Positions 1 to 64,000 of a stretch of DNA of 64,000 bases are shown here, in pieces. The position numbers and the translations under genes were made by a program. Source of the stretch: Propioniciclava tarda. GTDB taxonomy: Bacteria; Actinomycetota; Actinomycetes; Propionibacteriales; Propionibacteriaceae. The notes beneath the pieces were generated by a model, which saw only the letters and a list, made by a program, of their open reading frames with translations, was not told where the DNA came from and did not search any database. Within the stretch, counting starts at the first letter, position 1. Each line of letters opens with the position of its first letter. The stretch is from positions 23,664 through 87,663 of the forward strand of contig NZ_FXTL01000008.1 of NCBI RefSeq assembly GCF_900182665.1, in the 5' to 3' direction.

Positions 1-402
1 CGACGGCGATGGCGCCCCACAGGCGCATCAGGAACTTGCCCTGCTGAACCAGGTACGCCTTGCAGGTCTCGTAGATCAGCTCCGACATCTCGAGCATGGA
101 CGCGTGCACCGGCATGCTCTTGAGTTCGCGGTACGTCCACAGGCCGAAGCCGAGTCCGAACACGCAGATCAGCAGGCCGATGAGCAGGAGTGCCCAGCCG
201 TTGATCGCTCCGCCGAAGAAGGTGGCGATGTGCAGGTCCGGCAGGTGCAGGTTCGCCTCGCCGCCACCCTTGTGTCCGCCTGCGGACGCCGCCGGCGCGG
301 TGCAGCCGGCGAGGGCGAGAGCGGGGAGTCCGAGAACGAGCGGCAGAGCCCGCGCCAGGCGCGGAGCCGTGCGGGGCTCGAGGTCGTTATGTGTGGTCAT
401 CA
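1..402 (-). CDS. 5' end of a membrane protein, gene continues left of the window. N-terminus MTTHNDLEP... with a lipobox-like LALAGC, followed by a TM helix. Weak resemblance to the N-terminal region of membrane pyrophosphatases.
   Basis: Minus-strand reading from ATG at 402. GC3-rich coding. Hydrophobic TM segment. Motif MLEMSELIYETCKAYLVQQ loosely similar to the M-PPase A.AYL.RQ motif seen in hppA further down. Confidence 0.3.
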
Positions 403-669
403 GTATGGGTCCTCGATCAAGCTCCGGCCCTCTCACAGGGCCCTTCGACAGCGCCGTCGTTATCTCGCCGATATCTGTCTAGGCAACCATAATCCGCACG
501 TTCGGCCGCCGAGGGTAAACGCGCCAGTTCGTAACGAACAGGTCACGGAGTCTTGGTGTGGTCGTTGCCACGTCGCGCTCTGGCCGGTGGTGGCTGGTAC
601 GAAAGTACCGTTTGGGTCGTTCTTTGGTGCCGGTGTTGTCGTCCGCCCAGCTTCGACCTGGCCGGGAGG

Positions 670-2394
670 GTGACCACGGTGACCACGACGGTGGCGGGGG
701 TGGCCTCGACGGTGGGGTATAGCTGGCGGGATGATGGGCAGATGACTGCGATCACCCTTGATGGTGTGGCGGTGGCGACGCTCGGTTATGACCCGGCCGG
801 TGAACTGGCCGGGGTCACTTACCCGTTCGGGGGACTGGGTGGCCTCACTAAACAGCCCTCCGGTGCCCTTGTGGGTGATGCGTGGACGGTGAACCTGGCC
901 AACGGTGCCAGCCGTACCTTCACCGAGTCGTTGACCCGCTCCCAGGCTGGCAGGGTCACCGCGTCATCCTGGACCGATACCGGCAGTCCGGGTAGTGCGG
1001 TGGGGTGGGGGTACAGCTATGACCAGGCCGGACGCCTTACCCAAGCTGTCCTGGCCCCGGCGGCAGGACGGGCCCAAACCAGCTTCGGGTACAGCTTCAC
1101 CCCCACCGGTGGGTGTGGCGCTGACCCGCAAGCCGGCAAGAACGGGTCACGTACCGGGTCAAGTATCCAGACCGGCGCTGGCACACCGCAGGTGACGTCG
1201 TACTGCTACGACCAGGCCTCCCGGCTCACCGCCACCACCGGCGCTAACCCGATCGATCCGGGCACGGTCAGCTACGACCCGCACGGGAACGCGACCCGGA
1301 TCGGTGATCAAACCTGGACCTACAACGCTGCCGACCAAGTCACCGGCACCACGGTGGTGTCGGCGGGGCAACAGCTCGGCTACACGCGTGACCCATCCGG
1401 TCGGGTCGTGCAACGCCAAGCCACGGGCCCTGAAACCGCCACGGCACGCTACGGGTTCGCCGGTGGGGACGATTCCCCAGACTTGCTGCTTGATCCGGCT
1501 GGTCAACCTGTGGAGCGGTATCTGTCTTTGCCTGGCGGGGTCCTGCTCACCAAGCCCACCACCGGTGCCGCCACGAGGTGGGCGGTACCGAACCTGCACG
1601 GCGACACCAGCATCCTGATCGGTATCACCAACGGTGCCGTCACGATCAGCGGTGCAGGCTGGATCAACGACCCGTACGGCCAACCGATCAACCCGAACAC
1701 CGGGCAGATCGACTTGGCAGCCACCCCCACCACCCGGACCGGCACCACGACCACCGATGCCTGGCTCGGTCAACACCAGCGAGGCTTCGAACACACCACC
1801 GGCCTGAACCAAATGCTGATGGGAGCCAGAACCTACCTGCCCAGCCTCGGCATCTTCACTGCTACCGACCCCGTAGAGGGTGGCAACGACACCACCTACA
1901 CCTACCCCAACGACCCCATCAATAAACAAGACCTCAGCGGAGAAAAATGGTGGAATTGGTGGCGCCCCATATCTGGGCTGCAAGTTGCCCGACGCGTATT
2001 GAATCACGGCACCGCTTTCTACTCCTTCAATGGCCCCTTCGTCTCCGCTCAGGGAGGCGTCACATGCATCAAGAGATGCCCATCTGTCTCCGTATCTTTT
2101 GGAGCAGGTGCCTCGGCACAAAAGATCAATAAGGTGGCTAGGTTTGTTCCTGGGACCATGATTGGCTATCAATTTGGGCGACCCACAAACGGGCTGGGTT
2201 TCGGTGCCGCAGCATGCTGGCACGGCTTATGTCTCGGCGCCAGCAGTGGTGACGAAGGCTGGGGTACAGTTAACGGATTCAGCCCTGTATTTGGAATAGG
2301 CACACCAGGCGTTCAATTATGGGCTTTAGGAACATTTGCAGATGAGCGTTCAGGACAGGGGGCCTCGCCGGGTCGCCCAATGAGGGTAAGGTAG
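670..2394 (+). CDS. RHS / YD-repeat protein, N-terminally truncated (about 570 aa). Has the RHS core terminal motif and a C-terminal variable toxin domain (CT).
   Basis: Multiple YD repeats (GYDPAGELAGVTYPFGG, YSYDQAGRLT, YCYDQASRLT, SYDPHGNATRIGD, WTYNAADQVTG). RHS core end motif GARTYLPSLGIFTATDP...YTYPNDPINKQDLSGE. Start uncertain: GTG 670 or 679, after GGGAGG. No upstream same-strand gene. Confidence 0.8.
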   Translation: MTTVTTTVAGVASTVGYSWRDDGQMTAITLDGVAVATLGYDPAGELAGVTYPFGGLGGLTKQPSGALVGDAWTVNLANGASRTFTESLTRSQAGRVTASSWTDTGSPGSAVGWGYSYDQAGRLTQAVLAPAAGRAQTSFGYSFTPTGGCGADPQAGKNGSRTGSSIQTGAGTPQVTSYCYDQASRLTATTGANPIDPGTVSYDPHGNATRIGDQTWTYNAADQVTGTTVVSAGQQLGYTRDPSGRVVQRQATGPETATARYGFAGGDDSPDLLLDPAGQPVERYLSLPGGVLLTKPTTGAATRWAVPNLHGDTSILIGITNGAVTISGAGWINDPYGQPINPNTGQIDLAATPTTRTGTTTTDAWLGQHQRGFEHTTGLNQMLMGARTYLPSLGIFTATDPVEGGNDTTYTYPNDPINKQDLSGEKWWNWWRPISGLQVARRVLNHGTAFYSFNGPFVSAQGGVTCIKRCPSVSVSFGAGASAQKINKVARFVPGTMIGYQFGRPTNGLGFGAAACWHGLCLGASSGDEGWGTVNGFSPVFGIGTPGVQLWALGTFADERSGQGASPGRPMRVR

Positions 2395-2395
2395 C

Positions 2396-2791
2396 ATGAA
2401 TGACTCATTGAAGCCGCGGGGTCTCGCGGTAAAAGTCGGGGCGTTTTGCTCGGCTATTGTCCCTCAGTGGTGCCTTGCTCTGGGCCTGTGGGTGGGGATG
2501 CTGACGGGCATGCAATTCTACTTCTTGGCGGGCATGTTGTCGTTTCTCTTGGTCGCTTCGCTTACCTCTCCTTACAGATACTGGAGTCTATTCAGCTCCG
2601 TCCCGTCAAAGACTGAGCATGAAGATCCCGCCTTCGTTCTTCGTGTCAGGCGTGATTACTTGCGTGCCGCGGCGCACTTATCCGGTTGTCCAGTGGAAAT
2701 TGTGGCCATTCTGGCTTGGCTTGGATGGCTTCTGTTAGGAGTTGCTTGGGTGTTCTTGGTCATTGTCGGTGCCCAGGGCGGTGGGTGGTGA
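2396..2791 (+). CDS. Small polytopic membrane protein (131 aa, 3-4 TM). Candidate cognate immunity protein of the RHS CT toxin.
   Basis: ATG 1 nt after the RHS stop (TAG C ATG). Hydrophobic helices. Lies within the low-GC segment together with the toxin CT. Confidence 0.55.
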   Translation: MNDSLKPRGLAVKVGAFCSAIVPQWCLALGLWVGMLTGMQFYFLAGMLSFLLVASLTSPYRYWSLFSSVPSKTEHEDPAFVLRVRRDYLRAAAHLSGCPVEIVAILAWLGWLLLGVAWVFLVIVGAQGGGW

Positions 2792-2955
2792 GTTTTCCCG
2801 GATTCGAATTGGCGCGCCATTAGTGGCAGCCTGGCTTTCCATTCAGGCCCGCAACAGACAGTCCGGACCTGCGGTCAAGCGTGGACGCAGCCCTGGGGCG
2901 AGGCGCCGCCAGGTTTGCGCAAGGACCTCGTTTCGTAAATACTAGTGTTGTGGAA

Positions 2956-3684
2956 ATGGTCTGGAGTGCCCAGTCCGGACAGAGGCCTTCGGCCGCCGGT
3001 CCGCTGGTCGGCGCCCCGGACGCGACCGAGCCCGAAGCGGACGCCACCCGCCGCCGGGTCGCCCGCTCGATTCTGCAGCACGGACCCTCCACCGCCGCCG
3101 ACCTTGCCGACCGCCTGGGACTCACGTCCGCGGCCGTCCGACGGCACCTCTCGGCCCTCGAACTGTCCGGTGAACTCACCACCCGCGAGCAGCGCGTCTA
3201 CGGCGCGCGCGGGCGGGGGCGTCCGGCTCGGGTCTTTGTCCTGACCGACGCCGGACGCCGCACCTTCGACGCCGCCTACGACGAACTCGCCATCAAGGCC
3301 CTCGACTACCTGTCCCGTCGGGTCGGACCCGGCGCCATCGCCGACTTCGCCGAAGAATCACTTGCCCCCGTCGAGGCAAGGTTCGACGAACTGGAGGGCC
3401 ACGGCGACCGCGCCGAGCGGGTCGTCGAGGCGTTCAACCACGCCGGGTACGCAGCAACGCTCAAGCCGCTGGCGTCCGGACAACAACTCTGCCAACATCA
3501 CTGCCCGGTCGCTCACGTCGCCAGGGCCTACCCCGCCATCTGTCTGGCCGAGACCAGGCTGCTGTCCAAGCTGCTCGGCAGCCACGTCCAGCGGCTCGCC
3601 ACGATCGCCTCGGGCGACGAGGTGTGCACCACGCACATCCCGCACCCGGTCGCGGTAGCCATCGAGGAAAGGAAGAGCTCATGA
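2956..3684 (+). CDS. sufR: SufR-like ArsR-family Fe-S-responsive transcriptional repressor of the suf operon
   Basis: Winged HTH ([20 protein letters not shown]). C-terminal Cys cluster ([10 protein letters not shown]...AICLAE...DEVC). Directly upstream of and overlapping sufB. Confidence 0.75.
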
Positions 3685-5120
3685 GCACGACCACCCAGGC
3701 CCCCGGAACCGGGGCCACCCAGGACGAGCATCTCTCCGCGCTCGGGGCCTACCGCTACGGCTGGCATGACGCCGACGCCGCGGGGGCGTCCGCCAAGCGA
3801 GGCCTCAACGAGGACGTCGTCCGCGACATCTCCGCCCGCAAGAACGAGCCCGAATGGATGCTGCAGCGCCGCCTGCGCGCGCTGAAGCTGTTCGAGCGCA
3901 AGCCCATGCCGACCTGGGGCGCCGACCTCGGCGACATCGACTTCGACAACATCAAGTACTTCGTGAAGTCGACCGAGAAGCAGGCCCAGACCTGGGAGGA
4001 CCTGCCCGACGACATCAAGCGCACCTACGACCGCCTCGGCATCCCCGAGGCCGAGAAGATGCGGCTGGTCGCCGGCGTCGCGGCCCAGTACGAGTCCGAG
4101 GTCGTTTACCACAAGATCAACGAGGAGCTCGAGCGCCAGGGCGTCATCTTCGTCGACACCGACACGGGCCTGCGCGAGTACCCCGAGATCTTCGAGCAGT
4201 ACTTCGCCACGGTCATTCCGGCCGGCGACAACAAGTTCTCGGCGCTCAACACCGCGGTCTGGTCCGGCGGCTCGTTCATCTACGTGCCCAAGGGCGTCCA
4301 CGTTTCGATCCCGCTGCAGGCCTACTTCCGGATCAATACCGAGAACATGGGCCAGTTCGAGCGGACGCTGATCATCGCCGACGAGGGCTCTTACGTGCAC
4401 TACGTCGAGGGCTGCACGGCCCCGATCTACAAGTCCGACTCGCTGCACTCCGCCGTGGTCGAGATCATCGTGCGCAAGAACGCCCGCGTCCGGTACACGA
4501 CGATCCAGAACTGGTCGACCAACGTCTACAACCTCGTCACCAAGCGCGCCACGTGCGACGAGGGCGCCACCATGGAGTGGATCGACGGCAACATCGGCTC
4601 CAAGGTCACCATGAAGTACCCGGCCGTCTGGCTGCTGGGCGAGCACGCCCGCGGCGAGACCCTGTCGATCGCGTTCGCCGGCGAGGGCCAGCACCAGGAC
4701 ACCGGCTCCAAGATGGTGCACGCCGCGCCGCACACGTCCAGCTCGATCGTGTCCAAGTCGGTGGCCCGCAACGGCGGACGCTCCTCGTACCGCGGCCTCG
4801 TCCAGGTCGACGAGGGATCGCACCACTCGGCGTCCTCGGTGAAATGTGACGCCCTGCTGGTCGACACCATCAGCCGCTCCGACACCTACCCGTACGCGGA
4901 CGTCCGCAACGACGAGGTGTCGATGGCGCACGAGGCGACCGTGTCGAAGGTCAGCGACGAGCAGCTCTTCTACCTGATGAGCCGCGGCATCTCCGAGGAC
5001 GAGGCCATGGCGATGATCGTGCGTGGCTTCATCGAGCCCATCGCGCGCGAGCTGCCCATGGAGTACGCGCTCGAACTGAACCGCCTGATCGAGCTGCAGA
5101 TGGAGGGCTCGGTCGGCTGA
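3681..5120 (+). CDS. sufB: Fe-S cluster assembly protein SufB
   Basis: Full-length match to the SufB family (MSTTTQ...[45 protein letters not shown]). Confidence 0.95.
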
Positions 5121-5145
5121 CCGGGCACGGACGAGAGACGAATCA

Positions 5146-6291
5146 ATGACCACGACATTGGACGCCGCACCTGCGGTCTCCAGCCACCTCCACCCGCGCG
5201 CGTCCTGGGACGTCGCGGACCACCCGACCCCCACCGGACGCGAGGAGGTCTGGCGCTTCACGCCGATCGACCGCATCGAGCCCCTGTTCCTGGACGCCCT
5301 CAGCGGCGACAACCTGGCCTGGGAGACCTCGCTGCCGGACGGCGTCCGGATCGAGCCCATCAGCCGGGACGAGGCGCGCGAACGGTCCGTCGAACCGCCC
5401 GCCGACCGCATCGCGGCCGTGGCCGCCCACAACGCGGGCTACGCCGCGCTGTTGACGATCCCCGAGGGCCTCGAACTGGACGCCCCCATCGTCATCGCCG
5501 GCACCGGACGCGACGACCACGTCAAGGAGCACCTCGTCATCGAGGTCGGACGCCGCGCGCGGGCCACGATCGTGCTGCGCTACCGCGGTCACGCCCAGTT
5601 CATGGCGAAGACCGACGTGCGCGTCGGGGAGGGCGCCGCGCTGAACATGGTGCTCGTCGCCGACTGGGACGACACCGCCCTGCACGGCGGGCAGGCGTCC
5701 TACCTGGTCGGACGCGACGCGCAGGTGCGCACCGTCGCCGTGAGCCTGGGCGGCAAGGTCGTCCGGCTGGTCGACACGGCCCGCTTCGACGGCCCCGGAG
5801 GGTCCATCGAGCAGTACGGCCTCTACTTCGCGGACGCCGGCCAACACCTCGAACACCGCCTGTTCGTCGACCACAACGAGCCGCACACGTCATCTAACGT
5901 CGACTACCGCGGCGCGCTGCAGGGCGAGGGCGCGCACTCGGTATGGGTGGGCAACGTGCTGATCCGAGCCAACGCCACCGGCGTCACGACGTACGAGCAG
6001 AACCGCAACCTTGTGCTGACCGACGGCTGCATCGCGGACTCGATCCCGAACCTTGAGATCGAGACCGGCGAGATCGCCGGAGCCGGCCACAGCTCCACCA
6101 CCGGACGCTTCGACGACGAGCAGCTGTTCTATCTGATGAGCCGTGGCATCCCGGCCGCCGAGGCGCGCCGCCTCGTCGTCGAGGGCTTCTTCGCCGACAT
6201 CATCCGCCGCATCGGCGTCGGTGAGTTGGAGGAGAAGCTGATGGACGCCATCCGCGACGAGTTGGCGGTCACGGTGGGGGGCGCGTCATGA
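5146..6291 (+). CDS. sufD: Fe-S cluster assembly protein SufD
   Basis: SufD family C-terminal region ([25 protein letters not shown]). Position between sufB and sufC. Confidence 0.9.
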   Translation: MTTTLDAAPAVSSHLHPRASWDVADHPTPTGREEVWRFTPIDRIEPLFLDALSGDNLAWETSLPDGVRIEPISRDEARERSVEPPADRIAAVAAHNAGYAALLTIPEGLELDAPIVIAGTGRDDHVKEHLVIEVGRRARATIVLRYRGHAQFMAKTDVRVGEGAALNMVLVADWDDTALHGGQASYLVGRDAQVRTVAVSLGGKVVRLVDTARFDGPGGSIEQYGLYFADAGQHLEHRLFVDHNEPHTSSNVDYRGALQGEGAHSVWVGNVLIRANATGVTTYEQNRNLVLTDGCIADSIPNLEIETGEIAGAGHSSTTGRFDDEQLFYLMSRGIPAAEARRLVVEGFFADIIRRIGVGELEEKLMDAIRDELAVTVGGAS

Positions 6292-6629
6292 GCTTCGTCC
6301 GCGCCTGCTCGCTGGCCGACCTCAAACAGGACCGGCCGCTCGGCGTCCACATCGGCGACGTCCGCGTCGCCCTGGTGAGGTCCGGGGACGCGATCTACGC
6401 CATCCACGACGAATGCAGCCACGCCAAAATCCTGCTGTCCGTCGGCGACTTCGACCCCGAGGGCCCTGACGGCCCGACCCTGGAGTGCTACGGCCATGGC
6501 TCGCGGTTCGACCTGCAGACCGGACGCCCCCTCGAACTGCCGGCCACCGCACCCGTCCCCATCTACGCCACCGCGATCGAGGGCGACGACGTCCTCGTCG
6601 ACCTCGACAACCCGATCCAGGAGTCCTGA
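6288..6629 (+). CDS. Rieske [2Fe-2S] ferredoxin-like protein embedded in the suf operon
   Basis: CSH...CYGHGS Rieske motifs (HDECSHAKI...LECYGHGSRF). ATGA overlap with the sufD stop. Confidence 0.8.
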   Translation: MSFVRACSLADLKQDRPLGVHIGDVRVALVRSGDAIYAIHDECSHAKILLSVGDFDPEGPDGPTLECYGHGSRFDLQTGRPLELPATAPVPIYATAIEGDDVLVDLDNPIQES

Positions 6630-6630
6630 C

Positions 6631-7389
6631 ATGTCCCTCGAAATCCGCGACCTGCACGTCGATGTCATGACGGAGTCCGGGCCCAAAGAGATCCTCAAGG
6701 GCGTCGACCTGACGATCAACCCGGGCGAGGTCCACGCGATCATGGGCCCCAACGGGTCCGGCAAGTCGACCCTGGCCTACGCGCTGATGGGCCACCCGAA
6801 GTACACGATCACGTCCGGCTCCGTCGTCCTCGACGGCGTCGACCTGACCCACCTGGCCGTCGACGAGCGCGCTCGCACCGGACTGTTCTTGGCCATGCAG
6901 TACCCCGTCGAGGTGCCCGGCGTCTCGGTGGCCAACTTCCTGCGCACCGCCAAGACGGCCCTCTCGGGCGAGGCTCCCAAGGTGCGCACCTGGGTCAAGG
7001 AGGTCAACGCCGCGCTGGCGTCCCTCGACCTCGATCCGTCCTTCTCGGCGCGCTCGGTCAACGAGGGCTTCTCGGGCGGCGAGAAGAAGCGCTCCGACAT
7101 CGCCCAGCTGGGCCTGCTCGGCCCGAAGTACGCCGTCCTGGACGAGACCGACTCCGGCCTCGACATCGACGCGCTGCGCGTCGTCGCCGACGGCGTGAAC
7201 CGCTACCTCGCCGACGGCACCCACGGCGTCCTGCTGATCACGCACTACTCGCGCGTGCTGCAGTACATCAAGCCGACCGTCGTGCACGTCTACATGGACG
7301 GCCGCATCGTCGCGTCCGGTGGACCCGAGCTCGCCGACCGCCTGGAGGCCGAGGGCTACGAGCAGTTCGAGGCGCGTGCGGATGCCTGA
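6631..7389 (+). CDS. sufC: Fe-S cluster assembly ATPase SufC
   Basis: Walker A GPNGSGKST. ABC signature FSGGEKKR. Start 1 nt after the Rieske gene stop. Confidence 0.95.
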   Translation: MSLEIRDLHVDVMTESGPKEILKGVDLTINPGEVHAIMGPNGSGKSTLAYALMGHPKYTITSGSVVLDGVDLTHLAVDERARTGLFLAMQYPVEVPGVSVANFLRTAKTALSGEAPKVRTWVKEVNAALASLDLDPSFSARSVNEGFSGGEKKRSDIAQLGLLGPKYAVLDETDSGLDIDALRVVADGVNRYLADGTHGVLLITHYSRVLQYIKPTVVHVYMDGRIVASGGPELADRLEAEGYEQFEARADA

Positions 7390-8656
7390 TCGCTCGCCGT
7401 TCTGGCTGGCGGACGCCGTCCGGCCCGACTTCCCCATCCTGGCTCGCCGGGTGGGGGAGTGGCCGCTGACCTACCTGGACTCGGGCAACACGTCCCAGAA
7501 GCCCAGGCAGGTCGTAGACGCGATCGCCGCCCAGTACCTCGAGCACAACGCCAACGTCGCCCGGGCGATGCACCTGCTGGGCGCCGAGGCCACGGAGGCC
7601 TTCGAGGGCGGACGCGCCAAGGTCGCGTCCTTCATCGGCGGACGCCCCGAGGAGATCGTGTTCACCAAGAACGCTTCCGAGGCCCTGAACCTGGCCGCTC
7701 ACGCGCTCGGCCAGCACCTCAAGCTGGGGCCGGCCGACGAGGTCGTCACGACCGTCATGGAGCACCACAGCAACATCGTCCCGTGGCAGCTCCTGTGCGA
7801 ACGGACCGGCGCCACGCTGCGCTGGTTCGACGTCACCGAGTCCGGACGCCTCGACCTCGCCCAGGCGCACGCCGACGGCCTGCTCAACGAGCGCACCAAG
7901 ATCGTCACCGCCGCCTGGGTTTCGAATGTGCTCGGCACCGTCAACCCCGTCATCGAGCTGGCAGCGCGCGCCCATGCCGTGGGCGCGGTCTTCGTGCTGG
8001 ACGCCTCCCAGGGCGTCCCGCAACTGCCGACCGCCGTCCGCGACCTGGGGGCCGACCTGGTCGCCTTCACCGGCCACAAGATGGTCGGGCCGACCGGCAT
8101 CGGCGTCCTGTGGGGCCGCTACGACCTGCTGGAGAAGCTGCCGCCGTTCCTCGGCGGCGGCGAGATGATCGAGATCGTCGAGATGGAGCGATCCACCTTC
8201 GCGCCCCCGCCAGCCAGGTTCGAAGCCGGGACGCCCCCGATCGCGCAGGCGGTCGGGCTCGGGGCCGCCGCCGACTACCTCAGCGCCCTCGGCATGGACA
8301 ACGTCGCGGCCCACGAGCGGGCGATCACGGCCTATGCGCTGGAGCGCCTCAACGCCATCGACGGGCTGCGCATCCTGGGGCCCAACGAGATCGCCGATCG
8401 CGGCGGGGCCATCGCCTTCACGCTGGCCACCCCGGACGGGGCCGAGGTTCACCCCCACGACCTCATGCAGTTCCTCGACTCGCGCGGGGTCGCCGTCCGC
8501 GGCGGGCATCACTGCGCGCGTCCGCTGCACAAGCGCTTCGGCGTCCAGAGTTCGACGCGGGCGTCCTTCTATCTCTACACGACGCCGGACGAGATCGACC
8601 GGCTCGCGGACTCGCTGATCTATACCCGCGACTTCTTCACCAGGGGGGCAGCATGA
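7382..8656 (+). CDS. sufS: Cysteine desulfurase SufS (class II aminotransferase)
   Basis: PLP-lysine region FTGHKMVGPTGIGVLWG. Active-site Cys motif RGGHHCARPL. Overlaps sufC by 8 nt. Confidence 0.95.
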   Translation: MPDRSPFWLADAVRPDFPILARRVGEWPLTYLDSGNTSQKPRQVVDAIAAQYLEHNANVARAMHLLGAEATEAFEGGRAKVASFIGGRPEEIVFTKNASEALNLAAHALGQHLKLGPADEVVTTVMEHHSNIVPWQLLCERTGATLRWFDVTESGRLDLAQAHADGLLNERTKIVTAAWVSNVLGTVNPVIELAARAHAVGAVFVLDASQGVPQLPTAVRDLGADLVAFTGHKMVGPTGIGVLWGRYDLLEKLPPFLGGGEMIEIVEMERSTFAPPPARFEAGTPPIAQAVGLGAAADYLSALGMDNVAAHERAITAYALERLNAIDGLRILGPNEIADRGGAIAFTLATPDGAEVHPHDLMQFLDSRGVAVRGGHHCARPLHKRFGVQSSTRASFYLYTTPDEIDRLADSLIYTRDFFTRGAA

Positions 8657-9099
8657 GCGTCGAAGCCATGTACCAGGAGATCATCCTGGACCACTACAAG
8701 GCCAAGCATCACGCCGGCCTGCGCGACCCCTACGAGGCCGAAGTCACGCACGTCAATCCCTCCTGCGGCGACGAAATCATGCTGCGCGTCCACCTCGACG
8801 GCGACACCGTCGCGGACGTCTCCTACGACGCCGTCGGCTGCTCGATCTCGCAGGCGTCCACGTCGGTCATGTCGGACCTGGTCATCGGCAAGACCGTCGA
8901 CGAGGGCATGGCCCTCGCGGCGTCCTTCTCGGAGATGATGCACAGCCGCGGCGAGATCGAGCCCGACGAAGACGTTCTTGAGGACGCCGTCGCGTTCGTC
9001 GGCGTCGCCAAGTTCCCCGCGCGCGTCAAGTGCGCCCTGTTGGGCTGGTCTGCGTGGAAGGACGCCGTCGCCCACGCCCTCGCCGCTAAGGAGTCCTGA
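8653..9099 (+). CDS. sufU: SufU / NifU-like Fe-S scaffold / sulfurtransferase
   Basis: Conserved Cys residues (NPSCGDE, VGCSISQAS, KCALLGW). ATGA overlap with sufS. Confidence 0.9.
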   Translation: MSVEAMYQEIILDHYKAKHHAGLRDPYEAEVTHVNPSCGDEIMLRVHLDGDTVADVSYDAVGCSISQASTSVMSDLVIGKTVDEGMALAASFSEMMHSRGEIEPDEDVLEDAVAFVGVAKFPARVKCALLGWSAWKDAVAHALAAKES

Positions 9100-9100
9100 C

Positions 9101-9556
9101 ATGTCCGAGCCGATCACCAGCAGCCTCGCCGACGCCTTCGGCGTCACTGACGAGGCACCCGTCGTCCGCACCGCGCTGGACGACGACGAGCCCCGTCCGT
9201 CGTCGCTGGTGAAGGACACCCTGCCCGGCGAGTTCGGTTCCCGGGTGGTGCCGACGCAGGAAGACATCGTCGAGGCCATGCGCGAGGTCATCGACCCCGA
9301 GCTGGGGGTCAACGTCGTCGACCTGGGCATGGTCGCCGACATCCTCATCGACGACGAGGCCAACGTGATCATCGACATGGTGCCCACGTCGCCCACCTGC
9401 CCCATGACCGACCGCCTCGAGTACAGCGCCGAGCTGGCCACCGAGGGCATGGTGAATTCGTTGGCCGTCAACTGGCTGTGGCTCGAAGTGTGGACGCCGG
9501 CCCGGCTCACCGAGGACGGACGCGAGCAGCTGCGCGCCTTCGGGTTGAACATCTGA
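9101..9556 (+). CDS. sufT: SufT-like DUF59/MIP18 family Fe-S assembly protein
   Basis: DUF59 hallmark VIDPELGVNVVDLGMV and the conserved Cys in PTSPTCPM. Terminal position in the suf operon. Confidence 0.8.
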   Translation: MSEPITSSLADAFGVTDEAPVVRTALDDDEPRPSSLVKDTLPGEFGSRVVPTQEDIVEAMREVIDPELGVNVVDLGMVADILIDDEANVIIDMVPTSPTCPMTDRLEYSAELATEGMVNSLAVNWLWLEVWTPARLTEDGREQLRAFGLNI

Positions 9557-9634
9557 ACGCCCACGCCCCCTGGCGGTGACGCGCCTGGCCAATACACTGA
9601 CGAGCTAGGCGGCACATAGGCTCTTGGAGGCGTC

Positions 9635-10405
9635 GTGGACACTCACCTGTACTTCTCGTTGATCCCTGAGTCGCTCATCGCGTCCCACCTGACCCCCGAC
9701 CAGTTCGGCCAATACTACGCGACCGGGCACGGGTTCAAGTCGAAGGGCCAGGTGCTGTTCTTCGAGCTCGACCCGTCCTTCCGGCACCCGTTCTTCGCGA
9801 TCGACGAGGCGCTGGCCAAGTGCGAAGTACACCCCGACGGCCGCCCCAAGAACTCGGTCTACGTCGCCACCTATCGCGTCCTGGAGCACATCCCCGTCAG
9901 CGCGTTGGGCACCCTCTACGTGACGACCGCCTACGGCGCGACGTTGGCGCTGGCCGCCGCGGACGCGCTGCCGGCCCCGGCGTCCGGACTGCACCTGTAC
10001 AAGGAGATCGCGCCGGTCGACAGCCTGGTGGCGTCGTCGCAGGATCCGCAGCGCTTCTACGAGAGCATCGTGGTCAACCCCTCGAAGTTCGTGCGGTTCC
10101 CGGGCCTGTTCTTCGTCGAGCTGGATCTGGGCCCGCTGGCGGCCGATCCCATGGCCGCGGCCGGCCGGGACCTCCCTTATGACAACATCCACCATCTGCG
10201 CGAAGGGCTGATCGAGGCGGCGCGTCCGGACAAGACGTCGAAGATGGTCGAGCGGGTGCAGTCCCCGGAGTTCGCCTACCGGATGGTCAAGACCGGGTCC
10301 GGCTTCTACTACGGCAACGGACCCGACCTGGTGTGCTACCCGATGCCGTCCCACGACGACCTCCGCGAACACCACCCGCTGTGGTGGCGCTCGGCCAACA
10401 AGTAG
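9635..10405 (+). CDS. Conserved hypothetical protein (256 aa), no family recognised
   Basis: GTG start preceded by GGAGG. GC3-rich ORF. Ends at the shared terminator hairpin. Confidence 0.5.
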   Translation: MDTHLYFSLIPESLIASHLTPDQFGQYYATGHGFKSKGQVLFFELDPSFRHPFFAIDEALAKCEVHPDGRPKNSVYVATYRVLEHIPVSALGTLYVTTAYGATLALAAADALPAPASGLHLYKEIAPVDSLVASSQDPQRFYESIVVNPSKFVRFPGLFFVELDLGPLAADPMAAAGRDLPYDNIHHLREGLIEAARPDKTSKMVERVQSPEFAYRMVKTGSGFYYGNGPDLVCYPMPSHDDLREHHPLWWRSANK

Positions 10406-10418
10406 CACCCTCAACAAC

Positions 10419-10443
10419 GCCGCCCGTCGGGCAGACGGGCGGC
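10419..10443. terminator. Bidirectional terminator hairpin between the converging hypothetical gene and hppA
   Basis: Perfect 10-bp inverted repeat GCCGCCCGTC-gggca-GACGGGCGGC, between the stop codons at 10405 and 10457. Confidence 0.5.
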
Positions 10444-10456
10444 GTTGACGTTTGCG

Positions 10457-12745
<2,289 letters not shown>

Positions 12746-12947
12746 GAGCGGCTCCCTGTCGGGCTGGTCGGTGCGTGGAGATCGAGCATGATCGTGGCTC
12801 CTTAGGCCAAGCGCCGCTGCAGCAGCGTCGCTTCAACGGCCGTCGTCAGGACGGGTTCTCAATTCCCCGCATCATGTCAACTCTCACCGCTCAACGGGAG
12901 GGGCTGCCTTTCGGTTCACTCCGGTGGGGTCCGCTGTGCGGAACGGC

Positions 12948-14126
12948 TCAGCTCGCGGCGTCCGCCTTGTCCGGACGCCGTCGCGGCCGCCGCGTCCGGG
13001 GCACGCGGGCGGACGAGGCCCGCTCCGCCGGGACGAAGACGCGTTGGGGCTGCTCGACGACGCCGGCGTCCTCGGGATCGGCCGTGCTCGGATCGGAGGC
13101 CAGGAAGGAGTTGAACCAGCGGCGTTCCGGATCGTGGTCGACGAGCATCGCCTTCAGCAGCAGCGTGGCGGGCAGTCCGAGCAGGGCGCCCAGGGGCCCG
13201 AGCACCGAGCTCCAGACGAGCAGCGACAGGAACGAGACGAGCGCCGTGACGCCCACGGCGTCCCCGTTGAACTTGGGCTGGATGAAGCTCTGGATGACCA
13301 TGTTGATCACCGTGTAGGCGATCACCACCACGAGCGCCTGGGCCGGACCGAGCGCGAGCAGCGCCATCAGGGCGGGCGGGATCACGCCGATCACGAAGCC
13401 CACGTTCGGGATGTAGTTGGTGAGGAACGACAGGACGCCCCAGACGAGCGCCAGCGGCACGCCCAACACCAGCAGCAACGCCACGTCGAGCACCGCGACG
13501 ATCAGGCCGAAGACCGACGTCACCACCCAGTAGCGCCGCACGCCGAGCACGAAGTCGCCCAGAGCAAGCGCGCGGTGGGGCTGGTACTTGGCCAGGTCGG
13601 CCCCGCGGCGATTGATCGATCCGGCGTCCATGAGCAGGAGGAAGATGACGATCGCGATGACCCCGACGGCCGCGACGCCGTTCGAAACGCTCGCGAGCGC
13701 AGAGGAGGCCACACCGGCCACGCTCGACGGGCTGATCTCCTTGAGCTGGGCCAGCACGGCGTCCTGGGTGATGCCGAAGCTGGCCGCGAACGTGACCAGC
13801 TGGTTGTACAGCGTGACGAACCGTCCCTGGTAGCGGGGCAGCTCCCGGACCAGGGCGGACACGCTCAACCCGAGGGCGAGCATCGCGAGCCCGAGAACGA
13901 GGAACACCACCAGGCCGAGCGCCAGCGTGCCCACGAGGGGGGACGCCCCGCGCTTGAGCAGCGCCGTGCGGACGGGCCAGGCGGCAATGACGAGGTTGAG
14001 GGCCGCGAACAGCGGCCCGATGATGTCGCGGGCCGCGCTGATGCCCCAGAGGACGCCGAACAGGCCTAGCCACACGGCGAGGGTGACGAGGGTGCGGGGC
14101 AGCCCGGACTGCTCACTGTCAGACAT
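12948..14126 (-). CDS. AI-2E family transporter (PerM/UPF0118)
   Basis: About 8 TM helices, typical AI-2E C-terminal region. Start taken at MSDSEQ (ATG 14126); the upstream part of the long ORF is a low-complexity shadow. Confidence 0.8.
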   Translation of the reverse strand: MSDSEQSGLPRTLVTLAVWLGLFGVLWGISAARDIIGPLFAALNLVIAAWPVRTALLKRGASPLVGTLALGLVVFLVLGLAMLALGLSVSALVRELPRYQGRFVTLYNQLVTFAASFGITQDAVLAQLKEISPSSVAGVASSALASVSNGVAAVGVIAIVIFLLLMDAGSINRRGADLAKYQPHRALALGDFVLGVRRYWVVTSVFGLIVAVLDVALLLVLGVPLALVWGVLSFLTNYIPNVGFVIGVIPPALMALLALGPAQALVVVIAYTVINMVIQSFIQPKFNGDAVGVTALVSFLSLLVWSSVLGPLGALLGLPATLLLKAMLVDHDPERRWFNSFLASDPSTADPEDAGVVEQPQRVFVPAERASSARVPRTRRPRRRPDKADAAS

Positions 14127-14190
14127 GTGGACAGCGTAGGGGGTGGCCTCGGCACCGCGGCTTTGACCGTGCGTCGCCCGCCTCGGATAC

Positions 14191-15801
14191 TTGCTCGTTG
14201 TGATCGTGGCGCGCGAGGTGGAGGTTCGGGTGGGAGCCCGGCTCCTGCTGTCGTCGGTGTCGTTCCAGGTGGCGTCCGGTGATCGCATCGGCCTGGTCGG
14301 ACGCAACGGCGCCGGAAAGACCACCCTGACCCGCATGCTGGCCGGTGAGTCGCTGCCCTCGGGCGGCGCCATCACGAGGACGGGTCCGGTCGGCTACCTG
14401 CCTCAGGATCCGCGCACCGGCGACCTGCACATGCTGGCCCGGGATCGCATCCTGTCCGCGCGCGGGCTCGACCACATCCTGCGTCGGCTGACGACCTATT
14501 CGATGGCGATGGCCGAGGCGACCACGGACGAGGCGCGCGACAGCGCCATGACGTCGTACTCCCGGGCCGAGGCGGAGCTCGCGGCCGCCGGCGGCTACGG
14601 AGTCGAGGCCGAGGCCGCCCGCATCGCGGCCAACCTGGGCCTGCCCGACCGGGTGCTCGGCCAGGAGATCGGCACGCTGTCCGGCGGCCAGCGTCGCCGC
14701 GTCGAGCTGGCGCGCATCCTGTTCTCCGGCGCCGACACGTTGCTGCTTGACGAGCCGACCAACCACCTGGACGCCGACTCGATCGTCTGGCTGCGGAGCT
14801 ACCTCAAGGACTATCCGGGCGGGCTCGTGGTCATCTCGCACGACTCTGGCCTGCTGGACGCCGTCGTCAACAAGGTCTTCCACCTGGACGCCAACCGCGC
14901 CGAGCTCGACCAGTACGCCATGGACTGGAAGAAGTACCTCGTCCAGCGCGAGACCGACGAGAAGCGCCGCAAGCGGGAGCGGGCGAACGCCGAGCGCAAG
15001 GCGGCCCGGTTGTTGGAGCAGTCGGAGAAGCTGCACGCCAAGGCGACCAAGGCCACGGCCGCGCAGAACATGGCGCGCCGGGCCGAGCGGCTGCTGTCGG
15101 GCACCGAGGGGCAGCGGGCGGCCGATCGCGTGGCGAAGATCCGGTTCCCGGAGCCGGCGCCCTGCGGCAAAGTGCCGCTCACGGCGTCCGATCTGTCGAA
15201 GAGCTACGGATCGCTGGAGGTCTTCACCGGCGTCGACTTGGCGATCGACCGCGGAGCGAACGTCGTCGTCCTGGGCCTGAACGGCGCCGGCAAGACGACC
15301 CTGCTGCGGCTGCTGTCCGGCATCGAGGAGCCCGACACCGGCGAGGTGCACCCCGGACATGGGCTCAAGCTCGGCTACTACGCCCAGGAGCACGAGACGA
15401 TCGACGTGTCACGCTCTGTGCTCGACAACATGGTGTCGGCGTCCCCGGACCTCAATGAGACCGAGGTTCGTAAGATCCTCGGCTCGTTCCTGTTCACGGG
15501 CGACGATGTCGACAAGCCCGCCCGGGTGCTGTCAGGCGGCGAGAAGACGCGCCTGGCCCTGGCGATGCTGGTCGTGTCGGCCGCGAACGTGCTGCTGCTG
15601 GACGAGCCCACGAACAACCTCGACCCGGCGTCCCGCAAGGAAGTGCTGGACGCGATCCGCACGTACGCGGGGGCCGTGGTCCTTGTGACCCACGATGAGG
15701 GTGCGGTCGAGGCGCTCCAGCCCGACCGCGTCTTGCTGCTGCCGGACGGCGATGAGGACCTGTGGAGCCCCGAGTACGCCGAGCTCATCTCGCTGGCCTG
15801 A
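14191..15801 (+). CDS. ABC-F family ATPase (two tandem ABC domains, no TMD)
   Basis: Two Walker A (GRNGAGKTT, GLNGAGKTT) and two signature motifs (LSGGQRRR, LSGGEKTR). Charged inter-domain linker with a KRRKRERANAERKAARLL coiled-coil. Confidence 0.85.
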   Translation: MLVVIVAREVEVRVGARLLLSSVSFQVASGDRIGLVGRNGAGKTTLTRMLAGESLPSGGAITRTGPVGYLPQDPRTGDLHMLARDRILSARGLDHILRRLTTYSMAMAEATTDEARDSAMTSYSRAEAELAAAGGYGVEAEAARIAANLGLPDRVLGQEIGTLSGGQRRRVELARILFSGADTLLLDEPTNHLDADSIVWLRSYLKDYPGGLVVISHDSGLLDAVVNKVFHLDANRAELDQYAMDWKKYLVQRETDEKRRKRERANAERKAARLLEQSEKLHAKATKATAAQNMARRAERLLSGTEGQRAADRVAKIRFPEPAPCGKVPLTASDLSKSYGSLEVFTGVDLAIDRGANVVVLGLNGAGKTTLLRLLSGIEEPDTGEVHPGHGLKLGYYAQEHETIDVSRSVLDNMVSASPDLNETEVRKILGSFLFTGDDVDKPARVLSGGEKTRLALAMLVVSAANVLLLDEPTNNLDPASRKEVLDAIRTYAGAVVLVTHDEGAVEALQPDRVLLLPDGDEDLWSPEYAELISLA

Positions 15802-15815
15802 GCGATCGTGTCTAT

Positions 15816-16871
15816 GGTGTGCGCGTGGCCAACACTGACCTGATCGACGCCCTCGCGGCGGACGGCGCCCTCAGCATCGACGAGTTCGAGCAGCTGTTGG
15901 CGACCTACACCGCGGCCGATCGCGACCATGCGGCATCCAAGGCCTACCGGATCGCGCGCCAGCAGTTTGGGACGTCCCTGACAGCCTGGGGTGTCGTGAG
16001 CGTCTCGAACGTCTGCACCAAGGAGTGCCTGTATTGCGGCCTTCGGCGCAGCAACGAGCAGGTCGAGCGGTTCCGGCTCAGCCCGGAGGACGTCGTGACG
16101 GCCTGGGCCGAGGGCCATCGGCTCGGCTTCCGGACGGTCTACCTCGAGGGCGGCGACGACCCTGAGCTGACCGACGAGTCCATGGAGCACGTGATCTGGC
16201 TCGTCAAGAAGCAGTTCGGCGACTCGACCGTGACGCTCGAGTTCGGGGAGCGGACGCGCGGCACCTACGAGCGCTACTTCGAGGCCGGCGGCGACGCCTA
16301 CGTCCTGCGGCACGAGTCCGCGGACGCCGACCACTTCGCCTCGCTGCATCCGCGCCGGATGACCCTGGCGAACCGCATCCGCTGCCTCGAGGACCTCAAG
16401 GCCGTCGGGTTCTCCACGGGCTGCGGCATGATGATCGGCAGCCCGTTCCAGACGCCCGCGCACCTCGCTCGCGACCTCGCCTTCATCGCGGACTTCGATC
16501 CCGCGTCCGTCAGCATCGGCCCGTTCGTGCCCTCGGCGTCCACGGAGTTCGCCGATCAGCCGGCCGGCTCGATCGACAAGACCCTCTTCGTTCTGAGCCT
16601 GGTCCGGATCATGATGCCGACCGTCGACCTGCCGGTGCTGACGTCGGTCGCCACGGTCCACCCGCGCGGACGCGAGATGGCGGTCATGGCCGGCGCCAAC
16701 GTCGTCATGCCCAACCTCACCCCGACCGTCGACCGGGCCAAGTTCGCCCCCTACGACCACAAGATCGTCTCGGGCGCCGAGGCGGCCGAGGGCTTCGAGA
16801 TCCTCAGCCGACGCATGGCGGCCATCGGCTACAGCATCGGCCCGACGGCGCCCGAGCCCCGGCACCGCTGA
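15816..16871 (+). CDS. Radical SAM enzyme of the BioB/HydE/PylB subfamily (HydE-like)
   Basis: CX3CX2C motif in VSNVCTKECLYCGLRRSN, nearly identical in spacing and context to the HydE CRKNCLYCGLRRDN. Begins about 15 nt after the ABC-F stop. Confidence 0.75.
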   Translation, partial: GVRVANTDLIDALAADGALSIDEFEQLLATYTAADRDHAASKAYRIARQQFGTSLTAWGVVSVSNVCTKECLYCGLRRSNEQVERFRLSPEDVVTAWAEGHRLGFRTVYLEGGDDPELTDESMEHVIWLVKKQFGDSTVTLEFGERTRGTYERYFEAGGDAYVLRHESADADHFASLHPRRMTLANRIRCLEDLKAVGFSTGCGMMIGSPFQTPAHLARDLAFIADFDPASVSIGPFVPSASTEFADQPAGSIDKTLFVLSLVRIMMPTVDLPVLTSVATVHPRGREMAVMAGANVVMPNLTPTVDRAKFAPYDHKIVSGAEAAEGFEILSRRMAAIGYSIGPTAPEPRHR

Positions 16872-16892
16872 GTTCGCGAGCGCGCGAAGGTT

Positions 16893-17522
16893 CTAGTGAG
16901 CCTGGTCGACCACGACCAGGGCCACGGCGAAGCCGACGAAGATGAGTCCGGCCACGACGTCGATCCCGCGCTGAACCTGCGGCGAGGCGAGCCAGCGCCG
17001 CATGGTCCGGGCGCCCACGATCAGCCCGGCGAACCAGACCATGGTCTCCACCCCGTGGACCAGCGCCAACAGGACGCCGCCCGCGACCGGGGGCAGGTCG
17101 GCCGGCAGGAAGTGCGGCAGCACGGCCACGTAGAAGACGCCGATCTTGGGGTTCAGCAGGTTGGTGGTCAGCCCTTGGCTGAACGGTGACGCGACGCCCG
17201 CGGTCTCCTCGGACGGCTCGGCCGCGTGAGGCGTCCGGGCATTCCAGAGCAGTCGGACGCCGAGGTAGGCGAGGTAGACCGCCCCGGCCACCTTGAGCAC
17301 GGCGTACGCGGTCGGCGAGGCGGTGACGAGCGCCGACACGCCCACCGCCGCCGCGAGCCCCCACACGAGGCAGCCCACCGCGACCCCGGACGCCGTGGCG
17401 AACGCAGCCCTCGGACCGGCCCGCAGCGCCGAGCGCAGGACCAGCAACGTGTCGAGTCCGGGGGTCATGGTCAGGACGCCGGCCACGATCGCGAAGCGCC
17501 AGACGGCGTCCAGCCAGGTCAT
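16893..17522 (-). CDS. LysE/RhtB family amino-acid efflux translocator
   Basis: 209 aa, 6 TM, LysE-type N-terminus (MTWLDAVWRFAIVAGVLTMTPGLDTLLVL). Confidence 0.8.
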   Translation of the reverse strand: MTWLDAVWRFAIVAGVLTMTPGLDTLLVLRSALRAGPRAAFATASGVAVGCLVWGLAAAVGVSALVTASPTAYAVLKVAGAVYLAYLGVRLLWNARTPHAAEPSEETAGVASPFSQGLTTNLLNPKIGVFYVAVLPHFLPADLPPVAGGVLLALVHGVETMVWFAGLIVGARTMRRWLASPQVQRGIDVVAGLIFVGFAVALVVVDQAH

Positions 17523-18544
17523 CGGACAGACAACTGCGCCACTGACGCCCGCACCTGAAGCGGCATGGGGACGAGAATCTCTCCTCCCGGCCGGTCGTGC
17601 GCGAGGACGATCTCCATGGCGCGCCGACCCATCTGCTCGTACGGGAGTTGGGCGGTGGTGAGCGTCGGTCGCAGATAGCCCGCGATCACTTCGTCGTCGA
17701 ACGAGATCACTGATAGGTCATGGGGGATCTGAAGCCCTGCCTGCTGGGTCGCCTGGTAGATGCCGAAGGCAACCCGGTCGTTGGCGGCGATCACGGCAGT
17801 GACGTCGAGCCCGTCGTCCAGCAAGGCCTGAGTCGCCGAGTAGCCGTCCTCGGGCTCCCAGTGCCGCTTCTCGATCGTCCGAGTGAGGGCGAGTCCGCGG
17901 GTGGCCAGTTCTGCCTCGATTCCGGCGAAGCGGCGACCGATGGTGGCAGAGAGGCGGAGATCGGAGCGCAGGTCAGGGTGATCGCCGATCAGGGCGATGC
18001 GGGTGTGCCCGGTGGCCACCAGGTGGGCAGCCACAGCACGGCCCGCCTCAAACTCGTCCGGTAGAACAGAGAGGTGTTGGTCCGGGCTCGTCGCGTTGAG
18101 AAGCACGACCGGCACGCGGGAGGCGGCTGCAGGGACGTCGATCTGTTTGGCGCCCATCAGCGCAATGATCAGCCCATCGGGCTGGCGGTCCAGCATGACG
18201 TCCAGTGCTCGGCGCACCCGCTCCGGGTTCGAGCCGGTCTCCGCGATCAGCACCGTGTGGTCGAGACCCTCGGCCACGTCGAGGGCGCCCCGGATCATCG
18301 CGGAGGCGTACCGCGTGACGGTGACGTCGTCTGAAAGGAGTCCAACCGTTCTGGTCTTGCCAAGGCGCAGGCTGCGCGCCGCGGGGTTCGGTCGGTAGCC
18401 GAGCTCGCGGGCGGCGTCCTTGATGCGCTGAACGGCTTCGGGGGAGAGCCGTGATCCGGGACGGTTGTTGAGAACGAGGCTCACAGCCGTGGTTGACAGG
18501 CCAGCGTGCTGGGCGACATCCACCAGTGTCACGCGTCTTCCCAT
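17519..18544 (-). CDS. LacI family transcriptional regulator
   Basis: N-terminal HTH VTLVDVAQHAGLSTTAVSLVLN followed by a periplasmic-binding-fold domain. Divergent from the sugar ABC operon. Confidence 0.85.
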   Translation of the reverse strand: MGRRVTLVDVAQHAGLSTTAVSLVLNNRPGSRLSPEAVQRIKDAARELGYRPNPAARSLRLGKTRTVGLLSDDVTVTRYASAMIRGALDVAEGLDHTVLIAETGSNPERVRRALDVMLDRQPDGLIIALMGAKQIDVPAAASRVPVVLLNATSPDQHLSVLPDEFEAGRAVAAHLVATGHTRIALIGDHPDLRSDLRLSATIGRRFAGIEAELATRGLALTRTIEKRHWEPEDGYSATQALLDDGLDVTAVIAANDRVAFGIYQATQQAGLQIPHDLSVISFDDEVIAGYLRPTLTTAQLPYEQMGRRAMEIVLAHDRPGGEILVPMPLQVRASVAQLSVR

Positions 18545-18637
18545 GCTCCCATCCTCCCGACTTCGGCAACGGAAATCCGCGCGCCACGCCGTGCGACCCC
18601 CGTCCTTCGGGGCTGAGTATCGCTGCCAGTAGAAACC

Positions 18638-18703
18638 TTTTAGCACCCCTTGACGAGCAGGGAGATCGCTCGTTACCTTAACAGTGCTAAAAGCATTTAG
18701 CAC
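18638..18703. promoter_or_regulatory. Candidate LacI-family operator(s): 20-bp palindrome GTGCTAAAAGCATTTAGCAC (18684-18703) plus an extra half-site CTTTTAGCAC (18637-18646)
   Basis: Near-perfect inverted repeat read directly from the sequence, in the divergent lacI / SBP intergenic region. A TTGACG -35-like hexamer sits at 18650. Confidence 0.45.
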
Positions 18704-18747
18704 CCAAATCAAACTGTCCGCGCCGACGCGGGCACGAAGGAGACACC

Positions 18748-20055
18748 ATGCCGGTCACCTTGAAGAAGATCGCCGTCGCCGCCACCGCGATGACCCTCGC
18801 CATGTCCTTGGGCGCCTGCTCGAAGGGCGGATCCACCCCCGCCAGCCCCGCCCCGGGCGGCTCGGGCTCAAGTGGCGCCGCGGCGTCCGAAATCAGCATG
18901 TGGACGCACAACGCTGGCAACAAGGACGAACTCGCCGCGATCCAGACGATCGTGGACGACTTCAACGGCTCGCAGGCTCAGTACAAGGTCAAGCTGCAGG
19001 CCTTCCCGCAGGAGTCCTACAACCAGTCGGTGACGGCAGCGGCGTCCGCCAAGAAGCTGCCGTGCCTGCTTGATATCGACCAGCCGAACGTGGCCAACTG
19101 GGCTTGGGCGGGGTATCTCGCGCCGATCACGGGCATGGACGACACCTTGTCCAAGTACTTGCCCTCCACGGTCGCGAAGTACAACGGCAAGACCTACGCG
19201 TACGGCTACTACGACGTCTCGCTGACCTGGGTGACCCGCAAGTCGATCCTCGATGAGTTCGGCATCCGCGTTCCGACGATCGAGCAGCCCTGGAAGGCCG
19301 ACGAGTTCATGGCGGCCCTCAAGAAGGTCAAGGACTCCGGAAAGTACGCCAACGCGGCCGACATCGCCACCGGTTGGACCGGTGAATGGTGGCCGTACGG
19401 CTTCTCGCCCTTGCTGCAGAGCTTCGGGGGCGATCTGATCAACCGAACCGACTACAAGACGGCCGACGGCGTCCTCAACGGCGACAAGGCCGTGGCATGG
19501 GCGACCTGGTTCCAGAACCTCGCCAAGGACGGCTACATCGCCAAGAAGTCGGGCTCCGATCCGTCGCAGGACTTCATGAACGGCAAGTCGGCCTTCCTCT
19601 GGAACGGCTCCTGGACGGCGGTTCCCGTGCGCGAGAAGTTCTCTGATGTCGTGTTCGCGCCCCCGGTCGATTTCGGCAACGGAGGCAAGGTCGGCGGCGG
19701 CTCCTGGACGTGGGGTCAGTCGGCCCAGTGCTCGAACCCCGAAGCGGCAGCGGCGTACCTGAAGTTCGCCTCGGCCGACAAGTACGTGGCCCTGGTGGCG
19801 CAGAAGACGAACAACATCCCCACCACGGATGAAGCGGCCAAGTTGGTGCCCGGCTTCGAGCCCGGCGGCGTCAACGACGTGTTCCGCCAGTACTCCAAGA
19901 AGTTCACCGTGATGCGTCCCGAGACCCCGGGGTACCCCTATATCGCCACGGCTTTCGAGAAGACGGCGAAGGACATTCTGAACGGAGCCGACCCGAAGAC
20001 GTCCCTGGACGCCCTCGTCAAGGACATCAACACCAATCAGCAGCAGTACTCCTGA
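18748..20055 (+). CDS. Sugar ABC transporter substrate-binding lipoprotein (family 1 SBP)
   Basis: Lipobox LAMSLGAC. SBP_bac_1-like sequence. Strong RBS GAAGGAG. Confidence 0.85.
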   Translation: MPVTLKKIAVAATAMTLAMSLGACSKGGSTPASPAPGGSGSSGAAASEISMWTHNAGNKDELAAIQTIVDDFNGSQAQYKVKLQAFPQESYNQSVTAAASAKKLPCLLDIDQPNVANWAWAGYLAPITGMDDTLSKYLPSTVAKYNGKTYAYGYYDVSLTWVTRKSILDEFGIRVPTIEQPWKADEFMAALKKVKDSGKYANAADIATGWTGEWWPYGFSPLLQSFGGDLINRTDYKTADGVLNGDKAVAWATWFQNLAKDGYIAKKSGSDPSQDFMNGKSAFLWNGSWTAVPVREKFSDVVFAPPVDFGNGGKVGGGSWTWGQSAQCSNPEAAAAYLKFASADKYVALVAQKTNNIPTTDEAAKLVPGFEPGGVNDVFRQYSKKFTVMRPETPGYPYIATAFEKTAKDILNGADPKTSLDALVKDINTNQQQYS

Positions 20056-20121
20056 CGAGGGACGGCCCCGGGATCTCGGTCATCCCGGGGCCACCTCCTT
20101 CGACCGGTTCGAAAGGGACCC

Positions 20122-21057
20122 ATGGCCACCACTGTCGTCACGGACGCCCCCGCGTCCGATCCCGTCCGGCGGGCTCGCCGGACGACCGTGCGGCGGACCG
20201 CCGGCGTCGGGTGGGCGATGCTCGCCCCGGCGGCCGTCTTGATGATCGTCTTCTTGATCATCCCCATCCTGTTGACCTTCGGCCTGGCGTTCACCAACGC
20301 ACGGCTCATCTCACCGGTCCCGGCCAAGTTCATCGGGATCGACAACTTCGTCCGGCTGTTCGGTTCGGCAACGTTTTGGAAGTCGCTGCTGAACACCGTG
20401 ATCTTCGCCATCGTGATCGTGCCCGTGCAGTCGGGCCTGGCCCTCGTCCTCGCCCTCCTGGTGAACGCGAAGGTGCGCGGCACCAACTTCTTCCGGACGG
20501 TCTACTTCCTGCCCGTCGTGACGTCCATGGTCGTGGTGTCGATGTTGTGGATGTTCATGTACCAGCAGAACGGCCTGATCAACGCCCTGCTCGGCCGCCT
20601 CGGCATTGTCGGTCCGGACTGGCTGGGTGACTCCCGGACGGCCCTATTCGCGCTGATCGTGATGTCGGCCTGGCAGGCGATGGGCTTCCACATGGTCATC
20701 TGGCTGTCGGGTCTGCAGACCATTCCGGGCGAGCTCTACGAGGCGGCCTCCCTCGACGGGGCGTCCACGTGGCAGCAGTTCGCCCACGTCACGTGGCCGG
20801 GGCTGTTGCAAACGCGGACGTTCATCCTGATCACCATCACGATCGCCGCGTTCTCACTGTTCACCCAGGTCAACGTCATGACCCAGGGCGGGCCGCTGGA
20901 TTCGACCTCCACCGTCGTGTTCCAGGCCGTCCGCACCGGCTTCCAGCAGCAGCAGACGGGCTATGCGTCGTCCATCTCGCTGGTGTTCTTCGTGATCGTC
21001 CTCGCGGTGTCGCTCGTCCAGCGGTACCTCACCCGTGACAAGGAGCTCAAGCGATGA
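20122..21057 (+). CDS. Sugar ABC transporter permease (MalF/UgpA type)
   Basis: 6 TM. EAA-loop region (ELYEAASLDGASTWQQFAHVTWP). Confidence 0.9.
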   Translation: MATTVVTDAPASDPVRRARRTTVRRTAGVGWAMLAPAAVLMIVFLIIPILLTFGLAFTNARLISPVPAKFIGIDNFVRLFGSATFWKSLLNTVIFAIVIVPVQSGLALVLALLVNAKVRGTNFFRTVYFLPVVTSMVVVSMLWMFMYQQNGLINALLGRLGIVGPDWLGDSRTALFALIVMSAWQAMGFHMVIWLSGLQTIPGELYEAASLDGASTWQQFAHVTWPGLLQTRTFILITITIAAFSLFTQVNVMTQGGPLDSTSTVVFQAVRTGFQQQQTGYASSISLVFFVIVLAVSLVQRYLTRDKELKR

Positions 21058-21959
21058 CCGCTCCACTCGACGCGTCCGCCAAGGGCGTCGTGCACGCCGC
21101 CGGCGAGAAGCGCCGTCCCTGGCTGCCGTGGGCTGTCCAGGCGCTGCGGATCGCCCTGTGCCTGGTGTTCGGCCTGCCGCTGCTGTTCATGATCGTGTCC
21201 AGCTTCAAGCCCGACACGCAGATCTTCGGTGATCTGGGCTCAGCGTCCGCCTTCCTTCCGGTCGGCAGCCTCAGCCTCGACAACTACCAGGGCGTGTTCG
21301 AGCGGGTGCCGTTCGCGCGGTTCCTGATCAACTCGGTCATCATCTCCGTCGTCACCGTGGGTCTCGGTATCGTCGTCAACTCCATGGCCGCCTTCGCCCT
21401 GTCGCGGCTGAAGTTCCCTGGGCAGAAGCTCGTGCTGGGTGTCATTTTGGCCACGCTGATCGTGCCCTTCGAGACGATGGCGCTGCCGCTGCTGTGGTGG
21501 GTCAATCAACTGCCGTACTTCGACGGCTCGATCGGCTGGCTCGACACGTATGAGGTGCAGATCATCCCGTTCGTCGCGAACGCGTTCTCGATCTATCTCT
21601 TCTACCAGTACTTCGACTCCATCCCGAAGGAGCTGGACGAGGCTGCCACCGTCGACGGTGCCAGCTGGTTCCGGATCTACCGCAGCATCGTCATGCCGCT
21701 CGCCGGACCGGCCATCGCGACCGTCGCGATCTTGACATTCCTGCCGGCCTGGAACTCCTACCTGTGGCCGTTGATGGTGACCCAGTCAGAGAGCATCCGT
21801 CCGGCGATGGTCGGCATCGACTATTTCAAGCAGATGAATGTGTCGTGGGGGCAGATCATGGCCTACGCCAGCATCATTACGGTGCCGGTTCTCGTGCTCT
21901 TCGTCGCCTTCCAGCGGGCGTTCATCAACTCCATCGCCAGCTCCGGCGTGAAGGGATAG
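21054..21959 (+). CDS. Sugar ABC transporter permease (MalG/UgpE type)
   Basis: EAA motif DEAATVDGASWFRIYRSIVMP. ATGA overlap with the upstream permease. Confidence 0.9.
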   Translation: MTAPLDASAKGVVHAAGEKRRPWLPWAVQALRIALCLVFGLPLLFMIVSSFKPDTQIFGDLGSASAFLPVGSLSLDNYQGVFERVPFARFLINSVIISVVTVGLGIVVNSMAAFALSRLKFPGQKLVLGVILATLIVPFETMALPLLWWVNQLPYFDGSIGWLDTYEVQIIPFVANAFSIYLFYQYFDSIPKELDEAATVDGASWFRIYRSIVMPLAGPAIATVAILTFLPAWNSYLWPLMVTQSESIRPAMVGIDYFKQMNVSWGQIMAYASIITVPVLVLFVAFQRAFINSIASSGVKG

Positions 21960-21961
21960 CC

Positions 21962-22948
21962 GTGTTTGCTCTGCGTGATTCCTGGGTCTGGGACTTCTGG
22001 CCAGTCGACGACGGCCAGCGGTACCACCTGTTCTTCCTCCACGCCCCCAAGAGCCTGATCGACCCTGATGCCCGGCACTACAACGCTTCGATCGGGCACG
22101 CCGTCTCCGATGACTTGGTGTCGTGGGAGCGGCGTCCGGATGCCTTGGCCAAGGGCCTCCCGGGCGAGGCAGACGACCTCGCCACCTGGACGGGCTCGAT
22201 CGTCCGCTCCGACGAAGGCGTCTGGCATCTGTTCTACACGTCGGCGTCCCTGACCCCAGCCGGGAACGTGCAGACGATCTCGTGCGCGACCTCGTCCGAC
22301 CTGGAGACGTTCACCAAGCTGCCCGGACCACTCCTGCGCGCCGAACGACCCTACGAGCTCCTGGCGGACGGTGCCTGGCACGACGAGGCGTTCCGGGATC
22401 CCTGGGTGTTCCGGGACCCGGACGGCGACGGCTGGCACATGCTCATCACGGCCCGGACGCCATCGGGTCCGGCCTTCGATCGCGGGGTCGTCGGTCACGC
22501 CACGTCGCCGGATCTGCTCACCTGGACGCTGCGTCCCCCCTTGTCGGGACCCGGTCAGGGCTTCGGGCAGTTGGAGGTGATGGAGACCGTTCGCCTCGGC
22601 GACCGCCAGTTCTTGCTCTTCAACTGCCTGGCCGGCGATCGTCCCGCCGAGCGGCGGGCGGAGTCGACCGGCGGGACGTGGATCGCACCCGCGGCGTCCG
22701 AACTCGGCCCCTACGACATCTCCGGCGCCCAACTGCTGACCGATAACCGGTTCTACGTGACGCGTCCGATCACCGAGCGCGGCACGGGCCGCACCCTGAT
22801 GCTGGCGTTCCGCAACCTGGACGCCGACGGCACGTTCGTGGGCGAACTCACCGATCCGGTCGAGCTGGCGCTGGTGGACGGCCGCCCAGCCTTCGTGGGG
22901 CCGGGAGCCGAGGACTGGCAGCCGCGCGCGGCGGGATCAGAGAGGTAG
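21962..22948 (+). CDS. Intracellular beta-fructofuranosidase-like glycoside hydrolase, clan GH-J (GH32/GH68 type)
   Basis: Nucleophile motif WVWDFWPV (compare VWDSWPL of GH68 and WMNDPNG of GH32). RDP motif FRDPWVFRDPDGDGWH. No signal peptide. Last gene of the sugar ABC operon. Confidence 0.6.
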   Translation: MFALRDSWVWDFWPVDDGQRYHLFFLHAPKSLIDPDARHYNASIGHAVSDDLVSWERRPDALAKGLPGEADDLATWTGSIVRSDEGVWHLFYTSASLTPAGNVQTISCATSSDLETFTKLPGPLLRAERPYELLADGAWHDEAFRDPWVFRDPDGDGWHMLITARTPSGPAFDRGVVGHATSPDLLTWTLRPPLSGPGQGFGQLEVMETVRLGDRQFLLFNCLAGDRPAERRAESTGGTWIAPAASELGPYDISGAQLLTDNRFYVTRPITERGTGRTLMLAFRNLDADGTFVGELTDPVELALVDGRPAFVGPGAEDWQPRAAGSER

Positions 22949-23343
22949 CGAGTCGATGTCGCGCTGGATGACCTCACGGTCGTCCGGGTCCGCGATCGCG
23001 TCCAGGGAGGCGACGGCCTTGGCCTTCCAGTCGGACGCCGCCGCCCGGTCCCCGGCCACGCGCGCGCGATGTCGAACCAGGATGTGCGGTGGTCGGCGTC
23101 CGCGGACAGGTACGTCCGGATGTCGCCTAGTCCGAGCTGGAGGAAGCGCAGGTCCGCGACGAGGCGTCCTATCGCGACTTGGTCGCGGCCGTAGCGCCGG
23201 TAGCCAGGTGCAGCGTCGACGGCGGACGGCCGCAGCACCTCTTCGGCGTCGTAGTGCCGAAGCGCACCCATGGAGAGACCGCACAGCCGGGACATCATCC
23301 CGATGCTGAGTGGCTGATCCTCGTGCGGCACGACGGCAAGCAT
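22937..23343 (-). pseudogene. MerR-family transcriptional regulator interrupted by a +1 frameshift in a (GC)n run
   Basis: N-terminal frame has the MerR HTH (SIGMMSRLCGLSMGALRHYDAEEVLRP...). The C-terminal 40 aa (VAGDRAAASDWKAKAVASLDAIADPDDREVIQRDIDSLPL*) are in the +1 frame. The switch occurs at ...GACATCGCGCGCGCGTGGCC (about 23105-23120). Confidence 0.5.
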
Positions 23344-23365
23344 GGACTCTCCGGCAACGGCAGGG

Positions 23366-24187
23366 TCAAGCGAGCCCGGACTCGTCCCCGGCGGCCTTGC
23401 GGAAGAGAGACACCGTCACGGATACCTGCACTGTGTCCGCGGTCACGTCGTTCGGGACGCCGTGGAAGGCGTTCGGACCCATCGCGATCAAATCGCGCAC
23501 CTGCTCCGCGGACGCCTCAGCCCGATACTCGACGACCGCCCGCGCCGTGGGATCGAATAGGCCCAGGGCCGACCGGGCGAGGCGTTCGTCCTTGTCGGCC
23601 TCGATGCCGAGCAGCCCGTGCCGCTCGCGCAGTCCGCTCAGATGGGACGCCGTCGGCGTGACCACGACGAGAAGGCCACCCGGGATGAGGATTCTCGCGA
23701 ACTCCGGCACCGAGCGCGGCGCGAAGACGCACAGCACCGCCGAGAGGCGCCCCGACAGGAGCGGGAGGCGTCTCCAGACGTCGGCGACCACGGACGCCGC
23801 CCGCGCGTGAGCCTTCGCCGCTCGGCGCGCCGCGGGCACCGAGACGTCCAACGCGACGCCCCGACCACCCGAGGCGTCCAGCGCGCGGGCGAGGTAGAAG
23901 CCCGTCCCAGCGCCGACGTCCACGATCGTGGGCGACTGGGCGAGCCGACGCGCCACCTGCTCGGCGATCGGGTCGTAGAGCCCGGACGAGAGCACCCGGT
24001 CGCGGGCCGCGACCATCTCGGCCGTGTCGGCGTTGGCCGGCGGACGCGAGCCCAACAGGTTCACGTACCCCTGACGGGCGACGTCGAAGCGATGGGCGTT
24101 GGCGCAGGTCAGTGACGTGTCCGACTCGGTCAGGCCCGAACCGCAGACCGGGCACGCGAGGAGCCCGCGCGCGGCGTCCAGACTCAT
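23366..24187 (-). CDS. Class I SAM-dependent methyltransferase with N-terminal zinc ribbon (RlmA/RrmA-like rRNA guanine-N1 methyltransferase family)
   Basis: CPVCGSGL...CANAH Zn-finger. SAM motif VVDVGAGTGFY. ATGA overlap with the SURF1 gene stop. Confidence 0.7.
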   Translation of the reverse strand: MSLDAARGLLACPVCGSGLTESDTSLTCANAHRFDVARQGYVNLLGSRPPANADTAEMVAARDRVLSSGLYDPIAEQVARRLAQSPTIVDVGAGTGFYLARALDASGGRGVALDVSVPAARRAAKAHARAASVVADVWRRLPLLSGRLSAVLCVFAPRSVPEFARILIPGGLLVVVTPTASHLSGLRERHGLLGIEADKDERLARSALGLFDPTARAVVEYRAEASAEQVRDLIAMGPNAFHGVPNDVTADTVQVSVTVSLFRKAAGDESGLA

Positions 24188-24972
24188 GCTGACGGTTCGG
24201 ACGCCGACGCTGCGGCGCGCCTGGCGGCCTTCGCGGCCGCCTTCTTGCGGTCTCGGATGTCGTTGCGGATGAAGACGAAGAGTCCGACGATGGCGATGAT
24301 CGCGAACGACGCCCACTGCAGGGCGTACGACAGGTGCGGACCTTCGTCGAGCGGGGGAGTGGAGACCGGCTCGAAGCCGGTCTGCGGCGGGGTCACCTGC
24401 AGGGCGCCGATGTAGCCGTTGACGAGCGTCAGTCCGGACGCCGCGCCGATCGCGTCGCTGTTGATCAGGCGGACCGACCCCGACGCGGGGGTCGTCGCGT
24501 TGGCGGGACCCTGCTCGTTGCGCCGCACGTGCCCGACAACCGTGACCTGGCCGGGGGGCGGCGCGTCGACGGTGGTGGGGAAGTCCTGGCCCGCGGGACG
24601 CGTGACGAAGCCGCGGTCGATCAGGACGGTTCGTCCATCGGTCGCCTTCAGCGGCACCACGACCTCGTAGCCGGCCGCCTCGCCGTTATTCCGATACCGG
24701 ACGATCAGCTGCTGGTCGGCAAGGAAGGTGCCGGTGACGGTGACCCGCTGCCAGGCGTCCGCGTCGGTGATGGGGTGGTTGAAAACGGCCTCGTACGGCT
24801 GCACCGGCGCGCCCTCGTGGTTGACGACCGTGGTGTTCGTGCCGCGCCTCTCATCGAGGCGCCGTAGCTGCCACTGCGCCAGGTTGACGAAGGCGACGGT
24901 CAGCACGACCACGAGCGCCAGCAGCGCCAGCCAGCGCTTCCACGGGACGCCGGATGCCGGGGCTTCGCTCAC
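24184..24972 (-). CDS. SURF1-family protein (cytochrome oxidase assembly)
   Basis: N-terminal TM plus LAQWQLRRLDERR, typical of SURF1. C-terminal TM. Start taken at GTG (VSEAPAS...). Confidence 0.8.
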   Translation of the reverse strand: MSEAPASGVPWKRWLALLALVVVLTVAFVNLAQWQLRRLDERRGTNTTVVNHEGAPVQPYEAVFNHPITDADAWQRVTVTGTFLADQQLIVRYRNNGEAAGYEVVVPLKATDGRTVLIDRGFVTRPAGQDFPTTVDAPPPGQVTVVGHVRRNEQGPANATTPASGSVRLINSDAIGAASGLTLVNGYIGALQVTPPQTGFEPVSTPPLDEGPHLSYALQWASFAIIAIVGLFVFIRNDIRDRKKAAAKAARRAAASASEPSA

Positions 24973-25316
24973 CGCTCGTCTCCGTTCGGAAGCAGCACCG
25001 CGTCCTCGACGCCCCCCTGGACGACGACGCCCGTGGTCAGCGCCGGGACCGCGCCTGGGGCGTCCGCAACGGTCTCGACGGGGACGCGCATGTCGATCGC
25101 GTTCGCCAGGATGACCGCGATGCCCGGGATGATCGCGGCGCCCGCGATGAGCAGGATGTTGGCGGGGAAGGGCGTCAGGCACGCGGCGATGAAGCACACC
25201 ACCCGGACGGTCATCGACCACAAGTAGCGCTTCATGCGCTGGTCAGCGTCCAGGGACTTGCTGATCCGCGCGCTCGTGATCAGCGCGGGGATCGCACCCT
25301 TTCGTCCGTTCGCCAC
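24969..25316 (-). CDS. DUF3099-like small two-TM membrane protein
   Basis: 115 aa with two hydrophobic helices. GTGA overlap with the SURF1 gene. Conserved actinobacterial partner of SURF1. Confidence 0.55.
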   Translation of the reverse strand: MANGRKGAIPALITSARISKSLDADQRMKRYLWSMTVRVVCFIAACLTPFPANILLIAGAAIIPGIAVILANAIDMRVPVETVADAPGAVPALTTGVVVQGGVEDAVLLPNGDER

Positions 25317-25449
25317 CTTGTCAGCCTAGCCCGGCCTCGGGAGGTGGGCTGTGGACGTTTCGTCGTCGGCGTCCACGAGCGCGACACGGTGTCTCATCGA
25401 GGGTCAACCTCCGACGGGAGCGAGGGCTGGTTACGGTAGCGTAGGTTTC

Positions 25450-26169
25450 GTGACTGATTCGAACATCTCCCGCAGCGTGCTGGTGACCGGAGGCAACCGG
25501 GGCATCGGCAGGGCCATCGTCGAGCGCTTCCTGGCCGAGGGCCACAAGGTGTGCAGCGCGGACTTTGGGGGCGAGGCCCCCGCCGGCGCCCTGGGCGTCA
25601 ACTGCAACGTGACGGACGCCGCCCAGGTGGACGCCGCCTTCGCCGCCGCCGAGGCCGCCCACGGTCCGGTCGAGATCGTGATCGCGAACGCCGGCATCAC
25701 CAAGGACGGCCTGATCATGCGCATGACGGACGAGCAGTGGGACGCCGTCATCGACGTCAACCTCAAGGGCTGCTTCTACACGGCGCGCCGCGCGGTGAAG
25801 TCGATGATGCGCAACAAGTACGGACGCGTCGTCTTCATGGGCTCGGTTGTCGGCCTGTACGGCAACGCCGGACAGGTCAACTACAGCTCGACCAAGGCCG
25901 CCCTCATCGGCATGGCCCGCTCGCTGACCCGCGAGGTCGGCAAGCGCGGCATCACCTTCAACGTCGTCGCGCCCGGCTTCATCGAGACCGAGATGACCGC
26001 GGTGCTGCCGGCCGAGGTGACCGACGGCTTCAAGGCGCAGACCCCGGCCGGTCGCATGGGCTCCGTCGACGACATCGCCAACGCCGTCGCCTTCCTGACC
26101 TCCGACGGCGCGGGCTACATCAGCGGCGCCGTGATCCCGGTCGACGGCGGCCTCGGAATGGGGCACTGA
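25450..26169 (+). CDS. fabG1: 3-oxoacyl-[ACP] reductase, FabG1/MabA-like (SDR)
   Basis: GGNRGIGRA Rossmann motif. Catalytic YxxxK (NYSSTKAAL). Immediately upstream of the inhA homologue, as in mycobacterial mabA-inhA. Confidence 0.85.
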   Translation: MTDSNISRSVLVTGGNRGIGRAIVERFLAEGHKVCSADFGGEAPAGALGVNCNVTDAAQVDAAFAAAEAAHGPVEIVIANAGITKDGLIMRMTDEQWDAVIDVNLKGCFYTARRAVKSMMRNKYGRVVFMGSVVGLYGNAGQVNYSSTKAALIGMARSLTREVGKRGITFNVVAPGFIETEMTAVLPAEVTDGFKAQTPAGRMGSVDDIANAVAFLTSDGAGYISGAVIPVDGGLGMGH

Positions 26170-26261
26170 CCCCTTCGACAACCTCAGGGACCGACGACCT
26201 CAGGACCCACAAGTGCAGGGAACGACCACCTCAGCCCTCCAACAGCTCAGGAAGCGAAACC

Positions 26262-27035
26262 ATGGGAATTCTTGACGGCAAGACCATCCTCGTCGCCGGT
26301 GTGACGATGAACACGTCCATCGGCTACCGCGTGGCCGAGATCGCACAGGCCGAGGGCGCGCGCGTCATCGTGTCGAACCTGCCGCGTGCGGCGTCCCTGA
26401 CGCGACGCATCGTCAAGCGCCTGGAGCCGGTTCCGGAGGTCATCGATCTCGACGTCACGGACGCCGACGCGCTCGCCGGCCTGGCGGACGCCCTGCGCGC
26501 GCTGGGCGTCCATCACCTGGACGGCATCGTGCACTCGATCGCCTACGCCAACCCCGAGAAGGCGCTCGGCGGGGCGTTCCTGTCGACCGAGTGGGACGAC
26601 GTCGCGACGGCCGTCCACACCTCGGCCTTCTCGCTGAAGTCGCTCGTCGTGGCCGCTCAGCCGCTGCTCGCGCGGGGGGCGTCCGTCGTGGGGTTGACGT
26701 TCGACGCGCAGATCAGCTGGCCGAAGTACGACTGGATGGGCGTCGCCAAGTCGGCCCTGGAGTCGACCTCGCGCTACCTGGCCCGCTACCTCGGCCCGGA
26801 GGGCATCCGCTGCAACATCGTCGCGGCCGGGCCGATTCAGACGATCGCGAAGAAGGCCATCCCGGGCGCCGAGTCCTTCGACGACATCTGGGCCTCGCGC
26901 GCGCCGCTGGGCTGGGATCCGACCGATTCGGCGCCGACGGCCAAGGCCGTCGTGGCCCTGCTGTCGGACTGGTTCCCGGCGACGACCGGCGAGATGATCC
27001 ACGTCGACGGCGGCCTGCACTCCACGGGAGCCTGA
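26262..27035 (+). CDS. inhA: NADH-dependent enoyl-[ACP] reductase, InhA/FabI-like
   Basis: MGILDGKTILVAGV... SIAYAN... and the YDWMGVAKSALES catalytic region are characteristic of InhA. Confidence 0.9.
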   Translation: MGILDGKTILVAGVTMNTSIGYRVAEIAQAEGARVIVSNLPRAASLTRRIVKRLEPVPEVIDLDVTDADALAGLADALRALGVHHLDGIVHSIAYANPEKALGGAFLSTEWDDVATAVHTSAFSLKSLVVAAQPLLARGASVVGLTFDAQISWPKYDWMGVAKSALESTSRYLARYLGPEGIRCNIVAAGPIQTIAKKAIPGAESFDDIWASRAPLGWDPTDSAPTAKAVVALLSDWFPATTGEMIHVDGGLHSTGA

Positions 27036-27070
27036 TCCGGACGCCTCCGCGTTCAGCTCTTCGGAGTCCG

Positions 27071-27362
27071 GTGTCCGCACCGGCCACCTTCGAGGTGAAG
27101 CTGATCGTCGAGACGACGGACAAGGCCGACATCAGCTACGGCTGCGACGTTCTCGACTCCAACGCCTCGACGAGGACGGGCTGGCCCCGGATCGACACCG
27201 TCGACGGGTTCGACGTCGTCCAGCTGAAGGTGACCGTGAGTCCCCAAGCCGCCCCCCGGCGCCAAGGTGCGGTGCGTGATCGAGGTCGAGGGTGACGCCT
27301 GGTCCGAGGGTGAGGCCGTCGGCCCCGGCAGCAGCGCGACCTGCCTGGCGGTCAACCCCTGA
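27071..27362 (+). pseudogene. Small GC3-rich ORF (about 96 aa if corrected) interrupted by a +1 frameshift at a C6 homopolymer
   Basis: Frame A: VSAPATFEVKLIVETTDKADISYGCDVLD...LKVTVSPQAAP. Frame B after CCCCCC (about 27268-27273): GAKVRCVIEVEGDAWSEGEAVGPGSSATCLAVNP*. Both halves show high GC3. A GGAG RBS precedes the GTG at 27071. Confidence 0.35.
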
Positions 27363-27440
27363 GTCTGGCCGATCTCGACACGGTTGCGCCCAGCGGGGCC
27401 ATCGGGAGCCCGAGGCGTCCGACCTTGTAGGTTGGGGCCC

Positions 27441-28229
<789 letters not shown>

Positions 28230-28241
28230 GAGGGGTCCGCC

Positions 28242-28706
28242 ATGCTCGAGTGGCTCAGTGAGAACATGTGGGTCATCTGGCTCGTCCTGGCGGGCGGTCT
28301 GGCGGTCAGCGAGATGCTCACGCTCGACCTGACCCTGCTGATGCTGGCGAGCGGTGCGCTGGCCGGCGCCGGGGTCGCCCTGGTGTTCCCGGGCCTTCTC
28401 GTCGGGCAGATCGTCGTGGCCATCATGGTGGCGCTGCTCATGCTCTACGTCACGCGTCCGGCGCTGCTGAAGCGGCTGCACAACTCGCCTGGCTACCGCT
28501 CGTCGGCGTCCAAACTGCTCGGCAGTACAGGGCTCGCGGTCGGCGAGATCACCCCGGCGTCCGGCGAGGTGAAGATCTCCGGCGAGGTCTGGAGCGCCCG
28601 CTCCTACGACGGCTCCGCCATCGGCCCCGGCACCGAGGTCGAGGTGATGGAGGTGGACGGCGTCACGGCCGTCGTGTATCCCAAGCACCTCCCCCTGACG
28701 TCCTGA
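28242..28706 (+). CDS. NfeD-family membrane protein (OB-fold C-terminus)
   Basis: Three N-terminal TM helices. C-terminal NfeD-like beta domain (GEVKISGEVWSARSYDG...EVEVMEVDGVTAVV). Confidence 0.7.
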   Translation: MLEWLSENMWVIWLVLAGGLAVSEMLTLDLTLLMLASGALAGAGVALVFPGLLVGQIVVAIMVALLMLYVTRPALLKRLHNSPGYRSSASKLLGSTGLAVGEITPASGEVKISGEVWSARSYDGSAIGPGTEVEVMEVDGVTAVVYPKHLPLTS

Positions 28707-28825
28707 GCCCGGCGCGCCGGCGAGTTGAGCATTCCGTCGCTGACGACGAAGATGGACGCGTGTAGGGCTCCCCGCTGATCGATCCGGACGGTGGTGGGCC
28801 CTCAGCCCTTTGATGAGGAGAAACG

Positions 28826-31321
28826 ATGTCCGAGCCCCAAGCATCCGTCGCCTGGCAGCACCGTCCGGCTGACGCCCCCGAGATCATCTCCGACGACACC
28901 GCCCGGCTCATCGACGGCTGGTGGCGGGCGGCCAACTACCTCTCGGTGGGCCAGATCTACCTGCTGGACAACCCGCTGCTGCGGCGTCCGCTGACCCGCG
29001 ACGACGTGAAGCGGCGCCTCCTCGGCCACTGGGGGACGACGCCCGGCTTGAACTTCCTCTACGCCCACTTCAACCGGGCGATCATCGAGCGCAACCTGGA
29101 CGCGATCTACGTCGCCGGCCCCGGACACGGCGGACCCGGCCTCGTCGCGAACACCTACCTCGACGACACCTACACCGAGGTCTACCCGAACATCACCCGC
29201 GACGAAGCGGGGCTCGGCAAGCTGTTCAAGCAGTTCTCGTTCCCCGGGGGCATCCCCAGCCACGTCGCGCCCGAGACCCCCGGCTCGATCCATGAGGGTG
29301 GCGAGCTGGGGTATGCGCTGTCGCACGCGTACGGCTCGATCTTCAACAGCCCGGACCAGATCACGTTCGCGGTCGTCGGCGACGGCGAGGCCGAGACCGG
29401 ACCGCTGGCCACCTCCTGGCACTCGAACAAGTTCGTCAACCCCAAGCGCGACGGCGTCGTGCTGCCGGTGCTGCACCTCAACGGCTACAAGATCGCCAAC
29501 CCCACCGTGCTGGCCCGCATCGAGACCGACGAACTCGCCGACCTCATGCGCGGCTACGGGCACGAGCCGCTGTTCTTCAAGGTGGAGGCCGGAGACGATC
29601 ATCTCGAGGCCCACCAGCGCTTCGCCCGCGTCCTCGACGACGCCCTCGACATGATCGTCGCGATCAAGGCCAAGGCTGCGGCGTCCGATGAACTCGATCA
29701 GGAGCGTCCGCGCTGGCCCATGATCGTCTTCGACCACCCCAAGGGCTGGACCGGTCCGGCGTCCGTCGACGGCAAGCAGACCGAGGCGCACTGGCGAAGC
29801 CACCAGGTGCCGCTGGCCAACGCCCGTGACAGCGACGCGCACCTGAAGGTGCTGTCGGATTGGCTGACGTCCTATCGGGCAAACGAGCTCTTCGACGAGT
29901 ACGGGGCCTTCCGAGCCGAGTTCGACGCGCTGCGTCCCAAGGGCGCCAAGCGCATGTCGGCCAACCCGGTCGCCAACGGGGGCGTCCTGCTCAAGGACCT
30001 CGTGATGCCCGACTTCCGCGACTTCGCGGTCGAGCCGGACGCCGACGGTCACGGTGGTCCGATGGTCGAGTCCACGAAGCGGCTCGGGGAGTTTCTGCGG
30101 GAGGTGGCTCGGTTGAACCCCGACAACTTCCGGGTCTTCGGGCCGGACGAGACGGCGTCCAACCGCCTGCAGGCCGTCTTCGAGGAGACGCCCAAGCAGT
30201 GGATGGCCGCCTTCCTGGACGCCGACGCCGGCGATCCCATGGCGCAGGCCGGCCAGGTCATGGAGATGCTCAGCGAGCACCAGTGCCAGGGCTGGCTGGA
30301 GGGCTATCTGCTCACCGGACGCCACGGCATGATGAGCAGCTACGAGGCCTTCATCCACATCGTCGACTCGATGTTCAACCAGCACGCCAAATGGCTGGAG
30401 GTGACCAACCACATCGGCTGGCGGCGTCCGATCGCGTCGCTCAACTACCTGCTGTCGAGCCATGTCTGGCGCCAGGACCACAACGGCTTCAGCCACCAGG
30501 ACCCGGGCTTCCTCGACGTCGTGATGAACAAGTCGCCGGAGGTCGTCCGCGTCTACCTCCCGCCGGACGTCAACACGCTGCTGTCGACCTACGACCATTG
30601 CCTGCGCTCCAAGCAGTACGTGAACGTCGTCGTCGCGGGGAAGCAGCCCGAGCCGGTGTTCCTGAACATGGACGAGGCGATCGCGCACTGCACCCGTGGC
30701 CTCGGCATCTGGGAGTGGGCGGGCACCGAGGTGGACGGCCAGGACCCGGACGTCGTCCTGGGCTGCGCCGGCGACGTGCCGACGCTGGAGGTGCTGGCCG
30801 CCGCCGACATCCTGCGCCGCCGGATCCCCGAGTTGAAGGTGCGCGTCGTGAACGTCGTCGACCTCATGCGCCTGCAGGACGAGCGGGAGCACCCCCACGG
30901 CTTGTCCAGCCGCGAGTTCGACACCTACTTCACCACCGACAAGCCGATCATCTTCAACTTCCATGGCTACCCGTGGCTGATCCACCGGCTCGCCTACCGG
31001 CGCACCAACCACGCCAACTTGCACGTGCGCGGCTTCAAGGAGAAGGGCTCGACCACCACGCCCTTCGACATGTGCATGCGCAACGACATCGACCGCTACC
31101 ACCTGGTCATGGACGTCATCGATCGGGTGCCGGGGCTGGGTTCGCGGTTCGGCGTCCTGCGTCAGGAGATGATGGACGCCCGCATCCACGCCCGCGAGTA
31201 CGCCATGACGTGGGGCGAGGACCTGCCCGAGATCGCCTCCTGGGTCTGGCCGGACGCTGGCGACGCGGCGTCCGGACGCCAGGTGGCGGCAGCCCTGCAG
31301 ACCGGCGGCGACAACGTCTGA
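28826..31321 (+). CDS. xfp: Xylulose-5-phosphate/fructose-6-phosphate phosphoketolase
   Basis: 831 aa. XFP N-terminal signature ([20 protein letters not shown]...[11 protein letters not shown]), the EGGELGY motif and the TPP-binding region. Confidence 0.95.
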
Positions 31322-31340
31322 CGCCGACGCGACGTGCTGA

Positions 31341-31388
31341 CGACGGGGGGCTGGTGCCCCGGGCTATGGTGGACGTAGCCCCCCGTCG
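31341..31388. terminator. Terminator-like hairpin after xfp
   Basis: 12-bp perfect stem CGACGGGGGGCT ... AGCCCCCCGTCG with a 24-nt loop, followed by the RBS AAGGAG of the next gene. Confidence 0.4.
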
Positions 31389-31399
31389 AAGGAGTCGCA

Positions 31400-32602
31400 A
31401 TGCCCCTCTTCCTGATCCCCTTCATCCTGATCGCGATCGTGGTGGTGGTGGCCATCGTGATGAGCGTCCGCGTCATTCAGCAGCAGCAGGTCGGCATCGT
31501 CCAGCGGCTGGGCAAGTTCCACAAGACGATCGAGCCGGGCATGCACCTGATCACGCCGATCGTCGACAGGGTCGCCTACACGATGGACATGCGCGAGGCG
31601 GTCGTGCCCTTCCCGCCGCAGGGCGTCATCACCGAGGACAACCTGATGGTCGGCATCGACTCGGTCATCTACTTCCAGATCGTCGATCCGGTCCGGGCGG
31701 CGTACGAGGCCCAGAACTACATCCAGGCCATCGAGCAGCTCACGATGACCACGTTGCGCAACATCATCGGCGGCATGGATCTCGAGCAGACGCTGACCTC
31801 GCGCGAGGACATCAACCACAAGCTGCGCTCGGTGCTGGACGAGGCCACCGGCAAGTGGGGCATCAAGGTCAACCGCGTCGAGCTGCGTTCGATCGAGCCG
31901 CCGGCGACGATCCGCGATGCGATGGAGAAGGGCGCCCGCGCCGAGCGGGAGAAGCGCGCCCAGATCCTGTTGGCCGAGGGCCAGCGGCAGTCGCAGATCC
32001 TGTCGGCGTCCGGTGACCGCGAGTCGTCGATCCTGCGGGCGCAGGGCGAGCGGGAGTCCGCGGTCCTGCGGGCGCAGGCCGATCGGCAGGCCGCCATGCT
32101 GCGGGCCGAGGGCGAGGCGCAGGCCATCACGACGGTGTTCGGCGCGATCCACGCGTCCGAGCCCGACCAGGCGCTGCTGTCGTACCAGTACCTGCAGATG
32201 CTGCCGAAGCTGGCCCAGGGCGACGCCAACAAGGTGTGGGTCATCCCGTCGGAGCTGAACGACGCCCTCAAGGGCCTCGGCTCGACCGTCGGCGACGTGA
32301 CCCGCGCCCTGGCCCCGGCTGACAAGTCCAAGTACAAGTCGCCGGAGCGGGTGGACGTCTTCGCCGAGATCGCGGACGCCAAGAAGGTCGCCGAGGAGGA
32401 GTCCCAGCGCAGCGTCCAGCAGGCGATCGCCGAGGCCCAGCAGCTCGAGTCCGGACGCGCCGCCCGCTTGGCGGTGGGGGAGGCCCCGCAGCTGACGGCG
32501 GCCGCGGAGCGCGAGGTCGACCCGGTCGCCCAGTTCCTCCCCGAGACGGACGACGCCGCGGCCCCCGACGTCGCTGCTCCGGACGAGACGAAGCAAGCCT
32601 GA
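31400..32602 (+). CDS. SPFH/band-7 (stomatin-like) membrane protein
   Basis: N-terminal TM. SPFH domain (QQQVGIVQRLGKFHKTIEPGMHLITPIVDRV). Coiled-coil region and acidic tail. Confidence 0.85.
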   Translation: MPLFLIPFILIAIVVVVAIVMSVRVIQQQQVGIVQRLGKFHKTIEPGMHLITPIVDRVAYTMDMREAVVPFPPQGVITEDNLMVGIDSVIYFQIVDPVRAAYEAQNYIQAIEQLTMTTLRNIIGGMDLEQTLTSREDINHKLRSVLDEATGKWGIKVNRVELRSIEPPATIRDAMEKGARAEREKRAQILLAEGQRQSQILSASGDRESSILRAQGERESAVLRAQADRQAAMLRAEGEAQAITTVFGAIHASEPDQALLSYQYLQMLPKLAQGDANKVWVIPSELNDALKGLGSTVGDVTRALAPADKSKYKSPERVDVFAEIADAKKVAEEESQRSVQQAIAEAQQLESGRAARLAVGEAPQLTAAAEREVDPVAQFLPETDDAAAPDVAAPDETKQA

Positions 32603-32614
32603 GCCCAGTCGGCT

Positions 32615-32663
32615 TTCACGTGTGACGTTGTTGGCGTCTACCCCGAGAAAGTCACACGTGGAA
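32615..32663. terminator. Hairpin between the convergent SPFH and kinase genes
   Basis: TTCACGTGTGAC ... GTCACACGTGGAA inverted repeat. Confidence 0.35.
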
Positions 32664-32665
32664 CT

Positions 32666-33241
32666 TCACGAGGCGGTCAGCGCGCGCAGGCCTTTGCGCA
32701 TCGTCACCAGCTCGAAGCCTGCGGCCACGGCACTGCGCTCCAGCGACGGCTGAGCACGCCACAGGTCCAGGCCGCGCCTGATCAGCACCGGAACTGCCTT
32801 GCGTTTCTGGGCCAGATCTCGACGGAACCGCAGCGCCGCGACCAGGGCGCCGGGCCGGTGCAAGTAGAGGCCTTCGACGGCCAGGCCGTGGTCGCGCGCG
32901 ATCGCCATCAACTGGATCGCGAAGATGCCCTCCGCGACGATCACGTGGTGCTCGCCGAGATCGAGCCGGTGCCAGCCGAGTCGCTTCGACTCGGCGATCG
33001 AGTAGACCGGCAGCTCGCAGAAACCCTCGCTGACGAGGTGCGCCAGCGCGGCGACCGCACCGTCGGCGTCCCAGGTTCGGACGTCGTCCCAGTCGATGAA
33101 GCCGTGCGGCGTCCGCGGCAGGTCGGGGGCGTCGGCGTCCCGATAGAAGTCGTCCAGACGCACGACGAGCGCATCGGCCGCGTGCGCGAGGCGCGACTTG
33201 CCACTGCCGGACGGGCCGGCCAGCAGGACGATCCGGGTCAC
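32666..33241 (-). CDS. P-loop kinase of the uridine kinase / phosphoribulokinase family
   Basis: Walker A LLAGPSGSGKS. About 190 aa. GTGA overlap with the pgm stop. Confidence 0.6.
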   Translation of the reverse strand: MTRIVLLAGPSGSGKSRLAHAADALVVRLDDFYRDADAPDLPRTPHGFIDWDDVRTWDADGAVAALAHLVSEGFCELPVYSIAESKRLGWHRLDLGEHHVIVAEGIFAIQLMAIARDHGLAVEGLYLHRPGALVAALRFRRDLAQKRKAVPVLIRRGLDLWRAQPSLERSAVAAGFELVTMRKGLRALTAS

Positions 33242-34884
33242 AGGCCCAGCGCGGCCTGCACGTCGGCGCGCACGTCGCCCATCATCCCTGCCGCGGCGAT
33301 GCGGGCGGCGTCCGGATTCTCGCTGAGCCCAGGCGACAGCCGCACCTGGCAGTAGCACTTCAGCTTCGGCTCGGTGCCCGACGGCCTGACCACGACCCGC
33401 ACGGACGGACCCTTGACCAGGATGCCGTCGGTCGGCGGCAGCCCCTGGTAGCCGTCCAGCAGGTCGGACGCCTCGACGGCCTCGCCGGCCAGCTCTGTCG
33501 GCGGGCGGGCGCGGAAGCGGGCCATGGCGTCCGAGATGATCGACAGGTCCGAGACCCGGAACGAGAGCTGCGACGTGTGATGCAGCCCGTACGTGCGGAC
33601 GATCTCGTCGAGCCGGTCGGCGATCGTCTTGCCCTCGGCCTTCAGCCCGGCCACCAGGGTCAGCACCCGGACCAGGGCGGTGATGCCGTCCTTGTCCGGC
33701 ACGGACGCGGGATCGGTGCAGTAGCCGATCGCCTCCTCGTAGCCGAACGCGAGCCCGGGCACGCGGCCGATCCACTTGAACCCGGTCAGGGTCGGCTCGA
33801 ACCGTTGCCCGTGGGCGGCGGCCATCACGCTCATGGCCGTTGACGACACGATCGAGCAGGCGTAGACGCCGTCACGACCCGAGCGCAGCGCGTCGTCGGC
33901 CAGCAGCATGCCCAACTCGTCGCCGGTGAGCATCTGCCACTGGCCCCCGATGACCGCGGCGACGGCGCAGCGGTCGGCGTCCGGGTCGTTGGCGATGGCG
34001 ACGTCGGCGTTGATCCGGCGGGCGGTCGCGAGGCAGAGGTCGATGGCGCCCGGCTCCTCGGGATTGGGGAATGCCACGGTGGGGAAGTCCGGGTCCGGCT
34101 CGGCCTGCTCGGCGACCACCGCAGCGGCCGGGAAGCCCGCAGCCTTCACGACGCGGTCGACGATCGCCCGGCCCACGCCGTGCATGGCCGTGTACGCCCA
34201 GGCCAGGTCGCGCGGCGCCTCGGGCGCCACCAGGGACGCCGCCCGCTCGACGTAACGCTCGATGAGCTCGTCGCCCAACACCTCGTACTCCGACGAGCGG
34301 GGCAGGTGGGCCACCGGCATCGACGACACCGCGGCGATCTCGGCGGCGATCTCGCCGTCGGTCGGCGGAACGATCTGGGACGCCCCGACGTAGACCTTGT
34401 ACCCGTTGTCGGCCGGGGGGTTATGGGACGCCGTCACCACAACGCCCGCGGCCGCGCCGCGGCGTCCGACCTCGAACGGCACCAGCGGCGTCGGCACCCG
34501 GGTCGCCGACAGCAGCGGACGCAGGCCGTAGCCGGCCAGGATCTCGGCCGTGTCACGCGCGAAGACGTCGCTGTTGTACCGCGCGTCGTAGCCGATGACG
34601 ACCTCGGAACGCACGTGGCCGTGCGCGATCAGCCAGCGCGCCAGCCCCGCAGCGGCGCGCGAAACGACCACGCGGTTCATCCGATTCGGACCAGGGCCCA
34701 GGGCAGCCCGCAGACCGGCCGTCCCGAACTCGAGCGTGCCCGAGAAGGCGTCCTCCAGCTCGGCCTGCGCGGACGCGTCGCCCAACTCGGCGGCGGCCAC
34801 GAGCCGGCGAAGCTGCTCGGCCGTCGCGGCGTCCGGATCGGCGTTCGCCCACGCCAGCGCCTCGGTGTACAGGGCGCTCATCAC
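33238..34884 (-). CDS. Phospho-sugar mutase (phosphoglucomutase/phosphomannomutase family, PmmB-like)
   Basis: Active-site TASHNPPADNGYKV. Metal-binding DPDADR. Sugar-binding GEE/R motifs. Confidence 0.85.
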   Translation of the reverse strand: MMSALYTEALAWANADPDAATAEQLRRLVAAAELGDASAQAELEDAFSGTLEFGTAGLRAALGPGPNRMNRVVVSRAAAGLARWLIAHGHVRSEVVIGYDARYNSDVFARDTAEILAGYGLRPLLSATRVPTPLVPFEVGRRGAAAGVVVTASHNPPADNGYKVYVGASQIVPPTDGEIAAEIAAVSSMPVAHLPRSSEYEVLGDELIERYVERAASLVAPEAPRDLAWAYTAMHGVGRAIVDRVVKAAGFPAAAVVAEQAEPDPDFPTVAFPNPEEPGAIDLCLATARRINADVAIANDPDADRCAVAAVIGGQWQMLTGDELGMLLADDALRSGRDGVYACSIVSSTAMSVMAAAHGQRFEPTLTGFKWIGRVPGLAFGYEEAIGYCTDPASVPDKDGITALVRVLTLVAGLKAEGKTIADRLDEIVRTYGLHHTSQLSFRVSDLSIISDAMARFRARPPTELAGEAVEASDLLDGYQGLPPTDGILVKGPSVRVVVRPSGTEPKLKCYCQVRLSPGLSENPDAARIAAAGMMGDVRADVQAALGL

Positions 34885-35687
34885 AGCACGCCCAGCAGGC
34901 CGGAGAGCAGCGTGCGCAGGCGCGGGACGGCGTCCTTGCCCGCCTGGATCACCTCGGCGTGGTTCAGCGGCGTCTCGGAGTAGCCCGCGGCGGGGTTGGT
35001 GACCAGCGAAATGCCGAGCACCTCGAGCCCGGCCTCGCGGGCGGCGATCGTCTCCAGCGTCGTCGACATGCCCACCAGGTCTCCGCCCAGCGTGCGCGCC
35101 ATGCGCACCTCGGCGGGGGTCTCGTAGTGCGGTCCGGGGAACTGGACGTAGACACCCTCGTCCAGCGACGGGTCGATCGTGCGGGCGAGCGTCCGCAGTT
35201 CAGGGGAGTAGGCGTCGGTGAGGTCGACGAAGGTGGCGCCCACGATGGGGCTGGTGGTCGTCAGGTTGATGTGGTCGCTGATGAGCACCGGGGTGCCCGG
35301 CGCCCATGCCGGGTTGAGCCCGCCACAGCCGTTCGTCAGCACGATCCTGGACGCCCCCGCCGCGGCGATCGTCCGGACGCCGTGGGCGACGGCCGCGACG
35401 CCGCGTCCCTCGTAGAAGTGGGTGCGTCCGGTGAGCACCAGCGCGACGCGACCGCTCGGCGTCCGAAGCGCGCGGGCGACCCCGCCGTGGCCGGCGACGA
35501 CGGGCTTGTTGAAGCCGGGCAGCTCGCCGAGCGGGGCTTCGGCGATGGTCTCGGCGACGCCGTCGATGGCGGCCGACCACCCGGAGCCGAGCACGAGGCC
35601 GACGTCGATCCGGTCGATCGAGAGTCGTTGCAGCAGGGCCTGTGCAGCGTCCTGGGCGGCGGCGTAGGGGTCAACTTCTGCGTCCAT
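34881..35687 (-). CDS. punA: Purine nucleoside phosphorylase (PNP family I, PunA/DeoD-type)
   Basis: Conserved PNP blocks (LVLGSGW, TGRTHFYEG, GMSTTLETIAAREAGLEVLGISLVTN). Confidence 0.9.
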   Translation of the reverse strand: MDAEVDPYAAAQDAAQALLQRLSIDRIDVGLVLGSGWSAAIDGVAETIAEAPLGELPGFNKPVVAGHGGVARALRTPSGRVALVLTGRTHFYEGRGVAAVAHGVRTIAAAGASRIVLTNGCGGLNPAWAPGTPVLISDHINLTTTSPIVGATFVDLTDAYSPELRTLARTIDPSLDEGVYVQFPGPHYETPAEVRMARTLGGDLVGMSTTLETIAAREAGLEVLGISLVTNPAAGYSETPLNHAEVIQAGKDAVPRLRTLLSGLLGVL

Positions 35688-35797
35688 CAGGACAGGCTAT
35701 CGGGCGTGGACGCCCCAGTGGGAGTCTGGGCTCCGGGGCTGGAAGAATGGGCCCCGGTGGGCGCGCGGGGCGTCCGGACGAGCGGGCGGGGAGCCAA

Positions 35798-37213
35798 GTG
35801 ACGGACGTTGTCATCATCGGCGGGGGACCGGGCGGCTACGAGGCGGCGTTGGTGGGTGCCCAGCTGGGCGGAACGGTCACCCTGGTCGAGCGGCAAGGGA
35901 TCGGCGGGGCCGCGGTCCTGAGCGACGTCGTCCCCAGCAAGTCGCTGATCGCGGCCGCGGACGTCATGAGCCGGGTGCGCGGCGCCGAGCGGCTGGGCCT
36001 GCGTCCGGCGTCCGGGCATGGGCGGATCAAGGACGGGGTCACGGCCGACCTCGCGGCGGTGAACGACCGCGTGACCAAGCTGGCGATCGCCCAGAGCGAC
36101 GACATCCGGTCGCGGCTGGAGGCGTCCGGCATCAGGATCATCTCGGGCACGGGGCGGCTGCACGGTCCCGATCGCGTGCTGGCCGTTGCCGAGGACGGAC
36201 GCCGCGAGGTGCTCCCCGCCGACATCACGTTGATCGCCACGGGCGTTCGGCCGCGCGAGCTGCCCGAGGCCATGCCGGACGGCGAGCGCATCCTGAACTG
36301 GACGCAGATGTACGGCCTTAAAGAGTTGCCCACCAGGCTCATCGTGGTCGGCTCGGGCGTCACCGGCGCCGAGTTCGCGTCCGCCTACCACGCCCTCGGC
36401 GTCGAGGTCGTGCTGATCTCGTCCCGTGCACAGGTGCTGCCCAGCGAGGACGAGGAGGCCGCGCGGGTCATCCAGGGCGTCTTCGAGAGCACGGGCATGA
36501 CGATTCTGTCCCGATCACGCGCCGTCGCGGCGCGCCGTGAGGGCGACGGCGTCGTCGTCACCCTCTCGGACGGCCGCACGGTCGAGGGCTCGCACGTGCT
36601 GATGGCCGTGGGCGGCATCCCGAACACCGAGGATCTCGGCCTGGCCGAGGGCAAGGTCGCGACGTCGGCGTCCGGACACATCGTGGTCGACAAGGTTTCG
36701 CGCACGTCCGCGCGCGGCATCTACGCCGCTGGCGACTGCACCGGCGTGTTCGCGCTCGCGTCTGTGGCGGCCATGCAGGGTCGCATTGCCATGTGGCATT
36801 CGCTGGGTGACGCCGTCGCGCCGCTCGACCTGCGCAGCGTGTCGGCCAACGTGTTCACGTCGCCGTCGGTGGCCTCCGTGGGGGTCAGCCAGGCCGAGAT
36901 CGACGCCGGCTTCAACGCGCGCGGCATCATGATGCCGCTGCGCTCGAACGCCCGCGCCAAGATGCAGGGGCTGAGCGACGGCTTCATCAAGCTCTTCTGC
37001 CTCCCGACCACCGGCATCGTCGTGGGCGGCGTGGTGGTGGCGCCGTCGGCCTCCGAACTCATCCACCCGATCGCGCTGGCCGTCTCGGCGAAGCTGACCG
37101 TCGACCAGCTAGCGCAGGCGTTCACCGTTTACCCGTCGCTGTCGGGCTCGATCGCCGAGGCTGCGCGGCGGCTGCATCCCGGCGCGGCGATCAGCGAGCA
37201 CGTGGACTACTGA
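35798..37213 (+). CDS. lpdA: Flavoprotein pyridine-nucleotide disulfide-oxidoreductase family, LpdA-like NAD(P)H:quinone reductase (no redox-active CxxxxC)
   Basis: FAD motif VVIIGGGPGG. NAD motif VVGSGVTGAEFA. The Lpd redox-disulfide position reads GGAAVLSDVVPSKS (Cys replaced), as in mycobacterial LpdA. Confidence 0.8.
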   Translation: MTDVVIIGGGPGGYEAALVGAQLGGTVTLVERQGIGGAAVLSDVVPSKSLIAAADVMSRVRGAERLGLRPASGHGRIKDGVTADLAAVNDRVTKLAIAQSDDIRSRLEASGIRIISGTGRLHGPDRVLAVAEDGRREVLPADITLIATGVRPRELPEAMPDGERILNWTQMYGLKELPTRLIVVGSGVTGAEFASAYHALGVEVVLISSRAQVLPSEDEEAARVIQGVFESTGMTILSRSRAVAARREGDGVVVTLSDGRTVEGSHVLMAVGGIPNTEDLGLAEGKVATSASGHIVVDKVSRTSARGIYAAGDCTGVFALASVAAMQGRIAMWHSLGDAVAPLDLRSVSANVFTSPSVASVGVSQAEIDAGFNARGIMMPLRSNARAKMQGLSDGFIKLFCLPTTGIVVGGVVVAPSASELIHPIALAVSAKLTVDQLAQAFTVYPSLSGSIAEAARRLHPGAAISEHVDY

Positions 37214-37284
37214 CCGCCGCGTCAACTCTGACTTGAACGGACGAGGGGCGCCCGGCTGACCGGGCGCCCCTCGTCGACTGCTGC

Positions 37285-39054
37285 CTACTCGGCGTCGACG
37301 ATCTCGCAGAGCTGCTCGCCGCTGGCGCAGGTGGCGCCGGCGACGGCCGTCAGGCTCTTGATGACGCCCGCGCGGTGCGCGTTGAGCGGCTGCTCCATCT
37401 TCATGGCCTCCAGCACCACGATGAGGTCGCCCTCGGCCACCGTGTCGCCCTCGGCGACAGCGACCTTGACGATGGTGCCCTGCATCGGGGACTGCAGCGA
37501 GTTCGTCGAGGGGGCCTTGGCCGTCGCGCCGCTGCGGCTGCGCTTGGTCGGCTTCGGCGCCGTGCCGGACGACTTGCCGGCGGCCGGAGCCCCGAGCGTC
37601 GCGGGGACCTTGACCTCGATGCGCTTGCCGTTGACCTCGACCACGTAGGTGGCCTTCTCCTCGGCCTCGGCGTTGCCCAGCGTGCCCGTGTAGGGCTCGA
37701 TGGTGTTGTTGAACTCGGTCTCGATCCAGTTGGTGAAGACGCCGAACTGCCCGTTGGTGGCGGCATAGGCCGGATCGTCCAGCACGACCTGGTGGAACGG
37801 GATGACCGTGGGCATGCCGTCCAGAATCGTCTCGGCCAGCGCACGCTTCGACCGGGCGATCGCCTGGGCGCGGTCGGCACCCGTGACGATGATCTTGGCG
37901 ACCAGCGAGTCGAAGTTGCCTGGGACGCTCATGCCCTCGAGGTAGCCCGAGTCGACGCGGACGCCGGGGCCCGTGGGGGGCGTCCACTTGACGAGGGTTC
38001 CGGGAGCCGGCATGAAGTTGCGTCCGGCGTCCTCGGCGTTGATGCGGAACTCGATGCTGTGCCCGCGGATCTCGGGATCACCGAAGCCCAGCTCCTCGCC
38101 GTCGGCGATGCGGAACATCTCGCGGACCAGGTCGATGCCGGTGACCTCTTCCGAGACCGGGTGCTCGACCTGCAGGCGGGTGTTGACCTCCAGGAACGAG
38201 ATCAGGCCGTCCTGCGCGACCAGGAACTCGCAGGTGCCGGCGCCGACGTAGCCGGCCTCCTTGAGGATCGCCTTGGACGAGGCGTACAGCTTGTTGAGCT
38301 GATCGGCCGTCAGGAACGGGGCCGGGGCCTCCTCGACCAGCTTCTGATGGCGGCGCTGCAGCGAGCAGTCGCGCGTCGACACGACGACGACGTTGCCGTG
38401 GGAGTCGGCGAGGCACTGGGTCTCGACGTGCCGCGGCTTGTCGAGGTAGCGCTCGACGAAGCACTCGCCGCGTCCGAAGGCCGTGACGGCCTCCCGGGTC
38501 GCCGACTCGAACAGCTCCGGGATCGACTCGATCGTGCGGGCGACCTTGAGGCCGCGTCCGCCGCCGCCGAAGGCTGCCTTGATGGCGATCGGGACGCCGT
38601 GCTCCTTCGCGAACGCGACGACGTCGTCGGCGTTTGCTACCGGATCGGGCGTGCCCGGGACCAGGGGAGCGCCCACCTTGAGCGCAATGTGACGGGCCTT
38701 CACCTTGTCGCCGAGGGCGTCGATGGCGGCCGGCGGGGGGCCGATCCAGATCAGGCCAGCGTCGATGACGGCCTGGGCGAAGATCGCGTTCTCCGCGAGG
38801 AAGCCGTAGCCGGGGTGCACGGCGTTCGCGCCGGACCGCTCAGCCACGGACAGGATCTTCGCGATGTCCAGGTAGGTCTCGGCCGGGCTCTGGCCGTTGA
38901 GGGCGTAGGCCTCGTCCGCCAACTTGACGAATAGGGCGTCGGCGTCCGGATCCGCGTAGATCGCGACGCTCGCGAGACCGGCGTCCTTCGCCGCACGGAT
39001 CACGCGGACTGCGATTTCGCCGCGGTTGGCCACCAAGACTTTGGTGATGGGCAC
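37285..39054 (-). CDS. accA3: Acyl-CoA carboxylase alpha subunit (biotin carboxylase + BCCP), AccA3-like
   Basis: Biotin carboxylase domain ([17 protein letters not shown]...). C-terminal biotinyl domain EAMKME. Start GTG 39054 after GAGGAGGA. Confidence 0.9.
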
Positions 39055-39197
39055 TGTTCCTCCTCGAAGCTCGCCACGCCAGGCTCGCCTGGCTACGCCG
39101 GAGTCTAGAGCGACGCAAGAGACCGCGGTACGTCCGTTCTTCCCCTGTGGACGCCTATTTCGAAAGTCGCGCGTGCGGACGCGTGCAGGCCCAGCTC

Positions 39198-40103
39198 TCA
39201 GTGGACGAAGGTCAGCCCCAGCGTGATCGCCCAAGCCAGTCCGAGGACTTGGAGCGTTCGGTCGCCGAGCACCGCGTCCTCGGGCTCGCCCGCAGCGCCG
39301 CGGTCGATCGCGTAGGCGTACCGGAGCATGGCGAGGGTGAAGGGGGCGATGCTGACCTGGTCCCAGGGCACACCGAGCCACTGCACCGGGGCGCTGCGCA
39401 GATCGAAGGCCCACAGCGCGTACGACATGACGACGAGCGCCGCCGACAAGGTCCAGACGAAGCGCAGGTACGTCGGGGTGTAGCTCGCCAGGGACGCGCG
39501 CGTGCCGGCGTCCGGCCCGACTTCGATCATCTCGGAGTAGCGCTTGCCTGCCACCATGAACAGCGATCCAAAGGACGCCACGAGCAGGAACCACTGCGAC
39601 AGCGGGATGCTGGACGCGACGCCGCCGGCCACGGCGCGCAACAGGAAGCCAGCGGCGACCATCGCGAGATCGATGATCGGCTGGTTCTTGGCGAAGACGG
39701 AGTAGCCCACCTGGAGGAGCCAGTAGACGACGATGACCAGGGCCAACAGCGGCGCGATGAGATAGCCGCCGACGGCGGCGAGGACGACCAAAACGGCGGC
39801 CATCGCGAGCGCCGTGCTCGGCTTGAGTTCGCCCGCGGCGATCGGGCGGAACCGCTTCTTCGGATGCTGGCGGTCCGACTCGACGTCGCGCACGTCGTTG
39901 ATCAGGTAGATCGATGCGCTCACCGCACAGAAGGCGACGAAGGCCGCCAGCGAGTGCGCCAGGACCCGGGGCTGCAGCACGACGCCCGCCGCGGCCGGAG
40001 CCGCCAACACGAGCACGTTCTTCACCCACTGCTTGGGACGCATCGCGCGCAGCGGGGCTGGCAGCGCCGATCGCCGCGGCTCGAGTCCGGTCTGGTCGCT
40101 CAT
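39198..40103 (-). CDS. ubiA: UbiA-family decaprenyl-phosphate phosphoribosyltransferase (DPPR synthase, Rv3806c-like)
   Basis: [58 protein letters not shown] and GEPEDAVL blocks are characteristic of DPPR synthases. Confidence 0.85.
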
Positions 40104-40113
40104 CGGCGACAGC

Positions 40114-40725
40114 CTAGACCCGGGCCTCCCACAGGTCGTACCAGCGGACGCCGACCAAGCGGAGCATCGCGCGCAGGAGGGGCAGGCTGAGGCCGACCAC
40201 GGTGTGCGGATCGCCCTCGACCCGCGTCACGAACGGGCCGCCCAGCCCGTCGATCGTGAAGGCGCCGGCCACGTGGTCAGGCTCGCCCGTCCCCACGTAG
40301 GCGTCGATCTCGTCGTCGTCCAGGTCGGCGAAGAAGACGGTCGTGGACGCCGTCCTCGTCACCCGCTCGGTGAGGGATCCGCGTCGGACGATGAGGTGGT
40401 GGCCGGTCAGGAGGGTTCCCGAACGCCCGCGCATCCGACGCCAGGCTTCGGACGCCTCCTGGCGCGAGGCTGGCTTGCCCTGCGGCGTCCCGTCGAGATC
40501 GAGCAGGCTGTCGCAGCCGAGGAGGGCAACGTCACCATCCTGCACGAGGGGGAGGACCGCTTCGGCTTTCAGACGGGCGAGCTCGGCGACGAGGGTGGCC
40601 GTGTCGGGGGCGTCGACGCCTGACTCGTCCACCCCGGACACCACGACAGACACGGCAACGCCGGCGCTCTGCAGAGTCTGCAGACGCGCCGGCGAGGCCG
40701 AGGCAAGGACCAAGCGGTCGATCAA
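40114..40725 (-). CDS. maf: Maf-like nucleoside triphosphate pyrophosphatase
   Basis: LVLASASPARLQTLQ N-terminus and Maf fold motifs. TTG/GTG start. Confidence 0.8.
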   Translation of the reverse strand: MIDRLVLASASPARLQTLQSAGVAVSVVVSGVDESGVDAPDTATLVAELARLKAEAVLPLVQDGDVALLGCDSLLDLDGTPQGKPASRQEASEAWRRMRGRSGTLLTGHHLIVRRGSLTERVTRTASTTVFFADLDDDEIDAYVGTGEPDHVAGAFTIDGLGGPFVTRVEGDPHTVVGLSLPLLRAMLRLVGVRWYDLWEARV

Positions 40726-40734
40726 GGCTGCGGA

Positions 40735-41535
40735 TCAGCCGAACAGGATGCTCTTCAGGATGCCGCCCACGGACGGCATGCCCGAGTTCGCCGAAGCCGC
40801 AGCGGCGTCCGCGCCCGGATCGTCGATCGTCAGGTTGCCGGGCTGCTGGTACTGGGGCTGCTGGTACTGGGTCTGGGTCTGCGGGGCCTCCTGGCCGCCG
40901 CCCAGGATCTGGCCCAGGATGTCGCCGAAGCCGCCGCCGGACGACTGCTGCTGCGCCGGAGCCGCCGCGCCGCCACCCAGGATCTGACCCAGGATGTCGC
41001 CGAGCCCGCCGTGCTGCTGCTGGGCCTGCTTCGCGGACGTGCCACCGCCGAGGATCTGGCCGAGGATGTCGCCCATGCCGCCGGACGAGGCCTGGGACTG
41101 CGAGCCCAGGACGCTGCCCAGGATGCTGCCGAGGCCGCCGGAGGAGGCGAGACGCTTGGCGAGGTACGACATGACGATCGGTGCCAGCAGCGGCATCAGC
41201 TTCTTGATGAGCGCGCCCTGGACGCCGCCGAAGAGCTGGCGCTGCTCGGTGGCGGGAAGGATGTGGTTGACGATCTTCGCGCCGTCGGTGAGGTCAAGCT
41301 GGCTCAGGTCGATCGCGCCGGTCTGCGGAGCGGCATTGTCGTCATCAAGGTGGTTGCCCAGCGCGTTGGCGAGGCTGATCGCACCCTGGTCGCTGCCCAA
41401 GTTGTTCTCGAGGCCGCCCAGCAACGAGCCAACGGCCTTCTGGGCGGCGGACTCAACGTCGGCTGGGTTCTGACCCAGGGCAGCAGCGATCTGGTCGACG
41501 TCAAGATTGGCCAGAATGTCGGAGATTGCACCCAT
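40735..41535 (-). CDS. DUF937-family protein with Gly-rich internal repeats
   Basis: Three or four copies of G(G)xGDILGQILGGG. Confidence 0.65.
   Translation of the reverse strand: MGAISDILANLDVDQIAAALGQNPADVESAAQKAVGSLLGGLENNLGSDQGAISLANALGNHLDDDNAAPQTGAIDLSQLDLTDGAKIVNHILPATEQRQLFGGVQGALIKKLMPLLAPIVMSYLAKRLASSGGLGSILGSVLGSQSQASSGGMGDILGQILGGGTSAKQAQQQHGGLGDILGQILGGGAAAPAQQQSSGGGFGDILGQILGGGQEAPQTQTQYQQPQYQQPGNLTIDDPGADAAAASANSGMPSVGGILKSILFG
40841..41140. repeat. Intragenic imperfect tandem repeats (about 60 bp unit, about 4 copies) encoding the DILGQILGGG repeats of DUF937
   Basis: Repeated CCCAGGATCTGGCCCAGGATGTCGCCGAAGCCGCC-like units visible on the plus strand. Confidence 0.5.
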
Positions 41536-41577
41536 CGGAGTTCCTTTGGTATCGGGCGGGCTCGGTGTTTGAGAGTA

Positions 41578-41623
41578 CCAGCGCACTGGCGCCGGCCCCA
41601 GGGGTCCGGCGCCAGTGCGCTGG
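41578..41623. terminator. Strong terminator hairpin downstream of accE5 (end of the accD5-accE5 operon)
   Basis: 18-bp perfect inverted repeat CCAGCGCACTGGCGCCGG-ccccaggggt-CCGGCGCCAGTGCGCTGG. Confidence 0.55.
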
Positions 41624-41645
41624 TGAATTGGTTAGTCGTTCCGCG

Positions 41646-41882
41646 TCACCGACGCAGGGTCGCCCGCCAGGAGTTCGAGCCCGGGAACAGCGGCCCCCGA
41701 ACGATGTGCCAGTAGGACTTCCAGCCCCCGCTGATGCGGGGGTTCTCCGGCGCGGCCAGCTGGCCCCGCTCCCGTCGTAGCGACGAGATGACCACGGCGA
41801 GCGCCGCCAGTTCGGCGTCCGTCGGGTCGCCGCCCACGACCTGGAAGGCGGGGGCGACGACCTCGGCAGCGGCGGCGGTCAT
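41646..41882 (-). CDS. accE5: Acyl-CoA carboxylase epsilon subunit (AccE5-like)
   Basis: 78 aa. ATGA overlap with the accD5 stop. Motif [14 protein letters not shown], typical of AccE. Confidence 0.65.
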
Positions 41883-43471
41883 AGCGGAATGTTCCCGTGC
41901 TTCTTCGGCGGCAACTGCTGGCGCTTGGTGCGCAGCAGGCGCAGCGTCCGGATCACGGTCTCACGCGTGGCGTGCGGGTAGATGACCTGGTCGATGTAGC
42001 CACGCTCGGCCGCCACGTACGGATTGGCGAGCTCGTCGTTGTATTCGTCGATCAGCTCCTTACGACGGGCCACCGGATCGGACGCCTCGGCCAGTTCCTT
42101 GCGGTACAGGATGTTGACCGCGCCCTCGGCGCCCATGACGGCGATCTGCGCGGTCGGCCAAGCCAGGTTGACGTCGGCGCCCAGGTGCTTGGAGCCCATG
42201 ACGTCGTACGCGCCGCCGTAAGCCTTGCGGGTGATGACGGTCAGCTTCGGCACGGTCGCCTCGGCGTACGCGTAGATGAGCTTCGCGCCGCGGCGGATGA
42301 TGCCGTCGTACTCCTGGTCGGTGCCGGGCAGGAAGCCGGGGACGTCCACGAACGTCAGCACCGGGATGTTGAACGCGTCGCACGTGCGGACGAAGCGCGC
42401 GGCCTTCTCCGAGCTCTTGGCGTCCAGGCAGCCCGCGAAGACCATCGGCTGGTTGGCCACGATGCCGATCGCCCGGCCCTCGACGCGGCCGAAGCCGCAC
42501 ACGATGTTCGGGGCGTACAGCGGCTGCACCTCGAGGAACTCGTCGTCGTCGAGCACGCACTTGATGACCTCGTGCATGTCATAGGGCTGGTTGGGGCTGT
42601 CAGGAATCAGCGTGTCGAGCTTGCGATCGTGATCAGTGATCGTCAGATCGACCTCGGAGTCGTCGTAGATCGGCGGGTCTTCGAGGTTGTTCTGCGGCAG
42701 GTACGTGATCAGCTCGCGGACGTACTCGATGGCGTCCGTCTCGTCGGCGGCCAGGTAGTGGGCGTTGCCCGACTTGGTGTTGTGGGTGCGGGCGCCGCCG
42801 AGTTCCTCGAGGGTGACGGTCTCGCCGGTGACCGTCTTGATGACGTCCGGGCCGGTGATGAACATCTGCGAGGTCTGGTCGACCATCACGACGAAGTCGG
42901 TCAGGGCCGGGCCGTAGACGTGGCCGCCGGCCGCGGCGCCCATGATGAGGGAGATCTGCGGGATCACGCCGGACGCGAGCACGTTGCGGTAAAAGATCTC
43001 GCCGTACAGGCCGAGGGAGACCACGCCCTCTTGGATGCGGGCACCGCCGCCCTCGTTCATGCCGATGATCGGGCAGCCGGTCTTGATCGCGAAGTCGAGG
43101 ATCTTGACGATCTTCTCGCCGTAGACCTGGCCGAGGGCGCCGCCGAACAGGGTGACGTCTTGGGAGAACACGCAGACGGGGCGGCCATGGATGGCCCCGA
43201 CTCCGGTGATGACGCCGTCGGTGTACGGACGCTTCTTCTCCATGCCGAAAGCCGTGCTGCGATGGCGCGAGAACTCGTCGAACTCGGCAAACGTGCCTTC
43301 GTCGAGCAGGGCGAGGACGCGCTCCCTTGCGGTCATCTTGCCCTTGGCGTGCTGCTTCTCAACCGCTTCCGGCGTGCTCGGATTCTCGGCAGCGCGAATC
43401 CGCTCTCCGAGATCGGCGATCTTGCCTTGTGTTGTGTGGATGTCGATCTCCATGGGGGCGACGATAGCCAT
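41879..43471 (-). CDS. accD5: Acyl-CoA carboxylase carboxyltransferase beta subunit (propionyl-CoA carboxylase beta / AccD5-like)
   Basis: 530 aa with carboxyltransferase N- and C-domains ([37 protein letters not shown]). Confidence 0.9.
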
Positions 43472-43483
43472 ATCCCTAGGGGG

Positions 43484-43523
43484 TTGGACACGGGTGTTCC
43501 GCGTGTTTGGACACCTGGTGTTC
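43484..43523. promoter_or_regulatory. Tandem 17-bp repeat TTGGACAC(N2-3)GGTGTTC x2 (period 23 bp) in the accD5/birA divergent region; candidate operator
   Basis: TTGGACACGGGTGTTCC at 43484-43500 and TTGGACACCTGGTGTTC at 43507-43523. Each unit is an imperfect palindrome (GGACACC / GGTGTTC). Confidence 0.35.
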
Positions 43524-43537
43524 TACGATCGCGCGGT

Positions 43538-44312
43538 GACTCCGTTCCTCGACCGCCAGGCGCTTCTCGACGACCTCGTCGGCACCCGGTGGTCGCCGAT
43601 AGATCTCGTCGCGGCTACGGGTTCCACCAACGCCGATGTGGCCGCTCGGGCCCGCGCCGGGGCTCCGGACGGCCTCGTCGAGATCACGGGCTGGCAGCAG
43701 GCTGGACGCGGTCGCTTCACCCGCGTCTGGGAGACGCCGCCCGACACCTGCGTCGCCATGTCGGCGCTGGTCCGGCCGACCGCTCCGCTGGCGGCCTGGG
43801 GGTGGCTGTCGCTGGTCGTCGGGATGGCCGTGGCTGACGGCCTGCGCGCGGCGTCCGGCCTGGACGCGCGGCTGAAGTGGCCCAACGACGTCCTCATCGG
43901 TGAGCGGAAGATCTGCGGCATCCTGTCAGAGGCCGTCATGACGGACGCCGACCGCGCGGCCGTCCTGGGGATGGGCATCAACGTCGCGCTGGCGGAGGAA
44001 CAACTGCCCGTGCCGACGGCCACCTCCGTCCGCATCGAGGGCTCGGACGCGTCCGCCACCGCGGTCGCCGGCGGCGTCCTGAAGGCCCTCGATCATTGGT
44101 ACCGCCGCTGGGATGCGGGGGAGTCGCTGACCGACGCGTACCTGGCGCGCTGCTCGACGATCGGACGTCGCGTGCGCGTCCAACTCGCCGAGGGCGCGGT
44201 CGAAGGCGAGGCGGTCTCGGTGGAAGCCTCGGGCTCGCTGATCGTGGCGACGGCGTCCGGTCGGCAGGCGTTCTCGGCGGGCGACGTCGTCCACCTGCGT
44301 CCCGGGGACTGA
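43538..44312 (+). CDS. birA: Biotin--[acetyl-CoA-carboxylase] ligase (group I BirA, no DNA-binding domain)
   Basis: GSTNADV..., GWQQAGRGRFTRVWETP biotin-binding motif, KWPNDVLIGERKICGILSE. The GTG start at VTPFLDRQALL aligns with the mycobacterial BirA N-terminus. Confidence 0.85.
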
Positions 44313-44334
44313 CAAGGCACTGAAGCATCGGTCG

Positions 44335-44370
44335 CTTGTCGAAGCCGCGCGAGCAAGGGGCTTCGACAGG
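44335..44370. terminator. Hairpin after birA
   Basis: CTTGTCGAAGCC-gcgcgagcaagg-GGCTTCGACAGG (11/12-bp stem). Confidence 0.4.
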
Positions 44371-44476
44371 CTCAGCCAACGACTGCCCCGTGTCATCCGC
44401 CAACGCATGACCGAGGCGATCAGCCAGCGATTCCCCGGGTGATCCGCCAACGAATGCCCCCAACGAGCAATGCTTC

Positions 44477-45151
44477 CTAGCTTGCGGCAGCGTCCAGAAA
44501 CCCCCAGAGCGCCGCGTTGAAGGCCTCCGGTGCCGAGAGGTGGACCGGATCGGAGGCATCCGGTATGACCGTCAATCTTGCCCCCGGCACACCGGCGGCC
44601 ACGGCGTCCGAGGCGGGGCGCTGGGTGCTGTCGTGAGCGCCGACGATGGCGAGCGTCCGGGCGCGGACGCTGCCCAGGTCGCGCTCGAGGTCGATCCCGG
44701 CGAGCCCGTCGAGGACGCTCAGCACGGAGGTCCGGTTGAGGCCCGTCGCAGCCCATCTCGCGTCGGGCAGCGCCCGGATCATCGCCTTCTGCGCGCCCAT
44801 CGCGAGGCGTCCGTACTTCAGCGCGACCCCCTCGACGACCAGATCGGACACGCAATCCGGTGACCGTTCCGCGGCGGCCAGGGCGACGACCGCACCCAAC
44901 CCCGAGCCCACGAGGGCCATCGACTCGACGCCGTAGGTGTTGAGCAGCCCGAGCAGCTCGTCGGCCGCGGCGTCCACCGAGAACGCGCCGAGCTTGCCGG
45001 GACGCAGGCCCTTGATCCAGGGGGCGACCGCCTTGAACTGGTCCGACGGCATCGCCGTCACCTGGTCCTGCCAGGTCTGCGGGAGTTGTCCGAGCCCATG
45101 GACGAAGACGAGGAGCTTCACGTCCGTCACCGTAGCGGCTTGTGGCAGCAT
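44477..45151 (-). CDS. Alpha/beta-hydrolase fold protein
   Basis: HG oxyanion motif (VFVHGLGQ). Nucleophile elbow GSGLG. Divergent and overlapping start with gtrA. Confidence 0.7.
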   Translation of the reverse strand: MLPQAATVTDVKLLVFVHGLGQLPQTWQDQVTAMPSDQFKAVAPWIKGLRPGKLGAFSVDAAADELLGLLNTYGVESMALVGSGLGAVVALAAAERSPDCVSDLVVEGVALKYGRLAMGAQKAMIRALPDARWAATGLNRTSVLSVLDGLAGIDLERDLGSVRARTLAIVGAHDSTQRPASDAVAAGVPGARLTVIPDASDPVHLSAPEAFNAALWGFLDAAAS

Positions 45152-45599
45152 GGCGGCCGTGACCACGCCCGATCCCCAGACCGCTGCGGCGGCGGGCGAC
45201 CGGCTGTCGCTGCGGACCCAGCTGACGCGCTTCATCCTCACCGGCGTGCTCTCGGCGGCCGTCGACTTCGGGCTCCTGCTCGTCGGCCAGTACGCCTTCG
45301 GCTGGGATCACAACCTGGCAAAAGCCCTCTCGTTCGTCTTCGGCACGTTGACCGCGTACTCGATCAACCGGGTCTGGACGTTCCGCGCGGCCCACTCACA
45401 TGGACGCCTTGCCGCCGTCGCCGCGCTCTATGCACTGACGTTCGCGTTGCAGGTCGGCACGTTCGCGCTGCTCTTCCCGCCGCTGCTCACGGCGTACGGC
45501 CGCGAGGTGGCGAACGCGGTCGGGTTCGTCGTGGCCCAGGGCCTGGCGACCACGGTCAACTTCATCGTCCAGCGGACGGTGATCTTCCGTCACCCCTGA
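45150..45599 (+). CDS. GtrA-family small membrane protein (polyprenyl-sugar flippase-like)
   Basis: 149 aa, 4 TM. Family motif GVLSAAVDFGLL...FVFGTLTAYSINRVWTFR. Confidence 0.7.
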   Translation: MAAVTTPDPQTAAAAGDRLSLRTQLTRFILTGVLSAAVDFGLLLVGQYAFGWDHNLAKALSFVFGTLTAYSINRVWTFRAAHSHGRLAAVAALYALTFALQVGTFALLFPPLLTAYGREVANAVGFVVAQGLATTVNFIVQRTVIFRHP

Positions 45600-45600
45600 C

Positions 45601-45621
45601 CGGACGCCGAGGGCGTCCGAT
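45601..45621. terminator. Bidirectional hairpin between the convergent gtrA and pepE-like genes
   Basis: CGGACGCC-gag-GGCGTCCG perfect 8-bp inverted repeat. Confidence 0.4.
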
Positions 45622-45636
45622 CAGCACCGTGTCGGC

Positions 45637-46347
45637 CTAGAGCAGCTCGACGTCGACGGGCTCGCTGAACACGCCGGACGACGTGGGTGACGACGTCGGA
45701 CGGAAGCGCATGACGCGGGCGCCGGGGGTGTCCGCAATGCCCTTGAGCTTGCCCTCGGAGTAGTGGATGCCAGCGCCGTCGTCGCAGGCGTAGCCCTCCG
45801 GCAGCGTGCCGTCGGCGATGGCCTCGGTGTAGACCGGGACGCGGCCGTCCTCGCCGTCGAAGTGGCAGCAGAAGCTGCTCGGGATGAGCCCGAGGCCGCC
45901 ACGCACCGCGCGGAACGGGCCGAAGCTGTCGGTGACGAAGCCCTCGCACCAGGCGTTGGCGCCGGCGGCGACGCCGCCGAGGACCACATCGCCGGCCTCA
46001 TAGCGCTGCTTGAGGGCCTTGCCGACGCCGTGCGCCTCCCACAGGGCCAGCATGTTGACGGTCAGGCCGTTGCCCACCATGACCAGGTCGGCCTCGGCGA
46101 GGCGCTCGACGGAGCGGGCGGCGTCCTGCCAGAGCGTCAGCACCATGACGCGGACGCCGAGCGTGCCGTAGGCGTTCAAGAACTTGTTGATGTACTGCGG
46201 ATCGTCCGCGGACGCCGTCGGCACGAAGCACACCAAGGGGCTTGACTTGCCGGTCAACTCCACGAGGTAACGATCGAGATTGGTGGGAGCCCCCAGGGGC
46301 GACATCGAGAATCCGCCGCCACCCATGGCCACGATGTGTGCAGTCAT
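45637..46347 (-). CDS. Peptidase S51 (dipeptidase E / cyanophycinase-like) family protein
   Basis: MTAHIVAMGGGGFS N-terminus. Catalytic-Ser context LGGVAAGANAW. The 640-aa ORF in the six-frame track is a shadow extension; the true start is ATG 46347. Confidence 0.7.
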   Translation of the reverse strand: MTAHIVAMGGGGFSMSPLGAPTNLDRYLVELTGKSSPLVCFVPTASADDPQYINKFLNAYGTLGVRVMVLTLWQDAARSVERLAEADLVMVGNGLTVNMLALWEAHGVGKALKQRYEAGDVVLGGVAAGANAWCEGFVTDSFGPFRAVRGGLGLIPSSFCCHFDGEDGRVPVYTEAIADGTLPEGYACDDGAGIHYSEGKLKGIADTPGARVMRFRPTSSPTSSGVFSEPVDVELL

Positions 46348-46449
46348 GCGCTCATCTTGGCACGGAACACAGCCGCTTCGGATGGGCTGTTCCGGCCCGT
46401 GATCCGGCTGTCCGGCAGGCGCCGCGTCGAGGCCCGTTAGGCTGCCCCC

Positions 46450-47661
46450 GTGACCGGGATACGCACCATCGGAGTCGTCGGCGGCGGGCAGCTGGCGCGC
46501 ATGATGGCACCGGCCGCGGCGGCGCTCGGGCTGAACCTCAAGCTGCTGGCCGAGGCCCCCGGTTCGTCGGCGGCGCAGGTGATCGCGGACGTGACCGTGG
46601 GCGATTACGCGGACGCCGGCGTCCTCGGCGCCTTCGCGTCGGGCTGCGACGCCATCACCTTCGATCACGAGCACGTGCCTACCGATCTGCTGCGCGACTT
46701 GAAGGCGTCCGGCGTGCTCGTTCGACCTGGTCCGGACGCCCTCGAGCACGCCCAGGACAAGGCGGTGATGCGGGCGCGGCTCACGGCACTCGGACTGCCG
46801 TGCCCCCGGTGGCGCGTCGTCGACTCGGTTGCTGATCTTGTGGCTTTCGGCCGGGAGACCGGCTGGCCCGTCATCGCCAAGCTGTCGCGCGGCGGCTATG
46901 ACGGTAAGGGCGTCTTCAAGATCGAGTCGGACGCCGACGCGAACGTCCCCTTCGCGGCGCTCGAGGGTCCCCTCGGACCGACGGAGCGGGAGTCGGCGAC
47001 GTCGGCGTCCGGGCCACGCCCGGTGATCCTGGCGGAGGAGTTCATCGACTTCACCCGCGAACTGTCGGTCATCGTGGCCCGCGGGGCCGATGGCCGTTGC
47101 CTGGCCTACCCCGTGACCGAGACCGTCCAGGCCGACGGCATCTGCCGCGAGACCACGACACCCGCACCGGCACTGTCTGCTGAGCGGGCCGACGCGCTCC
47201 AGGCCCTGGGCATCGCGGCGGCGTCCGAACTCGGCGTCGTCGGGCTCCTCGCCGTGGAGCTGATGGAACTGGCGGACGGGTCGGTCGTGGTGAACGAACT
47301 CGCGATGCGTCCGCACAACACGGGGCACTGGGCCATCGACGGTGCGCGGACGTCCCAGTTCGAGAACCATCTGCGCGCGGTGGCCGGGCTTCCGTTGGGT
47401 CCGACCGACGCCACCGCCGCGGTCGCGGTGATGAGCAACATCCTGGGCGGCTCCCGCGACGACCTCGTGGGCGGGCTGGCCGATGTGCTCGCCGCTGACC
47501 CCGCGCTGCGCGTCCAGCTGTACGGCAAGGCGGTCAAGCCCGGCCGCAAGGTGGGCCACGTCACCGCTTTGGGTGACGATCTCGCGACGGTCGCCGGACG
47601 CGCGCGGGCGGCGTCCGAGGCTCTCGAAGGCCGCCGCACCAACCTGGAGGAGGACCGATGA
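46450..47661 (+). CDS. purK: N5-carboxyaminoimidazole ribonucleotide synthase
   Basis: ATP-grasp fold. [14 protein letters not shown]-terminus. ATGA overlap with purE. Confidence 0.9.
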
Positions 47662-48152
47662 AGCAGCAGCCGCTGGTGGGAATCGTGATGGGCTCGGACT
47701 CGGACTGGCCCACGATGGAGGCCGCCGCGCAGGCCCTCGCCGAGTTCGGGGTGGCCTACGAGGCCGACGTCGTGTCGGCGCACCGGATGCCGGAGGACAT
47801 GGTCCGCTACGGACGCGAGGCGCACGGACGCGGCCTGCGCTGCCTCATCGCCGGCGCCGGGGGAGCGGCCCACCTGCCCGGCATGCTCGCCGCGCTGACG
47901 CCGTTGCCGGTGATCGGGGTCCCGGTGCCGCTGAAGCACCTCGACGGGCTGGACTCCCTGCTGTCGATCGTGCAGATGCCGTCCGGCGTGCCGGTGGCGA
48001 CCGTCGCGATCGGAAACGCCCGCAACGCGGGCCTGCTGGCGGTGCGGATCCTGGGGGCGTCCGATGCGGGGCTGCAGCAGGCGATGGTGGACTTCCAGGA
48101 GTCGCTGAGGGCGGCAGCGGTCGCGAAGGGTGAGGTCGTCCGGGGTCGCTGA
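47658..48152 (+). CDS. purE: N5-CAIR mutase
   Basis: [12 protein letters not shown]...[11 protein letters not shown]...PVIGVPV motifs. Confidence 0.95.
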
Positions 48153-48176
48153 CGCGAGCTTCGGCGGAGCCGGGGG

Positions 48177-49016
48177 CTAGATGCTGCCCGAGCCCAGGAT
48201 CTTGAACAGATCCGAGCCGATGGCGTCCAACAGGGCCTTGCCCTGCTCGAACGTCTTCACCCGGCACATCATGGCGGCCAGGTAGTCGCGCCCCTCGCCC
48301 TGCACCCGCCCCATCGAGTTGACCGCCCACAGGCCGTCGCTGCTCTTGAACTCCACCCAGCCGTTCTTCATCTGGACGGCCACGTCGTCGCTGCGCTTGG
48401 TGCCGACGCCCCAGATCTGGGTGGGATTGGTCTTGCGCATGACGTCGAGTTCGTACAGCCGATCCTCATCAACGAGCGCGGGGGTGCCGTTGATCAGCGC
48501 TGACAGAAGCGTCACCTGGTCGCGCGGGGTGGTCCAGGTCCAGGACCAGTCGGGCCGCTTGGCGTCCCGGTGCGACGACGTCATCTGAAGCTCGTTCGCG
48601 AGGCGCTGGTACGCGTCCGCCCCGCCGGCGTAGGCCCACAGCCGATCGGCGGAGTCGTTGTCGGAGTTGATGAGGGCGTTGCTGACGTCGGTCTGCTGCG
48701 CGAACGCCAGCGGATGTCCCTCCGAGCGCGCCTGACGCAGCGCCATTGCGGAGATCATCACCTTGGCCATCGACGCGCTCTGCGATGCGTAATCGCCCTT
48801 GTGGTTCCAGTCGTTGCCGCTGGTCAGGTCGCGGACGAACACGCCGAGCTTGTCGGTGTTCGCGTCGTAGGTGCGCATGATCGCGGTCAACTGGTCGGCG
48901 ATCGCGCCTGTGGGGGACGCCGTCGGCCGGACCACGGTCGCGGACGGCTTCGCACACCCGGCGAGGACGGCGCAGGCGCCGAGCAACACGGTCCGGCGGG
49001 TCAGCCGCGAACTCAT
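48177..49016 (-). CDS. Class A beta-lactamase-fold serine hydrolase lipoprotein
   Basis: Lipobox LLGACAVLAGC. SxxK (SASMAK). SDN (INSDNDS). A KSSDG region where KTG/KSG would be expected. RBS AGGAG before the ATG at 49016. Confidence 0.6.
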   Translation of the reverse strand: MSSRLTRRTVLLGACAVLAGCAKPSATVVRPTASPTGAIADQLTAIMRTYDANTDKLGVFVRDLTSGNDWNHKGDYASQSASMAKVMISAMALRQARSEGHPLAFAQQTDVSNALINSDNDSADRLWAYAGGADAYQRLANELQMTSSHRDAKRPDWSWTWTTPRDQVTLLSALINGTPALVDEDRLYELDVMRKTNPTQIWGVGTKRSDDVAVQMKNGWVEFKSSDGLWAVNSMGRVQGEGRDYLAAMMCRVKTFEQGKALLDAIGSDLFKILGSGSI

Positions 49017-49153
49017 CCGATCTCCTGTTTCCACCCGTTGATCATCGTGGCCATCTTGTCAGACCCGCCGAAACCGGACGCCCCAAGGCGCGCCCGCAAT
49101 CGGCGCACGAGCCCGGCCAGAGGGGAGCCATCCGGGTCGGATACGCTGCGGCC

Positions 49154-50230
49154 ATGCGCTACGTCGTCATCATGGCCGGGGGCTCGGGCACGCGCCTTTG
49201 GCCCCTGTCACGCAAGGGAACGCCGAAGCAACTGTTGAAGCTGATCAGCGGCCAAAGCCTGCTGCAACTGGCCTACGAGCGCGCCTCGCGCGTCGTCCCG
49301 CCGGAGCGGATCGTGGTCGTGACCGGCGAGGCGTACCTGGACGCCGTGGCCCGCGAACTGCCGGCCCTGCCGGCTGAGAACCTGCTGGGCGAGCCCGAGG
49401 GGCGCGACTCACTGAACGCGTGCGCATGGCCGGCCGCGGTGCTGCTGCGCCGTGATCCGGACGCCGTGATCGCGCAGTTGACGGCCGATCACGTCATCGA
49501 ACCGGTCGACGCGTTCGCGGGGGCGCTCGACCAGGCCTTCACGATTGCCGAGTCTTCGCCCGACGTGCTGGTGACCCTGGGGGTCGTTCCGACGAGCGCG
49601 CACACCGGCTACGGCTACTTGCAGCGGGGCGAGCCGTTGGCGGATCACCCCGGCGCCTGCGCGGTGGCGAACTTCAAGGAGAAGCCGCCCCTGGCCACCG
49701 CGGCGATGTACGTGACGTCCGGCGACTACTGGTGGAACGCCGGCATGTTCGTGTGGCGGGCGTCCACGTTCCTCGAGCAACTGAGGCTGCTGGAGCCGAC
49801 CACGTACGCCGACATCATGACCCTGGCCGACCATCCCGGACGCCTCGCCGAGATCTTCCCCACCCTCACCAAGATCTCCGTGGACTACGCGATTTTGGAG
49901 CCGGTGGCGCACGGGAAGGCGTCCGCGCGAGTGGTGGCCGTTCCGCTGGGGGTCGACTGGCGCGACGTCGGTGGCTTCGCCAGCCTCGGCGAGCTCTTGC
50001 CGAGCGACTCCGACGACAACGCGTCCAATGCCCTGATCCAGACCTTGGACGCCACCAACAACATCGTCTTGGACCACAGCGGCTCGGGCCAGCTCATCGC
50101 GCTGCTCGGCGTCAGCGACCTCGTGATCGTGCAGACCCCGGACGCGATCCTGGTCGCCACTAAAGACCAGGCAGAGAAGGTCAAGGCGCTCGTCGCCAAG
50201 ATCGCCGAATCGGCACCGGACTACGCGTGA
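49154..50230 (+). CDS. manC: Mannose-1-phosphate guanylyltransferase
   Basis: IMAGGSGTRLWPLSR nucleotidyltransferase motif. Full-length GMPP family. Confidence 0.9.
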   Translation: MRYVVIMAGGSGTRLWPLSRKGTPKQLLKLISGQSLLQLAYERASRVVPPERIVVVTGEAYLDAVARELPALPAENLLGEPEGRDSLNACAWPAAVLLRRDPDAVIAQLTADHVIEPVDAFAGALDQAFTIAESSPDVLVTLGVVPTSAHTGYGYLQRGEPLADHPGACAVANFKEKPPLATAAMYVTSGDYWWNAGMFVWRASTFLEQLRLLEPTTYADIMTLADHPGRLAEIFPTLTKISVDYAILEPVAHGKASARVVAVPLGVDWRDVGGFASLGELLPSDSDDNASNALIQTLDATNNIVLDHSGSGQLIALLGVSDLVIVQTPDAILVATKDQAEKVKALVAKIAESAPDYA

Positions 50231-50241
50231 GAGGGGATGCG

Positions 50242-50997
50242 ATGCTCGACAGCCTCAAGAAGGTGCGTGAGCCCGCCGCCTGGGCGGTGATGGTGATCAT
50301 CGTCGGATTCATGGTGCTGAACGCGGCTCGCCTGGTGTTCGTGCTGACGCGCGGCGAGGTGCCGGTCTTCGCGGCCTTCGCCGACATCGCCAACAACTCA
50401 ACGAACCTGACGCTGGTCGCAGCGCTCGTCGCCCTGGTGTGCCTGTGCCTGTTCATCGCGCCGGCCAGCCCGAGGTCGACGACCATCGCGCGCTGGGCGG
50501 CGATCATCGTGACCGTGGGCACCGTGCTCACGATCGTGGCCACCCTCTTGGGCCTGTGGGCGTCCAACGGCGTGCTGGGCGTCATCTTCGAGCTGCTCGG
50601 GGGACTGCTCGACATCACGCTCAAGGCCGGGGCTGCCTTCGCGCTGTGGACGATCTACCGGGCCGTCGAGGCGGGTCGGATGCAGACGCCCGCGGCCGAG
50701 CCCGTCGTCGAGTCGCCACGGGCCATCACAGACGACGCGCCGCCGGTGTGGCGGGCCGCGGAGGCGTCCGGCTCGGTCTGGAAGACGGCGGCGGACGCGG
50801 CGTCCGGAGCGGGTCCCGCTCGTCTCTCGGACGCGCCCGACGTGCCGAAGAGGGCCGTGGAGGCTCCGACTGAGGCGCCGTACACCCCGGCCGGGGCGTG
50901 GGCTGCGAATCCGCGGACGAAGCAGGGCGCCGCGGAGGCCATGGGCTGGCGGCGCATCGGGGGAGGGTCTTCTACGACCTCAGAGCCCGAGGCGTAA
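50242..50997 (+). CDS. Hypothetical membrane protein with Ala/Pro-rich C-terminal tail
   Basis: 4 TM helices followed by a disordered A/P/E-rich region. GC3-rich. Confidence 0.5.
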   Translation: MLDSLKKVREPAAWAVMVIIVGFMVLNAARLVFVLTRGEVPVFAAFADIANNSTNLTLVAALVALVCLCLFIAPASPRSTTIARWAAIIVTVGTVLTIVATLLGLWASNGVLGVIFELLGGLLDITLKAGAAFALWTIYRAVEAGRMQTPAAEPVVESPRAITDDAPPVWRAAEASGSVWKTAADAASGAGPARLSDAPDVPKRAVEAPTEAPYTPAGAWAANPRTKQGAAEAMGWRRIGGGSSTTSEPEA

Positions 50998-51049
50998 GGC
51001 GACACGCCGTAGCGGCCACCTAAGAATTGGCCTTGATGACCTCTGCGGC

Positions 51050-51079
51050 TTGACTATCAGCGAACTACAGGCATGTAAT
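51050..51079 (+). promoter_or_regulatory. Predicted sigma-A-type promoter of whiB (TTGACT - 18 nt - TGTAAT)
   Basis: -35 TTGACT at 51050-51055 and -10 TGTAAT at 51074-51079, about 36 nt upstream of the whiB ATG. AT-rich patch in otherwise GC-rich DNA. Confidence 0.35.
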
Positions 51080-51115
51080 TCCCTCAGCACCCCCGTCACC
51101 AGGAAGAGGAATCGC

Positions 51116-51373
51116 ATGTCAGAGCTGCTGATCGTCGATCCCTCGGACGACGGTGCCCTCGCCTGGCAAGAGGCCGCGCTCTGCGCCCAGACAGACCCCG
51201 AGGCCTTCTTCCCGGAGAAGGGTGGCTCGACCCGCGAGGCGAAGCGCGTGTGCCACAGCTGCGAGGTCCGCTCCGAGTGCCTGGATTACGCCTTGGAGAA
51301 GGACGAACGCTTCGGAATCTGGGGCGGGCTGTCCGAGCGCGAGCGGCGCAAGCTCAAGCGTCGCGTCGTCTAG
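51116..51373 (+). CDS. whiB: WhiB-family (Wbl) Fe-S transcription factor, WhiB2-like
   Basis: Four Cys (CAQ...CHSC...C) plus GIWGG and the basic tail RRKLKRRVV. Confidence 0.9.
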   Translation: MSELLIVDPSDDGALAWQEAALCAQTDPEAFFPEKGGSTREAKRVCHSCEVRSECLDYALEKDERFGIWGGLSERERRKLKRRVV

Positions 51374-51425
51374 GCGCGGGCGCTCGCGTCGGGCTACGGC
51401 GCGCGGGCCCGTACGATAAGGCCCC

Positions 51426-54400
51426 ATGACCGACGACACCTCAAGCGCTGACCCGTGGGCGTGGGCCCGCCAGGACGACGCTGACGGCGCCGCTGTGCGC
51501 GTTTCCCCTGCCACGGTCACGGTCGTGATCGTCGCGCATCAGGGGGAGCGCTGGCTCAAGTCCGCGATCGACTCGGTGACCGCCCAGAACGCGCGGCCCA
51601 CCCGGCTCGTCGTGGTGGACGCGGGCTCCGACGACAAGACGGCGCAGGTGGCGTCCGACGCTCGCACCTTCGGTCGCGTCCAGGCGGTCGTCCAGGGCGT
51701 GAGGGACGCATCCTTCGGCGCCAACGTCGCGCAGGGGCTGCAGGGGCTGCCCGCCGACGAGTGGCTGTGGCTGTTGCACGACGACGTCGTCGCGGATGCC
51801 TCGGCGCTCGATCGCCTTCTCGACACCGCGGTGCATGGCCCCGCGGACGTCGTCGGACCTCTCCTGCTGGAGGCCGGCCGACGCCGCGGACGAGCCGTCC
51901 GGGTGAGCGAGGCCGGTCAGACGATGACCGAGAGCGGTGTCATCACGGGAGTCGTCCCGGAGGGAATGGTCGATCAGGGCCAACTCGAGAGCACGCAGGT
52001 CCTCGGTCTGAACTCCTGCGGCATGCTCGTCCGGCGGTCGGTGTGGGACGAGCTGGGGGGCTTCGACGACGCGGTTCCGTCCGGTGTCCAGGGGCTGGAG
52101 TTCTGCTGGCGGGCACGCCTCGCGGGCTATCGGGTCGTGACGCAGCCGCGTGCTCGGGTGGTCCACGTCGAGGCGTCCACGCGAGGCATCCGGGACAACA
52201 TCGCGGTCGATCCGCACCAGGACAAGCGGCGGTGGGGTCTAGCGCTGCACGAGGCCTTCCGGTCCGGCCCGATGTCGTCCGGTGAGCGCGGACGCCTCGG
52301 GGCCGAGTCCTTGCGGCGCGTGCTCGGGTTCGTCGTGGGCAAGGACCTCCTGGACGCCCGCCTGGAGCGCGCCGCCGTGCGCGAGTGGCGCGCGGACCGG
52401 GCCAGCGTCGACCGGCTCCACCAGTCATATCTGTCGGCCACGCAGGGGTCTGACCGCTCGGACGAGCCCGTGGGCGCCCTGCGCCTCACCCGGAAGGCGC
52501 TGCGGACGCGTCGCCTCGACGAGACCTTTGGACGCATCACCGACTGGCTCTCGGCGTTCGGCGATCGGGGCGGTGGTCTGGGCCTCGAGGCGCTCACGGG
52601 TGACGACTTCGCCCGCGACGACCAGACCAAGCGGCGAATCTCGCCCGTCTGGGTGCTCGCCTGGGTCTTCATCGTGGGCGCCCTGGTGGCCAGCCGCGGG
52701 CTGCTGTCGTTCGCGCCGTTGTCGGGACCGCAGCTGCTCGAGGTGCCGGACTCGATCGGGGCGCTCTTCGCCCGCTACGCCGCTGGGGTCAGCGGGGCGG
52801 ACCCGTCGGCCGGGGCGCCATGGGTCGGGCTCGTGTGGGCGGCGTCGCTGTTGACCCTCGGGCACCCCGACCTGATCGTGAGCCTCGTCCTCTTGGGGGC
52901 GGTGCCGGTGTGCTTCTTGTTCGCCTCGCGCGTCTTGGGCCGCCTGGCCGACGACCGGTGGGTGGTCTTGGGGGGTGCGGCCTGTTACGCGCTGGTGCCG
53001 GTCCTGACGGGGGCCGTGGCCTCCGGTCAGTTGGGCGCCGTCGCCTGGGCGATCGCCCTCCCGCTGCTCGCCGGACGGCTCGTGACGTGGTGGCAGGACG
53101 GAGAGCCCAGTTGGCCGGTGGTCGGTGGCGTCGGCCTGGCGGCCACCGTCATGACCGCGGCGGAGCCCCTCACCTGGGTGGCAGTCGTCGCTGCGGTGGG
53201 CGTCCTGGCTTGGCGGCTTCGACACGGCTGGATCCGGCCGGCGGTCGCCGCCGTGTCGCCCCTGTTGCTGCTCGTGACCCCGTTCACCGCCGAGCTTGCA
53301 CGTTTCCCCGGACGCCTCCTGACCGGCACGGAGCCCCTGCTGGTGCCGACCAACGCCATGAGCCGGATCGAGTTGTTGCTCGGCCGCGCGGCCCCCGAGG
53401 CCGCCCCTGTGTGGGTCGCCGCGGCCACGCTGGGCGTGATCTGGCTCCTGGCCCTGACCGGTGCCGTCCTGAACCGCCGCGCTGCCTGGGCCGTCGCCGT
53501 GGCCCTGGGCAGCGCCGCTGTGGCCGTCGTCCTGACGCGCATCGTCGTGACGGTTCAGCCCACCGGGATCCCCACCCATCCGCAAGCGACGGCGTGGACC
53601 GTCGGCATGGCTGGCGCCTTGATCTGGGCCGCGGTTCTGGGCCTCGACGGACTGCGCGAGTCGATCGCGGAGAGCACCTTCGATCGGCGGCACGCCTTGG
53701 TCTACGCCGTCGCCCTCCTCGCCTGCGGCGCCGTGGCCATCGGCAGCGGCTGGTGGGTCGCCCTGGGACACGCGGAGCTCGAGCGCCGCGGCGGGTCGTC
53801 CGTGCCGACCTTCATCCGCAAGGACGCCGCCCGCGACAGCTGCCGCATCGTCACGCTCGACCTTCGGGGCGACCACGTGTCCTGGAACCTGTTGGAAGGC
53901 GACTTCGGACGCCTCGGCGACGCCGAGCGTGGGCTGGCCTTCGGCGGCTCGCAGGACGGCACGGCGACGGCCCAGTCCGTCGTGCACCGGCTCGCCCAGG
54001 GCTCGGCCGACGAACGCATCGTCAGCGACCTTCAGTCGCTGGGCGTCTGCTACCTGTGGGTGACCGGGGCGTCCCCTGACCAGCGGGTGTCGATCTCGAA
54101 CGTTCCCGGTCTGGGCGTCGGCGCGGCCGACGCCGACGGCGCGAGCTGGATCGTCCCCGATTCGGGACGCCTCGTGCTGGTGTCCGGGGAGCAGACCACC
54201 CGGGTGGACCCCGGTTCGTCGGTGCCCGCCGGCGGCGCCGGACGCGTGCTCCTGGTGGCTGAGCCGACGTCGCCCGCCCTCGCGGTGCGCATCGGCGAGG
54301 CCTTGGCGACGCGCCTGCCGGACGTCGCAGGTCGTGCGGCCTTCGCCGTGCCGGACGCCGGCGGCGCCGTCACCCTCAACCGCGAGGGGGGAGTCCCCTG

Positions 54401-54518
54401 GTGGGCGGGGGTTCAGGCCGCACTGTTGATCGCGTTGCTGGCCCTGGCCGCCCCGGCGTCGCCGTCGGCGTCCGACGCGCGCGCCAGGACCCCTCGCCAC
54501 GTCAGGAGGGGCGTGTGA
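51426..54518 (+). CDS. Large (1030 aa) family-2 glycosyltransferase fused to a polytopic (over 12 TM) membrane domain
   Basis: N-terminal GT-A domain (VIVAHQGERWL...VVDAGSDDKT...LLHDD). The rest consists of long hydrophobic helices. Confidence 0.75.
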   Translation: MTDDTSSADPWAWARQDDADGAAVRVSPATVTVVIVAHQGERWLKSAIDSVTAQNARPTRLVVVDAGSDDKTAQVASDARTFGRVQAVVQGVRDASFGANVAQGLQGLPADEWLWLLHDDVVADASALDRLLDTAVHGPADVVGPLLLEAGRRRGRAVRVSEAGQTMTESGVITGVVPEGMVDQGQLESTQVLGLNSCGMLVRRSVWDELGGFDDAVPSGVQGLEFCWRARLAGYRVVTQPRARVVHVEASTRGIRDNIAVDPHQDKRRWGLALHEAFRSGPMSSGERGRLGAESLRRVLGFVVGKDLLDARLERAAVREWRADRASVDRLHQSYLSATQGSDRSDEPVGALRLTRKALRTRRLDETFGRITDWLSAFGDRGGGLGLEALTGDDFARDDQTKRRISPVWVLAWVFIVGALVASRGLLSFAPLSGPQLLEVPDSIGALFARYAAGVSGADPSAGAPWVGLVWAASLLTLGHPDLIVSLVLLGAVPVCFLFASRVLGRLADDRWVVLGGAACYALVPVLTGAVASGQLGAVAWAIALPLLAGRLVTWWQDGEPSWPVVGGVGLAATVMTAAEPLTWVAVVAAVGVLAWRLRHGWIRPAVAAVSPLLLLVTPFTAELARFPGRLLTGTEPLLVPTNAMSRIELLLGRAAPEAAPVWVAAATLGVIWLLALTGAVLNRRAAWAVAVALGSAAVAVVLTRIVVTVQPTGIPTHPQATAWTVGMAGALIWAAVLGLDGLRESIAESTFDRRHALVYAVALLACGAVAIGSGWWVALGHAELERRGGSSVPTFIRKDAARDSCRIVTLDLRGDHVSWNLLEGDFGRLGDAERGLAFGGSQDGTATAQSVVHRLAQGSADERIVSDLQSLGVCYLWVTGASPDQRVSISNVPGLGVGAADADGASWIVPDSGRLVLVSGEQTTRVDPGSSVPAGGAGRVLLVAEPTSPALAVRIGEALATRLPDVAGRAAFAVPDAGGAVTLNREGGVPWWAGVQAALLIALLALAAPASPSASDARARTPRHVRRGV

Positions 54519-55918
54519 TGACCGACTCCCGCTCAACGACCATGCGTCGCGCCGCCGCGGCTCGACCGGCGAAGGGGCCGCTGGTGGCGGTCGCCGTCGC
54601 GGCCGTGGCCCTCGCCGCCGCGACCGCCTTCGTCCCTGCCATCCGCCCGACAGCTCCCGTCGCGGACGCGTCCGCGGTGCGGGTCACACGCGCCTGCCCG
54701 ACCCTGGACGCCGGCGTCCAACTGGGGCTGACGGCCCTCGGCGATGGACTGGCCCAAGCACCCCTGGCCACGCCCACCACGCTGACTCCGTTGACGTCGC
54801 CGCAGGTCATCGCGCTCGCCAAGGACCCGGGCAGGATCTCGGCCCCGGTCGGGTCCCCCTTCTGGGGCGTCGTGTCGGCGTCCGCCGCGACGGACGCCGA
54901 CCAAGGTCTATCGCTGGCGGCCTGTCGCTCGCCGCGCGCGCAACAGTGGTTCGCGGGCGTGCGGTCGAACGCCAACGCACGCTCTGAGGTCGTGCTCGTG
55001 AACCTCGACACCACCGAGGCGAGCGTGAACATCAACGTCTACGGCCCGGACGGCGCCCTCGCGGCGCCAGGAGCGCGCGGCGTCGAAGTTGCGGCCCGCA
55101 GCCAGCGGATCCTGCCCATGGGCCCGCTGGTGGACGCCGCCACGCCCGTGACACTGGAGGTGGCGACGTCCACCGGACGCGTGGCCGCGTTCGTCCGGCA
55201 GCGGCTCTTCAACGGCACCGCGCCGCTCGGGGCCGACTGGATCTCGGCGACGGCCGAGCCGGACGAACTCGCGGTGATCGGGTCGGTGCCCGCGGGCGAC
55301 GGCGCCAGGACGCTGGTCATCGGCAACCCCGGCGACCGGACGGCTCAGGTCAAGGTCGAGGTGCTCGGTCCGGACGGGGCCTACGCGCCGGTGGGCATCG
55401 AGACCGTCGACGTGCCCGCCGATACGACGCGAACCTTCCCGCTCGACAAGGTGCTCGGCGGCAAGAGCGCGGCCCTGCGTCTGACCGGCTCGCGTCCGAT
55501 CGTCGCGGCCGTCGAAGCCGCGACGGTGGGTGACTGGGCGACGCTGACCGCGCACGCCGGAGTCGGCGCGAAGGCGGTCGTGAACGTCCCGTTGCCCGGG
55601 GGGATCGCCCCGGTCGTGACCGTGGCCAACCCCGGTGCCGAGGCCGCCCACGTGGAGGTGAAGATCACCGACCCGTCGGGCAAGGTGCTGCTGGAGAAGT
55701 CCCAAGACGTCTTGGCCTCCGCGGCGCTCACCTTCGAGCCGGGGCCGACTGCTGGGCTGCTGCTGAGCGTCGTGAGCTCGTCACCGTCGCTGCGGGTGAG
55801 CTTGGCCGCCACCGGTGCGGTCGGGACGGTGACCGGCATCGCCATGGTGGGCGTTGCGGACGCCTCGTCGCCGGTCCCGGCGGTGGTCGTGACGCGCGAT
55901 CCGCGCCTGGGCGGCTGA
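54518..55918 (+). CDS. Secreted Ala/Val-rich beta-rich protein (DUF5719-like), translationally coupled to the GT2 gene
   Basis: Signal peptide / TM (RRAAAARPAKGPLVAVAVAAVALAAATAF). TGATG overlap with the GT2 stop. Recurring pattern of about 100-aa repeats (VEVLGPDG, VEVKITDPSG). Confidence 0.5.
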   Translation: MTDSRSTTMRRAAAARPAKGPLVAVAVAAVALAAATAFVPAIRPTAPVADASAVRVTRACPTLDAGVQLGLTALGDGLAQAPLATPTTLTPLTSPQVIALAKDPGRISAPVGSPFWGVVSASAATDADQGLSLAACRSPRAQQWFAGVRSNANARSEVVLVNLDTTEASVNINVYGPDGALAAPGARGVEVAARSQRILPMGPLVDAATPVTLEVATSTGRVAAFVRQRLFNGTAPLGADWISATAEPDELAVIGSVPAGDGARTLVIGNPGDRTAQVKVEVLGPDGAYAPVGIETVDVPADTTRTFPLDKVLGGKSAALRLTGSRPIVAAVEAATVGDWATLTAHAGVGAKAVVNVPLPGGIAPVVTVANPGAEAAHVEVKITDPSGKVLLEKSQDVLASAALTFEPGPTAGLLLSVVSSSPSLRVSLAATGAVGTVTGIAMVGVADASSPVPAVVVTRDPRLGG

Positions 55919-55919
55919 C

Positions 55920-56370
55920 TCAGTCGTCCCAGTCCGGATCGGCCTCGCGATGGCCCTCGGGATCGATCTCGTCGACGCTGATCCCGGTGATGCTGGCCAG
56001 CTGCTCCACGATCGTGCGGTACACCAGGATGCGGAGCCCCTTGCGGGTCGCCGCTCGGCGTTCGAGCGGACGCCGGAACAGCACGATCTGCCCGTTCACC
56101 TCGACGGTGGGGGAGAGCGCGGCCGCCAGCGGCACCCGGCTCGGATCCCACGAGGTGGCGATCGTCGGAACGTCCTCGATGCCGACGTCCACCGAACCGA
56201 GCGCCCGCGGGCACGTCCGGGTGATCTGCGCGAGGGCGTCCGAGACGCAGTGGGCGAAGAACGAACGGCGGTCCGGACGCGTCTTCACGCTGACGGCAGC
56301 TCCGGTGTAGGGATTCGGCCACGCGAGGCGTCCGCGGAGCCCGCGGCCGTGTCGATCCCTGCTCTTCACC
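55920..56370 (-). CDS. Metallopeptidase-family protein (Rv3259-like, DUF1025-type)
   Basis: N-terminal RDRHGRGLRGRL. Conserved IVLFRRPLERRA region. Confidence 0.65.
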
Positions 56371-56443
56371 ACGGTCGAGGAGCCTAGCCGACACGCGCTG
56401 AGCCTCGGGGTTTCGCCGGGGCTCCCCACCTAAGCTCACCGGT

Positions 56444-56803
56444 GTGATCGCCAGACGCTGCTCCAAGGCGGGCTGCTCGGCGCCCGCGGTGGCCACGTTG
56501 ACCTACGCCTACACCGACTCGACGGCCGTCGTCGGGCCGCTGGCGCTCCGGTCCGAGCCCGGCACCTACGACCTGTGTCGGGTGCATTGCGGACGCCTCA
56601 GCACGCCGCGCGGCTGGGAACTGATCCGGCTGCCGATCGACCCGGACGCCCCCTCGCATTCGTCGGACGACCTCGCGGCGCTGGCCGACGCGGTGCGCCA
56701 GGTGGGCCTCGGTTTCGAGGATCGCCCCGCCCCCGAGCCTGCCCTGTCGAGGCGCGTCGGACACCTCGGTGTGGTCGCCGACCACGCCCACGATGGCAGG
56801 TAG
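56444..56803 (+). CDS. DUF3499 domain protein
   Basis: RRCSKAGCSAPAVATLTYAYTDSTAVVGPLA N-terminus typical of DUF3499. CxxC...CxxHC zinc-ribbon-like. Confidence 0.7.
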   Translation: MIARRCSKAGCSAPAVATLTYAYTDSTAVVGPLALRSEPGTYDLCRVHCGRLSTPRGWELIRLPIDPDAPSHSSDDLAALADAVRQVGLGFEDRPAPEPALSRRVGHLGVVADHAHDGR

Positions 56804-56831
56804 GGTGAACACCCCCGAGGAAGGACCACCT

Positions 56832-57014
56832 GTGAGCGAGATCGCACCCGAGGTGCTGGGCCTGCTGGTCTGCCCCCAGTGCCATCAGCAACTGAGCCTC
56901 GACTACGAGGCCGCCGAGCTGATCTGCTGCAACCCCGCTTGTGGGCTCGCCTTCCCGGTGCGGCAGGGGATCCCGATCCTGGTGACGGACGCCGCGCGAA
57001 AGCCCGAGCGCTGA
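56832..57014 (+). CDS. Trm112-family small zinc-ribbon protein
   Basis: 60 aa. LLVCPQCHQQL...CCNPACGLAFPVRQGIPILV. Confidence 0.6.
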   Translation: MSEIAPEVLGLLVCPQCHQQLSLDYEAAELICCNPACGLAFPVRQGIPILVTDAARKPER

Positions 57015-57015
57015 T

Positions 57016-58035
57016 ATGAGGGAGTTCGACGACTCCCGACTCGACGAGCCCGACGCGCTGCGCAGCGGCGACGCCCTGCTCCGCCCGCTCGCCGAGGCGG
57101 GGGCGCGGCTTCGCCGCGAGGTGGCCGCCGCCGAGGGCGCGCTCGCATCGTTGAGCAACGAGGGACGCCCGCGGGCGGTCATCGCGATCGGCCCCGAGGC
57201 CCGCCTGCTGCGCGCCGTACTGGAGCCCACCTGTCCCGTCCCGTTCGTCGCCTGGCCGGCGCTCGGACTGCCCGGCTGGGTGGGCCCGCTGGACGTCGTG
57301 GTGGTGCTCGGCGGCGTGGGCCCCCAGCCGCTCGACTGCGTGCGCGAGGCCTTGCGCCGCGGGTCACGCGTCCTGGTGACGGCCCGTCCCGACTCCCCGC
57401 TGGCCGAGCACGCGGCTTCCCGGCTCACGACGTTGCTGCCGTCCACGACGACCGATCCGCTCTGCCGTGCGGTCACGGCGTTGATGGCGCTCCACCAGCT
57501 CGGTCTGGCCACGCAGGTCGACTCCGAGCCCATCGCCGACGCCCTGGACGCCGTCGCGCAGGCGTCCGCGCACGCGAAGGATGTATCGGCCAATCCGGCC
57601 AAGACCCTGGCCCTGGAACTGGCGGACGCGTCGCCGCTGATCTGGGGCGGGTCCGTGCTGGGCGCTCGTGCCTGCCGCCGCATCGCGGAGGCGGTGCGGT
57701 CGGCGTCCGGTCGGGTGGCGCTGGCCGCGGACGCGACCGAACTCATCCCCCTGCTGGCGCAGACGGCCCCGAAGGACCCGTTCGCGGATCCCTTCGACAG
57801 CGACGGCGAGGAGCGGCGTCCGAGCTTGGTGATCGTCGACGACGGACTGGGGGACGCGGCGTCCGACTCGGAACGCGACATCCTGGAGCACAACGCGCGG
57901 GCCGCCGACGTCCGGGTGTCCTACCTCGTCCACGAGACCGGCGCGGACCTGGTCCGCTACGCCACCGTCCTCCAGCAGGGCCGGTTCGCAGCCGCGTACC
58001 TCGGCATCGGCCTGGGGCGCTCCGAGCCGTCCTGA
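57016..58035 (+). CDS. Conserved hypothetical protein (Rv3256c-like, possibly SIS-fold)
   Basis: 1 nt after the Trm112 gene stop. GC3-rich. Confidence 0.5.
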   Translation: MREFDDSRLDEPDALRSGDALLRPLAEAGARLRREVAAAEGALASLSNEGRPRAVIAIGPEARLLRAVLEPTCPVPFVAWPALGLPGWVGPLDVVVVLGGVGPQPLDCVREALRRGSRVLVTARPDSPLAEHAASRLTTLLPSTTTDPLCRAVTALMALHQLGLATQVDSEPIADALDAVAQASAHAKDVSANPAKTLALELADASPLIWGGSVLGARACRRIAEAVRSASGRVALAADATELIPLLAQTAPKDPFADPFDSDGEERRPSLVIVDDGLGDAASDSERDILEHNARAADVRVSYLVHETGADLVRYATVLQQGRFAAAYLGIGLGRSEPS

Positions 58036-58036
58036 A

Positions 58037-58651
58037 CTACAGGCTCTTGACCAGCCACGCCCCTTCGGGACGGAAGCCGAGGCCTTCCAGGTAGGTCTGG
58101 TGCTCATAGGTCCGGGTCGAGGCGAGCAGCCGTTTGAATCCGGCGTCGGTGAACGTGGCCTTGCCGTCGCCGTAGAGCCAGCGGCCCTGCCGGGAGTCGC
58201 GATAGCGCGGGGTCACGTAGTCGAGGACGATCGTCAGCTCTTGGCCCTCCGGACGGCCCATCAGGATGCCGGCCGGGAAGCCGTGCCGGGTGATCAGCCG
58301 GACGAAGGGGGCGTCGGCGTCCGGGTCGAAGTCGGGCTGGGACTTGCGGATGTCGGCCAGGTTCGCGCGCAGGAAGTCGGTCAGGAACGGATGCCCGGGC
58401 TCCATCGGCACCGCCGCGATCTCGGACGCCGCGGGCGCGGCGAGTCCGGACCGCAGGCGCCACAGGCTCATCAGGGCGATCGCGGCGCTCGCGATCACGA
58501 CGGGCCAGGTCCCGGTGAGGACGCCGTAGGCGCAGAAGCCGATCCCAGCCAGCGCCATGACCGCCCGTGGCCAGACGACGCCCCGGATGCCCAACGCCAC
58601 GAGGTACAGCGCCGCCGCGCTGTACCCCAGCCCCTGGACCCATGCCGGCAT
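58037..58651 (-). CDS. Hypothetical membrane-anchored protein (3 N-terminal TM plus soluble domain)
   Basis: ORF with hydrophobic N-terminus. No family recognised. Confidence 0.45.
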   Translation of the reverse strand: MPAWVQGLGYSAAALYLVALGIRGVVWPRAVMALAGIGFCAYGVLTGTWPVVIASAAIALMSLWRLRSGLAAPAASEIAAVPMEPGHPFLTDFLRANLADIRKSQPDFDPDADAPFVRLITRHGFPAGILMGRPEGQELTIVLDYVTPRYRDSRQGRWLYGDGKATFTDAGFKRLLASTRTYEHQTYLEGLGFRPEGAWLVKSL

Positions 58652-58655
58652 GCAA

Positions 58656-59156
58656 TCAGCCTCGCGGGATCTCGACGGAGTCGAGCGTGCAGCTCCCGGG
58701 GGTGAGGTTCGACCAGTCCTGGTCGTGGCTCAAGACGGCGATCGCGGACGTCGGGAAGTGCGCGGCCACCTCGTCGGTGAGGGCGGAAGGGGCTGCCAGC
58801 TTCGTGACCAGGTCGCTCACGCCCGGCTCGTGGGCGATCAGGACGACGACCGACGCCGACTCGGGGGTCCTAGCGAGGACGCCCAGCATCGTGTCGGCCG
58901 ACGCCGCGTAGAGGGAGTCCGACGTCACCGCGTGAGCGGCGCTCGCGCCGCCCAACTGGGCGCACTGCCACGTCTGGACGGCCCGCGTCGCCGAGGAGAC
59001 CCAGACCAGGTCGGGTGCGTGGACGGCCAAGAACTGGCCCGCCACCACGGCGTCCCGCGTGCCGCGACCGCTGAGCGGACGCCGATGGTCGGGCTCGTTG
59101 GTCTTCCACGACGACTTGGAGTGCCGCATCACCAACAGCTTGTTTTCGCCCGACAT
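58656..59156 (-). CDS. sixA: Histidine phosphatase superfamily protein (SixA-like phosphohistidine phosphatase)
   Basis: RHSKS (RHG-type) and HEPG motifs. Confidence 0.7.
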   Translation of the reverse strand: MSGENKLLVMRHSKSSWKTNEPDHRRPLSGRGTRDAVVAGQFLAVHAPDLVWVSSATRAVQTWQCAQLGGASAAHAVTSDSLYAASADTMLGVLARTPESASVVVLIAHEPGVSDLVTKLAAPSALTDEVAAHFPTSAIAVLSHDQDWSNLTPGSCTLDSVEIPRG

Positions 59157-59173
59157 AGGCGCATCTTAGGGGG

Positions 59174-59440
59174 TCAGTCGGAGGAGTCCGAGCCCCCGGC
59201 GCCGGGGTTGAGGCTCTCCCAGATCTCCTTGCACTCGGGGCACACGGGGTACTTGTCGGGGTTGCGGCTGGGCACCCAGACCTTGCCGCAGAGCGCCACG
59301 ACCGGCGTCCCGAAGACCATGGCCTCGGTGAGCTTGTTCTTGGCCACGTAGTGGCTGAGGCGCTCGTGATCGCCCGCGTCGAGGCGGGCGTCGGTGCGCT
59401 CGTCGAGGACGGTCTGGGAGCCGGGAGCGAGCTGGGTCAT
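59174..59440 (-). CDS. DUF3039-like small protein
   Basis: 88 aa. Conserved HYVAKNKLTEAMVFGTPVVALCGKVWVP...CPECK. Confidence 0.55.
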   Translation of the reverse strand: MTQLAPGSQTVLDERTDARLDAGDHERLSHYVAKNKLTEAMVFGTPVVALCGKVWVPSRNPDKYPVCPECKEIWESLNPGAGGSDSSD

Positions 59441-59482
59441 GGCGCCATCGTAATTCCCCCTGCGGGGCGACGGCATGGTGAG

Positions 59483-60865
59483 ATGGCGGGCGTGACTTCC
59501 CCGGCCCCCACCTCAGCGGCGCTGTCGCAGCGGCCGCTGATCGCCGGCTTGCTGGTGCTGGTGACGGCCGTGGCCTTCGAAGCACAGTCGGTGTCGACGG
59601 CCATGCCGGCCGCCGCCGCCGACCTGGGGCAGCTCGATCTCTACGCCTGGGCATTCACGGCCTTCGCCATCCCACAGATCGTCGCGATCGTCGCAGGCGG
59701 ACGCCTCTGCGATCGCTTCGGCCCGGTGCGTCCGCTGCAGCTGGGGGTGCTGATCTTCGCGGCCGGGGTGGTGTTGTCCGCCCTCGCGGTGTCGATGCCC
59801 ATGCTGCTGGCCGGACGCTTCGTCCAGGGGCTCGGCGGTGGCCTGACGAACCTCGCCCTCATGGTCGTGGTCGGCCGGGCGTTCCCGCCCGCCGACACGA
59901 GCCGGCTGATGACGTACTTCTCGTTCGCGTGGATGCTGCCGTCCTTCGTGGGTCCGGGTGTCGCGGCCTGGCTCGTGCACGTCTGGAGCTGGCACGCCGT
60001 GTTCTGGGCCGTCCTGCCCGTGGTGGGGCTGGGCGTTGCGCTGCTCGGACCGGCCCTGGCCCATCGGCCGCTGCCCGGTCTCGGAGCCGCGCCCGCCGGC
60101 ACCCGCACCCTGTTGGCGGGGCTCGGCCTCGCCGTGGGAGCGGCGGTCGTCCAGGCGGCCGCCCAGCTGGGCTCGCTGTGGGGGATTCCCCTGGGCGTGG
60201 CGGGCGCGCTGCTGCTGGTGGTCGGTATCCCGCGGCTGATGCCGCGCGGCTGGCGTCCGGGGGGCGTGGGCCTGGCCGGGGTCATCGCCTCCCGGTTCTT
60301 CTTCTCGGGGGCCTTCAGCATCACCTTCGCCTTTCTGCCGCTGATGATCGTCAAGCTGCGCGGCCAGGAGCTGTTCGTGGGTGGCATCGCGCTAACGGTC
60401 GCGTCCTTCGGCTGGACGTTCGGCTCCTGGGTGCAGTCCCAGCGCTGGCTGCACCTCAGCCGAGACCGGATCACGACCCTGGGCACCGCCCTGGTCACCG
60501 TGGGCCTATCGATCGTGGCCTCCGGGTCGTTCGTGCTGGAGGTCCCGGTGGCGGTCGTGATCGCGGGTGCCACGATCGCCGGCGCCGGGATGGGGCTCGC
60601 GATGCCGAGCACGTCGATCCTGATGATCCAGCTGTCGCCGACCGACGAGCTCGGCCACAACACGTCCGCCCTGCAGGTGGCCGAGGCGCTCGGCAACGCC
60701 GTGATCGTGGGCGCCGCGGGTGCCCTCTTCGGCGCGTTCAGCGGGGCGGGCGATCTCCGCAACGCGTTCGGCTGGGCCGCCGCGCTGGCGGCGGCGTGCG
60801 CGGCGGCGTCCGTGGCCTTCTCGAGACGATGCGGGCACGTCGAGAACCTCTCGGCCAGGCCCTGA
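59483..60865 (+). CDS. MFS transporter (12-14 TM)
   Basis: MFS motif GRLCDRFGPVRPL between TM2 and TM3. Confidence 0.8.
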   Translation: MAGVTSPAPTSAALSQRPLIAGLLVLVTAVAFEAQSVSTAMPAAAADLGQLDLYAWAFTAFAIPQIVAIVAGGRLCDRFGPVRPLQLGVLIFAAGVVLSALAVSMPMLLAGRFVQGLGGGLTNLALMVVVGRAFPPADTSRLMTYFSFAWMLPSFVGPGVAAWLVHVWSWHAVFWAVLPVVGLGVALLGPALAHRPLPGLGAAPAGTRTLLAGLGLAVGAAVVQAAAQLGSLWGIPLGVAGALLLVVGIPRLMPRGWRPGGVGLAGVIASRFFFSGAFSITFAFLPLMIVKLRGQELFVGGIALTVASFGWTFGSWVQSQRWLHLSRDRITTLGTALVTVGLSIVASGSFVLEVPVAVVIAGATIAGAGMGLAMPSTSILMIQLSPTDELGHNTSALQVAEALGNAVIVGAAGALFGAFSGAGDLRNAFGWAAALAAACAAASVAFSRRCGHVENLSARP

Positions 60866-60943
60866 AAGCGGACGCCCGCGATTCAGTCGAGCCCGAGAGT
60901 GTTTGTGGCTAGACTCTCGACTCCGAGACAAGGAGCCGTGCCC

Positions 60944-61435
60944 ATGGACGAGGTGGACCGCATTCTCGCCGCCTGGAAGCGGGAAGCTCCGGAGTTGGAC
61001 GTCGAGCCGCTTCGGGTGTTTTCCCGCGTGAGCCGGCTGGCCCGGCACCTCGACCTCGCCAGGAAGGAAGCGTTCGGCGCGCAGGGCCTCGAGGTCTGGG
61101 AGTTCGACGTCCTGGCCGCGCTTCGCCGCAGCGGCGCCCCCTATGAGCTGTCTCCGGGGGCGCTGATCCACGAGACCCTGTCCACCTCGGGCACCATGAC
61201 GAACCGGATCGATCGGCTGGCCGCGCGCGGCATGGTCGAGCGCCTGCCGGATCCGCGCGATCGCCGAGGCGTCCGCGTTCGCCTGACGCGTACCGGACGC
61301 CAGGCGGTCGAGGCCGCCCTCACCGACCTGGTCGCGTCCGAACACACGCTGCTGCGCTCGCTGTCCAGGGACGACGTCGATCACACGGCCGACCTCCTCC
61401 GCTCCCTGATCGCACCCTTCGAAGGAGAAGACTGA
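60944..61435 (+). CDS. MarR-family transcriptional regulator
   Basis: Winged HTH (LSPGALIHETLSTSGTMTNRIDRLAARGMVERLPDPRDRRGVRV). RBS AAGGAG. Confidence 0.8.
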   Translation: MDEVDRILAAWKREAPELDVEPLRVFSRVSRLARHLDLARKEAFGAQGLEVWEFDVLAALRRSGAPYELSPGALIHETLSTSGTMTNRIDRLAARGMVERLPDPRDRRGVRVRLTRTGRQAVEAALTDLVASEHTLLRSLSRDDVDHTADLLRSLIAPFEGED

Positions 61436-61436
61436 C

Positions 61437-63590
61437 ATGGCCTTGGCCGACCCCGATCTGCAGCGGCTTGCGGACGCTCACGGCATCGCGACCGAGTTCT
61501 GGGACTGGAAGGGCCGGCTCACCCCGGTCAGCCCTGAGACGGTCGTCTCGATCCTGGCCGCGCTCGACGTGGACGCCTCGTCCGGCGAGGCCATCGCGAC
61601 GGCCCTGGCCGAACTCGACCTGAAGCCCTGGCGTTCCGCCCTGCCCGCTTGCGTGGTCATCCAGGCCGGCACGGGCACCCACGTCAACGTTCACGTGGAC
61701 CACGGCCGCGAGGCGCGGCTGAGTGTCCGCCTCGAAGAGGGCGGCGAGCGCGACACCTACCAGGTCGAGAACTGGGCACCGCCGCGCTGGGTGGGCGACC
61801 GGTTCCTGGGCGAGGCGACGTTCTGGGTCCCGGGTGACCTGCCGCTCGGCTACCACCGCCTGCACCTGGAGTCGGAGGACTGGAGCGTCGAGTCGTCCCT
61901 GATCGTGACGCCGGCGTTCCTGGGGCTGCCTCCAGCGATGGGCAATCGCCGGATCTGGGGCTACGCGACCCAGCTGTACAGCGTCCGCTCGCACGAGAGC
62001 TGGGGGATGGGCGATCTGGCCGATCTCGGCGATCTGGCGACGTGGTCGTCCACCCAGCAGTTCGCCAACTACGTGCTCGTCAACCCGCTGCACGCCGCCG
62101 AGCCGATGACGCCCCTGGAGCCGTCCCCGTACCTGCCCAGTAGCCGCCGCTACGTCAACCCCCTGTACCTGCGGCCGGAGTCGATCCCCGAGTACGCCGT
62201 GCTGGACGAGAAGGCCCGCCGACAGATCCGTGGGCTCAAAGAGAAGCTGCTCGCCGAGGTCGGCTCGGTCGATCGCATCGAGCGCAACCCGATCTTCGTC
62301 GCCAAGCTGGCGGCGCTCCGCATCATCTTCGACGCCGGTCGAACGCCGGCGCGCCAGATGAGCCTCGACGACTTCGTCCGCCGCGAGGGCCGCGGTCTGA
62401 CCCAGTTCGGGACGTGGTGCGCCCTGGTCGGCGCCCTGGGGATGAATTGGCGCAGCTGGCCGAAGGAGTACCAGCGGCCGTCCTCGCCGGAGGTCGCCGC
62501 CTTCGCCGCCGAGAACGCCGCCGACGTCGAGTTCTTCGTCTGGCTGCAGTGGATCGCCGACACCCAACTCTCGGGCGCCCAGTCGGCCGCCAAGGACGCC
62601 GGCATGCGCGTCGGCATCGTCAACGACCTCGCCGTCGGGGTGTCGAAGGAGAGCGCCGAGGCGTGGGTGCTCGGCGACGCGTTCGCGTCCGGTGTCGAGG
62701 TCGGCGCGCCGCCGGACCACTACAACCAGCTGGGCCAGTCCTGGGGGCAGGCGCCGTGGCGTCCGGACCGTCTGCAGGAGCTGTCGTACGCGCCGTTCCG
62801 GTCGATGGTGGCCGGCATCCTGCGGCACGCGGGCGGCGTCCGGATCGACCACATCATGGGCCTGTTCCGGCTGTGGTGGATCCCGGACGGTCAGCCGCCG
62901 ACGCAGGGCACCTACGTCCGCTACCCGCATGAGGCGATGGTCGGCATCGTCGTGTTGGAGGCCCAGCGCGCCGGTGCCCTCGTCATTGGCGAGGACCTGG
63001 GCACGGTCGAGCCGTGGGTGCGCGACTACCTGCGCGGACGCGGCATCCTCGGCACCTCGGTGGCCTGGTTCGAGTCGGGCCACGACGGAGCGCCGCTGGC
63101 CCCCGAGGCCTACCGCGAGTTCTGCATGGCGTCCGTCACGACCCACGACATGCCGCCGACGGCCGGGTACCTCGCCAAAGACCACATCGCGCTGCAGGCC
63201 GAACTCGGCCTGCTGACCGAGGACGTCGGGGTCGAGGAGCAGAACTTCGACCGGCAGCTCGACACGTGGCGCGCGATCCTGTGGGACCGGGGGCTGTACC
63301 ACCCCGGCGAGGAGGGCGACGACGACGTCGAGGCGATGGTCCTGGCGCTGCACCGGTTCGTGCTGCAATCGCCGGCCCTGGTGGTCTGTGCTGCGCTCGT
63401 GGACGCCGTCGGCGACCGTCGCACCCAGAACCAGCCGGGCACGGTCGACCAGTACCCCAACTGGCGGGTGCCCCTGTCCGGACCCGACGGCACGCTGCTC
63501 TCGCTCGAGGACGTCTTCCGCAGCACGCGGGCTCAGCGGCTCGCCTCGGTCATGAACGGCTTCGCGACGCCGCTGGTCGGGATGCGCTGA
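61437..63590 (+). CDS. malQ: 4-alpha-glucanotransferase (amylomaltase, GH77)
   Basis: GH77 motifs (IWGYATQLYS, RIDHIMGLFRLWWIP, GEDLGTVEP, HDMPP). Start 1 nt after the marR stop. Confidence 0.9.
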   Translation: MALADPDLQRLADAHGIATEFWDWKGRLTPVSPETVVSILAALDVDASSGEAIATALAELDLKPWRSALPACVVIQAGTGTHVNVHVDHGREARLSVRLEEGGERDTYQVENWAPPRWVGDRFLGEATFWVPGDLPLGYHRLHLESEDWSVESSLIVTPAFLGLPPAMGNRRIWGYATQLYSVRSHESWGMGDLADLGDLATWSSTQQFANYVLVNPLHAAEPMTPLEPSPYLPSSRRYVNPLYLRPESIPEYAVLDEKARRQIRGLKEKLLAEVGSVDRIERNPIFVAKLAALRIIFDAGRTPARQMSLDDFVRREGRGLTQFGTWCALVGALGMNWRSWPKEYQRPSSPEVAAFAAENAADVEFFVWLQWIADTQLSGAQSAAKDAGMRVGIVNDLAVGVSKESAEAWVLGDAFASGVEVGAPPDHYNQLGQSWGQAPWRPDRLQELSYAPFRSMVAGILRHAGGVRIDHIMGLFRLWWIPDGQPPTQGTYVRYPHEAMVGIVVLEAQRAGALVIGEDLGTVEPWVRDYLRGRGILGTSVAWFESGHDGAPLAPEAYREFCMASVTTHDMPPTAGYLAKDHIALQAELGLLTEDVGVEEQNFDRQLDTWRAILWDRGLYHPGEEGDDDVEAMVLALHRFVLQSPALVVCAALVDAVGDRRTQNQPGTVDQYPNWRVPLSGPDGTLLSLEDVFRSTRAQRLASVMNGFATPLVGMR

Positions 63591-64000
63591 TCAGGAGTTG
63601 GTGCGCCGCACCCGAACGCCAGCCTCGGTGAGCGCTTCGGTGACGGCGCGGACGCCGTCCGGATGCACGGCCGCGGTGAGGTCGAGGAGGACGGTGGTGG
63701 CGAAGCCGAGCCGTGCGGCGTCCAGGGCCGTGGCCTTGACGCAGTAGTCGGTCGCGATCCCGACTACGTCGACGTCCGTCACGCCGCGGCGGTGCAGGAA
63801 GTCGGCCAACGGCGTCCCGTGTTCGTCGCGTCCCTCGAAGCCGGAATAGGCGGCGGCGTGGCCGCCCTTGGCGAACACGCCCGCGAAGGTGCGATAGGTG
63901 AGGTTCTCGTGCAGCATCGCGCCCAGGGTGTCCTCGACGCAGTGGGGCGGCCAGGTCTCGGCGTAGTCGGGGTCGTCGGAGAAGTGCGTCCCCGGATCGA
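63591..64000 (-). CDS. pncA: Nicotinamidase/pyrazinamidase (isochorismatase family), 3' part; the gene continues beyond the window
   Basis: ...DPGTHFSDDPDYAETWPPHCVEDTLGAMLHEN... and VGIATDYCVKATALDA. Convergent with malQ. Confidence 0.75.
   Translation of the reverse strand, partial: DPGTHFSDDPDYAETWPPHCVEDTLGAMLHENLTYRTFAGVFAKGGHAAAYSGFEGRDEHGTPLADFLHRRGVTDVDVVGIATDYCVKATALDAARLGFATTVLLDLTAAVHPDGVRAVTEALTEAGVRVRRTNS

Follow-up and report, generated by a model that had tools for sequence, protein, structure and literature searches.

An orphan RHS module with a unique putative toxin tip and a candidate immunity gene between hppA and sufR in Propioniciclava tarda

What is a segment rich in RHS/YD repeats, with a C-terminal part of unusually low GC, between hppA and sufR in the actinobacterium Propioniciclava tarda: a complete surface protein, a working toxin gene or the remainder of one? 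A preliminary description of the window (the whole 64-kb stretch of DNA analysed here) had placed an orphan RHS toxin/immunity module at positions 403–2955 and proposed that its C-terminal domain (CT) and immunity gene form a displaced or horizontally exchanged cassette. The element is a stranded orphan RHS-CT/immunity module, of a known kind but with a new toxin tip: the tail of an RHS contact-weapon gene that still has its toxin tip, which is unique, and probably a gene for a membrane-bound antidote, but no longer its export part. What P. tarda retains is the last ~430 aa of the shell with its autoprotease plug, a CT of 149 aa and a coupled ORF for a 131-aa membrane protein (Table 1).

Table 1. 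Features of the hppA–sufR interval, in window coordinates
Feature	Position	Strand	Remarks
hppA (H+-translocating pyrophosphatase) 5′ end, left flank	1..401	-	ATG 399-401; outside the element
Unique spacer / left junction	402..647		without RHS homology
5′-truncated RHS/YD-repeat shell fragment, ~430 aa	648..1941	+	GenBank start GTG 679
Polymorphic C-terminal (putative toxin) domain and stop	1942..2394	+	coding to 2391, stop 2392-2394
Candidate immunity gene, 131-aa polytopic membrane protein	2396..2791	+	ATG 1 nt past the toxin stop
Cassette 3′ tail	2792..2911		not common to L087
sufR upstream region and sufR, right flank	2912..3684	+	sufR ATG 2956, then sufBDC…; outside the element

The shell fragment and its autoprotease motif

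The RHS/YD character of the fragment is borne out by profile and structure comparisons. The Pfam RHS_repeat profile (PF05593) matches three stretches (E 6.5e-7; 30.1 bits against a cutoff of 22), TIGR03696 (Rhs_assc_core) falls just below its cutoff at residues 412–463 (31.3 against 32.5 bits), and a family profile compared with the PDB matches RhsP (8h8b, E 3e-17), Tse15, Tse5 and teneurins. An AF2 model based on a 33-sequence alignment consists entirely of β-hairpins, with pLDDT ~90 over residues 1–370, and the top 40 Foldseek matches of this model in the PDB are all Rhs, Tc (TcBC) or teneurin shells (E 1e-15 to 1e-7); as modelled, the fragment has the β-hairpin spiral of the YD shell. The core ends in …DPINKQ-DLSG-E and contains the presumed plug/autoprotease residues R426, D439 and D460-L-S-G463 (numbering of the 613-aa ORF), and the R, D and D-L-x-G positions are at least 90% conserved among 33 family members. 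The motif, whose autoprotease role has been described (PMC10684867), aligns to ARYYDPKLGRF…DP…IDPTG of RhsP, the cleaved chain of which ends one residue past that glycine. The version found here is a variant, DPVEG-X16-DLSG with a D-to-D spacing of 21, compared with the canonical DPxG-X18-19-DPxG[L]. Autocleavage is predicted after E464, which would leave the 149 residues KWWNWW…MRVR.

The designation as an orphan is likewise supported, since the ORF is truncated at its 5′ end. Its residues 33–463 align to residues 1786–2215 of the 2385-aa main RHS protein of L084, a locus with a textbook array of main and orphan genes of the same RHS family, in which the main protein carries a signal peptide (VRSF…AQA) and a PA14 domain. 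The P. tarda fragment has neither, and ~1785 aa of upstream shell are missing; its ~430 aa of shell compare with ~1020–1050 aa in the solved closed Rhs cores. Because a full member of the RHS family has a closed shell of at least ~1000 aa with an N-terminal plug and a secretion/targeting domain, and only this part of the shell remains here, without signal peptide or PA14, it is a fragment. As in orphan rhs elements generally, the N-terminal region and the translation and export signals are absent, and the 3′ end of the core, the CT and the candidate immunity gene are present. The remaining RHS frame is intact over 571–613 codons, with a dN/dS of 0.17 in the RHS part relative to L001, from which it follows that the truncation is either very recent or that the ORF is still constrained.

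The toxin tip and the candidate immunity gene

The CT is rich in glycine (17%), has four cysteines in two close pairs and a net charge of +9, and contains no transmembrane segment. It could be assigned to no known family, as the preliminary description had supposed: Pfam, NCBIfam and PADLOC gave no match, and an exhaustive phmmer comparison with 1.84e9 representative proteins returned the CT itself and one marginal match to a repeat protein, with no credible homologue. A word-index protein search with the CT alone gave no match, missing even its own protein, and was superseded by the exhaustive HMMER search. The CT was not found in viral contigs or plasmids, and an AF2 model of the single sequence was uninformative (pLDDT 31). 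Two candidate relatives were rejected: P0121 (E 5e-4) is a subtilase with repeated Fn3-like domains, whose match is the sum of a 48-aa stretch over four repeats, and the CxxxxCLG likeness to the CT of P0014 is weak and not significant.

The small membrane protein reported immediately downstream of the CT is indeed encoded there, with hydrophobic segments at residues ~12–34, 35–59 and 95–131 by hydropathy, and its ORF, with a 1-nt gap and AGGGTAAGG upstream, appears to be translationally coupled to the toxin gene. This ORF was not called by PGAP and is missing from the GenBank annotation, and no homologue was found in the word-index protein search, metagenome contigs or plasmids. Its length alone is not significant, as an open frame of this length also arises in 17.6% of shuffles of the 521-nt region; its codon positions follow the order GC3 > GC1 > GC2. 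Small ORFs are tightly coupled at the same position behind the CTs of L001 (227–231 aa, overlapping), L084 (137 and 136 aa) and L087 (194 aa), and these ORFs and that of P. tarda are mutually unrelated and vary together with the CT. Position and properties are what suggest that the 131-aa protein serves in immunity.

Composition, relatives and history of the site

The composition of the element deviates from that of its surroundings in GC, GC3 and CAI alike, and is thus not the uniform one that would have spoken against an exchanged cassette. The GC content of the window is 69.4%, with a mean of 0.694 and a standard deviation of 0.029 over 1-kb windows, and the kilobase 1751–2750, at 56.0% (about -4.6 sd), is the lowest of ~250; the drop first put at ~50–55% for the toxin-CT/immunity part measures 55–56%. 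The CT (55.3% GC, GC3 0.51, CAI 0.19) and the immunity ORF (55.7%, 0.63, 0.25) are farther from the host genes (69%, ~0.92, 0.72 ± 0.055; 32 genes) than is the RHS part (65.8%, 0.77, 0.48). The four codons noted as rare elsewhere in the window are all commoner in the RHS part than in host genes: CAA accounts for 13 of 23 Gln codons (host 8.5%), GGT for 19/62 (9.3%), TAT for 4/17 (8.8%) and ACT for 4/64 (1.6%).

The RHS core is shared with two close relatives, L001 (90% nucleotide identity) and L087 (89%), the range for the two being 87–90%. Homology of both to the window stops at nt 1941–1949, at most a few bases from the DLSG codons, and beyond this junction they carry unrelated CTs and downstream ORFs; among 110 homologues the CTs are mostly 125–180 aa long and unrelated in sequence. 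By these alignments, a conserved delivery region is joined at a fixed point to unrelated CTs, as in polymorphic toxin systems. The change of CT at the same codon, together with the foreign composition, supports the proposal of a displaced or exchanged cassette in an actinobacterium. The core itself is a mosaic, identical to L001 over 648–~860 and to L087 over ~1100–1291.

These comparisons also delimit the element, so that the module stands as described and its ends do not. Homology to L001 begins abruptly at 647/648, and the segment 403–647 is not RHS coding; in translation, the frame is interrupted by stops at 490 and 532, no start codon is available before TTG 553 and GTG 556, and the CAI of 553–648 is 0.27. 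An apparent inverted RHS remnant on the minus strand at 500–615 (a YD-like peptide with short inverted matches) was discarded, as random genome windows score equally in blastx. On the right, the cassette ends at ~2911 and not at 2955, with the sufR-proximal flank common to L087 starting at ~2912 (window 2914–3011 against L087 3047–3144, 91%); a terminator scan found a weak hairpin at 2770–2797. The left-flank position is occupied by a PF03030 gene in GenBank contig SDMR01000005.1, and the right-flank gene has HTH_20/HTH_5 matches and is followed by the suf operon in the gene list. The left neighbour lies on the opposite strand and the window contains no transposase, both as first described; no tRNA or Rfam family was found in the window, and the island is not bordered by direct repeats, inverted repeats or att-like sites.

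In five other Propionibacteriales (L077, L005, L060, L049, L004), hppA and sufR are divergent direct neighbours ~0.1–0.2 kb apart and the island is absent from their junction; RHS was found in none of 80 sufR loci. The ancestral junction cannot be mapped, the intergenic DNA of other Propionibacteriales being too diverged for more than the sufR coding sequence to align. The window and the 9.3 kb upstream of it contain no second RHS gene, and since there is no full-length rhs within ~9 kb upstream or 61 kb downstream, the module is stranded. Agromyces (L090) and Microbacterium (L089) likewise have stranded, truncated RHS-CT modules, which lack a main gene within 10 kb and differ in their truncation points (main-equivalent residues 1687–1929). 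In L087, at this same sufR-proximal site, the rhs is longer by at least 208 codons on its upstream side; the P. tarda locus therefore resembles what is left of a resident rhs that recombines, and not a lone cassette in a naive site. We consider it probable that 648–2911 is the remainder of a polymorphic RHS toxin locus situated between hppA and sufR in the lineage of Propioniciclava.

Possible origin, function and alternatives

With L084 as a model, the full-length form would have been a protein of ~2400 aa that combines a Sec signal peptide and a PA14 domain with a closed shell of YD repeats; this shell would enclose a variable toxin of ~150 aa, which an aspartyl autoprotease would free at …DPxN..DLxG-x, and a small immunity gene would have followed. 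The present CT/immunity cassette (1942–2911) was probably acquired by recombination from a donor of lower GC, with the left crossover in the conserved RHS core. As signal peptide, PA14 and ~1785 aa of shell are missing, the present product could neither be exported nor form a cocoon, and the toxin would be cryptic and is probably not deployable. The value still retained would likely lie in the immunity gene, which could guard against neighbours deploying the same CT. Orphan immunity genes are often of benefit by themselves. Protection by an orphan immunity protein has been described in the study from which the behaviour of orphan modules is taken here (PMC3967940). In addition, any full-length rhs allele could recombine with the fragment.

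The loss of export and start signals would also fit a module without any function, in which a recent deletion of the rhs 5′ end has left CT and downstream ORF inert. The 131-aa ORF went uncalled by PGAP, neither it nor the CT has detected homologues, and the RHS core of the relative L087 is itself frameshifted by a 34-nt deletion and a +1 insertion. Against such a relic stand the two uninterrupted ORFs (from composition alone, the probability of a CT frame free of stops is ~2e-3), the preserved 1-nt coupling and SD-like sequence, and the usefulness of immunity genes without their toxins, and we regard it as somewhat unlikely.

Alternatively, the truncated gene might be expressed itself, from GTG 679 or internal starts, and act inside the producer as a toxin–antitoxin-like pair in which the CT is checked by the co-translated membrane protein. 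The same has been reported for Salmonella rhs elements, one orphan included, and the intact ORF with its low dN/dS and the recurrence of stranded modules in Agromyces and Microbacterium would agree with it; yet the low dN/dS may date from the full-length stage of both copies, and the varied truncation points argue against a selected "short RHS" architecture. GTG 679 is preceded, at a distance of 9 nt, by an SD-like GGGAGGG, but these bases are no more than Gly-Arg codons within a YD repeat, and no promoter-like site was detected upstream. A polytopic membrane immunity protein and cysteine pairs also suit an extracytoplasmic target better than a cytoplasmic toxin–antitoxin system, and we regard this reading as decidedly improbable. 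That the gene encodes a whole and conserved YD-repeat surface protein that is not a toxin, for which the presence of YD repeats and nothing further would speak, can be set aside as extremely improbable: the fragment has no signal peptide, matches full-length relatives in their final quarter only, carries the autoprotease motif and belongs to cores that differ in their C-termini at 90% identity.

The closest counterparts are the enterobacterial orphan rhs-CT/rhsI elements, such as the rhs-orphan of Salmonella Typhimurium LT2 (PMC3967940, PMC7043789), which share the 5′ truncation, the absence of start and export signals, the 3′ end of the core, followed by a CT that diverges and an immunity gene close to it, a cassette GC unlike that of the core and a core homology that could permit recombination with a main gene. 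They differ in that here no main rhs occurs within about -9 kb or +61 kb, so that the module is stranded and not placed directly behind a main gene; moreover, it has an actinobacterial host, its parent family combines Sec signal, PA14 and RHS and is not linked to T6SS PAAR/VgrG, the retained core is long and the cleavage motif is DLxG-x instead of DPxGL. With the RHS toxins that Gram-positive bacteria export through Sec (WapA type of Bacillus subtilis) and with actinobacterial PA14-RHS proteins such as that of L084, to whose main protein the P. tarda protein is 54.7% identical over 509 aa, the element shares the YD-shell family, the C-terminal plug motif and CTs of ~150 aa, each followed by a small immunity ORF, and it differs by its lost N-terminal parts.

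The target of the CT is probably the cell envelope or membrane. The reasons for this, the weakest of our inferences, are the putative immunity partner, a polytopic membrane protein, and in the CT itself two cysteine pairs, a Gly-rich GxxxGxxxG stretch and a strong positive charge. An RHS-encapsulated toxin with such a membrane target and such a Gly-rich stretch would recall the pore-forming Tse5 of P. aeruginosa (PMC10684867), and membrane-embedded immunity is known from Tse5/Tsi5 and TspA/TsaI (PMC9484751), to which the 131-aa protein would be similar if it is the immunity protein. The likeness to Tse5 is one of presumed function, as the CT has no sequence similarity to Tse5-CT and no predicted transmembrane helix. 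It is a bold and rather unlikely extension of these ideas that the CT is the first and so far sole member of a new family of toxins directed against the envelope or membrane of Gram-positive cells, paired with a new polytopic membrane immunity protein, in a cassette that is still "live", whether re-armable by a full-length Propioniciclava rhs allele or expressed internally.

The locus is a clearly bounded case, in an actinobacterium, of RHS toxin tips being swapped at one fixed site of the chromosome, with cassette borders placed within a few bases and mosaic recombination tracts between species-level relatives. Apart from the CT and the unannotated immunity gene it is a typical remnant of inter-bacterial warfare and leaves the knowledge of RHS systems unchanged. 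Those two parts are flagged for follow-up: a probable immunity gene absent from public annotation and a toxin domain that has no credible relative among ~15 billion predicted proteins and that, if active, would represent a new antibacterial activity against Gram-positive cells.

An insertion of foreign composition between hppA and sufR

The product of the RHS open reading frame is 100% identical to P0001, an NCBI 'RHS repeat protein', and the locus was placed on GenBank contig SDMR01000005.1. The module lies between hppA, on the opposite strand as the preliminary description had it, and sufR. In five other Propionibacteriales genomes these two genes are divergent neighbours with a gap of ~0.1–0.2 kb and no RHS sequence between them, and RHS is absent from 80 of the 80 sufR loci examined; in P. 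tarda, they lie 2.55 kb apart, and the module has been inserted at a specific site. The suf operon is flanked by two H+-pyrophosphatase paralogues.

The low GC content and rare codons originally noticed were confirmed by computation. The 1-kb segment 1751–2750 has 56% GC, the minimum of the 64 kb, the window as a whole averaging 69.4 ± 2.9%, and the codons CAA, GGT, TAT and ACT are enriched 3–7 times. GC3 is 0.51 in the C-terminal domain (CT), 0.63 in the candidate immunity ORF and 0.77 in the RHS part, compared with ~0.92 in host genes, and codon adaptation (CAI, with 32 host genes as reference) is similarly non-uniform, at 0.19, 0.25 and 0.48, respectively, against 0.72 ± 0.055; the composition of the module is foreign. 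The second-lowest GC stretch (63–64%) comprises three genes with host-like GC3 (~0.91–0.93), so that its low GC reflects amino-acid composition, not foreign DNA.

Features of the RHS locus and its surroundings in the window
Feature	Position	Strand	Remark
hppA (H+-pyrophosphatase, PF03030), start of gene	1–401	minus	divergent from the RHS island
RHS shell fragment	648–1941	plus
CT, putative toxin domain	1942–2394	plus	149 aa after predicted cleavage
131-codon ORF, candidate immunity gene	2396–2791	plus	starts 1 nt past the RHS ORF stop
sufR	from 2956	plus	then sufB, sufD and the rest of the suf operon
H+-pyrophosphatase paralogue (PF03030)	10457–12745	minus	downstream of the suf genes
Second-lowest GC stretch	18250–21960

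The truncated RHS fragment

Stops at 490 and 532 close the long plus-strand RHS frame on its upstream side; the frame ends at 2394, its earliest possible starts are TTG 553 and GTG 556, and GenBank uses GTG 679. Of the extent first proposed (403–2955), the presence of an RHS module stands, but 403–647 is not RHS coding and the cassette ends at ~2911. The fragment is indeed of the RHS/YD-repeat type: it matches Pfam RHS_repeat above threshold (TIGR03696 Rhs_assc_core, on aa 412–463, scores 1.2 bits below), a 33-member family profile retrieves solved Rhs proteins and teneurins (RhsP at 3e-17, also Tse15 and Tse5), and the AF2 model built from this alignment shows a beta-hairpin sheet with pLDDT ~90 over the first 370 residues, its best 40 PDB fold matches all being Rhs, TcB/TcC or teneurin shells (40/40).

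The complete form of the family is seen at L084, a classical main-plus-orphan array. Its main protein (2385 aa) combines RHS repeats with a Sec signal peptide and a PA14 domain; after it come a 137-aa ORF, a 490-aa RHS fragment with its own CT (P0012, which shares 66% identity with the window protein), a 136-aa ORF and a transposase. The window ORF aligns only to residues 1786–2215 of the main protein and therefore lacks the signal peptide, PA14 and roughly three-quarters of the shell; closed Rhs cores in solved structures comprise ~1020–1050 residues. Similar truncated modules elsewhere start at differing points (main-equivalent residues 1687–1929), which argues for random truncation over a conserved 'short RHS' design. 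Among other Actinobacteria, truncated RHS-CT modules are present in Agromyces subbeticus (L090, 10001–12584, followed by a pentapeptide-repeat ORF) and Microbacterium sp. SSM24 (L089, 5480–12487, in an array including an AHH-nuclease ORF), with no full-length rhs found within 10 kb of either.

The family consensus of the putative autoprotease motif, ARxYLPxLGxF..TDPVEGGN..Y.YP.DPIN..DLxG, shows conservation of 90% or more at R, D and D-L-x-G and aligns to RhsP ARYYDPKLGRF…DP…NPIQWIDPTG. Because the cleaved RhsP chain ends one residue past the aligned G of DPTG, cleavage of the window ORF is predicted after E464. In Tse5, both Asp residues are catalytic and cleavage follows DPxGL (PMC10684867), whereas the window motif is a variant (DLSGE, D-to-D spacing 21). 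Straight after DLxG-x, otherwise unrelated CTs have a short 'xWW' element (KWWNWW, AWWDAV, SWWSDL and, in P0010, AWWDDL; window 1945–1962, L001 ~3213–3225 and the L084 main C-terminus), possibly a conserved linker or a signal for release.

Exchange of the C-terminal cassette

The core is shared with two close relatives, L001 (a 4.8-kb contig of run SRR30884386, Logan assembly collection; 90% nucleotide identity to window 629–1941) and L087 (metagenome contig APMI01131852.1; 89% to 668–1949). In both, similarity is lost no more than a few bases away from the DLSG codons; beyond them come, in L001, a hydrophobic CT with a 227–231-aa ORF and, in L087, an HExxH CT with a lipoprotein-like ORF of 194 aa, all unrelated to the window. 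The match to L087 resumes at 2912–3011 (91%), just upstream of sufR and over its first codons; thus, L087 carries another cassette at this very chromosomal site, and since its RHS extends upstream past the window breakpoint by at least 208 codons, off the contig end, the locus was formerly longer. Judging from these alignments, the CT/immunity cassette is exchangeable, as had been proposed. The L087 cassette (1914–2980; HExxH = HEDRH) has a CT resembling that of P0004.

The cores themselves are mosaics: the window is 100% identical to L001 over 648–~860 and to L087 over ~1100–1291, and L001 and L087 are 97–100% identical over 1592–1890, hence repeated homologous exchange. Within window 648–1950, such ~200-nt tracts of complete identity to one or other relative, on a background divergence of ~10%, imply recent inter-lineage recombination. 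For the window and L001 cores, dN/dS is 0.17. Relative to the window, the L087 core has a 34-nt deletion and a +1 insertion, which mark either a pseudogene or errors in sequencing. The L001 RHS is interrupted by an IS3-family element (1–1700; rve and HTH_Tnp_1 ORFs), located between the truncated RHS and a 53-nt piece 92% identical to mid-sufR (window 3258–3310), an arrangement due either to IS-mediated rearrangement of the same sufR-linked rhs locus or to an assembly that ran through a repeated IS.

Toxin domain, candidate immunity gene and fate of the module

In agreement with the preliminary description of a C-terminal domain of unknown family, Pfam, NCBIfam and PADLOC have no model that matches the final 150 residues. 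Searched exhaustively with HMMER, 1.84 billion cluster representatives yielded only the CT itself, save one marginal match, a repeat-rich subtilase rejected as a relative; screening plasmid, viral and metagenome DNA for the CT or immunity ORF gave no hits, and the AF2 model of the CT was uninformative. By these searches, the CT is a sequence singleton. CTs across the family are mostly 125–180 aa and mutually unrelated, ~30% with a hydrophobic helix at the start; that of the window has no TM segment and contains 17% Gly, two close Cys pairs, seven Trp, a G-L-C-L-G-A-S-S-G stretch and a net charge of +9.

The small membrane protein noticed downstream is predicted to have 131 aa and three hydrophobic segments (~aa 12–34, 35–59 and 95–131). 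The length of its ORF is not significant by itself; we consider it a gene because of the 1-nt coupling and the SD-like AGGGTAAGG upstream, the typical coding pattern GC3 > GC1 > GC2, the TM-rich product, and the equivalent coupled ORFs that follow every related CT (L001, L084, L087). It is not called in GenBank, where a gap separates the RHS gene from sufR, and the exact product is absent from a collection of 15 billion proteins.

The truncated fragment would be unable to be exported or to form a cocoon, and the toxin would therefore be cryptic. The membrane-embedded immunity candidate and the CT composition weakly suggest an envelope or membrane target, with Tse5/Tsi5 (PMC10684867) and TspA/TsaI (PMC9484751) as possible analogues. 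Alternatively, the module might be expressed internally as a TA-like pair (PMC7043789), or be a relic with no function left; the reading as a non-toxin YD protein is refuted by the shared core joined to unrelated CTs, which upholds the polymorphic-toxin architecture first claimed.

The locus is a stranded orphan RHS-CT/immunity module, of a kind already known, and carries the singleton CT together with the unannotated candidate immunity gene. The latter may continue to confer protection against neighbours with the same CT, and the fragment could, as has been shown for orphans in Salmonella (PMC3967940), be re-armed through recombination with a full-length rhs allele.

Follow-up and report, generated by a model that had tools for sequence, protein, structure and literature searches.

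Most characterised RHS tails are enzymes, and those of WapA from Bacillus subtilis cleave tRNA and are paired with immunity proteins of the cytosol. There is nonetheless a published case, the pair Tse5/Tsi5, of an Rhs protein whose C-terminal toxin forms pores and whose immunity protein is integral to the membrane (PMC9637101). The toxic tail of this Pseudomonas aeruginosa system, Tse5-CT, depolarises cells after inserting into the membrane and opening ion-conducting pores there; its immunity partner, Tsi5, is membrane-integral, with two predicted transmembrane (TM) regions (PMC9637101, PMC10684867). Glycine-zipper toxins, which are likewise non-enzymatic and membrane-depolarising, are glycine-rich and carry small-xxx-small motifs (PMC5380434, PMC12744356). 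Orphan rhs-CT/rhsI modules, reported from Salmonella, E. coli, Dickeya and Serratia, combine a 5'-truncated core, a variable tail and an immunity gene, and their core homology permits recombination with the main rhs gene (PMC3150448, PMC3967940, PMC10539506).

We compared these systems with an rhs locus in a 64,000-nucleotide stretch of the Propioniciclava tarda genome, here called the window. The P. tarda pair is like Tse5 (RhsP1)-CT/Tsi5 in having an Rhs tail without predicted enzymatic activity and a membrane immunity protein encoded directly downstream. It differs in that Tse5, from a Gram-negative bacterium, is full-length, PAAR-like and delivered by a T6SS, whereas the P. tarda protein has a truncated core and belongs to an actinobacterium; Tse5-CT also has predicted TM and amphipathic helices, whereas nothing in the P. 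tarda tail reaches TM grade. Among PDB sequences, where the Tse5 cryo-EM entry (PMC10684867) may omit the tail, no chain matched the P. tarda tail better than E=2.5. The locus shares its architecture with the orphan rhs-CT/rhsI modules, but the P. tarda fragment is solitary, with no full-length partner seen in the 64-kb window. WapA/WapI resembles the full-length relatives of the P. tarda core, which have a Sec signal peptide, about 2100 aa and WapA-like delivery, as used by bacteria that lack an outer membrane; in P. tarda, unlike WapA, the tail has no nuclease signature, the immunity protein is polytopic and the export part is missing. The first-pass annotation of this DNA mentioned neither the 5' truncation of rhs, nor the lost Sec signal peptide, nor the Tse5/Tsi5 precedent (PMC9637101).

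A 5'-truncated rhs gene

The rhs gene and its core occupy the following positions.

553 to 2394, plus strand: RHS fragment, longest open frame, 613 aa from a TTG start at 553
629 to 1941, plus strand: retained 3' third of the rhs core, about 437 codons, homologous to the relatives L015 and L017
1906 to 1941, plus strand: junction motif P-N-D-P-I-N-K-Q-D-L-S-G, with which the Rhs-associated core ends

GenBank calls the gene at 679-2394 (571 aa, WP_131171578.1, "RHS repeat protein", Propioniciclava tarda). RHS/YD repeats are present, with Pfam RHS_repeat matching three stretches of the open frame (E=6.5e-7), and the fragment is 28-91% identical to other RHS proteins. At the nucleotide level L015 aligns with 629-1941 at 90% identity, with a core dN/dS of 0.17, and L017 with 668-1949 at 89%. 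The portion of the frame 5' of 629 has no rhs homology, which places the truncation breakpoint there. Full-length relatives have 1727-2174 aa, and two of them (L003 and L004) start with Sec signal peptides; inspection of the P. tarda fragment revealed no signal peptide, and neither a complete shell nor an N-terminal export or trafficking region is present in it.

Read against these relatives, the P. tarda rhs gene is 5'-truncated, its 5' two-thirds having gone, and with them the signal peptide and the greater part of the shell. It is classed as an orphan or remnant module and not as a complete RHS toxin, because rhs homology starts only at 629, some 440 core residues are left and there is no signal peptide. 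The remnant is flanked by an H+-pyrophosphatase gene and sufR. L017 occupies the same sufR-adjacent site with rhs sequence reaching further 5', and the P. tarda fragment appears to be what a 5' deletion left of a main rhs gene at this conserved site. Scans for promoter-like sites upstream of the fragment and for repeats in the region gave nothing above chance, and no internal promoter was predicted in the fragment.

An exchangeable tail and candidate immunity gene

The core is followed by a segment with a distinct history, made up of these features.

1942 to 2913, plus strand: swapped cassette of tail, immunity gene and about 120 nt, delimited by a GC drop and by homology to relatives on both sides
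1945 to 2394, plus strand: candidate toxin tail, 149 aa and stop, pI 10.6, 17% Gly, 4 Cys, no known family
2382 to 2392, plus strand: Shine-Dalgarno-like GAGGGTAAGGT, read from the sequence, just upstream of the ATG at 2396
2396 to 2791, plus strand: candidate immunity protein, 131 aa, three membrane-grade hydrophobic segments, uncalled in GenBank
2770 to 2797, plus strand: hairpin with a T-run, weakly resembling a terminator, where the immunity ORF ends, not above the level of chance

The boundary between core and tail reads YPNDPINKQDLSG followed by E, a DPxG-type junction ahead of a variable tail. The RHS core model TIGR03696 matches aa 412-463 of the 613-aa ORF, ending at nucleotide 1941, with 31.3 bits against a cutoff of 32.5. 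The motif YPNDPINKQDLSG is common to all relatives (L003-L013, P0003-P0046) exactly where their tails diverge, and about 50 of them keep it, each with a different tail. DNA homology to L015 stops at 1941; homology to L017 stops at 1949 and restarts at 2914-3011, so that the swapped segment starts at 1942 or 1950 depending on the relative. The GC content of the segment is about 55% (54-58%), against ~66% in the rhs core and ~70% in sufR. One relative (P0003) has a 91%-identical core, yet neither its tail nor its downstream ORF is that of P. tarda, and such differing pairs on 89-91% identical cores mark the downstream ORF as part of what is exchanged.

Comparison with the relatives thus shows that the region is a polymorphic-toxin cassette, made up of a C-terminal tail and a putative cognate membrane immunity gene, which recombined onto the rhs core precisely at the conserved DPINKQDLSG junction. 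Swappable cassettes of this sort are ordinary among bacterial toxins. It does not look decayed: both ORFs are intact and the flanking core retains the identity and dN/dS given above. With no such drift in the sequence next to it, the tail cannot owe its uniqueness to decay in place.

The immunity ORF, whose intact frame has a chance probability of ~0.015, encodes a protein with a GRAVY of +0.76. A 44-residue apolar stretch (aa 14-57) contains two hydrophobic spans and includes a GxxxGxxxG at G30/G34/G38; a positively charged loop (aa 58-98) separates it from a third span (aa 99-125) with a 19-residue Kyte-Doolittle mean of up to 2.5. These features support the reading of ORF 2396-2791 as a predicted integral membrane protein positioned as an immunity gene, as the first-pass annotation had proposed. 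The toxin stop codon (TAG, 2392-2394) lies only 1 nt before the ATG at 2396, which suggests that tail and immunity ORF are translationally coupled, and a GAGGG/AAGG Shine-Dalgarno-like stretch precedes that ATG by 5-10 nt. A word-index search returned no homologue of the ORF, and Pfam, NCBIfam, PHROGs and PDB gave nothing meaningful; weak matches to DUF3040 (E=0.24) and SCO2097 (E=0.42) were dismissed.

Composition and classification of the tail

An intact frame leads from the RHS core into the tail (1945-2391), and at the same base composition 149 codons would stay open by chance with a probability of ~0.002. The remaining two forward frames contain several stops each across the tail, which ruled out a frameshifted known domain as its origin. 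The tail has 14 Lys and Arg residues against four Asp and Glu, and two His. Glycine makes up 17.4% of its residues (14.2% in the RHS core), and glycine with proline 23%. AlphaFold2 returned a pLDDT of 31.5 from the single sequence and of 30.3 from a two-sequence alignment, values too low for fold matches to carry meaning.

The tail gave no match at E<=1 in Pfam, NCBIfam or PHROGs, and known nuclease, deaminase, ART, NADase and peptidase toxin families in Pfam and NCBIfam were among those searched. A word-index search of 5.8 billion clusters found no relative, tblastn of plasmids no match, and scans of metagenomes with alignment-derived patterns no confirmed relative. An exhaustive phmmer search of 1.84 billion representatives recovered only the protein itself and one spurious repeat of a subtilase (P0002), whose repeated "GLGFGA" segments we judged a low-complexity artefact. 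The absence of homologues is softer than it appears, given that each 50% cluster has a single representative in the exhaustive library, so that tails of RHS proteins clustering by core stay hidden, and that the word-index search depends on shared 5-mers.

By these searches the tail falls outside every described family. The first-pass annotation had called the domain unclassifiable, quoting its residues correctly and putting about 150 aa after the core terminus, and had proposed a Pfam check for an enzymatic toxin fold; that check, widened to NCBIfam, PHROGs and PDB sequences, bears the description out. Its view that the tail is unlike nucleases or deaminases is also supported, with no family match and nothing else pointing there.

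A candidate relative, and whether the tail is an enzyme

The tail contains one distinctive block.

2212 to 2253, plus strand: motif A-C-W-H-G-L-C-L-G-A-S-S-G-D, tail residues 90-103, with a C-x4-C pair and a GxxxG at 98-102

Its DNA pattern occurs once in the window. In metagenomes the degenerate pattern A-C-[WYF]-x2-[LV]-C-L-G-[AV]-S-S-G-[DN] recovered only L016, a second copy of the locus of a wastewater protein, P0013, whose tail is the single weak relative found. BLASTP aligned the two tails at E=6e-4. The Smith-Waterman score was 66 against 34+/-6 for shuffles (p=4e-4, or ~0.016 after 40 comparisons), the highest among 40 tails, with the runner-up at 44. The only block common to both tails is A-C-[WY]-x2-[LV]-C-L-G-x-S-S-G-[DN]..GW. 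Behind the P0013 tail, and overlapping it, comes a 119-aa ORF laid out as 2TM-loop-1TM; the locus belongs to an orphan rhs array downstream of a 2368-aa RHS protein (L018). Homology between the P. tarda and P0013 immunity proteins was undetectable (E=1.2, shuffle p=0.47). On this sequence evidence the link between the tails is a weak one.

The alignment of the two tails has 32 invariant positions, 11 of them Gly and two Cys, and none is Asp, Glu, His, Lys or Arg. This bears on the view that the tail is an enzyme acting on an envelope or cytoplasmic target, either cleaving lipid II or undecaprenyl-phosphate or being a divergent small nuclease or ADP-ribosyltransferase, with the membrane protein as its anchored inhibitor. 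Membrane-anchored immunity proteins also partner toxins that attack cell-wall precursors, a precedent that counts against a membrane target. The enzymatic nature of most characterised RHS tails likewise speaks for an enzyme, and the same RHS family includes enzymatic-looking, HExxH-type tails (in L017, P0005, P0024, P0025 and P0029); a new fold would be compatible with the missing family match. Nevertheless, the sole available alignment conserves no residue of catalytic type, the tail has just four acidic residues and two His among its 149, four libraries held no family match at E<=1, and the immunity protein would offer a soluble enzyme little surface outside the bilayer. We therefore regard an enzymatic tail as unlikely.

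Intact cassette or relic

A different view holds that the tail has been unexpressed and inactive since the 5' deletion, that its lack of relatives is meaningless and that at most the immunity ORF matters. The truncation at 629 with loss of the signal peptide, the missing promoter-like match upstream and the immunity ORF left uncalled in the genome annotation all fit such a history, as do a close relative at the same locus (P0006/L017), which is frameshifted, and the GC3 of the tail, which shows no codon-position bias. Against it, neither ORF is interrupted and the two are tightly coupled, the neighbouring core shows no drift, and orphan rhs modules elsewhere encode working toxin/immunity pairs (PMC3150448, PMC3967940). 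A dead relic is, on balance, improbable.

Glycine zippers, bacteriocins and sister tails

The first-pass annotation had described the tail as Gly-zipper-rich and hydrophobic and likened it to glycine-zipper pore formers such as microcin V, CdzC/CdzD and class II bacteriocins, here taken as alpha-helical. Motifs of this kind are present, as they are in CdzC/CdzD, EsxX, microcin V and TelE: GxxxGxxxG at tail residues 70-78, AxxxGxxxGxxxG at 90-102 and the matching GxxxGxxxG in the first hydrophobic stretch of the immunity protein; membrane-acting glycine-zipper toxins are themselves known (PMC5380434, PMC12744356). Their frequency, however, is what composition predicts. Compared with composition-matched shuffles, the tail has 7 GxxxG pairs against 4.3+/-1.7 (p=0.10), 22 small-xxx-small pairs against 17.4+/-2.8 (p=0.07) and two GxxxGxxxG triplets against 0.7 (p=0.17), and the RHS core is also rich in glycine. 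Of the zipper glycines P0013, itself one weak relative, keeps only G98 and G102, with G94, G74 and G78 changed.

The description as hydrophobic fared no better: GRAVY is -0.03 and the best 19-residue window reaches 1.0, short of the usual TM-grade threshold of 1.6, so that no TM-grade segment is present and no tandem (G/A/S)xxxGxxxG lies inside a hydrophobic, TM-competent helix. In the known toxins, by contrast, the zipper sits within a clearly hydrophobic helix. The high content of glycine and proline and the lack of a Pfam Gly-zipper or bacteriocin match at E<=1 also weigh against this type, and Tse4, for which a glycine-zipper helix was formerly claimed, has since been modelled as a beta-barrel, a warning on reading such motifs (PMC11630599). 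The proposed membrane target keeps the backing of the membrane immunity protein, but the likeness to a helical glycine-zipper pore former, deprived of its statistical footing, is in our estimate a poor prospect.

The class IIa (pediocin-like) box reads YGNGV-x-C-x4-C-x-V-x-W-G. The A-C-x4-C-L-G...G-W-G of the tail bears a resemblance only, since YGNGV is absent and Pfam gave no match at E<=1.

Propionibacteriaceae sister tails on the same RHS family, which have the form "AWW + hydrophobic small-residue segment + very basic tail", share with the P. tarda tail the junction, a length of 136-155 aa, a W-W start and a basic pI, and several are followed by 120-140-aa multi-TM ORFs. They differ in having a TM-grade segment (Kyte-Doolittle peaks of 1.9-2.4, well above the P. 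tarda tail) and 28-35 Lys and Arg residues, neither of which the P. tarda tail has. Membership of the P. tarda tail in this group was rejected for lack of detectable similarity. The unmistakable hydrophobic segments of the sister tails and their multi-TM downstream ORFs count in favour of a membrane target, as does the three-TM ORF behind the P0013 tail.

That the fragment acts inside its producer as a toxin-antitoxin-like pair made from internal start sites, as reported for an orphan Rhs without delivery in Salmonella that behaves as a type II TA-like module (PMC7043789), is very doubtful: the architecture of truncated core, tail and immunity gene is the same, but no internal promoter is predicted, and a membrane immunity protein with a non-enzymatic-looking tail is unlike type II TA partners.

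Proposed mode of action

Our best explanation, to which we give about even credence, is a non-enzymatic, membrane-acting tail that is blocked within the bilayer by its immunity protein and is carried on a probably undelivered remnant rhs gene. A membrane target is plausible on the strength of the membrane immunity protein, of the alignment without conserved catalytic-type residues and of analogy. The tail, basic, rich in Gly and aromatic residues and perhaps held by a C-x4-C disulfide loop, would act on, or within, the cytoplasmic membrane of Gram-positive relatives. Its last ~50 residues would form two nearly uncharged arms (80-102 and 105-132) around an S-S-G-D-E-G-W-G turn, and the arms may enter the membrane and assemble into oligomers by packing of small residues, which would collapse the membrane potential. 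For the membrane-active form we lean towards a beta or hairpin structure over a helix, because of the proportion of Gly and Pro and the lack of a TM-grade helix. By the positive-inside rule the three-TM immunity protein would expose almost nothing outside the bilayer, and for that reason it would block the toxin inside the membrane.

A core fragment of ~440 residues without an export signal could not be expected to form the RHS cocoon, and with neither cocoon nor export signal the toxin is probably undelivered in this genome; in its present form it is probably not exported or deployed. More likely, the module would persist because its immunity gene protects against neighbours and because it keeps a silent toxin in reserve, which recombination with a full-length rhs gene could reactivate.

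We suggest more tentatively, and think it less likely than not, that the P. tarda and P0013 tails represent an unrecognised family of small, non-enzymatic, Gly/aromatic-rich toxins with a C-x4-C-L-G-x-S-S-G...G-W hairpin. Members would be delivered by Sec-exported Actinomycetota RHS proteins, would kill as a beta or hairpin pore in the target membrane and not as a helical Gly zipper, and would be neutralised inside the bilayer by three-TM immunity proteins.

At present the tail counts among a great many polymorphic-toxin tails that have no classification; its gene is truncated and its practical value modest. If it is membrane-active, the few RHS payloads known to be non-enzymatic, for which Tse5 is the reference, would gain one from Actinomycetota. 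If the reading is true, it would also bring in a sequence family, so far undescribed, of small peptides acting as pores or ionophores, together with its own intramembrane immunity protein, useful as a minimal membrane-toxin/immunity pair, and it would inform our view of competition among Propionibacteriaceae in wastewater and anaerobic-digester communities.

A swapped tail/immunity cassette on a truncated rhs core

The region is a polymorphic-toxin tail/immunity cassette carried on a truncated rhs, with the following features and neighbours (annotation from the GenBank record of Propioniciclava tarda, Propionibacteriaceae, Actinomycetota; assembly GCA_004324765.1, contig SDMR01000005.1).

1-400, minus strand: H+-pyrophosphatase gene, 5' end near nt 400, upstream neighbour divergent from the RHS ORF
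553-2394, plus strand: RHS ORF, longest open frame, 613 aa from TTG; in GenBank, WP_131171578.1, "RHS repeat protein", 571 aa from GTG 679
1906-1941: core-tail junction, P-N-D-P-I-N-K-Q-D-L-S-G
1945-2391: tail, KWWNWWRP...RPMRVR, 149 aa
2396-2791, plus strand: candidate immunity ORF, 131 aa, starting one base past the toxin stop
From about 2957: sufR-sufBDC operon, neighbour on the other side of the RHS ORF
10457-12745, minus strand: second H+-pyrophosphatase gene

The Rhs-associated core HMM match stops at residue 463 (nt 1941), and the tail lies where the first-pass annotation had put it, in an open frame whose 149 stop-free codons have a chance probability of about 0.002 at the local base composition; the remaining forward frames are closed by stops across the tail region. 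An antisense open frame of 354 aa (1159-2223, minus strand) overlaps the RHS ORF and has no sign of being a gene; long antisense open frames are typical of high-GC DNA. The two H+-translocating pyrophosphatases flanking the suf operon are paralogues of 860 and 762 aa (in DNA locus L001, 7140-9722 and 19779-21716).

Cassette limits were set by comparison with two close relatives, L015, an assembly from a sequencing run whose RHS protein (P0003) is 91% identical to P. tarda in the core, and L017. L015 matches the window at 90% nucleotide identity over 629-1941 and diverges afterwards, with a different tail (AWW plus a hydrophobic segment) and different downstream ORFs. L017 matches at 89% over 668-1949 and again at 2914-3011, which places it at the same sufR-adjacent chromosomal site; between these blocks its tail is of the HExxH type and there is a 194-aa ORF. 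Because this site in L017 holds a longer rhs with another tail, the rhs locus by sufR is conserved and the cassette alone exchanged. The homology breakpoints in both relatives thus delimit an exchanged unit of about 1942-2913, and GC falls from ~66% to 54-58% in step with it. The L017 rhs (1-3144 of APMI01131852.1, against window 668-3011) is broken by frameshifts, P0006 being its first piece, and its HExxH tail has a weak Peptidase_M48 match (E=0.077).

On the 5' side, rhs homology starts no earlier than 629, and L017 and P0003 extend further upstream. Compared with full-length family members of 1727-2174 aa (L003-L006), of which L003 and L004 begin with Sec signal peptides, the P. tarda ORF keeps only ~440 core residues and lacks a signal peptide, which makes it a remnant, or orphan, module. 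What is left of the core shows no degradation (dN/dS of 0.17 against L015), so the tail is unique because it came from an unsampled source and not because it decayed in place. Another way of truncating the same core is seen in L015 (82-1586 and 1785-3677), where a pair of IS3-family transposase genes (rve, HTH_Tnp_1) lies ~200 nt from the start of the P0003 fragment. Two chimeric ORFs, P0027 and P0035, join an MFS transporter (PF07690) or Sua5/YciO-like domain (PF01300) to the last ~200 residues of this core plus a tail, and may be insertions of RHS fragments into other genes or assembly chimeras.

Classification and composition of the tail

The tail matched nothing in Pfam, NCBIfam or PHROGs at E<=1, nothing in PDB sequences better than E=2.5, and nothing in a word-index search or by tblastn against plasmids. 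Exhaustive phmmer against 1.84 billion cluster representatives returned only the protein itself and one subtilase repeat, judged spurious. Absence of homologues is a soft statement, since RHS proteins cluster by core, so that a 50%-identity representative library conceals most tails, and the word-index search depends on shared 5-mers. Two AlphaFold2 runs gave pLDDT of 31.5 and 30.3.

The first-pass annotation had called the tail unclassifiable, which agrees with these searches, and also glycine-zipper-rich and hydrophobic, which its composition does not bear out. Glycine makes up 17.4% of the tail versus 14.2% of the RHS core, and motif counts lie within the range of shuffles: 7 GxxxG versus 4.3+/-1.7 (p = 0.10), 22 small-xxx-small versus 17.4+/-2.8 (p = 0.07) and 2 GxxxGxxxG versus 0.7 (p = 0.17). 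GRAVY is -0.03, and the maximum 19-residue hydropathy, 1.0, is below transmembrane grade. Small-xxx-small-type motifs are present at residues 70-78 and 90-102, but zipper-type motifs in this tail are not evidence in themselves. The tail is basic (pI 10.6), nearly uncharged over residues 18 to 132, and has two apolar arms (80-102 and 105-132) flanking an S-S-G-D-E-G-W-G turn.

A candidate relative and sister tails

Among ~40 tails extracted from RHS relatives, one found in wastewater metagenomes and belonging to the P0013 cluster stood out in pairwise BLASTP (E=6e-4), in phmmer within the 40-sequence set (E=0.0012 versus 0.2 for the next tail) and in Smith-Waterman alignment (66 versus 34+/-6 in shuffles and 44 for the second-best real tail; p=4e-4, ~0.016 after 40 comparisons). 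The two tails are colinear in global alignment (28% identity) and share the block A-C-[WY]-x2-[LV]-C-L-G-[AV]-S-S-G-[DN]...G-W; the 32 invariant positions include 11 Gly, 2 Cys and no D, E, H, K or R. An overlapping 119-aa ORF follows the P0013 tail with the same 2TM-loop-1TM layout as in P. tarda, without sequence similarity between the two membrane proteins. Two metagenome scans gave no third member. In the wastewater locus L018, the P0013-type module has the classical orphan position, after another RHS and the immunity gene that belongs to it:

L018, 1580-11910: 2368-aa RHS (weak PA14 match), 330-aa soluble ORF, 517-aa orphan RHS fragment with P0013-type tail, 119-aa three-TM ORF

Upstream of this array is a Transposase_mut gene.

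Another unclassified tail type recurs on Propionibacteriaceae RHS proteins (L004, L005, L006, L008, L009, L010 and L013; P0003, P0026, P0044 and P0045). These sister tails, which match no Pfam family, have (A)WW right past a DPINxxD junction, then a strongly hydrophobic segment rich in Gly, Ala, Ser and Cys (Kyte-Doolittle 1.9-2.4) and a very basic end (28-35 K+R, pI 11-12), and several precede 120-140-aa multi-TM ORFs. They look more membrane-toxin-like than the P. tarda tail.

The candidate immunity protein and mode of action

The ORF at 2396-2791, which neither the GenBank annotation nor a 15-billion-protein collection contains and which has no detectable homologue, carries GAGGG and AAGG 5-10 nt upstream of its start. 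Its predicted features uphold the earlier proposal of a membrane immunity protein: GRAVY is +0.76, aa 14-57 form an apolar stretch of 44 residues into which a helical hairpin would fit, and a third span (aa 99-125) reaches a hydropathy of 2.5. The intervening loop (aa 58-98) has six Arg/Lys, and by the positive-inside rule this loop and the N-terminus would be cytoplasmic, so that little of the protein would be exposed outside the membrane. The first stretch contains a canonical GxxxGxxxG (G30, G34, G38; 2483-2509); packing of this motif onto the tail's A90/G94/G98/G102 face is conceivable but pure speculation.

We infer that the tail would be a non-enzymatic, membrane-acting toxin, because the putative immunity protein would cross the membrane several times and leave very little outside it, the P0013 candidate relative has the same arrangement, there is no conserved catalytic-type residue or enzymatic family match, the tail is basic with a nearly uncharged stretch and two apolar arms around a turn, and sister tails of the same RHS family are overtly membrane-type. 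There is also a documented precedent in Tse5/Tsi5, a pore-forming Rhs tail blocked by an integral-membrane immunity protein (PMC9637101). The active structure could be helical or beta-rich; against a simple helical glycine zipper stand a Gly+Pro content of 23%, the lack of any segment of TM grade, and Tse4, formerly read as a glycine-zipper helix and now modelled as a beta-barrel (PMC11630599).

The core fragment would be unable to build the RHS cocoon or to leave the cell by export, so the toxin is probably silent in P. tarda. By analogy with orphan rhs modules (PMC3150448, PMC3967940), a silent module would confer immunity, provide a reservoir for recombination, or do both; less probably, it has a TA-like role inside the cell, as in PMC7043789. 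RHS polymorphic-toxin cassettes are already known, and the tail family here is an undescribed one with no more than two sequence types known.
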